DNA of 64,000 nt, taken from positions 51,898 through 115,897 of the forward strand of contig CBFFRQ010000075.1 of the NCBI GenBank assembly GCA_965644315.1, in the 5' to 3' direction. Below the pieces are notes generated by a model. It saw only the letters and a program-made list of their open reading frames with translations. It had not been told where the DNA came from and did not search any database. The translations under genes and the position numbers were made by a program. The stretch comes from Caecitellus pseudoparvulus (lineage: Eukaryota > Protista > Bigyra: Bicosoecida). Below, one piece after another: positions 1-64,000 of this stretch. Position 1 is the first letter of the stretch. Each line of letters begins with the position of its first letter.

Positions 1-34
1 GCTTCACGCGGCACTCGCGCTGGCCCACCCGCAG

Positions 35-532
35 GAATTCTTCGGGACCCACGCACTCAGTGTCAAGGCACGAGCACCATTCAAAAACCCCATGGCCTCC
101 ATGGATGGCATGAAGACCCAAGTGGCTTTCATGGCCACCAACTACGGCATGGGGTACTGGACACAGGCGTTCTTCTCTGGCTTTGTCCTGGTGCGCATGC
201 CCTTCCCCCTCACCACTCGCTTCAAGCAGATGACGCAGAGCGACCTGGCTCTAGCCACTCTGGACACTTCCTTTGTCTCTTCCCTGTCCTGGTACATGAT
301 TGTGCTGTACGGCATCCGCACCTTGGTCATGCTGGCCATGGGCAACTCTTCCTCCGACGCCATGGACGAGGCCAAGATGATGCAGATGCAGATGGGCATG
401 GGAGCTGGTGCCAGTCCCCAGTGGGACCCAAACTCCGCATACAAGGCGGAGCGCACCAACTACGAGTTGGCGCAGTACACGGACTTGCTGGCGGCGTCGG
501 AGCAGGAGCTGCTGAAGCAGGTGCGAGGGTGA
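35..532 (+). CDS. EMC3: ER membrane protein complex subunit 3 (5'-partial, last exon)
   Basis: FFSGFVLVRMPFPLTTRFKQMTQ...LDTSFVSSLSWY and the C-terminal DPNSAYKAE match EMC3/TMEM111. Acceptor cccgcag ends at 34 and the frame is open from 35 to the stop at 532. Confidence 0.9.
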   Translation, partial: EFFGTHALSVKARAPFKNPMASMDGMKTQVAFMATNYGMGYWTQAFFSGFVLVRMPFPLTTRFKQMTQSDLALATLDTSFVSSLSWYMIVLYGIRTLVMLAMGNSSSDAMDEAKMMQMQMGMGAGASPQWDPNSAYKAERTNYELAQYTDLLAASEQELLKQVRG

Positions 533-677
533 AGGGCTCCTCACACAGCCACTGCAGCAATCCAAAACCATGTGTAGCAGATGCCACACCCCAGGTTGTC
601 GCGCTCTTGCCTGCGGTTGCACCTGCCCCTCCTCGCTTCGGCGGGAGCACGAGTTATTCAAGCCACCAGCAGCTGCC

Positions 678-2226
678 ATGGGCGCGGAGCTGTCCACGGA
701 TGTGAGCGCCATCCCAGAGGAGGAACGCCGAGCTGTGCTCGACATGGACATCAGCATGACAGCCATTGTGAAGCTCCTCTCAGGGCCGCAGCCTGTGAGA
801 AATGTCGTCGCCATCGCCGGTGAGCAGCACTTGCCTCAAGTGATGTGTCTTCAGCACCAAGTTCCGCAAGCTACCCGCTGCCGCCTGCCTCCCCACAGGC
901 GCCGGACTGAGTTGTGCTGCAGGTATTCCAGACTTCCGGTGAGAGTGGTAGCCTGTTGTTGGCATGCCCGGGCTGCAGGCTCGCCCTGCGTCTCTACACG
1001 CCGCCGCCGCCGCCCCCCTTTGTCGCAGCACGCCTGGCACTGGGCTTTATGACAACCTTGAGAAGTACGACCTTCCATACCCCGAGGCAGTGTTTGATAT
1101 TGCCTTCTTCAAGAAGCAGCCCAGGCCCTTCTTTGAGCTCGCACGGGCCATCCACCCAGGCGGCGCGAATCTAAAGCCCACTCTGGCGCACTACTTCCTG
1201 GCTCTGCTGCACCGGCGCGGGCAACTGCGCCGCATGTACACGCAGAACATCGACACGCTGGAGCGGCGGGCAGGTATGCCTCCTGACGTGTTGGTGGAGG
1301 CGCACGGCAGCTTCGCCAGTGGCACCTGCCTGTCTTGCGGGGCCCACGCGAGTGGGGAGGAGGTGCAGGCCAGCATCTTTTGCGACGTCCACGAGGCGGT
1401 GGACATCGTGCCGCGCTGCTCAGCATGTGGCACTGGAGTGGTGAAGCCGGACATCGTCTTCTTCGGGGAGGACCTTCCTGAGCGCTTCCACGCGCTTGCC
1501 CGGGCAGACATGCAGGCGGCTGACTTGGTGCTGGTGCTGGGCTCCAGCTTGCAAGTCATGCCCATGTCCGACCTGCACCGGCAAGCCTCTCCCACCTGCC
1601 CCCGGGTGCTCATCAACCGGGAGCCGGCAGGGGAGGAGGTGGTGGTGGATGATGCCACCCTTGAGAGCCTGTCCCCTGCCCAAGTGGCCCGCATCTTGCA
1701 CGGGCACAGCCAGGGCGGCTTCCGTTTCAAGGCGGCTGACAACTACCGTGACGTGTTCTTGCAGGGGGACTGTGATGACACCGTGCGGGCACTCGCTGAC
1801 GCCTGTGGGTGGCTGCCAGACCTGCTGGAACTGGAGGCAGCCGGCAACGCAGCGCTGGACGCAGCAGCCGCCGCCAAGGCGGGGAAACTGGACTCCACGC
1901 CAGCCCCCCAAGGTGCGGCATTGCCAGGCGATGCACCGGCGCCACCCAGCGAAGCTGCTGGCAGTGGACAGGACGGGGCGGCCACGCCCAGTAGCGCGCC
2001 ACGTGAGCCGTACTACACGGGCCTGCTAGGTGAGGTGCAGGGCGGCGCCCGGCAGGCGGCAGAGGGCAGCGCCACTGCGCCTGCCGGCAGCGAGGCGCGG
2101 GAGGTGGAGGTGTCGGCGGCTGTGCAGGAGGTGGAGGGCATGTGGAGCCGGAGTGCGGGAGGGGCGGGGGGCATTCTGCAGGATGCCCTGGAGGCTGTGG
2201 GGGGAGATGTCGACGAAGAGCCGTGA
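678..2226 (+). CDS. SIRT2: NAD-dependent deacylase, class I sirtuin (SIRT2/Hst2-like); introns 820-898 and 939-1028
   Basis: Splicing the two GT-AG introns rebuilds [24 protein letters not shown]. Also YTQNIDTLE, EAHGSF, a CxxC...CxxC Zn site, KPDIVFFGE and LINRE. Confidence 0.9.
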
Positions 2227-2369
2227 AGTCCCAGCCACAGGCGCAGCACGCCGCCCCCCAGCAGCACGCAGTGCTAACCAGGCAAGACGCAGCAAATCCC
2301 ATCCGCCAAGCCAGCAGCACTGTGTAGATGGCTGTGGTACGGGCAGGGGAGTGAGTGGGGGGCAGCAAC

Positions 2370-3369
2370 ATGGCAGCAGCTGCCGAGACAGGGCAATCTG
2401 GCCGTACCTGCACCTTTGTCGTCATTCGCCATGGACAGACGGTGGGTGCTCCATGCGGAAATCGCTCTTGCATGCCGGCAAGTTTCCCGGCGTTTGCTCC
2501 CTCCTCAGGGCTGGAACGCGGCCAAGCAGCTGCAAGGCTTTGTGAATTCATCCCTCACGTTGACTGGCAAAGAACAAGCAGCGAGTGCTGGCGCCTTTGT
2601 TGCAGAGCAGTACCCGACCCTGACCAAGGTCTACTCGTCAGACTTGAAGCGTGCCGCCGACACGGCTGCCGCCGTCGCTAGCGCATGCGGAGTGGAGCGG
2701 CCGACGTTGGACAGCCGTCTGCGAGAAGTGAACTTGGGCTGTGTCCAGGGCCAAAGCTGGGTGCAAGTGCAGGAGCAGCTGGACCCGGCGGTGGACGCGT
2801 TTCACCAGGACTGCCGCGTGCCCATTCCGGGCGGTGAGAGCAACGTGGCCAAGTACGCCCGCATCACGGCAGCCTTGGCGGACATTGCGCGGGCACATGC
2901 TGGGGAGACGGTGGCAGTGGTGGCCCACGGCGGGGTCGTGCGAGACATTCAGCGCGCGGCACTGGGCAAGCCCCTCCACCAGCACATCACCGGCCGCATC
3001 CCCAATGCCTGCATCAGCGAGTTCTCGCTGGAGCCTCATGCCGAGCCAAAGTGCATGCCAGTGAAAGACCCCGTCACGTACAGTGACGTGGTGCCCCATG
3101 GTGTGGCCATGTGCAGGCAGGCGTACGCTGCGAGGGGGCATGTGCAGCCCACAGACACGGGCAATGCCCGCGTGCACGGTGTGTATGTGCTGGCCCCCAC
3201 GCCAGCCCTGGAGGCGGTGGTGATCCCACTCAGTGCAGAGCAGATGACAGCGGAGGGGGGGGGCAGTGAGGCAGGCGCGGCAGTGGTGGAGCACAGCGCC
3301 CTGGCTCGGCTGGGAGCCTTCACCTGCGTCTCCTTCGGCTTGACGAAGCACTTGGTCACGGTCACCTGA
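2370..3369 (+). CDS. Histidine phosphatase / phosphoglycerate mutase-like protein; intron 2442-2508
   Basis: Spliced VIRHGQT-GWN...LQG, plus YSSDLKRAADTA, LREVNLG, GGES, VVAHGG and IPNACIS. Confidence 0.85.
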
Positions 3370-3525
3370 CGCGCACTGCAGAGTCCGATCACCAGCCCGG
3401 GGCCCGGCCCAAAACACGCGCTGCGCCCAGGCTGTGACTACCTGCTTTGAGGGCGCTGTCTGGCTGAATGCATCTCTTGGCCCGCCCAGAGCCCTCTTGA
3501 GCAGACGGCATCCGCGTCGCATGCA

Positions 3526-6500
3526 GTGCCTGGACATCGCCAGGTCCACACGGGCTGCGAGGCCGCGCAAGGCGCAGCACGTGCCATGGAGGCTGGGGTG
3601 GAGGCAGTACAGGAGCTGTTGCAAGTATCCCAATCGACGACGGCCCTTCCCCTCCTGCAGCAACATGGCGGGGCTGTGTGTGGCTCTTCGCCCACGTCGC
3701 AGCGACACACACTTTCACTGTCTCAAGGGGCACCCGCCAGGCAGCAGGTCATCACGCCCATGCACGCCTCACACATGATGCACCGCCAAGCGGCAGCTGC
3801 CGCTGCAAAGGCTGCGTTGGAAGGTCGCCAGGCCCAGCGCAGGGCCCGGTTTCCCGTCACGGCTCGGTTACTGGAGCGGCAGCGACAGGCAAAGGCGGCC
3901 AAGCCCGAGCCGCGCCGCACAGGCCGCCATGGCGCTGAGTTGAAGCCCTCTGCCTCAGCCAGCTCACTGGGGCATATGGAGTCTGCACGCCCCCGGCGCC
4001 AACCCCGCAGGCGACCTGCACCTGACCTGCACCCGTACTCCCCTCTGTCCCGGCGGCAGGCCTCCCGACAACGCGCGCGTGCCCTTGCATCGCGTGACGC
4101 TCGCAGACAACCTGCAGCGCGTGATGCAGCACAGTCACACGCGGAGGCTGACACGGCTGCACCGGCCCGACCGCGGCAGGTTGAAAGGCGCGGGACCGAG
4201 GGCACTCGCCTTCCCCCCTCCGCGCCTCGGGCACTGCTGGGCTTCCAGCGCACCCTTAGTCGAGCTCTACAAGGACCCTGCCTGCCATCTTTCGCGCCTT
4301 CCTCCTCTGCTCCCTCCCCCCTGCGGGGCAGCGTGCGCAGCAAGGGGCTGGACGACCCGGCAGGCTCCGTGGTGGGCGGGTTCACGCCGCACATGGCTCT
4401 GGGCAGCGCCATCGCCCAGCGGGAGTGGCGGGCTGCCCACCACGGACCACGTGGCACAGCACCCCATGACGCAGAGGAGTCACACCCCGCCCGCCCAGAT
4501 CCGCCGCAGGCCGAGGAAGCAGGCGAGGACGCCACACCCCGCCTGGCGTCGCCCGTCGCTGGCCGCACACCTGCGTGCTGGGGGGGTGACTGGGACGAGG
4601 CGGCGCACACAGACGCCGCCACTACACCCTCCCCTTCGCGCCGAAAGCTGGGTGTGCACAGGTTCGCCTTGCGCGTGTCGCACTCCGCCCAGAGCCTGCG
4701 CAGTGCCGTGGCAGGGGCGAGGGAGAGCCGGGCGGTGTGGGGCACCCCTGCCTCCCACGGCAAGCGCAGAGCCAGCCCAGGCTGGAGCCTGCCACGCACC
4801 GCACTAGCGAGTACAAGGAGCACAGCCCGCTCCTCCCCGACAAGTGGGTGGAGTGCCTTGCCCCGTGACGTGCCGAGGCGCCTGCCAGTGGCGACGCCTG
4901 TCCGCAGGCGGCGTGGCACGGACTGCGCTCCCTCGACAGAGGAGGCCACCTGCCAGCCCCACACACACCTGGACTCACCCACCAGTGCACGAAGTAGGAG
5001 TGCTGAGGATGTGCACGCCTGTCCGTCTGACCCTGCCGCGTTGGACTGTTTCCTGGCCAAACTCTCCGTCCCCGCTCTGGAGGCCGCTGCCGGCGAACTG
5101 CCGACGCTGCCGACGCCAGGCGCTGACGTGGCCGATGGCATGCCCGGCAGCTGCCGCATCTCCCTGCACAGCCAAGGCACCAAGCGCTTCGTGGCAGACG
5201 TGGATGCTCTGCAGCGCCCCAGCACCGCGAGCTTGGAGGCGCTCAAGCGCGGCGCAGGCGAGCTTGCACGCACCGCCAGTACCACGGCACTGCTCCGTGT
5301 GCAGCCGCCTGCCAACAGCGACGAAGGGTACAGGCGCTCCCTCATTAGCCACATCCTTGCACACAGGACGGGCAGGCAGGTGGAGGAGGCGTTGGCGGTG
5401 GTGCAGCGGCAGGGAGATGACCGAGTGGTACCGTCCCCCTTCACTCACCCGGCGGCAGAGGCGGCTCTCAGAGCGCACGATGAGCACGCAGAGGCGCGGG
5501 CACGTGCCAGGGCCCGTTGGACTCTGCTGCGGTGGGTGGTGCTGGGGGAGAGTGCGTGGCGTGAGGCGAGGGAGGCAGCCCTGGCAGACCTGGCTCGGGA
5601 CATCGCCCAGGCTGTGGCGGCGGCGGCCGCAGGCAGTGCGGGCGTGCGCAGCGACCTAAGCGAGTCTGACAGCAAGGCCGGGCTGTTGGATGCGGGGTTC
5701 AACGTGCATGCGGCGGACATCGCCCGCCTGGTGCGCCACCCCCTCCTCCTGGACCGCATGCGGGACGTGCTGGGGGATGCAGGGCGGGACCTGACCCCTG
5801 CCCAGGCACGGGCGCGCCTGGTCCAGGCACTGCACATTAGCCTGGTGCAGGGAGAACTGCCCTCCGTGCGGGAAGCCACCACCCTGGGCGAGCCGAGGGT
5901 GACACCCGCCCGCCCCAAGCGAGACGCACGTGGACGTCGCCAGGCCACCGCGCAGCAGCGCCCCACCCACCCAGACGCCATTCCCACACCACAGGTCCTG
6001 ATGCAGCGCAGTGTAGATGGGCATGGCCGTGCGTATCCCCCCCACCCGTCCATGATGGTGCAAGCCCACAGACTGCAGCGCCTGGGGTTCCCCGACTCGG
6101 ACGCCTTCGACGGGGCGTGGTCCCGGGCCATGCAGCGCTCCACACACGGCGGTGCAGGCAGTGCCATCACCTTTCACTCCGCCATGAGCAGTCTGGAGGC
6201 GCTGCAGGGCTGTGACGTGGGGGACCTGCCGGCGCACCTGCCAAGGCTGCGTCGGCGCGTGGGGCTGCCACCCTTCGCCCGTGTCACCACCATGCACAGG
6301 GCGGCGGCAGAGGCAGGTATTGGCGTGGCGCCTGCGCTGGAAGGTGGGCCACGCCGCCAGCATGACGCCGAAGTGCTTGCCCGCCGCACTATAGCCCTGC
6401 TGCTGGGCCGGGCGGGCCAGGACATCAGCTACGAACTGCGCGCCGGCGGCGGCAGCCTGCCCACCAACGACACGGTGCAGGGGGGGGTGCGCCTGACGCG

Positions 6501-6678
6501 GGAGCCCTACACCCTGCGAGCAGCCGTGTCCGCCGCCGCCGCCGCCGCCCCTCTTGGAGCTGAGAAGGTGGCGCCCAGTGGCGTGCGGAACGAAGGCGCC
6601 GGCCTGGCCGCCCTGCGCGACGTGGAAGCTGCATTGTGGTGGGCTGCACAGCAGAGCAGGGCGCCACAGGGACCCTGA
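3526..6678 (+). CDS. Hypothetical low-complexity Ala/Arg/Pro-rich protein (about 1050 aa)
   Basis: Longest ORF filling the gap between neighbouring genes. No recognisable domain and the start is uncertain. Confidence 0.5.
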   Translation: MPGHRQVHTGCEAAQGAARAMEAGVEAVQELLQVSQSTTALPLLQQHGGAVCGSSPTSQRHTLSLSQGAPARQQVITPMHASHMMHRQAAAAAAKAALEGRQAQRRARFPVTARLLERQRQAKAAKPEPRRTGRHGAELKPSASASSLGHMESARPRRQPRRRPAPDLHPYSPLSRRQASRQRARALASRDARRQPAARDAAQSHAEADTAAPARPRQVERRGTEGTRLPPSAPRALLGFQRTLSRALQGPCLPSFAPSSSAPSPLRGSVRSKGLDDPAGSVVGGFTPHMALGSAIAQREWRAAHHGPRGTAPHDAEESHPARPDPPQAEEAGEDATPRLASPVAGRTPACWGGDWDEAAHTDAATTPSPSRRKLGVHRFALRVSHSAQSLRSAVAGARESRAVWGTPASHGKRRASPGWSLPRTALASTRSTARSSPTSGWSALPRDVPRRLPVATPVRRRRGTDCAPSTEEATCQPHTHLDSPTSARSRSAEDVHACPSDPAALDCFLAKLSVPALEAAAGELPTLPTPGADVADGMPGSCRISLHSQGTKRFVADVDALQRPSTASLEALKRGAGELARTASTTALLRVQPPANSDEGYRRSLISHILAHRTGRQVEEALAVVQRQGDDRVVPSPFTHPAAEAALRAHDEHAEARARARARWTLLRWVVLGESAWREAREAALADLARDIAQAVAAAAAGSAGVRSDLSESDSKAGLLDAGFNVHAADIARLVRHPLLLDRMRDVLGDAGRDLTPAQARARLVQALHISLVQGELPSVREATTLGEPRVTPARPKRDARGRRQATAQQRPTHPDAIPTPQVLMQRSVDGHGRAYPPHPSMMVQAHRLQRLGFPDSDAFDGAWSRAMQRSTHGGAGSAITFHSAMSSLEALQGCDVGDLPAHLPRLRRRVGLPPFARVTTMHRAAAEAGIGVAPALEGGPRRQHDAEVLARRTIALLLGRAGQDISYELRAGGGSLPTNDTVQGGVRLTREPYTLRAAVSAAAAAAPLGAEKVAPSGVRNEGAGLAALRDVEAALWWAAQQSRAPQGP

Positions 6679-6682
6679 GCCT

Positions 6683-8084
6683 TCATGCCCGGCGCCCCAT
6701 GTGCTGGATGTGGGTGTACTGCAGGCGGGCCAGCACGATGAGGAAGGGCAGGTGGGCCCTGGACACCTTCAGCACTCGGCCGCCACCACCGGGCAGCACG
6801 GGGACGTCTGTGGAGAGGGGGCGCGGCAGCAGGACGCTGTCGGGGCTCTCCGTCGTGTCACTGCGTGGGGACTCTGAGCCTTCGTCTGAGCATGGCGAGG
6901 GGCAGGGCGAGGGGCCACTGCATGCGCCAGCTCGCCCCGCCACCCTGGGAAGGGCCTTGCCTGGCATGCGGCTGCCGGTGTGCAGGGCAGCGCCCCGGCT
7001 CCACGCAGCAAAGGGCGCGCTGTCAGTGAGGTCCAGGTCTTCAGGCTCCCCCGTCCCTCCACTGGAGCTGTCGTCCCCACCTGCCTCCTCGGCAGGGTCG
7101 GGGTCTCCGTCCGTGAGGGGCGACTCGGCGCAGCGGCGCTTGGGGGCGGGGCTGGCAGGACCTGGGCAGCGCCCGCGCTTGGTGCCACGAGTTCCCGGCT
7201 GCCCCTTGTCTGCTGTCTCTTGCAGCCGAGAGATGAGGTTCAGCACGTGCATATATGCGTCAACCGCCAGTGTGTAAAGTGCTTGTTGAGAGGCCACGCC
7301 GGTCGATGCAGAGAGGCTGCGGGCCAAGTCGAGCTCTGTACGAATGCTGCGGTCAATGAAAAACTCTTGGCACAAGCTGTCCACTGCAGCAGACACCTGC
7401 GCAAGGGGTGCGTGTGTGTGGTGACGAGTGCTGTGCGGTTTTTGCAGCAGGCAAGTGCGTCGTCTTTCCCCACAGCATCTGCTGGGAAATTGTTCACCAG
7501 GGCGGAAACCGCAGGGCACTCACGGGTTTCAGACCATCATGGCTCTTGGTGCATGCAGAGAAAGACACACTCGGCAGAGGCTTGGGTCGCTTCCGCAGCG
7601 CAGGCCTCACGAGAGGAACTGGCTGCGCAAGGGGTGCTGGAGAGAAAGCGGGACCTGCGAGGGTGGGCAGGGCAGCGCACAATGGGGGGCATGTGGTTGG
7701 GAACGACCCATGTGCACCTTCGCGTGCTAGCATTCCCTATGAGCCCAGCCCGAGGCGAGCGCAGGAGGCGAAGGGACGAGGTGTGCGGAACTTGTGCTCT
7801 GCCAGGCACGCACCCTCGCACCAAGTGCTTGAAGGCGCAGAACTCGGGCAATGCAGGTGCAGCGGGGGTGTGAGTGGGTCCCCTTCAGTCTCTGAGTCGA
7901 AAGGCAGCCGCAGTTCCGTCGAGAGCAGGTGGGAGGCCTGCAGCTGCTTGCAAACCTCGCCGAACGGACTGGGCGTGGTGGGGTGAGGATCTGGGGAAAC
8001 GCCGAAGCGCTCCGGCGCGTGCGCGCATGTCGGCGCAGCACCAGCACAAAGAGGTTGACACGCTGCAGTGGGGGGGGTCGACAT
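6683..8084 (-). CDS. Hypothetical spliced protein; 5' exons uncertain
   Basis: Exon ...KRPKPLPSVSFSACTKSHDGLKP ends at a gtgagt donor (about 7522). Acceptor ttgcgcag (about 7397) joins in frame to VSAAVDSLCQEFF. Stop at 6683. Confidence 0.4.
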
Positions 8085-8192
8085 AGTGACACTGCGGCCA
8101 AAATGAGCCTGTTGGCCAGGAGCGTGTCGAGTGCGCGAGGTGTGGAAGGTTTGTTGGGTGTTGTGGAATGGCATGAATTGTTGCGGGTGCCC

Positions 8193-11100
8193 ATGCTCCA
8201 ACGCGACGGCACGCCCAGCTCGGCTGGGCGCCCAGACACGCCGCCCGCGACAAAGCTTGGGCGCGATGACGAACCGCCGCAGTGGTGCTGGATTGACCGG
8301 GCCTTCCTGACGGGTGCTGCCTGTGTCTACATTGCCGCCTTCCTCTCCTACGCAAGCCAAGTGCATGGCTTGTACGGGTGAGTGGCTGCCGATTTCCGCA
8401 TGCCAGACTGCTTTTTCCCCCTGCAGCTGCCCCCCCTGGGCTGAGCCGCACGCAGGCCAGATGGGATCCTTCCTGTAGATGCCATAAGTGCAGAAGGCAG
8501 CAGTGCAGATGCCGCTGCTCGCATGCTTGGGCTGCCGCTACACCAACTCCTGTGCGCGGCGTGCGTCGTCACTGCTGGTCTGCTAGCTGCAGCCGTTGCT
8601 CAGCGCTGGCTGTGCTGGCCGCTGTTCATGGCCGCCTTCGTCGTGTACTCGCATGTCGTGCACCATGGCCACACCTTCCTGACCTTCCAGTGGGAGATCT
8701 TGCTCCTGGAGACCGGCTTCATCGTGCCGTGGATGGCGCCCTGGCTGCCAGGCGGGCGCCCGCCCAGCCCCACCAGGAGTGCAGCTTGCCACTGGCTCCT
8801 TCGCTTCGCCATGTTCAAGCTCATGTTCATGAGTGGCGTGGTGAAGCTCACTGCCAACTGCCCCACCTGGACCGCCCTCACCGCCACCGTGTACCACTTC
8901 GCCACCCAGCCCTTACCGGCTGGCGCCGCCGCTCTGGCCAGGCACATGCCCCTGTGGCTGCACCGGCTGAGTGTGGCAGTGACGCTGTGGCTGGAAATTC
9001 CAGGGGCCGTGTTACTCATGGTGCCTGAGTCGAGCGTGGCCACAGTGGCTGTGCTGGGGCAGCTGGCGCTGCAGGTGCTCATCGCAAGCACGGGCAACTA
9101 CACGTACTTCAACTGGCTCACCGCCCTCCTCGCACTGAACGCCCTCCCGCGCCAGCATGCACGGCTTCCCAGCGCACTGCGCTGGCTCTGTGTGGGGGCT
9201 TGCACTCTCTTCAGCGTCCTGAGTGCCCTGCACATGTTCCAGTGGGGGTGGGTGCAGAGCACGCACGGCACGCCAACTCTGCTCATGCGCGTGTCGCCCA
9301 GGTGGCAAGGGCAGGCCCTGGGCGCCCTGCTGGACGCCTGGCTCCTCCCTCTCCTCGCTGCTGCGGCTGCCGTCACCGTGCTGGGCGTCGCTGTGGCGGC
9401 TGTGCAGCACGCCAGGCAAGCCGCTTCCAAGCCTGCCTCCACCGGCTTGGCCAGAGCTGAGCGGGTCGTGCGTTGGGCATGTGCTGTGGGCGTCGCAGTG
9501 TGGTTGCTCATGACTGTGCTCCCAGCCTCCCTGCTCACTGCAGCCTCCCTGCACCAACCTTCAGCCGCGCGCCTGCCTGCTTGGGTGCGCGAGCGGGCAG
9601 GCGGTCCCTTGCGGTGGCGCGTGGCGTCAGGGTACGGACTGTTCCGGCGCATGACTGGTGTGGGCACGCCGCCTGCGACAGTGCAAGAGGGCCTGGCACG
9701 CCGGGAGCGCCAAGTGTGGGCCGCACTGGAGGCCCACGAGGCCACTGAGCGCCGGGCCAGTCTCTGGCGCCAGTGGTTGACGTGGGAAGGCGTGGCGGAG
9801 CTGCTGGACGCCCCTGCGCAGCGGCTCACAGACAGCATGCATGCAGTTTCGTGGGCCCACCCGGACACGGCAGCACGAGTCGTTGAGCTGCCTGAGCCCA
9901 GTGCGGCTGAGGCAGCGTGGCTGACCGGGGAGGGTCTCCCCGAGCCCCTGCCGGCCAGGCCCGAGCTGCAGTGGCAAGGCCAGGCAGACGGCACATGGCG
10001 AGACGTGCACCTTGCATTCAAACCAGGCAACGTCTCATGCCCCATGCCGTGGGTTGCGCCTCACCAGCCTCGTCTGGATTGGCAGATGTGGTTCGCGGCA
10101 CTGGGACCCTATTCACACGCTCCTTGGGCGGTGCACTTTGCCTTCAAGCTGCTGCAGGGCTCCCCTGATGTCATGCAGCTGGTGGCGAGCCCCACCCATG
10201 ACCCATGCGCATACGGCCACTGGCCCTTTGGCTGGAAGGCACGCCCGGCATCTGTTGAAGCAGCAGCACAGCAGCAGGTGGTGCCGCCCGATGCAGGGTG
10301 GAGTGACGTGGTCTCGCGTTGGCGCAGCTGGGCACTGCCGCCAGTGGAAGCCGTGCTGCCGCCCACCCCACAAACACCGAGCTTGCTGCGGGTGCAGATG
10401 TTTGAGTACGACCTCCCTCGCCCGGCGCTCGCCCGGGTCGTGCAGGAGTGGGCCGGCGGCGAGGCGACGCCGCCCTTCGCACAGCACTCGCAGCCTGCAG
10501 CTTTTCATAATGCGACGTGGCTGCGCAGGGAAGTGCGCGAATGGCTGCCCGAGCTGCACGTGTCCAACCCTTCCCTGGTGCGCTTCGCGTCAGACGTGCT
10601 GGGCATGCCCCCCCCCTCCCGCGAGGCTGCTGCCCGCCGAGCAGCTGCAGAGGCGACCTGTACCGGCACCACTGCCAGCACAAACGAGCAGTCAGTGTTG
10701 CTGACGACGCCATGGACGTCTGCAGCGATGCAGGCGCTGCAGTGGCCTGGCCTTCACTCGCAGCCGCAGTGGTGGCTGGTGGACCTGTGGCTGCCGCTGG
10801 ATGGCGGCAGTGGCTGGCAGGCAGACTTGCTGCCGTTCGCTCCGCCGCTGCAAATGCCAGTCATCGCGCCAGTGTGGGGCGTGTGGCAGACGACTGGTTG
10901 CAGCCAGGGTGCTTGCTTCGTGGCCCACGGCGCCTCCCCTCTGCTCACCTTCCTCTCATCCTGGCTGTGTGGTGTCACGGCTTGGTGGCGGGCGCTGGGG
11001 CGGTGGCACCCTGAGCCGTTCCCGCCTGGACCGCCACAGCTCCCCTGTGAAACGATGGCCTGCACGCTCATGCACAACCTGCAGACGGCCAATTGGCACC

Positions 11101-11234
11101 TCGCCGCGGCCGTCGTGCACATGCAGCGGCTGGCCGTGGTGGGCCCACTGGCCGCCGCGGCCTACCTCTTGGCAACGTGGAAGGGGGGCCTGCAGGACGC
11201 CCCGAGGCTGGGAGGCCAGGCGAGGAGGGTATAA
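8193..11234 (+). CDS. LMF2: Lipase maturation factor (LMF2-like); intron 8378-8455
   Basis: Spliced QVHGLYGPDGILP, plus FQWEILLLETGF, FKLMFMSGVVKL, HFATQPLP, TGNYTYFN, GYGLFRRMTG and PHQPRLDWQMWFAAL. Confidence 0.9.
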
Positions 11235-11455
11235 TTCACACACCAAGGGCTGTCGGGTATGCCTTGTAGACTGCAGGAGCCCCGCCAGCGCTGCCTGTCG
11301 CCACGCTCATCTCCAGCAGCGCCGCACAGCCGGGCAGAGAGCGGGAGGTTGGCAACCTCCACCCTGCCACCTGCCACGAGGCACAGGTGCCCAGCCGACG
11401 TCAACCCCTCTACCCAGCTTAGGTGCCAGCCCGTGCCACACGCTCCACCAACAGC

Positions 11456-13066
11456 ATGGCGGAGGAGGATGCCCTGGCCAAGGGCAAGACGTTCTTGACC
11501 GAGACGCGGCTGAAGGAGTGAGGCCAGGCGCACGCGCGCAGCTCGCACACAGGTCTGCACAGGCCTGCCCTGCCCCCCTGCGCAGGACTGATACGAAGGT
11601 GGATCATGGGTCGTTTGACAACATTGTGGCTGGCATCGATGCCGTGCGTGAGGCGCTGCTGGCTGGGTTGTCCTTGGTCGCACGCGGCAGCGTTGGCGTT
11701 TCCCGCGCAGGAGGCCCAATCGACGCTGTTGCTGAAGAAGGAGCAGGACATGCGCATCGTGGATGATGCGCTGGAGTACATGAAGCAGGAGTACCGTGCC
11801 CGCATGGAGGTGAGGGAGCCCGCGACCCGCACCGGCACGCGAGCGAGCCACGTCGCCTTGCCGCCTCCACAGGAGGTGCACGCGAAGGAGGCCCAGCTCG
11901 CCGCTGACAAGAAAGAAATGGAGGCCATGGTGGAGCGATTCAGGGACTTCATCCAGGACAATGACGCCAAGCGCAGCCGTGCGCGCATGAAGCAGGAGGC
12001 TGAGGAGGAGGTGTGCGCCAAGCTGGGGCTGGAGCTGGACGCTCTGGCGGCGCAGTTGGAGGAGCAGCAGGGCTTGCGGGAGAGCCTGGAGGGTGAATTG
12101 GGCCGCTTGGAGCGCTACGCCGCGTACATGGACAGCGTCGTTGCCTTTCGGCACGAGGAGTACGCGGAGACAGCCAGCATCCAGCAGCGGTGGCGCATGC
12201 TGGCTGACTTCCACGACACCAACGCAGTGGCCATCTCAGGCACGCAGCGGGAGGCGGACGAGCTGCGGCAGCAGGTGGTGGAGCTGCGGCAGCGCACAGA
12301 GGACCGCGTGCTGGCGCTGTCCTCCACCGTACAGGGGCACACGGAGCGCTTGACGGCGCTGCAGACGGCTGTGAGCGAGCGGGAGGCTGCCGCCGACGCA
12401 GAGGCAGCGGAGCGGGGGGGCAAGGCCAAAGACAGCCGCATGGTGGTGACCAGCATCCGCAACATGTTCAACCGGTGCAAGGCCACGGCACCCTCCAGCT
12501 TCTCCCTGGCCCTGTCCCCAACCGCCGGGCGGGCAGGTGCACCGCCTCCCACGACGGAGGACAAACTCGTCGCCAACCTGGCCCTCATCTCCAAGCGCCT
12601 GGTGGAGATGCAGCGCCTGGTGGATGACTACCCCGCATGGCAGGCGGCGACGGATCGCGCAGCCGCTGAGCGAGCCGAGGAGCGGCGGCGGGCGGCGCAG
12701 TCTGACGCCCAGGCCCGCGGCAGCCGCAGCAGCACTGGCACCTTGCAGGCGACGCACGGGCGACGAGCGCCTGGGCAGCGCAGCACCACTGCCATGGGCA
12801 GGACGGCATCCCAGGCATCGCTGCAGTCCACGGGGCGCCTGGCACCGGGGCAGGCGGCTGCGTCCACCCGCAGCCCGGCTCGGCGGGGCGTGGGACAGCT
12901 GTCCACTTCCCGCCTGGAAGGGGGGGCGGCAGTGCCCACCAGCCAGCCAGGGGTGTTCACAGTGCACATTGCGGCAGCTGGGGCGGGGGGCCTGTCCCCG
13001 TCAGGGTCTGGATCCCTGTCCGGGAACCTCAGCTCGGCGCACCTGCAGTCCTCCAGCACTCTATAG
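11456..13066 (+). CDS. CCDC42/CFAP73-like (DUF4200) ciliary coiled-coil protein, multi-exon
   Basis: TLLLKKEQDMRIVDDALEYMKQEYRARME|EVHAKE...FRDFIQDNDAKRSRA matches the DUF4200 pattern. In-frame intron at 11810-11872, with further introns at about 11518-11585 and 11644-11710. Confidence 0.75.
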
Positions 13067-13078
13067 GCACGAGCACGT

Positions 13079-14891
13079 TCACGTGTCGTCTCTCTGCTCC
13101 ACCATGTCCATGTGCGAGGTGTACCCTGCCACGATGGGCGCCATGCGGCGCAAGAAGGCCTGTGGCCCTGTGACCGGCGGCAGGAGGAAGGACGCCTCGT
13201 CGTAGCCGTGCACGTCGTAGGCGTACCCCGCCTCCATGTCGGTGACGTCAATGTACAGCGATTCCAACTGCGCCACCACGTCGCCCAGCTCCTCCGCTGC
13301 GCTCAGGCGCCCCAGCAGGTGGCCTGTGAAGTCGACTTGGTCACGCTGCGAGGGGGGCTGTGCGAACCACTCCTGCTGCAGGGAAGCGCGCAGCGTGGGC
13401 CCCTCGCTCTCCACTGCAAACACTGCGCGGTCGTCCAGCACTGCCACGGCCCCGGCCGGCACGTGCAGGGTGGCGTTGGCCTTGGCGTGGCTGGGGCAGC
13501 CCTCGCCCTCCCGCACTGCCTCCGCACAGCGCAGGTGGCTGCCAGGCTGCAGGTGAACGCGCAAGGGCTGTGTGGCCCACAGCAGGGTCAGACTGTGGGG
13601 TGGCAGGTGTGTGACGGGGTCCCACACCCCGTGAGTGCCGTGGTCCATCACCGCCCGCACTGCTGCTGGGGAGGGCGGTGCCGGGGTGCTGGCAGCCTGC
13701 ACGCACTGCTGCAGGACGTCAGCAGACATGGAGTCCATGAGGGGGACTGCATGCAGGTGTTGTTGCCGGGGGGGGGCGGGCTGGGGGTCGCCGTGCTGCC
13801 TGCCAGGCTGCACCCACAGGCCGTGCAGCTCCAGGCGAGGACTGGTGAGTGCCTGCGCCACCACAGGCAGGAGCCACGGATTGATGAGGAGGGCGTCGGA
13901 GATGAAGGGCTGGCGAAGGGGGGCTGGTCCTGGCGGCACGGCGTGTGTGGCGGCGGCTAGGGCCAGCACCGTGCCCTGCGGCAGCACACCCTCCAGCACG
14001 AGGCCGCCACAGACAGCCACGGAGGCCAGGCTGGCGTGCAGTCGAGCGGGAGGCAGACTGCCCACGCCCGGGTTCCGCTCGTCGTCCGGGACGGCGAGCT
14101 GCATGCCGCTTGCCGAGCACAGCCGTCGCACGGCCGCTGCAGTGTACCCACTTCTGAGCAGGGCCAGGGCCTGGTTCGCGGTGGTGCCGGAGAGGGGTGG
14201 CGGGGCTGGGAGAGGGGGTAGGGGGGACCCCCGCGCATCCAGCCGGCTCACAGATGAGGTCAGCCATGCTGGGTCTGCGGCAGGCACTGAGGGCGGCCCT
14301 GGCTCCAAGTACGGCTGCAGCGCCAAGCCTGCCGTCGCGGAGTCAGGCATGCCCAACCCCTGCATGGTGGCCAAACACCCCTGCAAGCCTTCCACAGCTG
14401 CACGGCTGTCGGGTGCAAATGTCCGCGACCGTTTGAATGCCACCAGGGCCTTGCGAAAGGTGCGCTCAGCAGCATCCGCGCTGCCTGATTGTGCCTGCGT
14501 GGCAGGCCACGGGTGCCGGGATGCCACGCAGCGGGGGAGATGTGTCAAGGGCGGCGAAACGCACCATGTCAAGCGCCATGTTCCACTGGCAGATGCCAGT
14601 GGCGTGCCATGCATGGCTATTTGCTGCAATGGAGACAACCGAGGGGCATGTGCTGTGCGTGCCGTTTCGCAACGAAACGCCAGCCGCACCTGGGCTCTGC
14701 CGCAGCGCTTGCCTGAACGACATGAGGGCAGCCTCCATGTGCCCCGCCTCGGCAAACTCTATTCCTTTGGACACATGCTGCCACTTGACGCACTGCACGA
14801 TGGACAGGCAAGCTAGACTGCACAACAGGCCTGCCCACAGCTGCAAGCGAGCCTGCCCACGCCAAGCGGCGGGCCTCCTGAGGTGGCACAT
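13079..14891 (-). CDS. Signal/TM + TPR-like + degenerate PhyH-like (2OG-Fe dioxygenase fold) protein, multi-exon
   Basis: Hydrophobic N-terminus, then KGIEFAEAGHMEAALMSFRQALRQSP (TPR-like). C-terminal part: LLINPWLLPVVAQAL...QHLH...QPGSH...VPAGAVAVLDDRAV. Confidence 0.5.
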
Positions 14892-14992
14892 GTCCCCACA
14901 CCGACTGCCCTTGGGCGAGTGTGTGAACAAGGAGCAAGGGGTGCTCAAGCTGGGGCAGCTCAGCGCCACTGCATTGTGAACATGAGGCACAT

Positions 14993-16418
14993 CTACTTGC
15001 GGAAGGCGAGGGGGTTGGGGTCCGACAGGGCCGCGCCCTCGGTGGGCTCCCCGCCCACCTTGGCGGAGAGGATGGCCCACTGTGCTGGGTCCTCCTTGGC
15101 GCGCTTCAGCATGCCCTCCGTCACGGTGCGTGCAGCCAGGCCGAAGCGCTTGGCGAAGATCTCGTTGTTGCGCTCGATCTCGGCAGCCTCCACGGCGGGG
15201 TCGGCCTTGGGCGGGTTCTTCTTGATGCTCTCGAAGGCAGCGGCAAAGGCCTTCTCGGTGGCGTTGCCGGTCACGGGGGCACCGTCCGCCTTGAGGGCGG
15301 CGATGGCGTCGGCAATGGTCGCCTGCTGCAGCGCCTTGTCGCCTTCGATCTTGGCCTCAGCCTGGCGGTGGGCCAGGACGGCGGCCACGTCGGCGCTGTC
15401 GGCAGCAGAGCTGCCCTTCAGGGCTGTCAAGTACTCCAGCATGTCCACCATGCGGTTGGTCTCGGCAGTCTTGATGGCCACGGACTTGGCCTCCGCCTCC
15501 TTGGCGCGCAGGGCACGCTCGCCGGCGTTCAGGTGGGCTGCCAGCTGGGGCGCATCCTGCACCTTGGAGTACGCCACCATGGCCTCGTCGATGGCCTGGA
15601 AGTACTCCGCCTCGGCCTTGAACAGGGCGCTGCGAGGGGGGCAGGGCGGAAGGCAGCGGTGCGGCGCTCAGCGCCAGCGCGCCAGTGGCAGGGTGCACGC
15701 ACTCCTTGGCCTCCACGACGTCTTCGCTCAGCATCTTGCGGATGGCAGGGCCAAGGTTCACAACTCCCATGCCCAGGGTCGCCAGGGCGATGCCTGCCAG
15801 CTCAACGTGGTAGTCCATGAAGACGACCTGGGAGAGGGGCAGCGGAAATGGCAGTGCAGGGGGAGGAGCGGAGTAGCACGACACAGCGCCGCGCAAGGAG
15901 GCAGGCAGCCGACATGGCCGCGAGACCTCTCTGTTGGCAAGAGGACCATGCTGCTAGGGGGCGGGAGACTCGCCAGGCTGGCGCGGCAGAGTGCCTCCGC
16001 CAACCAGCAGCGGAGGTTGCGCACCACGCACATCGTAGGCGAAGACTGGGAAGCCCACTGCCAGCGCCATGGGCAGGGCCGTGCGCCAGTCGTTGAGGAT
16101 GCCGTAGATGAAGCCGGTCTTCTCCACGTCAGCGGGGTCCAGCTTGACGTGGTAGTACTTGTAGGGAGCAGGCAGGTCCTCCCACTCCTTCCACTCAGCG
16201 GGGTTGTCAGCGTTCACGATGGTGCCAGTGGCTCCGCCGAAGCCAGTGTGCTTCCACTCCCGCCTGTAGCTGGGGGCGAACAGGGGCGCGTTGCGGTCAA
16301 TGCCCAGGGGGGACAGGTCCTGGATCTTGTCGCTGTCACTGGACATGGCAGCGCTCATGTGGAGGGAGCGGCGAGCCGCCGCGGCGGCAGGCCTGCTCAG
16401 CGCAACACGGGCCAGCAT
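14993..16418 (-). CDS. Mitochondrial ATP synthase peripheral stalk subunit b (ATP4/ATP5PB-like), 2 introns
   Basis: Mitochondrial presequence MLARVALSRPAAAAARRSLH, two hydrophobic segments (DWRTALPMALAVGFP; ELAGIALATLGMGVV), then a long Ala/Lys/Glu helical stalk. Strong codon bias. Confidence 0.7.
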
Positions 16419-16776
16419 GGTGGTCAGGCACGGTACGCGGCCAGCAGTCGGCTGCATGCAAGGGTTCGTGCAGGGAGCACGTGGGCATGGTCAGGGGCCG
16501 TGGGGAATGTGCGCCGAGCCCTGCAATGATGAGAGCACAGACCAAGTTCCGCTCGCACCTCAGGCAGAGCTCAGCGCACGCGGGACCAGTCTACCACCTG
16601 CCCCACAATGCAACAGGCGGAGCCCTAACAGTTTTGTTTGCTTTGGTGCTCTTCCCCGCGACAGCAGACGACGATAATCCCTCCGGGCTCTGGCGCTTTG
16701 CTGGAGGTGGCTGCCGAATTCCGCAGCGAGGTCAAGCTGTGCGCTGCCTGGCACGCCACACGCCTTTGCAGACGCG

Positions 16777-17734
16777 ATGCCCGCCACGCTGGGACCCAGG
16801 CGCCACCATGAGAAGGTCATTTTGAACGGTGTGTCTTGCAACGCTGCGCCGAACGCTGGCCAGAGAGGCGCGAGCAGCTGTGGGCGTTTCGCCGACGTTG
16901 CCACCACGCCACTTCACCCACTGCACCACCCGCAGTGTATGACTTGGGCAACAGTAACGAGTACCTGTACCCCATTGGATTGGGGACGTACCACAGTGGC
17001 GTGCAGGTGAGGTGTCACGAGGCGGGCGGTGCAGGCGGCGTGCTCGACACACGCACACGTTGCGAGAAACGCAGGTGCACGGGAAGGAGTGGACCTTTGC
17101 CTCTCAAGCAGGCGTGTTCAACCACGCCCCGAAAGGCGCCCAGGGCGCCGTCTTCAGACAAAGCATCGTGCTGGGCACAACGCAGATGTCCAGCTCGGAG
17201 GTGGCTTCCCTCGTCGCCACCATGCGGCCGGACTGGCCTGGCAAGCAGTACCACGTCATTCGCAAGAACTGCAACAGCTTCGCCTCTGCGCTGTCCAAGC
17301 AGATCCTGGGCACCGACATCCCAGCCTGGGTCAACCGCATGGCAGACCTGGGCAACATGTGCAGCTGCCTCATCCCCGACGACGTGGGGGGGCAGGCGCC
17401 CGTGGATGCCGGCGGGCCAGGCGCAGCGCCGGCCGCGGCCAATCGCGGGTTCCAGACCATCGCACCCAGGCGTGGCGGCCTGTCAGGCAGTGCCTCCACG
17501 TCAGCCTCCAAGCCAGCAGCGAAAGCCTTCGCAGGGGGCGGGGCCCGCCTGGGTGGCGGCGGGAGCAGCGGCGGCAGTGGCGGTGGCTGGGCGGCCAGCA
17601 CCAGTCTGTGGGGGGGTGGGGACCAGGCGAGCGCCACATCCCAGGACAAGCCCAGTGCTGCAGAGGTGGCCTCTCGCCGGGAGCGCCTGCGTGCCGCTGC
17701 CCTGGCGCGCATGGGCGGGGACAGTGACTCCTGA
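16777..17734 (+). CDS. DESI2: PPPDE/DeSI-family deSUMOylating/deubiquitinating peptidase; introns 16829-16935 and 17007-17074
   Basis: Spliced VILNVYDL...GTYHSGVQVHGKEWTF, catalytic YHVIRKNCNSF, and IPAWVNRMA. Confidence 0.88.
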
Positions 17735-17759
17735 CGCACCTGCCTCCCCGCATGCATTG

Positions 17760-19452
17760 CTACTCCACGCCCAGGTCCCGCAATGCAGCCCACGCGACGT
17801 CTGTGCAGTTTTCGTGCGCCGCCCTGGCTGCCCGCAACAGGGCCTCCGCACCCTCCTCCAGGATCACCCCCCGCAGCGCCTCCTTGTTGCGTGAGACGAG
17901 GTTGCGCAGGCAGAGACAGCACTGGCGCTGCACGCCCGGTGCTGTCGGGTGGCTGCGCATGGCGTCCACGACGTACGGGATGGCATCCTTGTCTGCGATG
18001 GCCAGGGCGTTCTCGGGGATGCGCAGGGAGACGACGGAGAGGGCGGCCAGGGCCTGCTCCAGGACCCCCACGTCCCCCGCGAAGCCTTGCAGGCCCGCCA
18101 TGAGCACGTTCAGGGCCGCTGCGTCCCCTGCACACACGGCGCGCTTGACGTGGTCGCTGTGCGCCAGCTTGCGCAGGGCGCCACAGGCCCCCTTCACGAT
18201 GGGCGCCGCCTTGGGCCATGCCTTCACCGCCTCCACCAGCAGCCCCAGCACGCCCCGGTCCGTGAACTTCACACAGGTGGAGTCGTTCACGGCCAGCACC
18301 CGGATGAGGTGCATGGCGTCCATGAGGGCGGCGGGGGGCGCATCAGCCATGCCCACTGCCAGCCCGCTGCGCATGATGCTGCCCGCCACGAACAGCACGT
18401 CCCCCGTCTTGCTGCCCGTCAGCTCCCGGGCGAAGTCGAAGGCCTTGCTCACTTGCGCCGACGAGTCGTCCCCTGACACCACTGCCCTCAGCAAGTTCAC
18501 CTGCGCATGCAGCAGGGTCCCCGTCACATCCCCCAGCGTGCTCACGGCACTGCCCAGATCTGCACCCGAGCTAGCCGGCACTGCCGCCCCCTCCACCGCC
18601 GCGCAGGCGCTGTCCAAGGTGGCACTGAACAGCCCGCTGCTGTGCACTGTTCGCTTGTGTGGCTCAGTGCGCGTGCAGAAGACGACCAGGCTCGTGTGCA
18701 GGAGGCTGTGCGGTGCGAGGGATCAGTGCGGGTCGGTGCGGCGGCAGCACGGGTGCGCGACGCACAGGTTGGTTTCTTCAGGCAAGCCTCCCCCCAGGAT
18801 GGCGTCGCAAGCCTGCACCACCACATCCTCAGGCAGGGCAGCACGCCCAGAGTCTGCGTGGAAGGGGGGCTCGCACTGTGCCAGCACAGCTCAGGCGCTG
18901 CTCGACGCGAAACGCACTGTTCCCGTCGCAAACGGAGCGCATGGTCTTGTAAGCTAGTTTCGTGAGGTGGGAGTCCATGGGGGCGGCGTTGGCGAGCGCC
19001 CAAATGGCCGGCAACGCTCCACTGGCCGAGGCCAGCGTCTTGGCCTCCTTGTCACCCTGCACGAGGTCCAGCAGGCTCTGCAGGGGGGCTGGCACGCCCC
19101 CTTCGCTGCTGGCTGCTGCAGCGGAGGGGCCTCCTTCAGCAGGCTCCTCCCGAGCCGCTTGGATGAGGGCTTTGGTGGCGGCGATGACAGGGTGCTCAAC
19201 CGTCACCCGATCTTCCTTGCGGACGTCCTTGATGATGTTGCTCAAGTTCACACCGACAGCTTCAAACTGCGTAATGGCGTCAGCCACTGCATCTTCCCAT
19301 GACATCTCAAAGTCCACGATGTTCTCCTCCACAACCTGTGCTCCCATGTGGCGGTGCGTGCCACTCGCGTGTTGCTCCAGCACGTGCGGAAATCGACACA
19401 CCTCGTCAAAGGTCTCCTGCGAAATGCGCTTCTCCCCGGGGAGAGATGCCAT
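17760..19452 (-). CDS. ARMC6: Armadillo repeat-containing protein 6, multi-exon
   Basis: KRISQETFDE|VVEENIVDFEM...AITQFEAVGVNLSNI after removing intron 19336-19401. C-terminal CLRNLVSRN...AALRDLG. Confidence 0.85.
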
Positions 19453-20120
19453 GGTGTCCAGATACTGCTCGTCGCCAGACTTGGGCCAGGTGTCGCACTC
19501 GTTTCTCTGTGCACCAAGCCTCGTGCAACTTTCGACAAAGCACCCGCACGTCCGTTGGCAGCTCAACGCCAAATGAATGCGCTTGCCCCCGTGGTTCCGG
19601 CGCCTCAGCAGGAGCGTGGAGAGTGATTCGAGGGATCAAACAATGTGAAGCGGTTCAAAAATGTGACGTAGAACGATTTCTGTTGAATGTTTTGCTTTTT
19701 GTGTCTTGGACTGGCTTTCTTGAGGTGACTGAGTAAATCACCACAGATCAAGCCTTTGGGATTACTCAAGGCAAAGAGCAACACCAGCCTTACAATTCAC
19801 AGTAAAAGTGCCGTGCTTTCCCGTGCCAATGGGTAACGTTGTATTTTCCACTCCACCAAGGTCTCTGACCGGAAAGAGCAACACACTGCAACACTGAGCA
19901 GTGCCCACTGCCCCTGGCAGTCAAGCACTCTGCGCCAGGCTGCGAATATGGCTCTGTACACGCTAGACCTGCACCGCAAACGCACACAGGACAATGTGGA
20001 GCGGTACGAAATTGAAGCGAAAAGGGAGCAAATGTACAACCCAGCTCCGGACCCACGGCAGCTGCTGCGCACGTATGGCCAGTCCAAGTGAGTCACAGCG
20101 GAAATTGGTATGGCTGCCCC

Positions 20121-21659
20121 ATGGGGCGTTGTTCAGCCCATCACTCTCAGGAAGACAAACCTCGATCGCGCAGGGCCTCCATGATCGCCAAGGCAAGGCT
20201 GAGGCAGCGAGTACGGGCACTACGCGATGCTGGCGAAGGGGACGGATTCGAGTCGCTGTTTGGCAGCATGCCAGGCGATGGACCTGTGGAGGCCAGTGCC
20301 TCCCTTACGCAGCAGCAGCTCGATCTGCAGCAGCAATGGGAGGCTGCTGTTTCATCAGTGGTGAGAAAAGACAGAGGCCGGAGCGACATGCCCGCCCGTC
20401 GTGACGCTTCGCGACAGGTGGGCGGCGAGGTGGACGGGTTCTCACCCACGCGCAGGCACGCAAAGACTGCCTTGCGCATGAAAGGGCGGCCTGCAACGGG
20501 CCCAGGCGAATCCCACGGGGAGACACTTACCCGTCGAATGGCACATCAAGCGCTGCATGGCTCTGCATACCCCGGGAGCTTTGAGTACACAGCCGCATCG
20601 CACAGTTTCAGGGACCGTGACCCTGCGCGAGAGCTAGGCCCAGGCAGGATGCGAGGCGGGACCCATGTAGAACGGAAGGATGCTGGAGATGCAGGACAGT
20701 GCCATGCATGGAGTTGCGAGAGTGGTGCTTGGCAGCGTATGGCAGGTCCAACCCACGCGAGCTTTGGCGACGCGGCTCTGGGCGATCCGTATATTCCTCG
20801 CTTGGAGCCAGGTGCCAGTGTGCCAACAAGCAGAGCCAAGCAAGAAGGGTTGAAGCACCCACACAGGGGTCGTGTTGCCCTGGAGTCCCGCCAGAGCTTG
20901 GTTTGGCAGGACACAGTGTCACCCTGGACCAACGGCCACACTCCTCTGCTCCGGGAGCGGCACGCGGTGGGTACAGCTCGAGCAGCAGCAGAGCGCGTTC
21001 GACAGCGCAAGGCTCTGCTGCAACAGTGGGATGCGGCGCGAAGGTCTGGGTGCGTGACTGATGAGGTGTCTCGCGGTGCGCTGCTGAAGGTTCACGCGCA
21101 AGGGAGACAGCTGCACGCGTCGTTGCTGAAGCGGCGACGAACCAAGCTGCAGCCACAGAACGGCTCCACTGCATTCTCTTTCTTCGGGTCCACGAGGCCA
21201 GCGGCTAGCCTGGGACTGCCCCAGGAAACGCAGCAAGAGGCCAGGTTGCCGTCAAGTAAGAGCACAGCCGAGCTAGGTGCTGCCCGTGCACCGCTCACCC
21301 TGACTCGGTTCAGACAAGAGACCCAGCAGCTCGCCCCCCCTGCAACGCCAGTGCGGAACCATTACGCAAAACTGCGCACCAAAGCAGCCATGTCTGGGGT
21401 CGAAGGCTCTGCTACGTCGCAGCAGGCCATCACGGCGATGGCTCCTGCACGGCACTTCAACACCTTCACGAAGCGGGATTGCTGCTGGGCCCGGCAAGTG
21501 GAGACCCGGCAAGACCGCTTCCTGCAAAAGGTACGCAAGGACGTCGCCAAGCTACGCAGCAGAAGTGCGGGGTCGAGCCAAGGGCTCAGCCTTCATGGGC
21601 TGCACCGCTCGATGACGCCGGGCCAAGCAGGCGATCAACGGAGTACGCATGCTTTGTGA
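20121..21659 (+). CDS. Hypothetical basic protein (about 510 aa)
   Basis: Long ORF with no recognisable domain. Its 3' end overlaps the convergent gene by 74 nt. Confidence 0.5.
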   Translation: MGRCSAHHSQEDKPRSRRASMIAKARLRQRVRALRDAGEGDGFESLFGSMPGDGPVEASASLTQQQLDLQQQWEAAVSSVVRKDRGRSDMPARRDASRQVGGEVDGFSPTRRHAKTALRMKGRPATGPGESHGETLTRRMAHQALHGSAYPGSFEYTAASHSFRDRDPARELGPGRMRGGTHVERKDAGDAGQCHAWSCESGAWQRMAGPTHASFGDAALGDPYIPRLEPGASVPTSRAKQEGLKHPHRGRVALESRQSLVWQDTVSPWTNGHTPLLRERHAVGTARAAAERVRQRKALLQQWDAARRSGCVTDEVSRGALLKVHAQGRQLHASLLKRRRTKLQPQNGSTAFSFFGSTRPAASLGLPQETQQEARLPSSKSTAELGAARAPLTLTRFRQETQQLAPPATPVRNHYAKLRTKAAMSGVEGSATSQQAITAMAPARHFNTFTKRDCCWARQVETRQDRFLQKVRKDVAKLRSRSAGSSQGLSLHGLHRSMTPGQAGDQRSTHAL

Positions 21660-24600
21660 GAGAGAACTCGTCTTGCAGGGCCTCTTGCAAGGCCTGTGGG
21701 AGCTGAAGCCAGTCTTCCGAGGTGCTGAGCTGGGCAAAGTTGCGCAGGACGACGGCCATGGCCGCTGCGCGCAGCCCGCCACAGTGCAGCATGTCGGCGC
21801 GCTGCAGGATGCCCAGGCAGTTCTCCACGTCCAGGTATGCGGCAATGGCGGTCTCGCACTGCCGCGTCAGCCGCGGCAGGTTCAAGACCGATGCCATGTG
21901 CATGAGGTCGAAGGTGAGGGCTGGGTCCATGTCGTGGAAGGGCACTTGCCCAGTGTATATGAAGCTCAGCAGCGGCCTGCCCACCGCCACCTCGCAGTCC
22001 AGAGCAAGGACGCCCGATAGGTCTTCGCCGTAGGTCTCAGAGAACATGAGTGCAAAGTAGGACGACGTGGCTGCCAGCATCCAGCTGTGAGCCGGGAGAC
22101 GCCCATCCGCCAAGGCCAGCACCACATCGCCTGTGTCCACGGCGCTGTCCAGCAACGCCTGCATGTCTTCGAGGCGCTTGGAAGAAGGCAGAAGCGAAAC
22201 CAGCTGCTCGTCTCCTGCGAGCCCCGCCGAGTTGGCCACCGAAACTCTCGGCGCAAACACCATCCCATGCTGGAAGGGCAGGCGGCTCAACGCGGCTTCT
22301 TCTCCAGGCTGCATGTCTCGCCATGCCTCCTTCACCAGCGCCAGAGCTCTCGAGTCGGCCCAAAACTGACTTGACTCAGGCAGGGCTCCGGCTACAGCGG
22401 CATCTGCAAAGGCCAGCATGGACTCTGCGAGGCGTGGCGCAGAGCGGGCCCCCGCCTTCGAGCTGATGGCTCCCACGAAGGCCTGCAGCAGGGTCGGAAC
22501 CCAGCGGCTTCGCCGTGTCAGCGCAATCTCGTACACATTTCCATCCGCCTCAACTCCTTGAGTCTGTATCTGGGTAGCACGCGTGCTGATGCCACCGAAA
22601 ATCACAAGCTGTGAGCCGCGTTCCCATGCGCGCTGAGCATGCGCCTCCCTCCAGCCGTCGCCAAGTGCTGCCGAGACGTGGTCCAGCACGCTATCCTGCC
22701 ACTTCATGACCTGTGACATGGGGCCGAACGCCTCACTGCAGGGGTCCATGTCAGAGACCAGAGGCAGCTCGGCATCTGGGACACTCCTCCCAAGCTTCGA
22801 CATGCCGCCCAAGTCGTCGCCGAACACAGCCGAGTACGCAGCAAACCACTCGGGGCAACACAGCACGAGGGGTGAGACAGCAATGGCAGCATGCATGGAC
22901 CTGGCGCACATGGGCACTCCTGCTTCAGGGTTCACCTGCTCGTGTTCTGCCGGTTGGCCAGGTCGCAGGTCCGTGCCCACTTGCTCCTTCCTGCTCATGA
23001 ACGGCGAACCGGGGTCCCGCAGGGTCTGGGGGATGCCCAACGTGGCGACTTGGTTCCACACGCCAGTGATGTCGTACCGCTGCGTGCCAGGGCGGTGCAT
23101 GGCAGCCAAGTGCAGTGTCAGCACGGACTGGCACGGACCGTGTGGGGTGTGGCCGCCCACAATCACGATGGTGCCCTTGCGTGTTGCAGAGGCAGTGTGT
23201 CCGTACCGTGGCTGCGGAGTAGTTCCAAGCGAGGCCACAGGTTTCCATTCCCACACGTCTTGGGAGTGCACTCCACCAGCAGGTATGCACAGGCAGTGCA
23301 CTGCGCTGTGGATGGTGTGAGAGTACCCGCCAAACACGACCAGATGGTGTCCGTCAGCACTGCCGTCCATGTGGGGCACGAAGGTTGCGGTGTGGTCTAC
23401 GACAGGGCCTGGGTCGTCCCCGTACACATTCGGGCGTACCCAGGCGGCCGTGTGTGTCACGTCTTCGGAGCCGTCTCTGAAGCGGCGCAGTGTCGTGCGC
23501 ACGTCCAACACACGAAAGCTGTCCACAATCACCCGGCGCTCTGCAAACCCACCATAGAACACTATCGTGCTGTCTGAGCCCCACTCGTCCCTGCCTTGTC
23601 CAGAGGGCGCGTGCCCCGCTCCAGTCGCTGTGCCTGAGGTAGGCCCAAAGGCTGGAAGGGGCGGCCGCTTGTTCACGCTCACCAACGTCATGCTGGCCCC
23701 CTGCCACTTGGCAGTCGAAGGGTAGTCCACTTGCTGGGAGGGCACGATGCCAGTCAGTCGGGACATGGTGAGGGGCGGCACGCGAGGCTGCACCTGCACC
23801 CACTGCATGACAGCCGTGTCCAGGATCCACACCTGGCCCCCGCGCTGCCGTCCACTGAAGCCAAACTGCACCACAAAACGGTGGCCGAGCATGCTGCCAC
23901 TGCCATCAGCATCCAGCGCCGCGTCGATGGCTTCAAAGGGCGCCGGGGACCCGGCATGCCCCATTCGGCTGGCCAGTGCTGGTGCGCTGCCGAGGGCGCT
24001 GCACACCTCGGAGGGCGGCACAGCTGCCAGGTAGCCCCCGTTGGGGTGTGGCGTGTCAGGCGCGATGGCCAGTGGCGCAATGTTGGTGTGGGCCAGGGTG
24101 GGAGAGATGGCGCCTGTGCAGTTCACCGGGCGGAACGTGCGGGTGCGGACGTCGTACAGGACGGGGGTCAGGTTGGAGTGGTTGCGGTGCTGAGAGCCTT
24201 CGCCACCGACGTGCAGGACAAGCGCAGGTGCGATGAGCAAGGCTTGCGCTCGAGGCCAGCGGGGCAGTTGCCCTGGCTCGGAAGAGATCGCCTTGGCTGC
24301 CAAAGCTGAGGCCAAGCGCCAGGGCAAGGCTTGCTTTCTTGGCTCGGCAGGGCACTCTGATTCATCCAGGAGAATGTCAAGGAGGCTGCTGAATGCCCGT
24401 TGCACCTCGCTTGGCGCGGTACCAAAGCCAGGCAAAGCCGTTGCGATGGTGTCTGGAACTGTTGCAAGAGGAAGGCATCGTGCCAGCTGCCTGACATTGG
24501 GAAGGCGGTCTGCGATGAACAGCTGGGGCATGGGCATGGGCTCAAAGGCAAAGGCGTGCTGGGTGGCAAGGGGGTCATGTGGAAGGGTGGTACATAAGAG

Positions 24601-27600
24601 GGTGGCCTCGGCAGGCAAGGGGGTGGGGAACAGCTTCCGTGGGAGCACCCATGGCTCTCCACTGGCCAGGCGGCCTACGTCCATGGAAGTATCTCGTGGA
24701 GGCGGCAGCGTGCAGCCAATGAGCACATCAGCAGCAGCTGAGCGCACGGCGCCCAGCAGCGCAGATAGCGGCGCCTGGTGGCTGAGTGGTGGCAGGCCCG
24801 GAGCAATGCTGCCCGCCACAATGCGCAGAGGGACGGCCGGTACCGATGCCCACCGGACGCCCACCGCCAAGACGGGAAACGTGTCCTGCAGCCGCTCAGC
24901 TGTCGCCTCCACTGCCCAGCCAATGCTGGCCGCCGCCGGGAGTGTGGCGAGCTGGCGGACAGCTGCGTGCCACAGGGGCAGGGACTGCACACGTGCAGCA
25001 AGCAGCGCCAGTGGCAATGCGTTGAAGCCATTCAGCTCGGCAACCAGCCGCGCTTCCAACTGACTTGCCAAGTATGGCATGTGGAACACCGAGGCTGCTT
25101 GTGTGACTGCCCAGGCAGTGCCCAGCAGCGCCCTGCAGCGTACCAATGCTTGGCGCCCCAGCACCTGCACCGTTGGCGCAGCTCTGCTGGCTGGCAGCTG
25201 GGGCATACAGGCGGGGTCAAGCAGGGCGTGCTCTTCGGACTCTGCAGGGGTGCAGTGCTGCTGCTTGGTTGGCATGTTGTGCAGGAGGTGCTGCCCGCCA
25301 AAGCCGGCACCATACAGGTACCCTGGTCCGGCAGGACCCTGCACCTCGCTTTCCTCTTCCTGTTCTCTCTGCAGGAAGTCCAGTGCAGCCTGCCACTCAG
25401 AAGTGGGCTCTGGGTTGGACGCAGTGGGGGGTGCAAAGGCTTCGTGGAAGCCAGGCAGGCCTTGCGGGATGCCGGTCACCCGCAGCTCACATGTGGTTGC
25501 GGCGCCCTGCGCAAGGAGCCCCCCCGCGTCCTCGTCATCAGACTGCACCGGCTCCGGGTCAGCAACCTGCCGGGTACCTGGAGCGCTGTCTGCTGCAAGG
25601 GCAGCTTTGCCGTTCTCATCAGTCATGGCCACGGCAAGGATGTTCAAGTGGTAGGGGTCCACGCCCAGCGCCGAGGGCGGCGCGTGGTCAGTGCCCGGCG
25701 CAGGAGGCGCAGGCATGCCGGAAAGGAGGCCTTGCTGACGCGCGTAGGTGGCAACGGGGCCCCACTGCGGGATGTGAGGGGGCAGGGGGGGTCTGTACGG
25801 CTCTGTTGCTGCAAGGGGTGCCGAGGACGGCACGACACATGCGCCGTCGGCCAGCCAAGCGAGCACCACGCCCACCGCCAGCCGAGGCATGGGCAGTGTA
25901 TCCGTGTACATGTGCAGCAGGGCAGTGGTGAGGACGCAGGGGGGGCCCACCATCGTGGGGTCCAGGAGCAGAAGGGGGGTCGTGGCGGGCGCCAGCGCCG
26001 TGGCAGATGCGCCGCCCCACACAGCTGCCACCACCTCAGGGGAGAGCAGCTCCTTGAAGAACGGGGAGCGGGCTCGCAAGAGTGGGAAGTGAGCCCGGAT
26101 GGGTGGAACAGGGCTGTCGCGCAGTGCCACTTGGATGTCAGCTGGCCCTGGCACTGCCCTGCGGGGAGGCCCGGGCTGCTCTCCAGCTTGTCCAGCCGCA
26201 GCCTCCGCAAGCTGCACACACAGTATGGCGCCGTGCGGGAGCTGCAGGATGTGCTTCCCACACGAAGCTGGAAGAGTCTGCGTCGGTGTGACGCCCAAGA
26301 AGTCCCCTGCAGCGGCGTGGCTCCCCGCCCCGCCCTGCCACGGCTCATGCGGCTGCAGGGCAATGTCAGCATGGCCCACAGAGGTCATGCTGGAGAGGCG
26401 GTGCAAGAGGGACGGCGGGGGCGGCTTGGGGGCGTCTGCCCCTGCGTCTGTTCCAAGCAAGTCCTCGCCCTCAGCACCCTCCCGCGACGAGTCAGAGTCA
26501 GAGCTGGAGTCATCCACCTCGAAGGCGGCGTCCCCGTCAGAGGAATGCGATGCAGAGTCCTCTTCTGCCTCAGTGGCTTTTGCACCCTGCTGCAAGTCAT
26601 CCGCCGAGAAACTTGCCTTGAGCTGCTCGAACAGGCGGTTGCGAGCGGCGATCGAGACGGCCACGGCAGCATCGGCGCAGTACGGCACGTCCAGCAGGCG
26701 AGTGTAGCCGGGGGGTACCTGCAGCTTGGGGCCAGCGGACACGCCGTCCAGGGCGAGGGAGTACTCAGCGCGAGGCTCGTCATTGGCTGCAGCCAGGCAT
26801 CGGAGCAGTGAGTCTGCCTGCACTGTCGCGAGTTGGGTGGGCCCATCCAACCCTGGCGCTGGGCGCACGCGGAGCATGGAGTATGAGTGGCAGGGGTCAC
26901 TGTGGGCCAGGAGGAAGGTTGCGTTCCACTGGCGGTGTGGATCTGCGCGCAGACTCTGCACGTATTGCGTGTGTGTGGGGCGGCCCGGGTGCAGGTCCAG
27001 CGTCGCACGGCACTCCCCCGTGCTCGCATCGAACATGCGCGCCACACGCTCGTAGGAGGAGGCAGTGAGCACGACGTCGCCGCCGTTCATGTAGTAGGAG
27101 CGGGTGAAGACAGAGGGCCTGCCCTGGCGCTGCACGGCAAAGTCAGTGGTGAGCGAGCCAGTGGCGACGTCGTACTGCGCGACGGTGTTGTCGACGCCCG
27201 ACACCAGCAGGCGCGTGTCGTCGGGGGAGAAGGTGAGCAGGACGTTGGCTGTGGCAGAGACGATGGTGAAGGCTGGGCGGGAGCCAGGCAGGCGCAGGTC
27301 CCACAGCTTCACCGTGCCGTCGAAGGAGGAGGAGGCGGCGAGGTGGGGCGTGGTGTTGGCGAAGCGCACGATGTTGATGTGCTGCTTGTGCACGGAGGCC
27401 AGCGTGCGCACTTTGCTGCCCGTGGTGGCGTCGAAGAAGTCGATGTCCTGGCCGTACCCTGACGCCAGGAACCGTGTGTCGTCCGAGTTGACGTGCACAC
27501 TGGTGAGTGCGTCGTGGTCGGCGGGGTGCAAAACCGGCGCGATGCGCCAGGAGTCCAGGAAGACGTCAGAGTACGCTGGCTTGGCAGGGGCAGGCGCTGC

Positions 27601-28044
27601 TGGCTCATCGCCTTCCTGCGCTGGGGTGTCCATGCGGGAGTAGGCCGTCCACGCCCAGGCTGCGCGGGCTTGGGCTGGGTCACGGGCGGGCGTGGTGGCG
27701 GCAGCAGCTGCGCCAGTGGCAAGAGTTTCATCGGCCGAGGGGAAGTCCTGCACACTGCAGACGGACATCTTCCCCGCTCCCGAGCCAGTCAAGAAACGAT
27801 CTGGGTGAGAGTGGAACCAGCACAGCGCCAGCACTGGGTCATGCGTGCTCTTCGCGCACTCGGTGCTGTAGCCGAGGATGTGATCTGCCTGGTGGTCCCC
27901 CACCATGACCAGGCCGTTCACGGTGCCCATGAGCATGAGGTCTGGGTGAGTCGGGTGGTACTCATGTTGCCGCACAGCCAATCCATCAAACAGCGGTGTG
28001 TACTCCCACTCGTCTGAGGCAGATGCCACTGTGCGGGCATCCAT
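21586..28044 (-). CDS. WD40 (DHU1/DWD-type) + BTB + Kelch + BTB/BACK multidomain protein, 2152 aa
   Basis: WD40: RQHEYHP, LTSVHVNS..FLASGY, HINIVRF, SSSFDGTVKLWDLR, FTRSYYMNG, YVQSLRADP. BTB1: IRAHFPLLRARSPFF...MYTD. Kelch GG motifs: FYGG, VFGG, IVGG, IFGG. BTB2: LPAHSWMLAATSSYF...FIYTG, followed by a BACK helix. Confidence 0.85.
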   Translation of the reverse strand: MDARTVASASDEWEYTPLFDGLAVRQHEYHPTHPDLMLMGTVNGLVMVGDHQADHILGYSTECAKSTHDPVLALCWFHSHPDRFLTGSGAGKMSVCSVQDFPSADETLATGAAAAATTPARDPAQARAAWAWTAYSRMDTPAQEGDEPAAPAPAKPAYSDVFLDSWRIAPVLHPADHDALTSVHVNSDDTRFLASGYGQDIDFFDATTGSKVRTLASVHKQHINIVRFANTTPHLAASSSFDGTVKLWDLRLPGSRPAFTIVSATANVLLTFSPDDTRLLVSGVDNTVAQYDVATGSLTTDFAVQRQGRPSVFTRSYYMNGGDVVLTASSYERVARMFDASTGECRATLDLHPGRPTHTQYVQSLRADPHRQWNATFLLAHSDPCHSYSMLRVRPAPGLDGPTQLATVQADSLLRCLAAANDEPRAEYSLALDGVSAGPKLQVPPGYTRLLDVPYCADAAVAVSIAARNRLFEQLKASFSADDLQQGAKATEAEEDSASHSSDGDAAFEVDDSSSDSDSSREGAEGEDLLGTDAGADAPKPPPPSLLHRLSSMTSVGHADIALQPHEPWQGGAGSHAAAGDFLGVTPTQTLPASCGKHILQLPHGAILCVQLAEAAAGQAGEQPGPPRRAVPGPADIQVALRDSPVPPIRAHFPLLRARSPFFKELLSPEVVAAVWGGASATALAPATTPLLLLDPTMVGPPCVLTTALLHMYTDTLPMPRLAVGVVLAWLADGACVVPSSAPLAATEPYRPPLPPHIPQWGPVATYARQQGLLSGMPAPPAPGTDHAPPSALGVDPYHLNILAVAMTDENGKAALAADSAPGTRQVADPEPVQSDDEDAGGLLAQGAATTCELRVTGIPQGLPGFHEAFAPPTASNPEPTSEWQAALDFLQREQEEESEVQGPAGPGYLYGAGFGGQHLLHNMPTKQQHCTPAESEEHALLDPACMPQLPASRAAPTVQVLGRQALVRCRALLGTAWAVTQAASVFHMPYLASQLEARLVAELNGFNALPLALLAARVQSLPLWHAAVRQLATLPAAASIGWAVEATAERLQDTFPVLAVGVRWASVPAVPLRIVAGSIAPGLPPLSHQAPLSALLGAVRSAAADVLIGCTLPPPRDTSMDVGRLASGEPWVLPRKLFPTPLPAEATLLCTTLPHDPLATQHAFAFEPMPMPQLFIADRLPNVRQLARCLPLATVPDTIATALPGFGTAPSEVQRAFSSLLDILLDESECPAEPRKQALPWRLASALAAKAISSEPGQLPRWPRAQALLIAPALVLHVGGEGSQHRNHSNLTPVLYDVRTRTFRPVNCTGAISPTLAHTNIAPLAIAPDTPHPNGGYLAAVPPSEVCSALGSAPALASRMGHAGSPAPFEAIDAALDADGSGSMLGHRFVVQFGFSGRQRGGQVWILDTAVMQWVQVQPRVPPLTMSRLTGIVPSQQVDYPSTAKWQGASMTLVSVNKRPPLPAFGPTSGTATGAGHAPSGQGRDEWGSDSTIVFYGGFAERRVIVDSFRVLDVRTTLRRFRDGSEDVTHTAAWVRPNVYGDDPGPVVDHTATFVPHMDGSADGHHLVVFGGYSHTIHSAVHCLCIPAGGVHSQDVWEWKPVASLGTTPQPRYGHTASATRKGTIVIVGGHTPHGPCQSVLTLHLAAMHRPGTQRYDITGVWNQVATLGIPQTLRDPGSPFMSRKEQVGTDLRPGQPAEHEQVNPEAGVPMCARSMHAAIAVSPLVLCCPEWFAAYSAVFGDDLGGMSKLGRSVPDAELPLVSDMDPCSEAFGPMSQVMKWQDSVLDHVSAALGDGWREAHAQRAWERGSQLVIFGGISTRATQIQTQGVEADGNVYEIALTRRSRWVPTLLQAFVGAISSKAGARSAPRLAESMLAFADAAVAGALPESSQFWADSRALALVKEAWRDMQPGEEAALSRLPFQHGMVFAPRVSVANSAGLAGDEQLVSLLPSSKRLEDMQALLDSAVDTGDVVLALADGRLPAHSWMLAATSSYFALMFSETYGEDLSGVLALDCEVAVGRPLLSFIYTGQVPFHDMDPALTFDLMHMASVLNLPRLTRQCETAIAAYLDVENCLGILQRADMLHCGGLRAAAMAVVLRNFAQLSTSEDWLQLPQALQEALQDEFSLTKHAYSVDRLLGPASSSGAAHEG

Positions 28045-28462
28045 GGCGATGGCGTGTGCTGCGGAATTTGCACCTGCCCCACGCTCCAGTCCTTCCCAGC
28101 AGCACCGCGCGTGGAGAGAGCAGGCTTAGCAGGTCCGAAACAAGTGAATGCGAGGGAAGACTTCACTGAAAAGGCGACACGGGTCAAGCATGCGTGCTTG
28201 TGCCCCGCAGAGATAGTGTTGGCTGTGTTTTGGCACTGACGGCCAGGGAGCACTCACAGCTGAGGGTAGCAGCGCAGCCCTCCCGGGCGCATTTCCCGTC
28301 CCGTGCCAAAGACAGCTGTCCCAGACAGCATTTACTGAGTGTAGCACCCATGCCCAGAGAGTACAACAGCGTGGCGCCTTCCTCTCGCTGTTCCTCACAC
28401 TGACGTGCAAGTTGCCTGCGGAATTGCAGAGCAGCAAACTCAACCCCCGCACTCACACCGCC

Positions 28463-29893
28463 ATGTCCGGTGCTCGGCCACCCCCCGCGCCAGTGGCGGG
28501 ATCCACGGAGCACCTCAGTGAAGTGGCCCTGGCTCTGCAGGCACGCGTGTCAGCGGCTGGCTCTGAAGCCGCCAGCATCGCTTCTGAGCTGGGCCAGCTT
28601 GCAGCGGCGATGGGTGCCACTGCAGCGGGGCCGGGCACTGCAATTGTGCAGGCTGCGGGCGCAGCACACGCAGACGACGGCAGTGGCGGGCAGCACCGTC
28701 GAGCATCCGGCCCCTGTGGGCCTGTGGCAGCCATGCTGCCCTTGGCGGACGAGCTGCACATTGCACTGACGGGCGCAGCGCGCGCCGCAGGCGACGCTCC
28801 GACGCTGCAACTTCCGTTGGCGGAGGCAGCCTCTGGGCGCACCCTGCGCCCGTCCGCTGGGAAGGGCGGCTCCTTGGCCCATTCAGGAGTGGAGGTAGGC
28901 ACTGGTGGGGGCGCTGCGGAGCTGCTGCCGCAGTTACGCTGCTGGGGGTTCCCCATTTTCCGCTTTTCGGCTGCGCTGCCTGGGCGGGTGCTGCGGGCCA
29001 CAGCCTGGGCGTGCTTGGGGGACTTGGAGCTGCCCAGCAAGTTGGGCGTGGACGGGGACCAGTTGGCAGCGTGGCTGGGTGCTGTGGAGGAGCACTACCA
29101 CACCAACCCCTACCACAACGCGACGCACGTGGCTGACGTGACGCAGACGACGCACTACATCCTCACGACGGGCGGCCTGTCGACGTGGCTGACCCCCCTG
29201 CAGCAGTACGCGCTGCTACTGGCGGCTGTGGCACACGACGTGGGGCACCCAGGCGTCAACAACGGCTACCTGGTCAACACAGCGCACCCCCTGGCCGTGA
29301 CGTACAACGACTCATCCCCCCTGGAGAACATGCATGCGGCGCTGGCGTTCGCGCTGGCTGCCGTGCCAGGGCACAACCCCCTCGCAGGGCTGTCGGCAGA
29401 GGACGCCAAGGCGGTGCGCGCCGACATGATCCACTGCATCCTCGGCACGGACAACGCCACGCACTTCGGCAACTTGGCGTCCCTGAAGGAAGCGCTGGCG
29501 GCGGCGGAGAGTGACGAGGAAGGGCACCTCATCGGCGCACAGCCGCGGCTGGTGATGCAGCAGGTGCTGCACGCGGCAGACGTCAGCAACCCCGCCAAGC
29601 CCTGGGGCGTGTACATGGGCTTCACGGAGCGCCTGGTGTACGAGTATTACGCGCTGGGGGACCTGGAGAGCGCCGCCGACCTGCCTGTCACGCCCATGCT
29701 GAACCGGCACAAGCCCATCCCCATGCCACAGTTCCAACTGGGCTTCCTCAACGCCATCGTCCTGCCGCTCTTCTCAGCTGTCGCGGCGGTGCCGGGCCTC
29801 ACCATGCAGGAGCCCCTGCAGCAGCTGAAGGATAACATTGCCGAGTGGGAGCGCCGCAAGGCAGCTGCTGCCGCAGGTGGCGAGGGGCAGTGA
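28463..29893 (+). CDS. Class I 3',5'-cyclic nucleotide phosphodiesterase
   Basis: NPYHNATHVADV, AHDVGHPGVNN, YNDSSPLENMH, ILGTD, LHAADVSNPAK, EYYALGDLE and QLGF. Confidence 0.93.
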   Translation: MSGARPPPAPVAGSTEHLSEVALALQARVSAAGSEAASIASELGQLAAAMGATAAGPGTAIVQAAGAAHADDGSGGQHRRASGPCGPVAAMLPLADELHIALTGAARAAGDAPTLQLPLAEAASGRTLRPSAGKGGSLAHSGVEVGTGGGAAELLPQLRCWGFPIFRFSAALPGRVLRATAWACLGDLELPSKLGVDGDQLAAWLGAVEEHYHTNPYHNATHVADVTQTTHYILTTGGLSTWLTPLQQYALLLAAVAHDVGHPGVNNGYLVNTAHPLAVTYNDSSPLENMHAALAFALAAVPGHNPLAGLSAEDAKAVRADMIHCILGTDNATHFGNLASLKEALAAAESDEEGHLIGAQPRLVMQQVLHAADVSNPAKPWGVYMGFTERLVYEYYALGDLESAADLPVTPMLNRHKPIPMPQFQLGFLNAIVLPLFSAVAAVPGLTMQEPLQQLKDNIAEWERRKAAAAAGGEGQ

Positions 29894-30227
29894 TGAGGCC
29901 ACAGCCCACGATTCTGCGTTTACATGGACCACTTGCCCTGGAAAGCGCTGACCACAGCACGGAGTGAGTGGCTCGCAAGGGTTGTGCTTGGCAAGGCGGC
30001 CAGAGTCAGGGCGCTCAACAACGACGCACCCCGGACAGGGGCAGCACCCTGGGATTGCCACCTGCAGCCCCGTCCCGCTCAATTCACACACGTTCACACC
30101 ACACTCTCATGCCGACTAAGGGGTGCGCTGGCAGTTGCAGGTTGCACGACTCAGGTTCAGCCCACGCCCGTGGGATTTGCACGTGGTGCGCGTGGCAAGG
30201 GGCTGCTCACGACAGGACGCTGCGAGC

Positions 30228-31957
30228 ATGGCCTCCCTCACGACGGGGGACATTGTGAAGAAGTATGAGGGTAGTGATCCTGCGGTGGCTGCTGCGCTGC
30301 GGGACTATGCTGTGGAGCCGACTCTGGGTGTGTGCCGAGCGTGCCTGCCTCGACTTCCGCACCGGGCAACACGCCGCTGCCTGCTCCCGCGCCCCTGCGC
30401 AGACTACCGCACCATCCAAGGTGTGAACGGACCCCTTGTCATCCTGGACAACGTGAAGGTGAGCCCGTGCCTGCGCTGAGCTTTGTTGCGTGCCCGGCCT
30501 GTACCGTGGTGCTGCCAGCAGCCCTGGCCCACGCCCGTCCCCGCCGCGGCGCTGTGCAGGGCCCCAAGTACAGTGAAATTGTGAACCTGCGCCTGCGAAG
30601 CGGGGAGGTGCGCCAAGGGCAGGTGCTGGAGGTGGCAGGCAGCACGGCCGTGGTGCAGGTGTTCGAGGGCACGGACGGCATTGACAACACGCACACACAC
30701 GTGGAGTTCAGCGGGGAGACGTACCACATGCCGCTCAGCGAGGACATGCTGGGGCGGGTCTTTGACGGCAGTGGGCGGCCCACAGACGGCGGGCCGCCCG
30801 TCCTGGCAGACATCACCGCCGACATCAACGGCAGCGCCATCAACCCCTTCGCCCGCGTGCACCCGCGGGAGATGATCCAGACCGGCATCTCCGCCATCGA
30901 CACCATGAACAGCATCGTGCGGGGGCAGAAGATCCCGCTGTTCTCCGCGGCAGGCCTGCCGCACAATGAGATCGCGGCGCAGATCGCGCGCCAGGCGGGG
31001 CTGGTGCAGGGCAGCGACGTGACAGACCACCACGACGACAACTTCGCCATCGTCTTCGGAGCCATGGGCGTGAACATGGAGACGTCCCGGTTCTTCCGGG
31101 AGGACTTCGAGAAGTCCGGCGCTGCTGCCCGCACGGTGCTGTTCATGAACACGGCGGATGACCCCACCATTGAGCGCATCCTGACGCCCCGCCTGGCCCT
31201 CACGACTGCCGAGTACCTCGCCTTCGAGCGGGACATGCACGTGCTGGTGATCCTGACAGACATGTCCTCCTACGCTGACGCGCTGCGGGAGGTGAGCGCG
31301 GCGCGAGAGGAGGTGCCGGGGCGCCGCAGCTACCCCGGGTACATGTACACCGACCTGTCCACCATTTACGAGCGGGCAGGGCGGGTGGCGGGGTCGGCTG
31401 GCAGCATCACACAGCTGCCAGTGCTGACCATGCCCAACGCCGACATCACGCACCCCATCCCCGACTTGACCGGGTACATCACAGAGGGCCAGATCTTCAT
31501 CGACCGCGCCCTGGCGGCGCGCAAGGTGTACCCGCCCATCAACGTCCTGCCGTCCCTGTCCCGGCTCATGAAGTCAGGCATCGGGGAGGGCATGACACGT
31601 GCCGACCATTCATCGGTGTCCAGCCAGCTGTACGCGGCGTACGCTGCAGGGAAGGATGCGGAGGCCATGCAGGCTGTCGTGGGCTCCGAGAGCCTCACGG
31701 ACGACCAGCGGAAGTTCTTGAACTTCACCGCCAAGTTCGAGTCGGAGTTCGTCAGCCAGGGCGCGACGGAGAGCAGGAGCATCTTCAGCTCCCTGGACCT
31801 GGCCTGGCGCCTGCTGCGCGTGCTGGGGCCGTCCTTGCTCAAGAAGATCCCACGGAAGTTCATCAAGCAGTTCTACCCTCGGCAGATGGACGGCGCGGTG
31901 AGTGGGGACAGGGCCGTGCACGCCCCTGGTGCAGGCGCTGCCGCGTCAGGCGAGTGA
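30228..31957 (+). CDS. ATP6V1B: V-type H+-ATPase subunit B; introns 30328-30402 and 30459-30559
   Basis: [18 protein letters not shown]|[48 protein letters not shown] and [16 protein letters not shown]. Confidence 0.97.
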
Positions 31958-31995
31958 GGGAGGCAGCGCCCCCCTCCCCTTACTCACGCTGCTTG

Positions 31996-32005
31996 CAATG
32001 CATTG
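31996..32005. promoter_or_regulatory. Palindromic CAATGCATTG between convergent V-ATPase B and MORN3 stops (candidate bidirectional 3'-processing signal)
   Basis: CAATGCA reads in the sense of both genes, 38 and 13 nt after their stops. The same motif follows 9 other stops in the window. Confidence 0.45.
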
Positions 32006-32018
32006 GCCCAGCCCACCC

Positions 32019-33206
32019 TCACGCCTCCTCCCCGCCGCCGTCCTTGTGCTGCGCCATGCACACGACGAAGGCTTCGAACGGCACTGCCGTGGCGCCAGGC
32101 GGCAGCCCCATCTCATCCACCAGTGCAGCCACCTCGTGCGGCGTCGGCGCCAGCCCCAGTGCATCCAGCACCAGCCCGAAGCGCTCCAGGGGCACGGCGT
32201 ACGTGTCTGCGTCTGGGCCCGCTGCTAGGAAGGCGTCCTCCAGCTCCACGACGTCTTCGTCGGTGAGGCCCAAGGGGAGCCACCACGCGCCAGCGGCTGG
32301 CGGGGGGGCAGCTGGCGCCGCGCCCACCTCCTCCCCAGTGGCGCTGGTGACGGCGCCTGGCAAGTCCTGCATGCCCCCCGTCCGGGCTGCTTCGATAGCT
32401 GACGCTACCACCTGGTGGGGCGCTGCCAAGCCCAGCTCCGGCAGCTCTTCCACACGCAGGGTGGGGTCACTGCCCTGGCCGCCGCCATCTGTGGGCAGTG
32501 GCCCCAACACGCCGCACTTGGCCACGTCCAGCACCCACTCACCCTCGTACATGCGTCCTTTGGACAGGTAGATAAAGCGGCCAGGGCCGTGCTTCAAGTC
32601 CTCGTGCCAGCCACCCTCGAAGCTGTCGCCGTTGGCCAGCGTCAAGACGCCCACGCCACTGCGCTGCCCCGCCACCCAGTCGCCGTGGTACACGTCTCCA
32701 TTGGCGTAGTACATGACCCCCTCCCCGGCTCGCAAGCCTTCCTCCCACATGCCTTCGTACTTGTCTCCATTCGGGTAGAAAAACGTGCCTCGACCCTGCG
32801 GCAAAAGCGGCGGCGTGGTGAAGCAAAGGCGGCGGGCGGGCGGGGCAGCGTTTCGCGTTTCGCGGCGCCAAAAACGCACATGGCGCTTGCCGCCCATCCA
32901 GCCGCCGAAGTACTGCTTCTTCAAGTCCCCGCCCCGCTTCACCCACTGTGTGCCTTCACCTTCCTTCACTCCGTGTGCCCACATGCCTTCGTACTTGCCC
33001 TTGGCCGTCGTGGAGACGCCAAAGCCATGCCGCTTGTTGTCGGCCCACGACCCTTGGTACTCCCCCTTGGCTGTCAGGCCCTTCTTCCCCGTCTTCACAA
33101 AGAAGCACGTGTGGTGTGCGCCGTTCCGATTTGCAGCAGCGTCGTCCACCTTCCACTTCTGCAAGGGCTTGCTCGCGGCGCCGCCTGCGCCTCGCATGCT
33201 GCTCAT
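32019..33206 (-). CDS. MORN3: MORN repeat protein (MORN3-like) with C-terminal EF-hand-like region; in-frame intron 32796-32879
   Basis: Repeated YxGxWxxxxxxGxG MORN units, N-terminal PLQKWKVD..ANRNG, and YEGEWVLDVAKCG typical of MORN3. Confidence 0.8.
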   Translation of the reverse strand: MSSMRGAGGAASKPLQKWKVDDAAANRNGAHHTCFFVKTGKKGLTAKGEYQGSWADNKRHGFGVSTTAKGKYEGMWAHGVKEGEGTQWVKRGGDLKKQYFGGWMGGKRHVRFWRRETRNAAPPARRLCFTTPPLLPQGRGTFFYPNGDKYEGMWEEGLRAGEGVMYYANGDVYHGDWVAGQRSGVGVLTLANGDSFEGGWHEDLKHGPGRFIYLSKGRMYEGEWVLDVAKCGVLGPLPTDGGGQGSDPTLRVEELPELGLAAPHQVVASAIEAARTGGMQDLPGAVTSATGEEVGAAPAAPPPAAGAWWLPLGLTDEDVVELEDAFLAAGPDADTYAVPLERFGLVLDALGLAPTPHEVAALVDEMGLPPGATAVPFEAFVVCMAQHKDGGGEEA

Positions 33207-33454
33207 GCTTGGGCAGCGCGAAGAAGCCGGCGCCCTTCACAGGGCCGAAGGGCGTGAGCGTGCAGGTGCAAGGGGACGATGGTTGACGTGGACAAGCACG
33301 CAATGCTTGGTTGCGCAGTGTGCTACCCTCATGTCCTCCTTCCAGGCGTCCCATTATGTGTGCACGCTGGAAATGAGAAGAGGTGCTGTTAGGGCACACA
33401 CACCCAAACAAAAAAGGCTACATGTACGGTAAAGTAGCCTTCCCGGTTGTTGTT

Positions 33455-33527
33455 GCGCCTGTAGCATAGTGGCTAATGCGACCGCTTCCTAAGCGGTAGA
33501 TCGCGGGTTCGATCCCCGCCTGGCGTT
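33455..33527 (+). tRNA. trnR-CCT: tRNA-Arg (anticodon CCT)
   Basis: Cloverleaf: acceptor GCGCCTG/CTGGCGT, D arm GCAT/ATGC, anticodon arm ACCGC-TTCCTAA-GCGGT, T arm GCGGG-TTCGATC-CCCGC. Confidence 0.95.
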
Positions 33528-33529
33528 CA

Positions 33530-33534
33530 TTTTT
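33530..33534 (+). terminator. RNA polymerase III oligo-T terminator
   Basis: TTTTT starting 3 nt after the tRNA 3' end. Confidence 0.75.
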
Positions 33535-33544
33535 CCCCCCGCAC

Positions 33545-35251
33545 TTACTCTGCTTCTGAACTCCTAAGCCCCGAAGCCACGCCTTGCACAGTGCTTTCCA
33601 TGGCGGCGAGAAAAGCCTCTCCGCGTGGAGCGGTTGCGGCCCCGGCGCTCCACGCATGCTGCTGCATGCCTGCTGCCATGGCCAGCGCAAGCCACGTACT
33701 TGGCGGCCGCGGATGCAGGAGCGCGTCCCAGGGTGTGCTGGAGCCCAAGTCGGGCGCCTCTGCGAAGATGCGCAGCACTCGCTCCACCTCCTCTGCGTAA
33801 GGCGCCTGCAGCTGCGAGCTCCACGCGCTGGCGGTGGATGTGTCGGAAGGCTGCGCTGTCCACTGCGCGACACGGCCACCCGGCAAGCTGGCGGCGTGGG
33901 CCGTGCCAGGCACGCTGGGCAGCGCCTGCAGTGCTGAGAGGTACACTTCCTCCGCCCCCACTGCAAAGGGGACGGAGTGCCACGTCACCAACATGTCCTG
34001 GCACGGCGTCGCCTCCTCTGCTTCATACCCGAACGCGCCACCTGCCGTGGCAAGCGCCTGCTGCAGCTGCTGCACGGCGGAGTCACGCCACCCACACGCT
34101 GTCCGCGAAGGGGCAGTTGCAGAGGACTTCCGTGCTCCTGGACGCCGGCGCTTGGGGCCTGAGGGGGCTGCTGCCGCTGCCCCGCTGCACTGGCCACAGG
34201 GGCAGGGGCTAGCTGCCAGTGCCGTCTGCACTGCTTGGACTAGGGCGGTTGCCAGGTGTCCAGCGGAAGGCGAGGCGGCGGCAAGGAGGCGCAGGGCAGC
34301 CAGGATGCCGTCCATGCCTGTGGAGGCAGGCCCCCGCCCGCGCTTGCGCCGCCCACCTCCACCTCGCGGCTTGCCCAGCGTAGGGAAGGCAGCTGCCAGC
34401 TCAGGGGGCGCTGTGTACGTGTCACAGCCACACATGACCGCGAGGGCGGGCGCCGCGTGCGGTGGCAACTGCATGACGGCGAAGATTCTCTCAGGGCAGA
34501 GGGCTGAGAGGGGCTGCGTCAAGGTGTGCAGGGCTGAGGGGGGCACGACGCGTGCGCCGCTGGCCAGGGTGCCTGCATGCACCAGCAGGTCTGAGTCATT
34601 GGACACGAGGATGGGGGCGCAGTGGGTGCCCTGCAGTCCGGACAGGAAGGCGCCGATGCCGTCATCCGCTTCTCCCTGGCACTGCACCACCTCCGCCCCC
34701 ACCGCGGCACAGGCATGCGCAAAGGCCGTGCCCAGCGCCGGAGGGCGGCTTGTGCCTGTTTCCAGGCGCCCTGGCTTCTGCACCTGCAGCTCAGCAGCTG
34801 CCCACAGCGCCAGCGCAGAGGCGGGCCCCTCGTGAAAGTGCAGCGTCGTGCTGAGTTTGCGCGTGACTGCGGCAGAGGCACTGGTGCGGCTTCGCCATGT
34901 GTCTAGCTTTTCCTTGGGCGTGCCGCCGTCCATGAACGCCACCACACGGCCTGACGGGCCTGCAGCCTCCAGCAGGCGCCCCACACGGCTCTGCACCAGT
35001 TCCATGTACTGATTCCACCCACCGCCACAGTCCCAGAGGCAGCGAACTGCCGTCTCAGCGCAGGAACAGGGTGCCTCGCAGGCACACCGTGAACCGAATT
35101 CCGCACGCTGTGCAGCCTGCACGGCAGCTAGGCAGTCGAACGCACAGCCCATGGCATCCAGTAGGACAAGGGCACCTGGTTCGATGGACACAGCCTCTGA
35201 AAATGCAGATGGACAGGCGTGAATCCACGATGTCAGCCCCCGAATGCCCAT
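33545..35251 (-). CDS. Asteroid/XPG-like PIN-domain nuclease
   Basis: MGIRGLTSWI, LLDAMG, VAFMDGG...KLDTWRSR, GEADD, SNDSDL and MCGCD: the acidic PIN/FEN1-superfamily motifs. Confidence 0.8.
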   Translation of the reverse strand: MGIRGLTSWIHACPSAFSEAVSIEPGALVLLDAMGCAFDCLAAVQAAQRAEFGSRCACEAPCSCAETAVRCLWDCGGGWNQYMELVQSRVGRLLEAAGPSGRVVAFMDGGTPKEKLDTWRSRTSASAAVTRKLSTTLHFHEGPASALALWAAAELQVQKPGRLETGTSRPPALGTAFAHACAAVGAEVVQCQGEADDGIGAFLSGLQGTHCAPILVSNDSDLLVHAGTLASGARVVPPSALHTLTQPLSALCPERIFAVMQLPPHAAPALAVMCGCDTYTAPPELAAAFPTLGKPRGGGGRRKRGRGPASTGMDGILAALRLLAAASPSAGHLATALVQAVQTALAASPCPCGQCSGAAAAAPSGPKRRRPGARKSSATAPSRTACGWRDSAVQQLQQALATAGGAFGYEAEEATPCQDMLVTWHSVPFAVGAEEVYLSALQALPSVPGTAHAASLPGGRVAQWTAQPSDTSTASAWSSQLQAPYAEEVERVLRIFAEAPDLGSSTPWDALLHPRPPSTWLALAMAAGMQQHAWSAGAATAPRGEAFLAAMESTVQGVASGLRSSEAE

Positions 35252-35414
35252 GTTCAATCCCACCCAGACCCTGTGGTGCTCGCCAAGCGGCGTGTCCTGG
35301 GCACCCCACGTGAGTGCCGCCGAACAGGCCTGGCTGCGACACACATGCGCTTGCATTGTCGATGTGGGGATTTGCCGTGAATGCCAAGGCTGCCCACAAC
35401 TGCGCAGGCCCGGC

Positions 35415-37574
35415 CTACTCCTCCGGCGCCGGGCAGAAGTCGTAGTAGATGTCCCCCCCCTGGTCCAGCCGCGCACAGCGCACGTAGTCAGAGAAGAGCG
35501 TGCGCCCCACCACTGCCGTGCCAGCGATGCTGCCGGCGACGAAGGACAACACCCAGGTCCAACCGCCAATACGGCTGAACCAAGCCGCGGACAGGCGCAC
35601 GGCTGACGTCTCCGTCAACAGCACCATGCCCAGCAACCAGTGCCGGGCACTGTGGAAGAGCGACGCCTCACCGCCGCTGCTGCCGGCCTCCTCGGCGTCA
35701 CAGGCCTTGGCGGCAGCGGCCGTGAACATGCTGGGCGTGACTTTGCCCCACAGGCCGCTGGCCTGCAGGCCGCCCAGGAAGGCGGCGTACTCCTCCGCCA
35801 CGCGGCGACGGGAGGCGGTGACGTCAGGGTCGCCAGCTCGCAGCACGGCCCGAGCACAGCAGGGGCAGCAGGCCAGGCAGCACCGTGTCTCGCACAGCTC
35901 CGCTTCGGGCTGGTGCTCTGCCAGCCGCGGGCTGGGCGACGTGGGCGAGGCGGCATCGCCCCCCTCCAAGCTGGGCGTGTGTCCGCTGCTGGGAGTGGGG
36001 TCGGGGGCTGCCCTCCCATGGGACGCGAAGGGACTGCTGGCGACAGCAGGGCCCGGCAATTGCTCGGCATCGTCCAGGAGCGAGGACGCCACTGCCGGTG
36101 GGGCTATCGCACCGCCCACCTGCTTGGTCACTTTGCTCCGCTGCTGCAGTTGCTGCATGCCCTCTTGCAGCGCCGCCACCATGCCTGCCCTGGTGCGCTT
36201 GGAGACGCAGAGGCTGGCGGAGGTGCAGAAGGCCAGGCTGGGGCCCAGGTCAGTCAGCAACTCCAGAGCATACTGCACAGCAACACGCAGCACCAAGTCG
36301 CCGGGGGCGATGGGCTGGCCCCCCACTCGGGCAGGCAGGCGGTACAGCAGAGACAGGGGCAGTGTTGTGAGGATGCCGATGTCCTCGCTCATGGTGTCCA
36401 GGAGCAGGAAGGAGTAATACGCGTGCAGGTCCTGCCGGCGCTCCTGTGCGCTGCGGCGAGGGCCTTTGTCCCGGCACGTGCAGCGGGCGAGGAGCCAGGC
36501 ATAGGCTTGGTCCCGGTACGGCATGGTGATGCGGAACAGCACCTCCACGACACTGGTGCCGAGGGCCAGGCCCAGGCTGGCTGCCGTGCTGTCCATGTTG
36601 GTGCCCAGCACACGCATGATGAGGGCGGAGGCGACGGTGATTTGCACCAGGAACACGTGCATGAGTGCGCGTGGAGTGGCCAGTGTGAATGTGCCGCGCA
36701 CGCTCAGGCGGATGCCGGCCAGGGACAACTCCACAGTCAGCGGCAACACCACCAGGCGAAGCAACACCTGCACCGACAGCGGCACGGAGAGGAAGATGGG
36801 AGTGATGATTTCCAGCACCAGCAGCACTGCGGCAACGGCTGTGGCGACGGTGCCCAGCATGAGGCCGTAGGGGCGCGTGATGAGGCCCGCGACGCCCCCT
36901 GCTACGAACAACGGCGTGATGATGGCCGGCACCAGCTGCACGGAGAACGCGGAGATGGTGGAGATGCTGGTGAGGGAGAGGGGCCCCTGCACGCGGAAAC
37001 CGGTGGTGTCCAGCACTGTGGACCACGTGGCGTGCATCGTGTTCACCAGCAGCACCGTGCCCACGACGCCGAAGAAAGTGCTCCACCTCACGAATGTGCG
37101 GCCCAGCAAGATCCACCACGGCAACACCATGGTGACGATGCTGTTCAGAGAAATGCCCATGGCAGACTGGGCCCAGCGCCAATACCACAGGGGGCTCTGT
37201 GTGCGGTGCGCAAGGTGAGTGCGGGCCAGGGGAATGGACAGTGTAGTGCCATCACGCCAGCGGAGTGCGGTTGCTGAGCGGGCGAGCGACACCAACTGAC
37301 GTGGCTTGCTGGGCCAGGACACTCACGGTCTTCCATGTGTCGGGATCCGAGCCGTACACATCCCAGTGTTCAATGATAAGTGTGGTGTTGGTGGAGATCT
37401 CGTATCCGCTGTCGCCTGCGAGGGTGGGCGGCAGAGGTGGAGGCAAGCAATGCAGTCGCAGGGACGGCGGCCGCAGCACGCACGCGCAGTGGAGTACCAC
37501 GTCTGCACGAGGAGAAACTGCAGCGCCACGACAGCACTGGCAAGTAATGCGGTGGCAAAGGCCACGGTCTTCAT
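35415..37574 (-). CDS. Uncharacterised multi-pass membrane protein, multi-exon; may extend further 5'
   Basis: At least 8 hydrophobic segments in ORF 35415-37322. Upstream exons MKTVAFATALL... and GDSGYEIS...TWKT are bounded by GT/AG sites. Confidence 0.55.
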
Positions 37575-38712
37575 GTGTAGCTTCTCGCGGCTGAACAGAG
37601 GGAGTGCACCAAAGTGAGCGGCATGTGTGCGGCGCAGGCACCGGCGCAGACTGCCGACAAGCCGCCGCAGAGGACGCACAGGGAGATGGTGAAGAAGGAA
37701 ATGGGGTCATTGCCCACAAGTTTGAAGGGCGGCGTGCCCGCACCCTCCATGGCTCACTGGCGTGGGTGGTGTGGCGCGGCAAAGGGTGCAAGGGGGAGCT
37801 GGCGACCTCGCAACTCGCAGCTGCGGTGTCGAACGCACACCGTGCCAGGCACAGGTGCGGTGCGCCTGAGCTGGGCCAACCTGCGCCAGCCCCATGAGTT
37901 GAGTGTTTGTATTGTGTCCGGCTCTCCAGGCTGCCTTTGTTCGGGGTGCGAGTGTGGCCCACTTGCCAGGGTGCGCCGGTGTCGCTGTGGCAGGGCAGTT
38001 GCGTCGCAAGCGTGCGGCCAATGGAGCGACCACACCCAGACCTGAAAGGTTCACCCACATGCGCTCAAGCATGCACGTCCTGCACCATTTCTACTTGTGC
38101 TCCTTCGCTCCGGCTGGCACGGGGGCTGCAACTCTGCAGCGGAAATTGAATGAGAAACGCCTGCCCTTTGTGCTGGGCTGCAGTACAGGGCGCACACGGC
38201 ACTCACGCAGCATCGGCAGGAGCAGCATGGACCCGTCGGTATGCCATGAGTGCGTCAGCTACGAAACGGATGGGGTCCTCTGGCTTCGTTGTGGCCAGCT
38301 GCTTCAAGGCGCCTTCCACGGCAGCCTGCAGCTCAGGGTGGTCTGCGCAAGTGGGAGTCAAACCGCGTGGGCAGGTCCACCTTACGACGCCCTCTCATGC
38401 GTCTTGGTCACACACCTTTCAGGTATGCGTCCATGCTGCGGTGCTGGAGCTGACCACGCCTTTACACGCGAAAGAGAGGGCGTAGCTGGGAAAGCCCACA
38501 CACAACAAGCCCAGGCCCAAGCCGCGGTGGACGGCACTGAGAGGAAGGAAACACAACTGAGAAGACGCCACAGGACAGACCTGAGACAAGCTGCCGATCG
38601 CACTTGCTGGCGTGTATTTGGTATTTGCTGGGTGACGTCTGCCGGCGGGTGCTGCAGCGTGTCGGCACGTAACGCTGGGTCCAAACCACAGTGTGCTCTG
38701 CAGCTTGCCACA

Positions 38713-41364
38713 ATGGACCAGCTCCCGCTAGCGATGCAGGAGCTGCTGCAAGCAGGTCCCAGCAGCAGCTCCCAGCCCCTCGCGCTCTTGCCGTCCTCGA
38801 AGCACGGCCTGGTGGGTGCTGGCCGCCCAGTCTGGCGTTGAGCGGCGTTTCACTGCACCTCCTCCCCTGTACAGCAACGGGTGGTGTATGGCGATGACAG
38901 CGGGTGCATCACGGCGTTCGAGATGAATCGCGGAGCTCCTGTAGTGAGTGCACTATGCATGTCCCGTGTTGCAGCGACGCTGCAAGCCCCTGCCATGCGC
39001 GTCTCTGCACAGCGAGCCTTCCGAACGCCAGCGACAGAGGTGGGCGTCTCTGCACTGGCCATTGGCGGTGCGCCCAGCAAGCGCGACAAGGTGAGGCCCC
39101 GATGCGACGGTGCTGCAGGGGCCTTGCCCCAGGCACGTGTGCGCCCCCCCCCCTGCGCTGTGCAGGTGTTTGCAGCGGCGGGCGACACGGTGACGGGCAT
39201 CAGCCGCAAGGGCAAGACGTTCTTCCAGTTCGGCACAAACCTGTCCGACCCCGTGTCCAGCATGTGGGTGGGGGAGACCGACATCCACGCCGTGGCTGGC
39301 AGCAGCTACACCATCTTCGACAACGGGCAGGAGGCGGAGTTCTTCCTGGCCCCCGCCCCCATCGGGCAGATGCGCATGGCGCAGCTGACACAGCCAGACA
39401 AGGCAGATGCCGTGCTGGGCTGCGCTGACCGGGCTGTCCGGATCATCGCCGGCTCCACACCCGCCTTTGAAGTGCCGGTGGACCAGCCTGTGGGCGCACT
39501 GGCAGTGTTCCCCCCCGGCTCCACCAGCACACACATGGCAGTGGGCGGGACGTCAGGGCAGCTGTCCATGCTGACCGGCACAGGGCACACGCTGCGCCGA
39601 GGGTGGGCCGTGGAGAACCTGGGCAAGCACCGCGGCGGCGGCGTCACAGCGCTTGCGCCGTGGGATGGAGCAGGGGACGGCCTGCCTGCCCTCGTCGTGG
39701 GGCGGGACGACGGCAAGGTGCAGGTGTGGCGGTGGGAGGAGGGTGGCGTGGGCAGCGCGCCGCCCTCGTGCCAGTTCACAGGGCAGCTGGGGGAGAGCGT
39801 GCGGTGCCTGGAGACGGGCTGTGTCACCAGCTCCCAGGCGGCGCAGGTGGTGGCTAGCACCTTTGGCGGGCGCCTGGTGGCCTTCACGTCGGAGGCGCTG
39901 GGGGATGCGGACGCCGACGACGCGTATGGGCGCAGCAAGGCCACGGTGCAGGCTGAGGGGCACATCACCGCCCTGCGGGCCGAGTTGAAGGAGATGGGCG
40001 CGCAGCTGGCCCAGCGCCGGGCGAAGCTCATCACGTCAGCGGCGGCGGGGGGGGCGGCGCCGGCGGCAGTGCTGGGCACGGCAGCTGGTCCCGCCGGCCC
40101 CGCTGCCGAGGCCCCCGCTGACGAAGGCCTGTTCGCCGCCATGGCAGCCTCCAGTGCTGTGGGTGGCATTGGGGATGAGGAGGCGGTGTCCGTGACGGCG
40201 CCAGCCAAGGCGGGCGCGGGGGGCGGGTCCGGGCACGAGGAGGAGGCTGTGGCGGGTGTCCTGGCCATCGCCGCGCCGCTGACCCTGGAGCATGCCTGCA
40301 CGCTGGACACGGCTGAAGCAGCGTACGTGTTCAGCGTGGAGGTGTCTGCGCCGCTGGACGTCATCGTGCTACGCAGCAGCCTGCGCCTGGATGTGCTGGA
40401 CACCGGCACACTGCTGTGCAGTGCCTGCCTGCCCACACCGGGCACCGAGGACGTGTACGTGGCCACCTTGCGTGCCCAGAGCGCCCAGGAGCGCCAGGCA
40501 CGCGTCAAGTTCCGGGTGGTGGAGGGCACGGCGGGGTACCTGCACGCGACGGTGGTGGTGCGCACAGCGCCCAAGGCAGCCCGCACCCTGCAGCACTCCA
40601 TCGCACCGCTGTCCCTGCACCACCGCCTGCACACCACCCCGGCAGCACCCCTGCCGCCCCTGCACCTGCTGGACATCACCGGCACCTTCACCTTGAAGCA
40701 GGCTCACGACTGGATGGGCGCCTGTGTCCCAGACATGCCCGGGCGCCCCTTCCTCGCCCCCCTGGCCAGCCTGCCCGTCACGCACGCAGGCGCGCCGGAG
40801 CCGCCGGCCGACGACCAAGGAGCGCAGGAGGGCGAGCGTCTGTGGTTTGCCTCTGCATTCCTGGGCACCCTGCTGCACTTCGCGGCGGTGGAGGGGCGCG
40901 CCGTCGTGCAGTCGGACTCTGCCTCCGCCATCGCCATCGTCAAGGAGCGCTTCATGGCGGCAGCCACTGCAGGCAAGCAGCGCATCCAGCCTACCTTCAC
41001 CCTGGCCCCCGCCGCCACGCCTCACGTGCTGGGCCTCCTGCACCCCAAGCTGGACGAGGCGCTGCGCCTGAGCCGCCATGCAGACCTGGCCCCCGCCCTG
41101 GCCGAGCTGGCTGCCGCGGAGCCCTCCCTGCCCTTCCTGGACCCCGCCCTGGCCAGCATACTCAAGGGCGGCGACCGCCTGGCTGCCGCGGCGGCCAAGG
41201 CGCCCGACACCCTCAAGGTGCTGCGGGGCATGGTCAGCGACCTGTACGTGGACACACGCCGCCTGCAGGGGCAGGACGGCGTGGGGGACATGCAGCGTCT
41301 GCAGGGGCTGTTGACAGCCTATGACCAGCAGGCTCTCCTGCGCTTTTTCGAGGGCCGAGCGTGA
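38713..41364 (+). CDS. BBS7: Bardet-Biedl syndrome 7 (BBSome subunit); introns 38812-38874, 38944-39012 and 39091-39165
   Basis: QRVVYGDDSG, ALAIGG...DK|VFAAAG..VTGISRKGKTFFQFGTNL, LGCADR, VVGRDDG.VQ, IAPLSLHHR, GTFTLKQAHDW, SDSASAIAIVKE and GMVSDLYVD. Confidence 0.92.
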
Positions 41365-41365
41365 G

Positions 41366-42706
41366 TCACGGCGCGCCGGCCCCCGCAGGCAGGGCGGGGG
41401 GCGCATCCTGCACCTTGAAGTCCGCCCCTGCCGCAGCCACCAAGGCCTGCTTGAGGGCGCTGCGCATGTGGTCGGGGGCCCAGCAGTACCAGAAGGAGGC
41501 GAAGGGGCTGGTGCGCTCGCCGCGTGTGCCAGTGTGCCCCCGCTTGGGCGGCGCCAGGCCCCGCGGCGTCCAGTACGCGTACCGGCGGGTGGGAATGATG
41601 TACAGCATGCCAGAGGTCTTGGGCTCCGAAGGCGCCAGGTAGTACGCCTTGTCAGCGACGTAGGCGGGCATGAGGGCGGCCCAGGGTTTGTCCGAGCTGC
41701 GCAGGTACTGCAGCAGGCGCTGGGGGTGGTCGCCGGAGTACGGCGGGTTGGTCACCAGCACGTCATGGGCAGGCACGGCGCCCTTCTCCGCCATGGCGTA
41801 GAAGTCCTCGTTGGCGTTGTGCACGTGGGGAAAGCCCACACGCGCCAGGCGTCGGCGCACTGCCCCAGCACAGAAGTATGGATCGTACAGCTGCAGGGCG
41901 GCGGGGTCTGCCACGCCCAGCTGCGCCGCCAGTGCCACTAGCCACGGCTTGACGTGCTGGTATGCCTCTGGCGGCGTCTCGCAGTGGTCCATGGCGTCCA
42001 CGGGGAAGGCGTGTGCCAGGGCGGACGCATCCACACGGGGGGTGCCGCTGCCCTCGGGCACCTCCAGCTGCCCATCAGCCGGCATGACCAGGGTGGGGAT
42101 GCCTGACTGCAGCTCTGCCAGGTGCTCCGCCCGGGCGCCTGGCGCTGTAGTGGGCGTGTACCACTGCACCGCATGTCCACTGGGCAACTCCTCGCCGCCT
42201 GCGCCCAGGCGCCCCACCGCCCAATGCAAGCCGTCCGCAGCCCCGTCAAACAACACCACCTGGCGTGCTTCATCCAACAGCAGCTGGCCGCGGCTGGTCT
42301 GCACGGTGGGCAGGGCGGTGGCTGGCACCTTGAAGGCGACGGTGAAGACGTCTCGAGCTGAGTTGGCCGCCGCCACGGCCGCCGCTGCCGCTGTGGCGGA
42401 CTGCCGGGACTTGCCCTGGGCCAGGGCGCGACGGGCGAGCTTGTTCAGCCACTTGACCGGGATGTCCTCTGGCGCCATGGACAGCGCCGCGTGCAGGCGC
42501 TGCACACGGTCAGCTGCGCTGCCGCCCACCATGAGGCTGCGGCGAGCCAGCTCTGCCGACAGCTGTTCCTTCGACAGGCCTTGGACTTCCTCCAGGGTGG
42601 ACGTCGCACACAAGGTCGTTTCAGTGGAGCGAGGCTTCTTGCCTTGCTTGCCGGGCGCACCTCCCGCGCCAGCGTGGGGCCGCTTCGTTCCTCGACGACG
42701 CGGCAT
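41366..42706 (-). CDS. SAP-domain + NPPY-type amino-methyltransferase-like protein
   Basis: SAP of the Sde2/SF3A3 type: GLSKEQLSAELARRSLMVGGSAADRVQRL. MTase-like core: DHCETP, LYDPYFCAG, NEDFY, DVLVTNPPYS, PWAALMP. Confidence 0.7.
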   Translation of the reverse strand: MPRRRGTKRPHAGAGGAPGKQGKKPRSTETTLCATSTLEEVQGLSKEQLSAELARRSLMVGGSAADRVQRLHAALSMAPEDIPVKWLNKLARRALAQGKSRQSATAAAAAVAAANSARDVFTVAFKVPATALPTVQTSRGQLLLDEARQVVLFDGAADGLHWAVGRLGAGGEELPSGHAVQWYTPTTAPGARAEHLAELQSGIPTLVMPADGQLEVPEGSGTPRVDASALAHAFPVDAMDHCETPPEAYQHVKPWLVALAAQLGVADPAALQLYDPYFCAGAVRRRLARVGFPHVHNANEDFYAMAEKGAVPAHDVLVTNPPYSGDHPQRLLQYLRSSDKPWAALMPAYVADKAYYLAPSEPKTSGMLYIIPTRRYAYWTPRGLAPPKRGHTGTRGERTSPFASFWYCWAPDHMRSALKQALVAAAGADFKVQDAPPALPAGAGAP

Positions 42707-42883
42707 GCTGGAAACAATTTCCGCTCTCAGCACGCGCAGGCGCTGCGGCGTCTGGCGTGGCAAAACGTAACCTCCCACACACGCGCCATGCGTGAAATTG
42801 GGAAGCTAAAGCGGCGGACTTGGGGTTACTTTCAGTTTTGCACACGGCACGTGAAGTGGCAACGCCTGCACTTTGCGCATTGC

Positions 42884-43891
42884 ATGGCAGCAGCAGATTC
42901 CGCACTGGCAGGCGCAGGCGTTGAGGGGGCCCCGCCTTCGCAGGCAAAGCCTGGGCCGGCACCAAGTGCACCTGCACCCTCCTCAAGTGACACATGTGCC
43001 TACTTTGAGCCTGCGATCGGCCCAGCTGGGGACGCAGCCGCGCTGCGGCGGCTCTTCTCAGCATGGGGTGGCGTGGCTCGTGTGGACCTGCCCCGCTACC
43101 TGCACAGCTCCCAAGTCAAAGGCTACGCCTTCCTGCACTTTGAAAAGGCGGGCGACATGGAAGCTGCGTGCAGAGCCTTCGAGGGGGGCATGCCCAGCAC
43201 GTGCCCCGCCCTGCCCCTGCCGCGGCAGCAGGAGTGGCGGGAGGTGGAGCAGAGCGTGCAAGAGGGCGCCCTGCCCGCCCTGCGCCTCATTCCCCGCGCC
43301 ACCTGGGCGCAATACAAGGCTGTTTGGTCCAGCACCCAGGCGCGAGCGCGAACTGAGGCTGTGGGGCAGCCCCCCATCCACCGCTGCCTCGTGCGCGTCT
43401 TCGGTCTGCCGGCGACAGGGGTGCGGTACGCTGAGCTGCGCCAGCGCCTCGCCGAGCTGGCGCCCGTGGCGTACTTGGACTTCCCCCATGCGGTGGATGC
43501 GCCTGCACGGGCGGTGTACCCCCCCCTAGGCTCCGTGCCAGCGGGGGCTCCCACTGCCTCGGACAGCACCCCCGTGCCGCAGATCCCACCCGGGCAAGCC
43601 ATTGTGCGGTTCAGCAGTGCGTCTGGCGCGGCGTTTGCCCTGCGGGCCAGCCAGGCTGTGCACCTCCTGCTGCATGGGCGGCGCCTGCACCTGTTTCGCA
43701 TCCAGGGGGGGGAGGCGCAGGCGTACGCTCGCACGGTGGCTGGACGACAGGCGGCCTCGTCTGCCCTGCACCACGGCAAGCGTGGCAGGGACAGGGAGTG
43801 CAGCGCCCGCCCCACCACGCCGCCCCCCAGCAAGCGCCCTGCCCGGAAGCGGTCGCGTAGCCCGCAGAGCCAGGGTGGCGACGAGGCGTAA
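42884..43891 (+). CDS. LARP7-like RNA-binding protein (RRM + xRRM, no La motif seen)
   Basis: RRM LFSAWGGVARVDLPRY...KGYAFLHFE, linker LRLIPRATWAQYK, and xRRM CLVRV...VAYLDF...AIVRF...IQGGEAQAY. Basic C-terminal NLS-like tail. Confidence 0.7.
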   Translation: MAAADSALAGAGVEGAPPSQAKPGPAPSAPAPSSSDTCAYFEPAIGPAGDAAALRRLFSAWGGVARVDLPRYLHSSQVKGYAFLHFEKAGDMEAACRAFEGGMPSTCPALPLPRQQEWREVEQSVQEGALPALRLIPRATWAQYKAVWSSTQARARTEAVGQPPIHRCLVRVFGLPATGVRYAELRQRLAELAPVAYLDFPHAVDAPARAVYPPLGSVPAGAPTASDSTPVPQIPPGQAIVRFSSASGAAFALRASQAVHLLLHGRRLHLFRIQGGEAQAYARTVAGRQAASSALHHGKRGRDRECSARPTTPPPSKRPARKRSRSPQSQGGDEA

Positions 43892-44133
43892 GGCAGTCTC
43901 AGCCGCCGCACGTGCAGCAGGAGCGAGGGGCGGACAATTCACACGCAAGCGGGTGCAGCTCGATGGAGAGCCCCCCTGCTGTGCAGCAGGCACCGTCAGT
44001 GCTGCGTGTGCCTCGTGGGGTTGGCAGCCCACCCCTCTCTCTGTTGAAGCGGGGGGCTTGCCGCACACCACCTTCCCCAGCTGCGTGTGTGTCGGGCGAC
44101 GCCGCGACTTGCGCGAGCACGTGAGCCTGCAGC

Positions 44134-46060
44134 ATGTCAGGCAAGGCAAAGAATGGCACTCGAGCTCCACGGCGTAAATACGCCGAAGCCTGCCTCCCAG
44201 TGCGTGAGCAGCCTGCCGGTGACTGCGCCTGGCGTCAGGGTCTGGAATGAGCCCAGCGCCCACCCCGTAAAAGGCGAGGCACAGGCGAGCAAGCTCTCCC
44301 CACGCCCCTCCCCTGTGCAGTGTGCGAAGGTGAAGAAACGATGCATTGGTGGAGTGCCTTGCCAGCGCTGCGAGCGCTTGGGCATTGAGTGTGTCTTGCG
44401 CAAGCCCAAGAAACGCCAGCGAGATCAAGGCCCTGACGAGGCAGCCTCGTCGAGCATCACGCAGCAGGCGGGCGCCACGGCACCTGCTGCGGAGGAGCAC
44501 GTGAGCAAGGCCGCCAGAACTGCTGCGCACCAGGCCGCCCCAGGAGCCTTCGCGAACCAGCTGCAGAGGCATCACCCGGCAATCGGGCCGGAGCAGGGTG
44601 TGACTGAAGTGGCAGGTGCAGTGCAGGTGACGAGCCCCCAGGACCCCCAAAGTGCGCGACGCTCTGCGCCTGTGCCGAGGCAGCCCGCCACACGGCTCAC
44701 CGCACACATGCCATTCCTGTGCAGGCAAGCAGGCAGCTGCAACACACCCCTTTGCGCCCCTTGTGCGAGATGTGCACGACAAGGTGAGGAGTGCCTGCGA
44801 CTGTCACGTTGCTCTCGTCAGCCCGTCACTGCCCCTGCACGCGCTCCGCAGCCTGAGACCCTGGCAGGGCTGGAAGGTGAGGACGGGGAGGAGGTGATGG
44901 CGCTGCAGTCTGCGCTGGCTGCTAGCCCTGCCGCGCAGCAGTTGGCGGCCTTCGAACCCATGTACGGTTTCCCCACGGCCACCTTCGCGAACCTTGCGCT
45001 GGAGGCGTTCCTGCGGTGGACGCCGGGGGACAAAGCCACCATCGGCATGCCTGCGTCGGGCGCCGTCATGTGGGCCATGCCGGGCGTGGCACTGCAGCAG
45101 GCGTTGCTGATGCGGGGCATGGTGGAGGCGGGGCTGCCTCGCCTGCGGTGGGAGAGCACGGTGCTGCGCACGGTGTACGAGCACGCAGACAGCTTCGTGA
45201 ACCCGCTGAAGTCTGAATTCGAAGCTGTGAACGTGACATACGACGCGCACATGCGGGTGTGGCCCTTCCGCGGCGGGCGCACGCTGCACATGTCCGTGCT
45301 GGACTCCTCCTTCTGCGGCACCCTGACGCAGCAGCAGAAGGAGCGCGCCATGGTGTTCACACGGGAGCTGTCCAACGCCTTTGAGGCTTGCTGCGACGAG
45401 GTGCTGCAGACTGGCCCTGGCGCCAGTGCCGGCGCCGCACCCCGAGGCGCCTTCGCCACCGAGGTGGCTCGTACAGCTTCCTCCATGTCCACGTACGACG
45501 ACGCGTCTGCCGGCGGCACTGGCGCAGAGAGCAGCAGCGCAGGCAGCAGCGCGACGCAGCCGGCTGCCATCAGCTTCGAGGGGCGCTCCTGCGCCGGGGA
45601 AGGTGGCCGCGTCATCAGCGTGCGGTTCCCGCGCCCCAGCCGAGACATGATGTTCCTCGTGCACATGGCGTTCCTGTGGAACTGGGTGCTGTCTGGCACG
45701 CCCTGCTCGGTGGCAGCCACCCTGCGTGCAGCCAAGGTGGCAGTGGCGGAGCCAGGGGACGCCACCCCCCCTCTGCCCCTGCCCACCCTGCAGTGTCCCA
45801 TGCCCTCCCAGGTGGCCCACCAGTACAGCCACATCCTGCACGGCATGCAAGTGCTGCGGGCGGTGCAGGAGGGGCGCAGCCACGACGCCAGGGCGGCCTT
45901 CCCCCACTTCGCAGCGGCTGGCATCCACGCACGCCTGGATGCCTCGGGCGTCGTGCGGGTGAGCGTGGACCCCACCGGCACGGTGGGCCTGCGCACCTTG
46001 ACGCCCGCCGCCAATGCCGCGCGCAGCATGGCATCTCTGTACGAGTCCATTTTCACGTAG
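44134..46060 (+). CDS. Zn(II)2Cys6 (GAL4-like) binuclear cluster transcription factor; intron 44200-44320, probable introns 44652-44724 and 44784-44851
   Basis: Splicing gives RRKYAEACLP|CAKVKKRCIGGVPCQRCERLGIECVLRKPKKR, which is Cx2Cx6Cx5Cx2Cx6C. Confidence 0.8.
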
Positions 46061-46100
46061 TTCCCGAGGCCAGCCGTGCACAACCTGTGCCTTCCGCAGG

Positions 46101-46746
46101 CTACTCCGTCACGCCCAGGCTGCGCGTGAAGGTGACGCCTTTGCCCGTGGCCGGCCCGAACAGAGCCAGGCCTTCGCCCCGCATGCGAGGCGCCTCGTCG
46201 CTGAGGTACGTCTGGAAGGCACCTTCGTCCTTGAATCCATACATGCTTGTGATGGCGCCGCCAGGGCCATCCATCTGCTGCTGCACGACGCACGCCCACA
46301 GCGCGCCGGCAGCCACCATGTCCGCCGCGTGGCCGCCACGTAGCCACTGCAGGAACTCCTCCACTACGGCGTCGTCAGGCAGGTGGGCTGTGACGCTGTA
46401 CAGCACAGGCGCTGGGTCGACGGGGCCCACTCTGAGGCACTGCCGGCCCATGGCCCGCGTGAAGGTGACGCCCTTCCCAGTGTCCGGCCCAAAGCGCGCC
46501 AGCCCATCAGCCCGCAAGGGTTTGGCCGGGCCAGCCTCATACTCGTTGAACGCACGCTTGGAAGGGAAGCAGTACAGAGACATTGTGGCGGGGGAGGTGA
46601 TGGAGCTGTGGTCGGGGTGCAGGCGCGTCACCTGCCCCCACTGTGCTCCGCCACTCACCACCTCCGTCACGTGCCCGTCGCTGAGCCAGGCAGTGTACTC
46701 TGCCTGAGTCGCCGCATCGGGCAGGCTGGCTGTGACCCAGTACCAC
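46101..46746 (-). repeat. Tandem duplicated domain (2 x about 320 nt) inside the GCKR-like gene
   Basis: YWVTASLPD..AEYTAWLSDGH...YCF..KRAF.EY...LRADGLARFGPDTGKGVTFTR versus YSVTAHLPD..EEFLQWLRGGH...YGF..EGAF.TY...MRGEGLALFGPATGKGVTFTR. The nucleotide string cgcgtgaaggtgacgcc occurs at both 46123 and 46456. Confidence 0.85.
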
Positions 46747-48593
46747 CAGGGCTCCTCACAAGGCCCACGTGTCAGCGCCGCGCGCAGACTGGGCTGCGCC
46801 GCGAGCGCGTCATCTGCCCCAGCACTCGTGCAGCCCGAGGAAGCCATGAGGATGGCCCGAGGCACGACTCGCTCACGGGTGCTGGCTACCTTGATGTGTG
46901 TGGAGATGGGCGCGTGGGCGATATCATCAGGCACCGCGCTGGCGCCTGGCAGCGCGTGGATGCTGGCTAGCAGGGCGGCCTGTGCCGTGGCCTCGTCGGC
47001 GCCGGCGAACTGGCTCACGATGCGGGCGCAGCGCTGGAACAACTTGTCGTTCAGGACGCCCACATTCACCATGGTGTTGTGCAGGACCTTGCCACTGCCC
47101 ACTTGGGCGATGGTACTGGTGGCGTTCAGCGCCCACTTCAGTGCGTGTGTCGCCCACGTCACGCGGGCGGAGCCGATGCCCCACACTGGCAAGGCAACGC
47201 ACACAAGCAGGTCTGGATGCGTGACGGCCTCTTGCAGCAGCCCCTGCACCATTTTCAGGTTGGTTGCACCTGCATCTGACGGGTGCAGCAGCAGGGCCGC
47301 CACTGTGGCGCCGTGCTGGGCCGCGTGCTGTGCTGTGGGCAGGATGTGCTCTTGCAGTCCCCGCACCCAGGCATCACCCTCCCCGCCTTCACCCCAAAGC
47401 ACAGGCAGCAGGACCGTGGCACCTGTCCACGTATCGTGAGGCAGCGCACTGGCGTCAGGCATGTCCACGCAGCAGTACTTGCTGGCGGCGCGCATGGCGT
47501 CTGCTGAGCAGTGCAGGGGCACTCCACCCCAGCCCCCGGCACGGAAGCCCCGCACCTCGTCGAAGGGGCTGCCGTACGTGTCCGGCATCTCGCTGGCATC
47601 CATCATGCCCATGACGCCGGACAGGGCGCCGCCCAAGTAAACCAGGCGCCCGCCACGGGACAGGGACGCCGTGGCGCTGTGCACCACTGGACACAGCTGT
47701 GCCGCCCCAGCGTACACAGCGGCATGGGTCTGCTGTGCGGCGGCGAGGGCGCCTTGCACTTCGGACAGCCCAGGCGGGAGCTCCGCGCAGCCCCGGACCA
47801 CCAAGTGCATGAGGGTGTCCAGGATGAGCAGTGTGGCGCTGCCGCCCTTCATGCGGGTGCTGCCAGTGATGGGCTCGGGCCCGATGACTGGGTTGATCAG
47901 GAAGCCTTCGGCTGGGTCACAGGTCGCCAGGCGCTGCACGACATCCCGCACGGTGTGCTCCCAGCCCTCCACGGGGGCATCCCGCGCCGCAGAGGCAGGG
48001 TTGAAGCCCACCATAACGGCATGCCCCCCTGCCTGCTGCAGGGCCCAGTGCACTTGCCCCGCCACATACGGCGCCGACAAGCCGCAGGAGATGCCTACCA
48101 GCATCCAGCCGGGGCTGGACGCCACAGCCTCGGCCAGCGCCCCAGCACCTGCCACAGCATCATCCTCCGGCAGCTCGTCGGACAGGATGAGGGCGGGGTC
48201 CCCCCCAGACACCAAGTAGTCACACACAGGCGGGTACCCAGCCCCCTCCAGTGCGGCATTCCACTGCCACGCCGCCAGGTGAGCGAGGCGGCCAGACGTG
48301 CCGCAGCCAGTGAAAACAATGCGGGCACTGCTGCCATGCGTCTTGATCAGCTCCACAGCTCGCGCTGCTGTGTCCACGAGCCGCTGTTGCAGGGCAGCGT
48401 CGCCCAAGCCCACGTGCCCGCGCCAGCCGCCAAAGATCTCATGCTCCGCACTGCGCAGCATGCGCAGGGCGGTGGCGGGCGCCGCCAAGTCAATGCTGGA
48501 CGTGTGTTCATTGGCTGTCTCAGTCACAGGCAGATCTAAAGCAAGGGACGGGTCCTCTGCTGCAGGCGGGGAGGCGCTCGCGGCCTCAGCCAT
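46101..48593 (-). CDS. Glucokinase regulatory protein/MurQ-like double-SIS protein with two C-terminal DUF4286-like repeats
   Basis: PVTETAN, GCGTSGRLA, GGDPAL..ELPEDD, GISCGLSAPYVAGQ, GFNP, GPEPITGSTRMKGGSAT, DASEMPDTYG and KWALNATST...GKV..NTMV...NDKLFQR. Two C-terminal repeats of about 100 aa. Confidence 0.88.
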   Translation of the reverse strand: MAEAASASPPAAEDPSLALDLPVTETANEHTSSIDLAAPATALRMLRSAEHEIFGGWRGHVGLGDAALQQRLVDTAARAVELIKTHGSSARIVFTGCGTSGRLAHLAAWQWNAALEGAGYPPVCDYLVSGGDPALILSDELPEDDAVAGAGALAEAVASSPGWMLVGISCGLSAPYVAGQVHWALQQAGGHAVMVGFNPASAARDAPVEGWEHTVRDVVQRLATCDPAEGFLINPVIGPEPITGSTRMKGGSATLLILDTLMHLVVRGCAELPPGLSEVQGALAAAQQTHAAVYAGAAQLCPVVHSATASLSRGGRLVYLGGALSGVMGMMDASEMPDTYGSPFDEVRGFRAGGWGGVPLHCSADAMRAASKYCCVDMPDASALPHDTWTGATVLLPVLWGEGGEGDAWVRGLQEHILPTAQHAAQHGATVAALLLHPSDAGATNLKMVQGLLQEAVTHPDLLVCVALPVWGIGSARVTWATHALKWALNATSTIAQVGSGKVLHNTMVNVGVLNDKLFQRCARIVSQFAGADEATAQAALLASIHALPGASAVPDDIAHAPISTHIKVASTRERVVPRAILMASSGCTSAGADDALAAQPSLRAALTRGPCEEPWWYWVTASLPDAATQAEYTAWLSDGHVTEVVSGGAQWGQVTRLHPDHSSITSPATMSLYCFPSKRAFNEYEAGPAKPLRADGLARFGPDTGKGVTFTRAMGRQCLRVGPVDPAPVLYSVTAHLPDDAVVEEFLQWLRGGHAADMVAAGALWACVVQQQMDGPGGAITSMYGFKDEGAFQTYLSDEAPRMRGEGLALFGPATGKGVTFTRSLGVTE

Positions 48594-49005
48594 GGCTGGC
48601 GTGGTGAAGCTTGCTGCCCGTCGTGCTCCTGCGGCTGGTGGCGCCGATAACGGAGGTGTATCACTGGAAGAAAAAGCTGCGTGTTGCACTTGCCGTGGAG
48701 GTGTTTCTGGGAGCGTCAATTGTGACAATCTGACCAAGTTTGTGGGTCGCTGGCCAAGAAACTGCGCTCAAGGTTTATCTCGCCTGTCCTACAGTGAGAT
48801 TGGGGCATGTATGAGTCGCAGCTCTGGTTGGGGCTGAGCCTTTCAGCGCCATTCTACACCACCTTCCAAACGACACACTGCACTTGCACCCCCCTGGTGC
48901 ACTTGACACACCTACGTGCCCTTTGCATGCAGCAGGTTCGCCTCCTGCGCTGAACGCTTGGGAGTCCCAATTTCCGCACACGCGACAGGCACCGCAAGTC
49001 ACGGC

Positions 49006-50261
49006 ATGTCGCAGGGGGAAGGCCCACTGGTGCTGCAGGCCTCGGTGTCTGTCTTGCCATGGCAAGGGCTCGGCTACGCCGCTGGATGCCTGTGCATCGA
49101 GGCTGGCCTGCCCCTGGCAGCGGCGTACCTCCTGCATGCCGTGTGCACGCAGACTCTCAGCGTGCCGGCCTTGCGCGGGGCTGTGCTGGGCGCAGCTGGG
49201 CTGGCGTGCCGGTATGGCTTCTCAGTGCTTGCTGGTGCTGCGGTGTTGCCCGCCAGCCGCCTGACTCGGCAGGCACTGGAGGCGGTGGCGCAGTACGCGC
49301 CTGCGCTCGCCGCAAGTCATGGCCTGGGCGGCCCGCTCACCGCCATGGCAGCAAGGGATGCTGCCGCTGAGCGTGCGAGGGAGCAGCTGCTGCATGCTTG
49401 CTCGGGGCGGGAGCTGGTGGTTGTGCGGGACTCTGGGGCGAGGCTGTCGGGCGCGCTGTGCCTGCCCCGCACCACAGCTCCCGTGGGCCTGGTGGTGCTG
49501 CTGGGCGGCAACGGGCAGCTGGCGGAGATGACGCCACCCGCGGTGGTCAAGGGCTACACCGCGTCAGGCCTGGCAGTGGCCGTGCTGAACTACCGAGGTG
49601 TGGGCCGGAGCACGGGGCTGGCCACTCGGCGCGCCCTCGTCCTGGACACCGCCTGTGCGACTGCCCGCCTGGCACGGCACCTGGCCCTCCCCCTGACCAG
49701 TGTGGCTCTGGTGGGGCACAGCATTGGCGGTGGCGTCGCTGCCGAGGCGGCGCTGGCCTTGCCCGGAGTCTCCCTTGCCCTGGACCGCACCTTTGCCCGG
49801 CTGGGGGACGCGGCAGTGCTGCTGACTGTGCCGTGGGCGTGCCGCGGCGCCGCCATCAACGCCTGGTGGGGGAAGGCCCTGCGGGCGCTGGTGAGTGGCG
49901 TCGTGTCGTGGGGTGCGGACTGGGGCCTGGACCCCTTCTTCGCAGTGCAGTGGCTGCGCAGCGGGGCGGCCCCACGCAAAGTGGCCATGGCAAACGTGGC
50001 AACAGACAGGTGAGGCGCGCCCCGCACAAGCACGAGTTGCTCTGCTCACACACCGCTCGCCGTGCCCCGTGCAGAGTCATCCAACTGCCGGCGCAGTTGG
50101 GCGTGCAGCTGCAGCACCACGCGCCAGGCACGCTGGCGCGCATGCAGCAGGAGGGCGGCGTCCTGGACATGGCACCGCTCGGCATGGACGCTCACAACAG
50201 GCCGCTAAACACAAAGGAAGCGACGGTGTGGAAGGCGTGGCTGCTGCAAGCGTGTGGGTGA
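49006..50261 (+). CDS. Membrane-associated alpha/beta hydrolase (ABHD-like); intron 50010-50074
   Basis: LLGGNG, NYRGVGRSTG, nucleophile GHSIGG, DRTF, spliced ATDRVI (Asp) and DAHN (His). Confidence 0.8.
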
Positions 50262-50330
50262 GCGTGTGCCTGACAGCGTGCATTGCGAAACGCTTCCGCG
50301 ACGCTGCCCACTGGGCGGCCCAGAGCGAAT

Positions 50331-51018
50331 TTACTGCTCAGACACCCACTTCAGCAGGAACTTGAGCTCCTCAGAGTCCTTGCCGAAGTCAGCCACGGCG
50401 GCGCAAGAGCACTTGACTGCCTTCTTGGCGGTGCCATCAGCCTTGACCTTGGTCAGGCCAACCCACTGGCCGAGGTCGACAGCGGCGGGCACCTCCATGA
50501 GGGGGATGTTGTTCTGGTTGCACATGGCCTGCAACAATGCAAGGGGCGGGGGGCAGTGCACGCCTGTGGCTGCAGGGTTCGCGGCGTGGGCTGCGGCGGC
50601 GGAAACGCCGGGCTCACCTTCACCAGCTGCACGTAGCTGGCCTCATCGCAGTCAGCGGCGAGGCAGCAGAGACGGGCAGTCTTGCGGTCCAGGGCACGCA
50701 CAGACCTGTGTGGTGTGCACAGGGGCCACGTGCGCGCCAGTACACGGCGTGGGCGGGCAGTGGCAGGACGTACTCGCGCAGGCCACGCTTGACGCTGCCG
50801 CGCACGAGGGCGTCGTTCAGCACGCTCTGCAGGGCCTCCATGGGCTCCAGCTCCTTGGCAGGCGCAGCAGGGGCGCTGACAGTTGTGGGAGCGGCGTCCA
50901 CGGGGGCGACGGGGGCGCCAGTGGGGGGTGCTCTGTGCAGCAAGAACATGGCGTTGTGCGGACACGAAACGCGAGGGCGGCGGCGGGCAGGCACGACGCA
51001 CGCTTCCTCCGCTGCCAT
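50331..51018 (-). CDS. RPS12: 40S ribosomal protein S12 (eS12), 3 introns
   Basis: EALQSVLNDAL...KRGLRE|...ALDRKTARLCCLAADCDEASYVQLVK|AMC...LGQWVGL...KAVKCSCAAVADFG. Confidence 0.93.
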
Positions 51019-51179
51019 GTTGACGTTGGGCAGTTGTCCTCAGAAGAGCTGTTCAGGCTAGCCTGGTGGCTGATGTATGCTTGTCTTGCGGGGTGGGGCT
51101 GACGGGCATTCAAGAGTGGCGGAAGCGTGTAAGTGAGCGGGGTGGCGGTGGTGTGCATTGGCGGCGCGGTGCTGGCCTC

Positions 51180-52856
51180 TCACAGCAGGCCGCCGATGCA
51201 GGCCTTGCCAGTGCCGCAGTTGGGGAAGGGGAGGGTCTGCGGGATGATGGACACCTGCGTGGTGAGGATGAAGGTCTGGTTGGCGGGGCCGGGGAACTCC
51301 AGCTCGCCCAGGAAACCCGTCCAGCCAGCCTCAGGCATGGGGCGGCTGAGCTTGTACACGACGCTGGTGAGGGCGCCAGACTCGTCATAGTTGTTGGAGA
51401 CGGGCTTGACCTCCTCGCCACCCCACAGCTGCGGGACGATGCAGGAGTTGCCGAAGATCTTGACGGGGATCCAGTGGCAGGGGTTGATGGGCGTGTCGCC
51501 CTGCACGAGGCGGAAGTCCCGGCGAGTGGTGTTCAGGGTGGTGGAGTCCCACAGGGTGACCTTGGAGGGCAGGACGGGGCTGGCGTCCACGGTGATGGTG
51601 ATGTCCCCGGTGCCAGGCGCGATGTCCCAGGTGAAGGAGGGCCGCGGCACGTCCTGCATGAGGGAGACGTAGAAGCCCCACAGGCCGGGCAGCAGCTCCA
51701 GGACGCCAGTGGCCATGGTGTGCTCGGCGTTCTGGATCATGAGGCGCAGGGTCTCCCCCGGCAGGTCCCCCCACCAGTAGTAGTCGTCGTCGGGCATGAA
51801 GAACTCGTCCCCCGTGCTGTCAATGACGAGCTTGGGCAGGGTGAGGTTCTCCTTGTACATGAGGGGGTCGATGACGCTAGCCAGCTTGGGCAGCTGGGGC
51901 GTGCCGATGAGCTCCGTGATGTTCAGCACCCAGTACGGCTCGAAGGCGAAGGTCCAGCCGCCGTACGCCTCGTACATGTGCGGCACGTTGTGGGTGAAGT
52001 TCAGCATGTCCATGACGATGGGCGCGATGCCCATCACGCGGGGGTCCTGCACCGCCCCTGCCAGCCACGTCGTCCAGCCGCGCTTGGAGGCGCCGTAAAT
52101 CATCCACTTGCGCAGGTGCACGCCGGCCTTCTTGGCGGCGAAGGCGTCCACCGCGTCCATGCCGCGGATGACGGCCTTGACCATGGGGAAGTAGATGATC
52201 CAGTTGGGGTCGTCGGTGGCCAGGTACTGCAGCCACGTCCACGCCACGGCGTGGTCCTCTGACCGCTCCTTGTGGGCGGGGTCGCTGGGGAAGACGATGG
52301 GCTGGTTGGGGATCTGCCAGATGGTGCAGCTGATGGTGCCGGTGCTGATGGCGGTCAGCGCAGCGGCCAGCACGTCCTCGTCCGTGGCAGAGGGCGGGTG
52401 GGGGTTGTTGTTGTCACCGCCCGTCGCGTAGATGTTGGCGTGGGCTGTGTCTGTCAAGTTGTCGGGGATCTGCAGGGGGCCGCGGGTGGGGCGGGTCCAG
52501 CATCCGCAGCCAGCGCCAGCTCCCCGCACTTGCACTCACCACGACGAGCAGCTGGTGCGTCCACACGCTGCGGCTGGAGTCCGCGGGGCTCAGCCATGTC
52601 TGACTGGTCAGGTTCAGCATGTACCCAGTCCACCCTGGCGTGGCAGGCGGCAGGCGCAGCGTGTGTGCCGTGGAGCCCCAGCGCAAGGCGTGGCGGGTGT
52701 GGGCTGCCCGCGCTGCTCACCTGTCTCGTTGTACCGGAAGCCAGTGTCGACCCACTTGTACGTGTCGTCGGGGGTGTTGACGTAGTCCCACAGGGGGCTG
52801 GCTGCTGCTGTCGCCAGCAGGGCCGCCCCTGCCAGCAGGGATGCAGCGGTGTGCAT
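51180..52856 (-). CDS. Secreted AprA/PqaA-family protein (serine hydrolase-like), 2 introns
   Basis: Signal peptide, then SPLWDYVNTPD, YMLNLTSQTW, WQIPNQPI, EDHAVAWTW, FPMVKA, GASKRGWTTW, DEFFMPDD and QNAEH. Confidence 0.88.
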
Positions 52857-53233
52857 GTTTGCAGGGTCGCTCAAGTGCACTGCACCAGAGTTGAGCCGAG
52901 CGTTCTTGACGCAGGGCTCGCGAACAGGGTGCAAGTGGGGGTGGTGGGAGATGGAGAGGTGGGTGGTTCTGTGAATGGGGGGTGGTGGTGACCGCATTGC
53001 GGCGGTGGGGAGGGGGGGGGTGGGACGCATAGACTGCAGCGCCGCAATTCAGCTCTTCGCACACCCTGTGCAGCAAGGCAGGTAGGTGCCTCCGCGGGTC
53101 ATTCCCTTGCTTGTGCAGGTTCCGTGGGGAGGTTTGTTGGGCCTGACCGCCGTCCAGTTGGTGTTATAGTTCCGAAGCCCCGGGCTGCGCTGGCGTGGAC
53201 TTGGGAAGTCGGCGAGCTGGCGTTTCGTGGAGC

Positions 53234-54661
53234 ATGAAACGGCGCTCATGGCAAAGCAGGGCTGAAGTGGCAGTGCAGAGGGCCCGCTCAGCCATCCAAG
53301 CACGCCACGCATACACTGCAGCTCTGAGTGTGCGCCATGACGGCATCCCCGTGCTGTCTGTTGAGACGCCTGAGCCGGTTGTCGGCAAGGCAGTAGAGGT
53401 GCCTGGCCTGGCGCTGGTGGCCGAGTGGGCCGACGGCGTTGTTGCCCGCGGCGGTGCAGACGCGCGGGCTGGGGTCAGCGGGCAGGGGGAAGACGAAGAG
53501 AACCCCTTTGCATCTGCTGCCCGTGGAGGCAGTGCAGGCAGGGACGCTGGCGTGCTGCGCCGGGCTGCCGCAGCCTTTGCAGGGGCTGTGGTGGACTTGG
53601 CCACACTGCGATGTACGCTGGCTGCGCACCCCGCAGGACTGACGGTGGCAGGTCGGCAGCCACCCGTCTCTGGTTCCCTCGAGGAGGTGCACCAGGCTCT
53701 CCACGTCGCCCTCCGTGCTGCGGCACTGCTGTCTCGAGCGCTGCTGGACAAGGCGGCAGCAGCTGCCGCGGCGCGCAGCGGGCCTGCCCAATCGTGGCTT
53801 GCCCAGCAGGCCAGCGCCAGCACGAGGCCGTTCCTGCCCCCCAGTGAGAACAGAGGGGAGGCCCTGCCCGCCTTGCCCAGCGTCCTGCCCCGGCACTCTC
53901 CACCAACGCAGGTGGAGGCGCGGCTGCTGCAGCAGCAGGTGCTGCGGCTGTCAGCACGCCTCACTCGTGCCAAGGCCGAAGCGGCCGCGGCGCAGGGCAA
54001 GCTGCACGCCTTGCAGCAACACGTGGCAGCACAGGCGCAGGCGCTGTCGAGCAAAGACTCCACCATAGCGGCGCTGCAAGCTGAAGTGGCCCGTCTGCAG
54101 AGCGGTGCAGGAGGAGGCGAGAGCGTGACGCGACCACCCCCCCTGGTGCCTCTCCCCCGCCAGGGCAGTCCCAGCAGCCCGCCCACCCTGGCGACATCCC
54201 TGACACCAGGCAGCACCAGCCGGTCATCCAGTGTCTCTGCCGCGGCTGCAGCGGCGGTGTCCCCTGCGCCTGAGCAACCCGTCATTGGCACTGCGCGCAC
54301 GCGGCTGCATACGTCCCCGCTGCCGGCAGTGTCCCCTGCCGCAGGGGTGAGGCAGTTCGGGGCTCTGTTTGGTGGGCTGGACCGTCCACGCCTCGCTGTG
54401 CCTGAGTCGGGCCTGGCACAGGAGGCTGCCGAGCGCGAGCTGGCACTGCACTCGCCAGCCACCGCAAGTGACGACGCTGCCAGCACTGGCACGCCGTCCT
54501 GGGGGGGGGAACCCAGCAGTTCCCCCCTAGCACAGCACCTGGTGCGTCCACTCACACCACCTGGTGCGACGGGGGTGGGCTTTGGCGTGCGGCGCGACTC
54601 GGTTGCTGCCGAAGGGGGTGGCTGGGAGGGTGGCGACAGCTCAAGCTCTGCGTCAGTGTAA
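53234..54661 (+). CDS. Hypothetical protein with central coiled coil
   Basis: Long ORF with a heptad-like stretch LQQQVLRLSARL...IAALQAEVARLQ. No family recognised. Confidence 0.5.
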   Translation: MKRRSWQSRAEVAVQRARSAIQARHAYTAALSVRHDGIPVLSVETPEPVVGKAVEVPGLALVAEWADGVVARGGADARAGVSGQGEDEENPFASAARGGSAGRDAGVLRRAAAAFAGAVVDLATLRCTLAAHPAGLTVAGRQPPVSGSLEEVHQALHVALRAAALLSRALLDKAAAAAAARSGPAQSWLAQQASASTRPFLPPSENRGEALPALPSVLPRHSPPTQVEARLLQQQVLRLSARLTRAKAEAAAAQGKLHALQQHVAAQAQALSSKDSTIAALQAEVARLQSGAGGGESVTRPPPLVPLPRQGSPSSPPTLATSLTPGSTSRSSSVSAAAAAAVSPAPEQPVIGTARTRLHTSPLPAVSPAAGVRQFGALFGGLDRPRLAVPESGLAQEAAERELALHSPATASDDAASTGTPSWGGEPSSSPLAQHLVRPLTPPGATGVGFGVRRDSVAAEGGGWEGGDSSSSASV

Positions 54662-54773
54662 TGCAAGGTTCAAATCACACTCCACCCCGCGGCAGCTGCA
54701 GGGTGATTGATGTGCATACAGGCAGCTGTTTGCCCCGCCCGTCCCCCGTGGTGCGCTGGGTGCACGGCTCGGC

Positions 54774-57700
54774 ATGGCTGCTGCACGCAGCGGCAGCGCC
54801 AGCGCAGCCTGGCGCAGGCGAGGCGTCTCTGTGCTGGCCTCACCTGCACACTCTGGCAGCAAGCAAGGCCCCACAACCGAGCAGAGCTATGCACTGTACA
54901 GTGTTACGTTTGGTGCTGAGGATTTGTTGGCCGAGAGCGCCCGCCTGCGAGCGGCAGGCGTGGCGGACGAAGCTGAGGCCAGTGCGGGAATAGTGGGCGT
55001 GACGTTTACAACCCGCGCAGGGCGCATGGTGCTGTCCAGCTTCAGGCGGAGCCCAGCTCGCGAGGAGCACTCCCTTGCCTTGGCCGAACGGTGTGGTGTC
55101 ATGCACAGAGGCGACGTCCTCGTCGGCGTGAATGACACGCCCTTCCGGACGCTACCTCTGGCCCACTGCTTCAAGGCCGTCGCTGCAGTGAGCCTGGAGC
55201 AAGACCTCACCCTGCACTTCATGGCGGCAGCGCCCGCCCAGTCAGGCTATGCACACTTCAAGTTCAAAGGCGCGCCCAGGGACGCTGTGTGCACGTTCCC
55301 CTTTCACTCTGCCTCCGTGGCGGGGGAGGTGGAGCTGCTCCGCCTGGAGAGCACCTGCCGCCTGCCTGGCTTTGCCACCATAGCAGGCATGTCCATGGTG
55401 CAGGAGCGGGCGGCCTTGCTGCGCCCCCTCCTCTCCACCCGAGCATTTGCAGCAAAGGGCCAGTGCGGCCACGGGGCGCGGGGGGGAGGTCAGGTGCCCC
55501 GCGTCCCCCCCCTGCGCAGCCTGGGCATCACCTGGGCCACAGGCGGCGAGGAGTTGCTGCTGCAGACCCTGTCCACGGCGCTGGAGGCCAAGCAGCTGAA
55601 GAAGGTGGGGCTGGCGAAGGTGCTGGGGCTGAACTCCAGTAACTTTGCCAAGTGGATGCGCGGCAAGACGTCCTGCACCGCAGCCTCCCGCACGGTGCTG
55701 GTGAGCGTCGCGTGGCTAGCCGCCTGCGGCAAGGCCCTGCCAGCGGCAGCCTGCATCCAGCAGGGCATGCAGGGCGTCAAGCGCATCATCGAGGCCCTCC
55801 GCAACGAAGGCAGCGTCCCCTTTGTCCTGCCCGACGTGGATGTGCAAGGGAGTGTGCAGGGCGCCGGGGGCGGTACGCCGCTGGCAGCAGGCGTCCTGGA
55901 CGACCCGTATGGTGTGGGCGTGGACGGATCGCTTGCGCGCCCCCACACCAACGCTGCCATGACGGACGCGACGCCGCAGCAGCTAAGCAGCTGCTCTTCG
56001 CGCCACTCGTCAGCGACGCTGTTGGACTCGCGCCCGCCGCCCATGCTGGGGGAGGCTGTCGTCGCCTTCCCGCGGCTCCCAGTGCACCGTGGTCGCAGAC
56101 TGCGGCCAAGCGACACCAGCGAAGTGTCCATGAAGTCGTCCCGTGTGGGCAGCGCCTTCCAATGCCCCGTCCCAGCCTGGGTGCCGCCAGGCCTGCCTCG
56201 TGTCGCGCCAGCCCACCCTGCCCCGACGCCGCGGCGACTGGCGCCACACCTGCACCTGCCATCGGGAACAGCAGCAGGGGACAATGCGAGTTTCCGCGCC
56301 AGTCCGGTTGTGGTAGGGGACTGCGTGTGTGTGGGGGAGGAGGGTGTGTCCCTGGAAGACGAGGCAGCCGCTGGCCAGCGCCTCATGCCCCTTCGCCCCC
56401 CCTCGCCCTCACCCTCCCCGCCCACCACTCAGCTCCCTGAATGTGCAGCTGATGAAGGCAGTACCAGCCCGCCTGCCATGCCACCTGCAGCTTCCTCCAA
56501 CGCGGAGGGGGCAGAGCAAGTCGGTGGTCAGGCCACCACGGCAGCGGCGGTGACACCCCCTGCCCAGACCTCCCCCGTAAGTGGCGCAGCCAGTCCTGGC
56601 GAGGCCGATGCGCCAGTTACCACCCCGGATCCTGACCAAGGTGGCGACTCCTCCCGGCAACCAAGCGACGAGGGTGTTGGTGGCGAGGGTGGCGAGGGTG
56701 GCGAGGGTGGCGAGGGTGGCGAGGGTGGCGAGGGTGAGGGCGACGACGGCGGGCTCCGGAGGGGCAAGCGCAAGCGAGTGAAGCGAGACTTGACGGCACT
56801 GGAAGCGCCCGAGGCAAGCGCAGCCGCTGGCCCAGCCCAGCCTCCAGATGGCGCCGCAGACGGGGCGGCATTCTTCCCAAGCCAGGGGCTGGGCAAGCTG
56901 CATGCGCCGCTGCTGCGAGCCGAGGTGGACCCGGACTTCCGCGACAGCCAGACGCGGCCAGTGCGGGGCCTCCCTGTGCCCCGGGCTGCATGGCCACAGC
57001 CCCGCTTGACGCCGTATGGCGGAGATGGCTTCTTCGAGCGGCATTGGGTGTGCCATGACCCCGTTCCAGTGGGCGGTGAGCTCGTGTGGGACCCCGCTGC
57101 TGCCCAGCAGGCTTTGGCGGCACCAGTGGAGACGCGGCCTGCGTTTCAGGCGACGGGCGGCCAGGCACCCCCCCTCGTGCAGCCAGTGTGCTCCCTGCCT
57201 GATGTGTCGTCTCTGCCCTGCTTCCGGGACTGGCAGGGTGAGGGCCAGGCACAGACCGCGCCTGCACGGCCACTGCCGCCCGGCCGAAGGAACAAGCATG
57301 CCACCATGACCAGTGTCCTGCCAGGTGGCAGCAGCAACCTCATGGTGGACGCGTACGCCAGCGTGGCACTGGCTTGCGTCGCACATGCAGCTCGGCGGTT
57401 CGCGGGCCTGGACTGTGGCGCCAGTGCCCAGGCGCCTGGCGCCCACGTGCCTCTCCGAACCCCCCTCCTGCTGCACAGCACGTCGGTGTGGTACGACGAC
57501 AAGTATGCCGCGCGTGTGGCCCCCAGTGTCGTTGCCGTCCGTCCGGACCAGGTGCTGTCTCTGGAGCGCTGGGGCTCCCCTGCCGTCGGTGAGGGGGGCG
57601 TCATCGTCTCGGGTGCGGCAGCCTCACCAGCCTTGCTGCGCGAGCTCGACGCCCGAGCGCGACGGGCGCCAGCCAGCGTTCCCCGACGATACACACATGT

Positions 57701-58877
57701 GGCAGGCGAGTGGGAACGAGCCTTGGCGGCCTTCCTACGCAGCGTGCCGGGGTGTGCTGCTGATGACGCCTTGATGGTGCTGGCAGAGGCAGGGTATCGC
57801 ATGGCGGAGGCGCAGGCCGCGCTGTCGGCGCTGGGGCGACAGGCCGAGCTGGGCGAGCCGGGCAGCTTCACCCCCTTGCAGCGCCAGCGCAGGTTCCCCC
57901 CCTACATTGACGACAGGGCGTGGCGCAGGTGGAGCCAAGGTGAAGTGGTACGCTTCGTGTCGGCGGTGGAGGATGTGGGGTCTGACTTCGTCGCCGTCGC
58001 CCGTGCTGTGGGCACCAGGTGCACGCGGGAGTGTGTGCAGTTCTACTACGCAGCATTCAAAGGTGGCGGCGGGCGCCTTGCCGTGGGGGGCGGGCGTGGT
58101 GAGTGGCACGGGTACAGGGAGCAGGCGTGGAGCGCTGATGGCCGGCGGCCCCGCACGCCACCAGCCCAGGCCTGTGTGCCAGTGCCAGTGGCCGCCGGCG
58201 CCCACCGGGAATGGAAGCGCATGCAGGCTGCGTGGACTGCGCCATTGGTGGAGTTCCACTGGGACGTCTGCCTGGTGTGTGCGCAGGGGGGCGACCTGCT
58301 CATGTGCGACTCGTGCAACCTCAGCTTCCACATGGGCTGCTTGGGCATCGTGAAGGAGGACCTGAACCTGCACGCGCCATGGGCGTGCCCCATGTGCACC
58401 CTCGACTTCCAACGGGCGTCCCCGGTGGAAAGAGGTGGCTACCTACCGCTGCCGGCCGTGCTGGGCGCCACCAGCGCCGGCGAGCGCCTGCTTGACGAGC
58501 GACTGGCCACTGACCCAGGGACGTACGAGCCACAGCAGGCGCCAGTGGCGTTTTCAAAGTTCGCCTCGCCCTGGGTCTCGCAACATGCGACGCCTCTGGA
58601 TGCGTTGCGTGATGCGCGGGAGCTGGTGCGTGAGGGGTGTGAGGCCATTGAAGCGCAGCGCAAGCGCCGGGTGCGAGGGCGCGCCGACCTGGTGCGCACA
58701 CGGGTCATGGCACGTGCCGCATCACTGCCCAAGGACGTCCTCGCTCGATACCTGGCCGTTGCACCGGAGGCCTCTGTGGGAGGCAGCAAGCGCCGGGCGC
58801 CAGGCCCAGCGCCCGAGCCAGCGTTCAAGCGTGCGAAGCCTGGCAGCGACGGCTCGGAGGGGCAGCCCTGCACTTGA
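54774..58877 (+). CDS. Chromatin protein: PDZ-like + HTH-like + ELM2-SANT + PHD finger
   Basis: PDZ-like AERCGVMHRGDVLVGVND; ELM2 SRVGSAFQC and ELVWDP; SANT WSQGEVVRF...GSDF.AVA..VGTR..RECVQFYY; PHD CLVCAQGGDLLMCDSCNLSFHMGCL...WACPMC. Confidence 0.8.
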   Translation: MAAARSGSASAAWRRRGVSVLASPAHSGSKQGPTTEQSYALYSVTFGAEDLLAESARLRAAGVADEAEASAGIVGVTFTTRAGRMVLSSFRRSPAREEHSLALAERCGVMHRGDVLVGVNDTPFRTLPLAHCFKAVAAVSLEQDLTLHFMAAAPAQSGYAHFKFKGAPRDAVCTFPFHSASVAGEVELLRLESTCRLPGFATIAGMSMVQERAALLRPLLSTRAFAAKGQCGHGARGGGQVPRVPPLRSLGITWATGGEELLLQTLSTALEAKQLKKVGLAKVLGLNSSNFAKWMRGKTSCTAASRTVLVSVAWLAACGKALPAAACIQQGMQGVKRIIEALRNEGSVPFVLPDVDVQGSVQGAGGGTPLAAGVLDDPYGVGVDGSLARPHTNAAMTDATPQQLSSCSSRHSSATLLDSRPPPMLGEAVVAFPRLPVHRGRRLRPSDTSEVSMKSSRVGSAFQCPVPAWVPPGLPRVAPAHPAPTPRRLAPHLHLPSGTAAGDNASFRASPVVVGDCVCVGEEGVSLEDEAAAGQRLMPLRPPSPSPSPPTTQLPECAADEGSTSPPAMPPAASSNAEGAEQVGGQATTAAAVTPPAQTSPVSGAASPGEADAPVTTPDPDQGGDSSRQPSDEGVGGEGGEGGEGGEGGEGGEGEGDDGGLRRGKRKRVKRDLTALEAPEASAAAGPAQPPDGAADGAAFFPSQGLGKLHAPLLRAEVDPDFRDSQTRPVRGLPVPRAAWPQPRLTPYGGDGFFERHWVCHDPVPVGGELVWDPAAAQQALAAPVETRPAFQATGGQAPPLVQPVCSLPDVSSLPCFRDWQGEGQAQTAPARPLPPGRRNKHATMTSVLPGGSSNLMVDAYASVALACVAHAARRFAGLDCGASAQAPGAHVPLRTPLLLHSTSVWYDDKYAARVAPSVVAVRPDQVLSLERWGSPAVGEGGVIVSGAAASPALLRELDARARRAPASVPRRYTHVAGEWERALAAFLRSVPGCAADDALMVLAEAGYRMAEAQAALSALGRQAELGEPGSFTPLQRQRRFPPYIDDRAWRRWSQGEVVRFVSAVEDVGSDFVAVARAVGTRCTRECVQFYYAAFKGGGGRLAVGGGRGEWHGYREQAWSADGRRPRTPPAQACVPVPVAAGAHREWKRMQAAWTAPLVEFHWDVCLVCAQGGDLLMCDSCNLSFHMGCLGIVKEDLNLHAPWACPMCTLDFQRASPVERGGYLPLPAVLGATSAGERLLDERLATDPGTYEPQQAPVAFSKFASPWVSQHATPLDALRDARELVREGCEAIEAQRKRRVRGRADLVRTRVMARAASLPKDVLARYLAVAPEASVGGSKRRAPGPAPEPAFKRAKPGSDGSEGQPCT
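56679..56732 (+). repeat. Coding 9-nt tandem repeat (GGTGGCGAG), about 6 copies, encoding (GGE)n
   Basis: Perfect tandem array read directly from the sequence. Confidence 0.9.
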
Positions 58878-59054
58878 TGCAAGGTGATCATAAATACAAC
58901 CACCCTGCCTTGTTGCATGCTGCTGCGTGCACTACCACAGAGCAACGCCTCCCGAGCCTGGGTCGCCTGCCACAGCAGCGAGCTGCCGCTGTGCGCCTTC
59001 AATTTCCGCCCACACTCTCCGCTGCAGGCAAAGCCGTGCGCCAGCCACGCCGCC

Positions 59055-60353
59055 ATGGCTCTGGCCATTGCGAAAGCCCAAGCGTTGTGGGACTTTGCCG
59101 GCGAAGACAGCGGCGACCTCCCCTTCAAGGCCGGGGATGAGCTGGACATTCTGGAGAAGGAAGGGGACTGGTGGCGGGCGCGCCGCGAAGGGCAGGAGGG
59201 CAACATCCCAGGAGTGTATGTGAAGATCACGAAAGAGTACGCCAGCATTGCCCCCAAGCGTCCGCCTCCCAAGCAGAGCCCTGCCCAGGCCAGCCAGCCA
59301 GGCGCTCGCCCTGCGGGAGCCGTCGCAAGCGGCCAGGCTGAAGCTTGCACAGAGCAAGCAGTGAAGCAGCACGAAGCGGGGTGGGCTGCCGGGCAGCGAG
59401 AAGCCTTTTCAATCGACTCCTTGGAGGCCTTTGATGAGTTGATGGAGCGTGGGTACGCAGTGTTGAGGGGTGGGGAGCCTGGCAAAGGCGCAGGCGAAGG
59501 ACAGCTGGTGGACATCGCCTACACGCTGAGTGTGTGGGACGGCTCGTCTGCCACAGCGAGGCAGATCGAGCGGGTCACCTCCTGCTCCTTCACTCTGGGG
59601 CGGCTGGACCCATTCTTCACAGGGCAGGCCACGGTGCCCGACGCTGCCGCGGGCGTGCCGCCGCCTCCAGGGCTGCATGACGCGCTCAGCGCAGTGCCGG
59701 CGGGCGGGAAGGCGCTGCTCGTGCTGGCACCCGAGACGGCCTTTGGCGCAGAGGGGCTGAGCCCCCACGTTCCTGTCCTGGCGCACCTCGTGTACGACCT
59801 GCAGGTGCGCAGCATTGCTGGGCAGGCAACGCGTGCGGGCGGCGCCTCGGGCACAGCAGCCCGGCCCACTGCCCAGGCCGCCGCCGGCAGCCGCAGCGAC
59901 GAGGAGCAAGAGGAGGTTGGGGAACTGGCGGCTTCCATTTCGTCTCGGTATGGCGCGTGGGCGGCGAAGGAGTCCTCCAGGGCCTCCTTTGCGCCCCACG
60001 CTGGCAGGGCGGCCGGCGGCGGGCAGGGCGGGGGGGCAGCCGTGCACCACGGCGGGCATCGCTCGGCCATGGCCCCCGGGCCCGCACAGGCCACCCCCCC
60101 TCCCATGCCCACCACGACCAGTGCTGGTGTGCCGCTGCATAAGCTGCCGCCTGAGGAGGCAGAGGCCATCGTGAGGGCCCGCCTGGAGGCGCTGGGGCAA
60201 CCCGTGCCCCCACCCGGCTCAACGCGCTCCTCGCTGGGCAAGTGGTTTTCAGGCATGAAGAGCTCGCTGTTTGGAGCGCAGGGTATACAGCGCTCCTCCA
60301 GCTCCCCTGCAACGCCTTCCTCCAGGCATGGCAGCTCCCAGGGCAGCGCCTGA
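59055..60353 (+). CDS. SH3 + FKBP-like domain protein
   Basis: SH3: ALWDFAGEDSGDLPFKAGDEL...DWW...GNIPGVYV. FKBP-like: VDIAY...FTLG...PGLHDAL...APETAFGAEG...HLVYDLQV. Confidence 0.8.
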   Translation: MALAIAKAQALWDFAGEDSGDLPFKAGDELDILEKEGDWWRARREGQEGNIPGVYVKITKEYASIAPKRPPPKQSPAQASQPGARPAGAVASGQAEACTEQAVKQHEAGWAAGQREAFSIDSLEAFDELMERGYAVLRGGEPGKGAGEGQLVDIAYTLSVWDGSSATARQIERVTSCSFTLGRLDPFFTGQATVPDAAAGVPPPPGLHDALSAVPAGGKALLVLAPETAFGAEGLSPHVPVLAHLVYDLQVRSIAGQATRAGGASGTAARPTAQAAAGSRSDEEQEEVGELAASISSRYGAWAAKESSRASFAPHAGRAAGGGQGGGAAVHHGGHRSAMAPGPAQATPPPMPTTTSAGVPLHKLPPEEAEAIVRARLEALGQPVPPPGSTRSSLGKWFSGMKSSLFGAQGIQRSSSSPATPSSRHGSSQGSA

Positions 60354-60587
60354 ACGTCACCCCCCATGCTCAGCGGGGCAATGCATTGTGCAGCTGCTCA
60401 CAAACCACGGGCGAATCACAAGTGCTGCAGCCCCATGTCGGGGTGCGTGCTGGAAATGCGTGCATCCAAGCGCCCCTCCCTTGTCGCGTGGGCCGAGTCT
60501 GCTTGCTCGGCGAGTGAAGTGCAGTGCACTTGGCACCCTGCACCCGAAACACTTGCGAAGGGCACGTAGCAGCGGGCGTGAGAGACG

Positions 60588-63500
60588 ATGCTGGGCGTTC
60601 TGGAGAAAGCTTTCTTCCTGTGGGGGAAGGTGGTGGGCCGCTTCCCCGTCCTTTTCATCCTCGCTGCCATGGCCACCATTGGCGGCCTCAGCGTCGGCTT
60701 GAAGCATGTGGTGGTGGAGGAAAACCCCCAGAAGATCTGGGTGCCTCCAGGCTCCTCCACTGCCCAGCAACAAGCGTACTTTGGCGCTGCATTTGACCCC
60801 TTCTTTCGCATCGAGCAAGTGATCTTCATGGACAAGGGAGGCAGCAGGCCGCGCCTGGACCAGCGCGTGGCTCCAACCACCTCGCAGGCATACGCCCTCG
60901 CAGCAGGCGTGAGGAGCCGAGCGCTCATGGAGCGCTTGGGCTCGCCAGCTCAAGCCGACGCGGCCCTGGACTGCGAAGCCGGCAATGTCTTGACCATCGC
61001 GGCGTTCAAGGACATGCTGCAGCTGCAGGACGCCATCATGAACACGGCCGACTCAGCCGGCACCACTTTGGACGACATTTGCTACAAGCCAGTGGCAGGC
61101 AAGGGCTGCTTAGTGGAGAGCCCCCTGAACTACGTCAAGTCCAACTGGACCTTCCTGAGCAACATGACGGAGACCAACCTGCAGTACGCCCTGCAGTGCG
61201 CCTCGCCGTCCCTCATCGCCCCTGGCTTGCGCAAGCCTTGCTGGTCCGCCATTGGCGTGCCTGCTATGAAGGACGTCGTCCTAGGAGGCCAGCGTTGCTG
61301 CGAGCACGTGTCAGGCATCAATGGCACAACCGGCCTGTGCCAGTCGTGCAACACAGTGGCCATCGCTGGCTTCATGACGTTCTTGGTCAACGCCGACCCC
61401 GCCACGCAGCCGCTTGCGCAGCGCTGGGAGAAGGAAGTCTTCCTGAACCTCTCCGCAGCCTACTCCTCCGACGAACTGGCCGTGTCGTACATGGCGCAGC
61501 GGTCGATCCAGGATGAGATCTCAGCAGTCGGGAGCCAGAACACCTTCGTGGTCATCGTCTCCTACGCTGCGATGCTCATGTACATTTCCCTCGCGCTGGG
61601 CAAGTTCCCGCACCCCGTCTACTCTCGCGTTCTGCTGGGCCTGCAGGGCATGTGCATCGTTGGCGGGTCGTTCGTCGCAGCACTGGGCGTGTGCTCCCTG
61701 GCAGGCCTGAAGATCACCATGATTGTGGAGGAGGTGGTGCCCTTCCTCATCCTGGCCATTGGCGTGGACAACATGTTCATCCTGTACAAAGCCTTCGACC
61801 GCCGCACCCGCACGCTCAAGGGCACGTACGGTGACTCTCCACGGCACCAGCCCCTGTTGGACGACCACTCCCTCCCCCCCACGCCGCTGTTGAGCGAAGG
61901 CGTGCAGGCGGCATCGTCCGCTGAACCCGTCGAGGAGACACTCGCGTTTGTCCTGGCCGAAGCGGGGCCCACCATCACTGCTGCAGCCGTCGGGGAAGTG
62001 CTGGCCTTCATCGTAGGCATAACGACAAACATCCCCGCCCTGGTCCAGTTCTGCGTCGTGGCCGCCGTCGCAGTTGCCTTTGACTTGGTCTTCCAACTCA
62101 CGTGGTTCACAGCAGCCATCGCCCTGGATGCGCGCAGGGTGGAGGCAGGCCGCTTGGACCTGCTGCCGTGCTTCACGTACAGGGGGCTGTGTGCGGGGGG
62201 ACAGGGGAGCGACGGCGCCTCCGTGAACAGCTCGTCAGCAAACGAAGATCAGGCCACAGGTGGCTGTGTCAGCCCTCGCAGCCACTTGTGGGCCTTTGTC
62301 CTCGAAGGGGAGTTCGTGAAGCGCACCCTGGAGAACTACTACGCCCCTGTGCTGGCCAGGCCAGCAGTAAAAGCTCTCGTTCTCATTGTGTGGCTCTTTT
62401 GCCTCGTCGGCTCCATCATCGGCGCCGGGCACCTGCAACTAGGGCTCCCGCAGCAGCTCGTGCTGCCATCTGGCAGCTACTTGGAGACGTACTTTGACCA
62501 GCAGTCCAAGTACGGAGACGCAGGTCCCCCCGCGTACATTGTTCTCCAAAATGTTGACTACGAGGACCCCTCCCTGGGCACCGCGCTGAAAGCCCTGACG
62601 GAGCAGACCGCAGAGCTCACCCACATCATCGACGGGCCAGTGTACTCCTGGCACGCAGCCCTGAACGAGTATGAAAACCTCGTCAACGCCTCTGCGCTTG
62701 CACAGAAAGCCTGCCCCGCGCCTCTGGACCCCAGCACAACCCCCGTCGCACTGCGGGCCCACCAGTTCCTCGCCAACACCCCCATTGACGGAGACTGCTG
62801 CCAGCAGCAGGGCCAGTGCGGAGCCCAGTTCGGGCAGGACGTCAAGTTCTTCTGGGCACCAGCGCAGCACGTCATTAACCACTACAACCTGACGGGCCAG
62901 GCTGCCGAGTACGCCCGCAACGTCTCCACAGCCACGCGAGCCACCACTGCGCCTGACGGCTCCACTCGCAACGCATCCAACGCCGGCATGGCCCCCCTCG
63001 CCATCATGACCTCCCGCCTCCGAACCCAGCACGTCGCGCTCAGGGACCAACACACGTTCATCAGCTGCATGCAGGGCATCTACGCCGCCATCTCCAAGCT
63101 CGCAGTGGACCTGCCCAGCCTATCGGACCAAGCCCTCCACGCGCTGCTGCCCCCAGGCACGAGCATCTCCAGCCACAGCCGCGGCCGGGCTGGCGCCTTT
63201 TCCGACAACCAGCACGACGCCAGCAGTGGCTGGCTGCAGCCAGCACCAACCGCAGGAGGAGCCGCCTTCCCATACTCCTTGACGTACGTGTACTACGAAC
63301 AGTACGACTTCATCCGGGGAGTTGCCATTGAGAACTTCCTCCTGGCCCTGGGCGCAGTCTTCTGCGCAGTCATGTTCCTCTCAACCCCAGCCGGTGCCCT
63401 CTTCACGACCTTCATGGTGGCATGCATCACCATCGACATCGTCGGCCTCATGTGGCTGTGGAACCCTCCCGTGGCAGAGACACAGGGATCCCTCGGAGCC

Positions 63501-63896
63501 GACATGAAGTTCGGCGTGGACATCAACGCCGTGTCCGTCGTGAACTTGGTCATGGCCGTCGGCCTCTCCGTGGAGTTCTGCGTCCATATTACCACGTCCT
63601 TCCTCAAGTACACTGGAACGCGCGACGAGCGTGCCTTCAAAGCCGTCACCTCCATGGGCTCCAATGTCGTCACCGGCATCACGCTCACCAAGCTCGTCGG
63701 CGTGCTAGTCCTGGCGTGGGCACCCTCCAAACTCTTCCGGCTATACTACTTCCGCATGTACTTCTCCATCATTGTCCTCGGAGCCTTCCACGGGCTCATG
63801 GTGCTGCCCGTCCTCCTCTCCCTCGTCGGCCCACCATCCTCCACACCCCAACTCCCAGCGACTGATGGAAAAACCAAACCGCCCACCAAAGTGTGA
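60588..63896 (+). CDS. NPC1: Niemann-Pick C1-like RND sterol transporter
   Basis: NPQKIWVPP, FDPFFRIEQ, LDDICYKP, RWEKEVF, sterol-sensing domain SYAAMLMYISLALG...EVVPFLILAIGVDNMFI, GPPAY, FPYSLTYVYYEQY, VGLSVEFCVH and HGLMVLPVLLS. Confidence 0.93.
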   Translation: MLGVLEKAFFLWGKVVGRFPVLFILAAMATIGGLSVGLKHVVVEENPQKIWVPPGSSTAQQQAYFGAAFDPFFRIEQVIFMDKGGSRPRLDQRVAPTTSQAYALAAGVRSRALMERLGSPAQADAALDCEAGNVLTIAAFKDMLQLQDAIMNTADSAGTTLDDICYKPVAGKGCLVESPLNYVKSNWTFLSNMTETNLQYALQCASPSLIAPGLRKPCWSAIGVPAMKDVVLGGQRCCEHVSGINGTTGLCQSCNTVAIAGFMTFLVNADPATQPLAQRWEKEVFLNLSAAYSSDELAVSYMAQRSIQDEISAVGSQNTFVVIVSYAAMLMYISLALGKFPHPVYSRVLLGLQGMCIVGGSFVAALGVCSLAGLKITMIVEEVVPFLILAIGVDNMFILYKAFDRRTRTLKGTYGDSPRHQPLLDDHSLPPTPLLSEGVQAASSAEPVEETLAFVLAEAGPTITAAAVGEVLAFIVGITTNIPALVQFCVVAAVAVAFDLVFQLTWFTAAIALDARRVEAGRLDLLPCFTYRGLCAGGQGSDGASVNSSSANEDQATGGCVSPRSHLWAFVLEGEFVKRTLENYYAPVLARPAVKALVLIVWLFCLVGSIIGAGHLQLGLPQQLVLPSGSYLETYFDQQSKYGDAGPPAYIVLQNVDYEDPSLGTALKALTEQTAELTHIIDGPVYSWHAALNEYENLVNASALAQKACPAPLDPSTTPVALRAHQFLANTPIDGDCCQQQGQCGAQFGQDVKFFWAPAQHVINHYNLTGQAAEYARNVSTATRATTAPDGSTRNASNAGMAPLAIMTSRLRTQHVALRDQHTFISCMQGIYAAISKLAVDLPSLSDQALHALLPPGTSISSHSRGRAGAFSDNQHDASSGWLQPAPTAGGAAFPYSLTYVYYEQYDFIRGVAIENFLLALGAVFCAVMFLSTPAGALFTTFMVACITIDIVGLMWLWNPPVAETQGSLGADMKFGVDINAVSVVNLVMAVGLSVEFCVHITTSFLKYTGTRDERAFKAVTSMGSNVVTGITLTKLVGVLVLAWAPSKLFRLYYFRMYFSIIVLGAFHGLMVLPVLLSLVGPPSSTPQLPATDGKTKPPTKV

Positions 63897-64000
63897 CGAT
63901 GGTATGGTCCCAAAACCAATGCAACTGGCAAATGCGGAATGCGGCCGGCGCACGTTTCTTGCGAAACCGAGGATGAACTTGGAGCGCACAACCAGACCGC

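Follow-up and report, generated by a model that had tools for sequence, protein, structure and literature searches.

The window analysed, a 64,000-nucleotide stretch of Caecitellus pseudoparvulus DNA, carries on its minus strand (46101–48593) one unbroken open reading frame of 830 codons plus stop (46101–46103), specifying a GKRP-type double-SIS protein followed by two DUF4286 repeats. The longest frame extends to nucleotide 48737 (878 codons), and its first ATG is at 48593. Since the stretch 5' of this ATG lacks the coding GC3 signature (0.42, against 0.78–0.82 within the ORF) and the N-termini of the orthologues align at the ATG, translation was taken to start at 48593. Downstream of it the signature is continuous across all segments, both DUF4286 repeats included, and strain variants within the coding sequence are synonymous in 13 cases and non-synonymous in eight. 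The first-pass annotation had described the gene as intronless, and this holds: no intron is required because the homologues are colinear end to end, the orthologues P0003 and P0071 over 97% of the length. This is a genuine, intronless gene from a GC-rich marine flagellate. With no obvious signal peptide at its N-terminus, the fused protein is probably cytosolic. The same genome has a second, unfused GKRP paralogue (contig C18), with the MurQ-like motifs SQESAEDV and DASECPPTFG.

Three GKRP domains were found in order, each above its Pfam gathering score (107.1, 28.2 and 90.8 bits against 27, 27 and 27.7): SIS domain 1 (GKRP_SIS_N; 48045–48362, minus strand; aa 78–183, 5.6e-31), the conserved start of SIS domain 2 (GKRP_SIS_2; 47529–47705, minus strand; aa 297–355), and the GKRP-like_C lid (46773–47081, minus strand; aa 505–607, 8.7e-26), which aligns with the lids of the Xenopus and human GKRPs. 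The top PDB sequence matches are likewise to vertebrate GKRP (3W0L, 4BB9, 4LC9; E about 1e-74, 8e-75), which shares all three domains; the layout had thus been read correctly as that of GCKR. The vertebrate protein differs in regulating glucokinase and in having no DUF4286 tail. With the NCBIfam equivalog for MurQ, TIGR00274, the protein scores 142.2 bits, below the cut-off of 302, and it barely passes the subfamily model PRK05441 (169.9 against 168). The sub-cut-off score is that expected for a split double-SIS protein, and we class the protein with the GKRP type, not with the MurQ type.

Alignment with E. coli MurQ places the catalytic motifs in different halves of the protein, as had been proposed from the sequence. 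SIS1 contains the phosphate-loop motif GCGTSGR (48288–48308, minus strand; aa 96–102) and ELPEDD (48159–48176, minus strand; aa 140–145); the latter lies within LSDELPEDD, the counterpart of MurQ EGAED, and its E143 and D144 fall opposite E114 and D115 of MurQ. DASE is lost from SIS1, where the corresponding stretch reads GCGTSGRLAHLAAWQWN. SIS2, to which the PDB MurQ chains align, has no EGAED stretch and retains DASEMPDTYG (47571–47600, minus strand; aa 332–341) within MMDASEMPDTYG, the counterpart of MurQ LDASECPPTYG; E335 aligns with MurQ E83. A catalytic role was reportedly assigned to E83 of DASE and to E114/D115 of EGAED by Hadi et al. in 2008. All the MurQ-equivalent residues are therefore present, namely E335 in SIS2 and E143/D144 with loop residues G98–R102 in SIS1, and they are invariant in the GKRP alignment; E140, E143, D144, D332 and E335 do not vary across the 11 GKRP-like proteins aligned. 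Such complementary retention suggests one composite site, and lends support to the earlier proposal that the two halves may build a single etherase site. The same pattern occurs in every GKRP-like protein aligned, including those of fish and reptile and bacterial double-SIS proteins, and so is no mark peculiar to this gene. Bacterial MurQ (E. coli b2428; PDB 4LZJ, 1NRI, 4S12) shares the SIS fold and the catalytic motifs, which are here split over two halves. It is a homodimer of single-SIS chains, each some 300 aa long, and has two equivalent sites, whereas the C. pseudoparvulus protein corresponds to a pseudo-dimer of the same SIS unit with one site decayed.

The C-terminus consists of two repeats which are 44% identical (BLASTP E 5e-26). 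Repeat 2 (46104–46424, minus strand; aa 724–830) matches Pfam DUF4286 (PF14114) at aa 730–813 with an E-value of 1.6e-9 and 32.6–38.4 bits against a gathering threshold of 25.8. Repeat 1 (46425–46766, minus strand; aa 610–723), taken alone, falls below that cut-off (E 0.014, 16.1 bits); it retains the family residues Y, W-L-x-x-G-H, Y-x-F, Y, L-R and R and is at least 42% identical to bacterial DUF4286 members. The assignment of both repeats to DUF4286 in the first-pass annotation is thereby borne out, by Pfam for repeat 2 and by the inter-repeat identity and family residues for repeat 1. Each orthologue has only one intact repeat, repeat 1 being decayed. In an alignment of 141 DUF4286 sequences W27, H32 and F64 do not vary at all, and Y9, Y62, Y73, R82 and R101 hardly do; this conservation of W, H, Y and R suggests a pocket. 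In repeat 2 the family-invariant His is H755.

AlphaFold modelling of repeat 2 gave a beta-alpha-beta-beta-alpha-beta fold (pLDDT 96.3). The single-repeat model matches dimeric ferredoxin-like and ABM/EthD structures with Z-scores of 10–12.4 (2od4, 3fgv, 2od6, 2ftr). The model of the tandem (pLDDT 91, pTM 0.86) matches single-chain tandem barrels with TM-scores of 0.70–0.79, among them 0.70 to 2pgc and 0.77–0.78 to bacterial tandem DUF4286 and EthD clusters. The repeat pair is thus predicted to fold as one intramolecular dimeric alpha/beta barrel, in keeping with the arrangement envisaged from the sequence. Among the structural neighbours are cofactor-free enzymes: ABM monooxygenases, SnoaB, ActVA-Orf6, the phospho-sugar isomerase LsrG and EthD proteins. 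A mutarotase-like role was considered, rhamnose mutarotase sharing this superfold, but was dropped when no mutarotase appeared in the top 50 structural neighbours. The likeness to EthD, an ether-degradation accessory protein, is at the level of fold only and was taken as coincidence.

The GKRP–DUF4286 fusion is real and conserved. It occurs in frame in two syntenic orthologues with 43–44% identity, whose C-termini evolve faster than the core; in all three species the reading frame is kept between the lid and the conserved repeat 2, although the intervening sequence has diverged strongly and contains indels, and the linker from lid to repeat is only a few residues long. Gene callers independently specified proteins of 806, 807 and 830 aa for the three fusions. 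Two true RNA runs cover only 45828–46172, and no RNA contig bridges nucleotide 46750; a run labelled metatranscriptomic WGS yielded the unbridged pieces 46476–46736 and 47095–47546, and the sole contig that does bridge the junction is probably derived from DNA. Among the 150 best matches listed by an exhaustive profile search over 1.84 billion representatives, only two are GKRP-length fusions to DUF4286, and no description of such a fusion was found in a literature search, which agrees with the initial impression that it is unlike any described protein.

The GKRP tree unites the three fusions in one clade (support 100), nested in a clade (98) with the GKRP–ROK kinase–GNAT fusions of haptophytes (Chrysochromulina parva, P0005/P0084); this GKRP subfamily has therefore been joined repeatedly to amino-sugar enzymes. 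The haptophyte proteins have identical LSDELPEDD and DASEMPDTYG motifs and also carry their partner C-terminal to the lid, the partner being a sugar kinase and an acetyltransferase instead of DUF4286. The GKRPs of Naegleria gruberi and lancelet have the double-SIS and lid architecture, with SIS1 bearing E..ED and the phosphate loop and SIS2 bearing D..E, and come from bacterivorous or non-vertebrate hosts in which handling of prey cell-wall sugars has been proposed. They end after the lid, at about 570–630 aa, whereas the C. pseudoparvulus protein continues for some 220 residues with the DUF4286 pair.

The closest relatives of the repeats are stand-alone bacterial DUF4286 proteins (42–48% identity), which have the conserved residues and barrel fold; stand-alone tandems occur in at least two other eukaryotes (P0086, P0097). 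No GKRP or MurQ domain is attached to any of the stand-alone proteins that were listed or examined. The family comprises about 590 representative clusters; among 121 planctomycete genomes sampled, only two matches were obtained, and in a DUF4286 tree (141 rows, 118 columns) the eukaryotic copies show no supported grouping, which speaks neither for nor against bacterial transfer. In three loci, two of them orthologous, the closest bacterial genes are immediately followed by ECF sigma genes, which hints at a sensing or regulatory role. At another planctomycete DUF4286 locus no ECF sigma gene was present in the neighbourhood, and one further locus has a GerE-type regulator gene downstream and no sigma gene. 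Neither murQ nor any other peptidoglycan gene adjoins the bacterial relatives examined, no link between DUF4286 and peptidoglycan was found in bacteria, and the literature search yielded no activity for any member. Other fusion partners of DUF4286 are CinA, CMD, DUF5677 and potato inhibitor I, which have no chemistry in common.

The genome also encodes an AnmK homologue (E 1.8e-68), which could supply MurNAc-6-phosphate. NagA was not found in the genome, and the "catabolic" module of the first-pass annotation may accordingly be one of "salvage". A ROK kinase like that of the haptophyte fusions was not found either, the sole match being a GNAT–GH84 protein. Both murQ and anmK have been published among the laterally acquired amino-sugar degradation genes of bacterivorous ciliates. 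In a preprint (bioRxiv 10.64898/2026.05.08.723886), MurNAc-6-phosphate etherase activity is given as published for the GKRP relatives of Naegleria, lancelet and frog, and the Naegleria and lancelet enzymes are proposed, citing Veiga-da-Cunha 2009, to serve bacterial-wall digestion. According to the literature, rat GKRP has no detectable etherase activity, loss of activity is documented in mammals only, the lancelet, Naegleria and ancestral GKRPs being active, and glucokinase-binding regulation arose in jawed vertebrates only. Since active protist GKRP etherases are already published, the etherase part of the original proposal amounts to known biology.

The reading we favour, with slightly more confidence than doubt, is that of an enzyme-type GKRP etherase with the DUF4286 barrel as a small-molecule-binding accessory module and not an independent pathway enzyme. 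Working from the domains, the motifs, the conserved fusion and the fold that is predicted, we infer an enzyme activity, a source for its substrate and a role for the barrel as follows. The SIS halves would form a pseudo-dimer with one composite site, to which SIS1 would contribute the GTSGR loop and E143/D144, and SIS2 E335. The site would turn MurNAc-6-phosphate into GlcNAc-6-phosphate and D-lactate, the substrate coming from prey peptidoglycan via the AnmK homologue, and the barrel may bind a small molecule and so tune or assist the etherase. The single intact repeat of the orthologues and the faster evolution of the C-terminus fit an accessory module.

The barrel might instead be a second, cofactor-independent enzyme of the pathway, of isomerase, ring-opening or oxygenase type, acting on MurNAc-6-phosphate, the unsaturated intermediate, GlcNAc-6-phosphate or D-lactate and making the protein bifunctional. 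The many cofactor-free enzymes among its structural neighbours point this way, as do the invariant and nearly invariant residues of the family, whose His, Tyr and Arg would suit a catalytic site equally well, and the joining of sister GKRPs to true enzymes, ROK kinase and GNAT. We nevertheless regard it as unlikely, given a family with no known activity, examined bacterial relatives that do not sit beside murQ or peptidoglycan genes, fusion partners that share no chemistry, and a repeat 1 that has decayed in the orthologues.

It is quite improbable that the fused copy has ceased to be an etherase and acts as a regulator or sensor, its old site and the barrel sensing ligands while the C18 paralogue catalyses. 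The catalytic-motif residues and phosphate loop are intact and conserved in all three fusion orthologues, the loss of activity on record is confined to mammals, and the nearest clade is joined to sugar-metabolising enzymes. These points count against such a role even though the unfused paralogue with its MurQ-like motifs could have left the fused copy free to diverge, vertebrate GKRP retains its acidic residues while the rat protein shows no detectable activity, and close bacterial DUF4286 genes adjoin sigma-factor genes. That the GKRP and DUF4286 parts are separate products, through an internal transcript end or start or a missed intron, is very improbable: long ORFs are easily formed at 68% GC and no RNA contig crosses 46750, but the conserved frame from lid to repeat 2, the short linker, the unbroken GC3 periodicity and the concordant gene calls all argue against such an artefact.

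With the etherase half, one more bacterivorous protist joins the published picture of GKRP etherases and of the AnmK and MurQ acquired by grazers. What is new is the domain association, in which DUF4286, so far with no known function, has stayed covalently linked during evolution to an enzyme that is well understood. On an unlikely further reading the fusion is a "Rosetta stone", DUF4286 barrels binding or transforming a peptidoglycan-derived metabolite (MurNAc-6-phosphate, the 2,3-unsaturated intermediate or D-lactate). If true, this would be the first function for the DUF4286 family, and the bacterial members beside ECF sigma genes would report cell-wall turnover products. At the least, so rare a fusion is a modest clue to the role of DUF4286 and yields a short list of candidate ligands. 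The GKRP subclade to which it belongs has repeatedly gained C-terminal partners, ROK kinase and GNAT in haptophytes and DUF4286 in C. pseudoparvulus, a tendency relevant to the later shift of GKRP into a regulatory protein.

The fusion gene lies in a single open frame of 878 codons (46101–48737, minus strand), which specifies 830 amino acids when counted from the first ATG at 48593. This ATG is the likely start since the N-termini of the fusion orthologs align with it and the in-frame stretch upstream lacks a coding signature, its GC content at codon position 3 being 0.42 versus 0.78–0.82 within the ORF. The protein, encoded on the minus strand, possesses the Pfam domains GKRP_SIS_N (aa 78–183; 5.6e-31), GKRP_SIS_2 (aa 297–355), GKRP lid (aa 505–607; 8.7e-26) and, in the second repeat of its tail, DUF4286 (aa 730–813; 1.6e-9, exceeding the gathering score). 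Its NCBIfam matches are models of MurNAc-6-P etherases; the PRK05441 subfamily model is narrowly passed and the MurQ equivalog model is not. Among solved structures, the best sequence matches are to GKRP of Xenopus and human (E about 1e-74), with MurQ structures next. The C-terminal 221 residues consist of two tandem copies with 44% mutual identity (E 5e-26). Repeat 2 on its own exceeds the Pfam DUF4286 threshold; repeat 1 on its own falls below it (E 0.014), and nonetheless keeps the near-invariant residues of the family. Since domains, repeat identity and these residues agree, the GKRP layout with a tandem DUF4286 tail described in the first-pass annotation proved right in every particular.

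Both SIS halves were aligned with E. coli MurQ (from NC_000913.3). SIS1 keeps the GTSGR loop and aligns LSDELPEDD to VEGAEDS of MurQ, but reads LAAWQWN at the position of LDASECP. In SIS2, which reads MMDASEMPDTYG, both GTSGR and the EGAED stretch are gone. The alignment bears out the motifs proposed earlier, namely ELPEDD without DASE in SIS1 and DASEMPDTYG in SIS2. By position, E335 is equivalent to MurQ E83, and E143/D144 to E114/D115, residues of MurQ to which Hadi and colleagues reportedly assigned a catalytic role in 2008. Frog GKRP carries SQESSEDN and DAVECVPTYQ, and human GKRP SREGTEDS and DGVECIHTFG. As judged from the alignment, the complementary pattern is not special to the fusion gene, because the same five residues (E140, E143, D144, D332 and E335) are invariant among the protist, haptophyte, fish, reptile and bacterial double-SIS proteins aligned.

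Relatives were sought by a word-index protein search. Besides a near-identical strain copy (P0001), P0002/P0071 (791 and 807 aa) and P0003 (806 aa) are also full-length relatives, with 43–44% identity across 97% of the query, tail included. The contigs of P0002/P0071 and P0003 share synteny with the window, both gene order and orientation being kept: PhoPQ-related, L7Ae, a 351-aa gene, the fusion, a 383-aa gene, SDE2, a 248-aa gene and BBS7. The full-length relatives, the synteny with a kept frame, the continuous codon-position GC and the excess of synonymous variants argue together that the fusion is real. That the GKRP part and the DUF4286 pair only appear fused through a faulty gene model is very improbable. 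RNA is the weakest part of the evidence: true RNA runs cover just the 3' end of the gene (45828–46172), and no RNA contig bridges the junction near 46750, the sole bridging contig being probably DNA, but the frame is open from the lid into the conserved repeat 2 in all three fusion proteins, even though repeat 1 of both relatives has diverged past recognition, codon-position GC is unbroken across both repeats, and variants in the contigs of related strains comprise 13 synonymous and 8 non-synonymous changes.

A Zn2Cys6-containing ORF (44087–46060, plus strand) is convergent to the fusion gene and ends approximately 40 bp from its stop; RNA contigs X6 and X10 (45828–46172) span this 3'–3' junction. 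The ORF has no match in the syntenic locus of P0003, where the 383-aa gene directly follows the fusion, and it seems to be either an insertion specific to this lineage or a rapidly evolving gene. The P0003 locus is on contig JAANST010594208.1 of GCA_024449685.1, where contig numbers run past 590,000, which suggests that DNA of a contaminating or associated protist was caught up in the large, fragmented assembly of some other organism.

The fusion is genuine and conserved, as well as rare and undescribed. Of 1.84 billion representative proteins, 591 matched a profile of the repeats at E up to 1e-3; the best 150 of these are nearly all stand-alone proteins of 100–150 aa and include P0001 and P0002 as the only fusions of GKRP length. 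From the GKRP side, the match extends over the tail in three clusters only (P0001, P0002/P0071 and P0003). DUF4286 was not found elsewhere in the 30.6 Mb (215 contigs) of the window's own genome. The DUF4286 literature searched holds passing mentions only and no description of the fusion, in keeping with the initial remark that it was not known from described proteins.

The best non-fusion match to the tail is P0086 (7.5e-35), a complete tandem DUF4286 protein of 244 aa from a eukaryotic transcriptome in EukProt. A second tandem protein, P0097, is on a contig regarded as eukaryotic because it also has L15e, GRIM-19 and FTO genes. The next matches are bacterial DUF4286 proteins (42–48% identity), the named ones from Phycisphaerae, and tandem clusters occur in bacteria too. 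A maximum-likelihood tree of 141 DUF4286 domains did not resolve the branching; "bacterial-type" is a fair descriptive label for the domain.

Folded with a 141-sequence alignment, repeat 2 gave a beta-alpha-beta-beta-alpha-beta unit (pLDDT 96.3). Its structural neighbors, at Z 9–12, are the dimeric ferredoxin-like proteins of unknown function 2od4, 2od6 and 2op5, together with ABM monooxygenases, IsdG/IsdI, SnoaB, ActVA-Orf6, LsrG, EthD and Dabb proteins. The model of the 221-aa pair (pLDDT 91, pTM 0.86) resembles the single-chain tandem barrels 2pgc (TM 0.70), 3mcs and 3f44, as well as ESM Atlas clusters of tandem DUF4286 and EthD (TM 0.77–0.79), and the intramolecular dimer postulated earlier is supported as a prediction.

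In the GKRP tree the three DUF4286 fusions form one clade (SH-aLRT 100), and the enclosing clade (98) contains all GKRP–ROK kinase(–GNAT) fusions, one of them from the haptophyte Chrysochromulina parva. LSDELPEDD and DASEMPDTYG are exact throughout this subfamily. The clade shared with the kinase fusions and the motifs common to both argue for the fused copy being an enzyme within amino-sugar metabolism. In P0005/P0084 and their relatives (1100–1330 aa; one in C. parva, many in marine metagenomes), a GKRP-type etherase is joined to a ROK sugar kinase and a GNAT acetyltransferase, apparently a single-chain module of three amino-sugar enzymes.

The intact etherase site, of use to a bacterivore, that the first-pass annotation proposed is a reasonable inference, but not a new one, being already established for the GKRP family. 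The preprint bioRxiv 10.64898/2026.05.08.723886, which sums up and extends Veiga-da-Cunha et al. 2009, derives GKRP from a duplicated, fused MurQ, and reports a Naegleria homolog with etherase activity on par with the bacterial enzymes, supposedly used in bacterial-wall digestion, active etherases in lancelet GKRP and reconstructed ancestral GKRPs, and loss of activity in mammals only. In bacterivorous ciliates, murQ and anmK are among the laterally acquired amino-sugar degradation genes (PMC13198582). On the whole, the interpretation given in the first-pass annotation is partly supported, and etherase activity in the fusion protein would be known biology of the family.

The genome (GC about 67%, intron-poor; the evidence fits a marine flagellate) holds a full-length, uninterrupted AnmK homolog (G000:C55:234202–235371; E 1.8e-68), which could make MurNAc-6-P from anhydro-MurNAc, its predicted substrate; the AnmK family includes levoglucosan kinases. 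There are also a BadF-type sugar kinase and a Glucosamine_iso family gene. A second, unfused GKRP paralog (G000:C18:1030803–1031024; L005:1420–3186, plus strand) has 588 aa from its first ATG, the N-terminus being perhaps incomplete or spliced, no DUF4286 tail, and the motifs SQESAEDV and DASECPPTFG; it falls in a different clade of the GKRP tree from the fused copy. A six-frame search, which can miss spliced genes, gave no match to NagA (TIGR00221) at E up to 1e-3, and because of this GlcNAc-6-P may be salvaged to UDP-GlcNAc rather than catabolized. An 875-aa ORF (G000:C80:336935–339562; L023:3436–6063, plus strand) carries a GNAT acetyltransferase domain at its N-terminus and, after it, a GH84 beta-N-acetylglucosaminidase (NAGidase, 6.4e-64), the reverse of the domain order in animal O-GlcNAcase.

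As to the tail, W27, H32 and F64 are invariant family-wide and Y9, Y62, Y73, R82 and R101 nearly so; the window protein keeps the conserved residues in both repeats, its orthologs in repeat 2 only. Such conserved W, H, F, Y and R residues speak for a ligand pocket. An ECF sigma-factor gene is immediately downstream of the DUF4286 gene in a pair of orthologous loci from Phycisphaerae and on an unrelated metagenomic contig; another bacterial locus has a GerE-type regulator gene downstream, and one planctomycete locus has neither. ECF sigma genes flank or directly follow DUF4286 at L012/L013:6247–9423, L014:6238–9274 and L018:525–1584, and in the Phycisphaerae and metagenomic loci the sigma gene is followed by a conserved, functionally uncharacterized gene (about 426 aa). 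Sigma, anti-sigma and DUF4286 genes may be one unit there. No murQ or other wall-recycling gene was present in the bacterial loci examined, and other fusion partners (CinA, CMD, DUF5677, potato inhibitor I) lack a common theme. Residue conservation, bacterial context and these other fusions, none of them decisive, modestly favor a small-molecule-binding accessory or regulatory module; a second enzyme of the pathway is a rather doubtful reading of the same evidence. What the fusion chiefly offers is a lead on DUF4286 function that can be put to the test.
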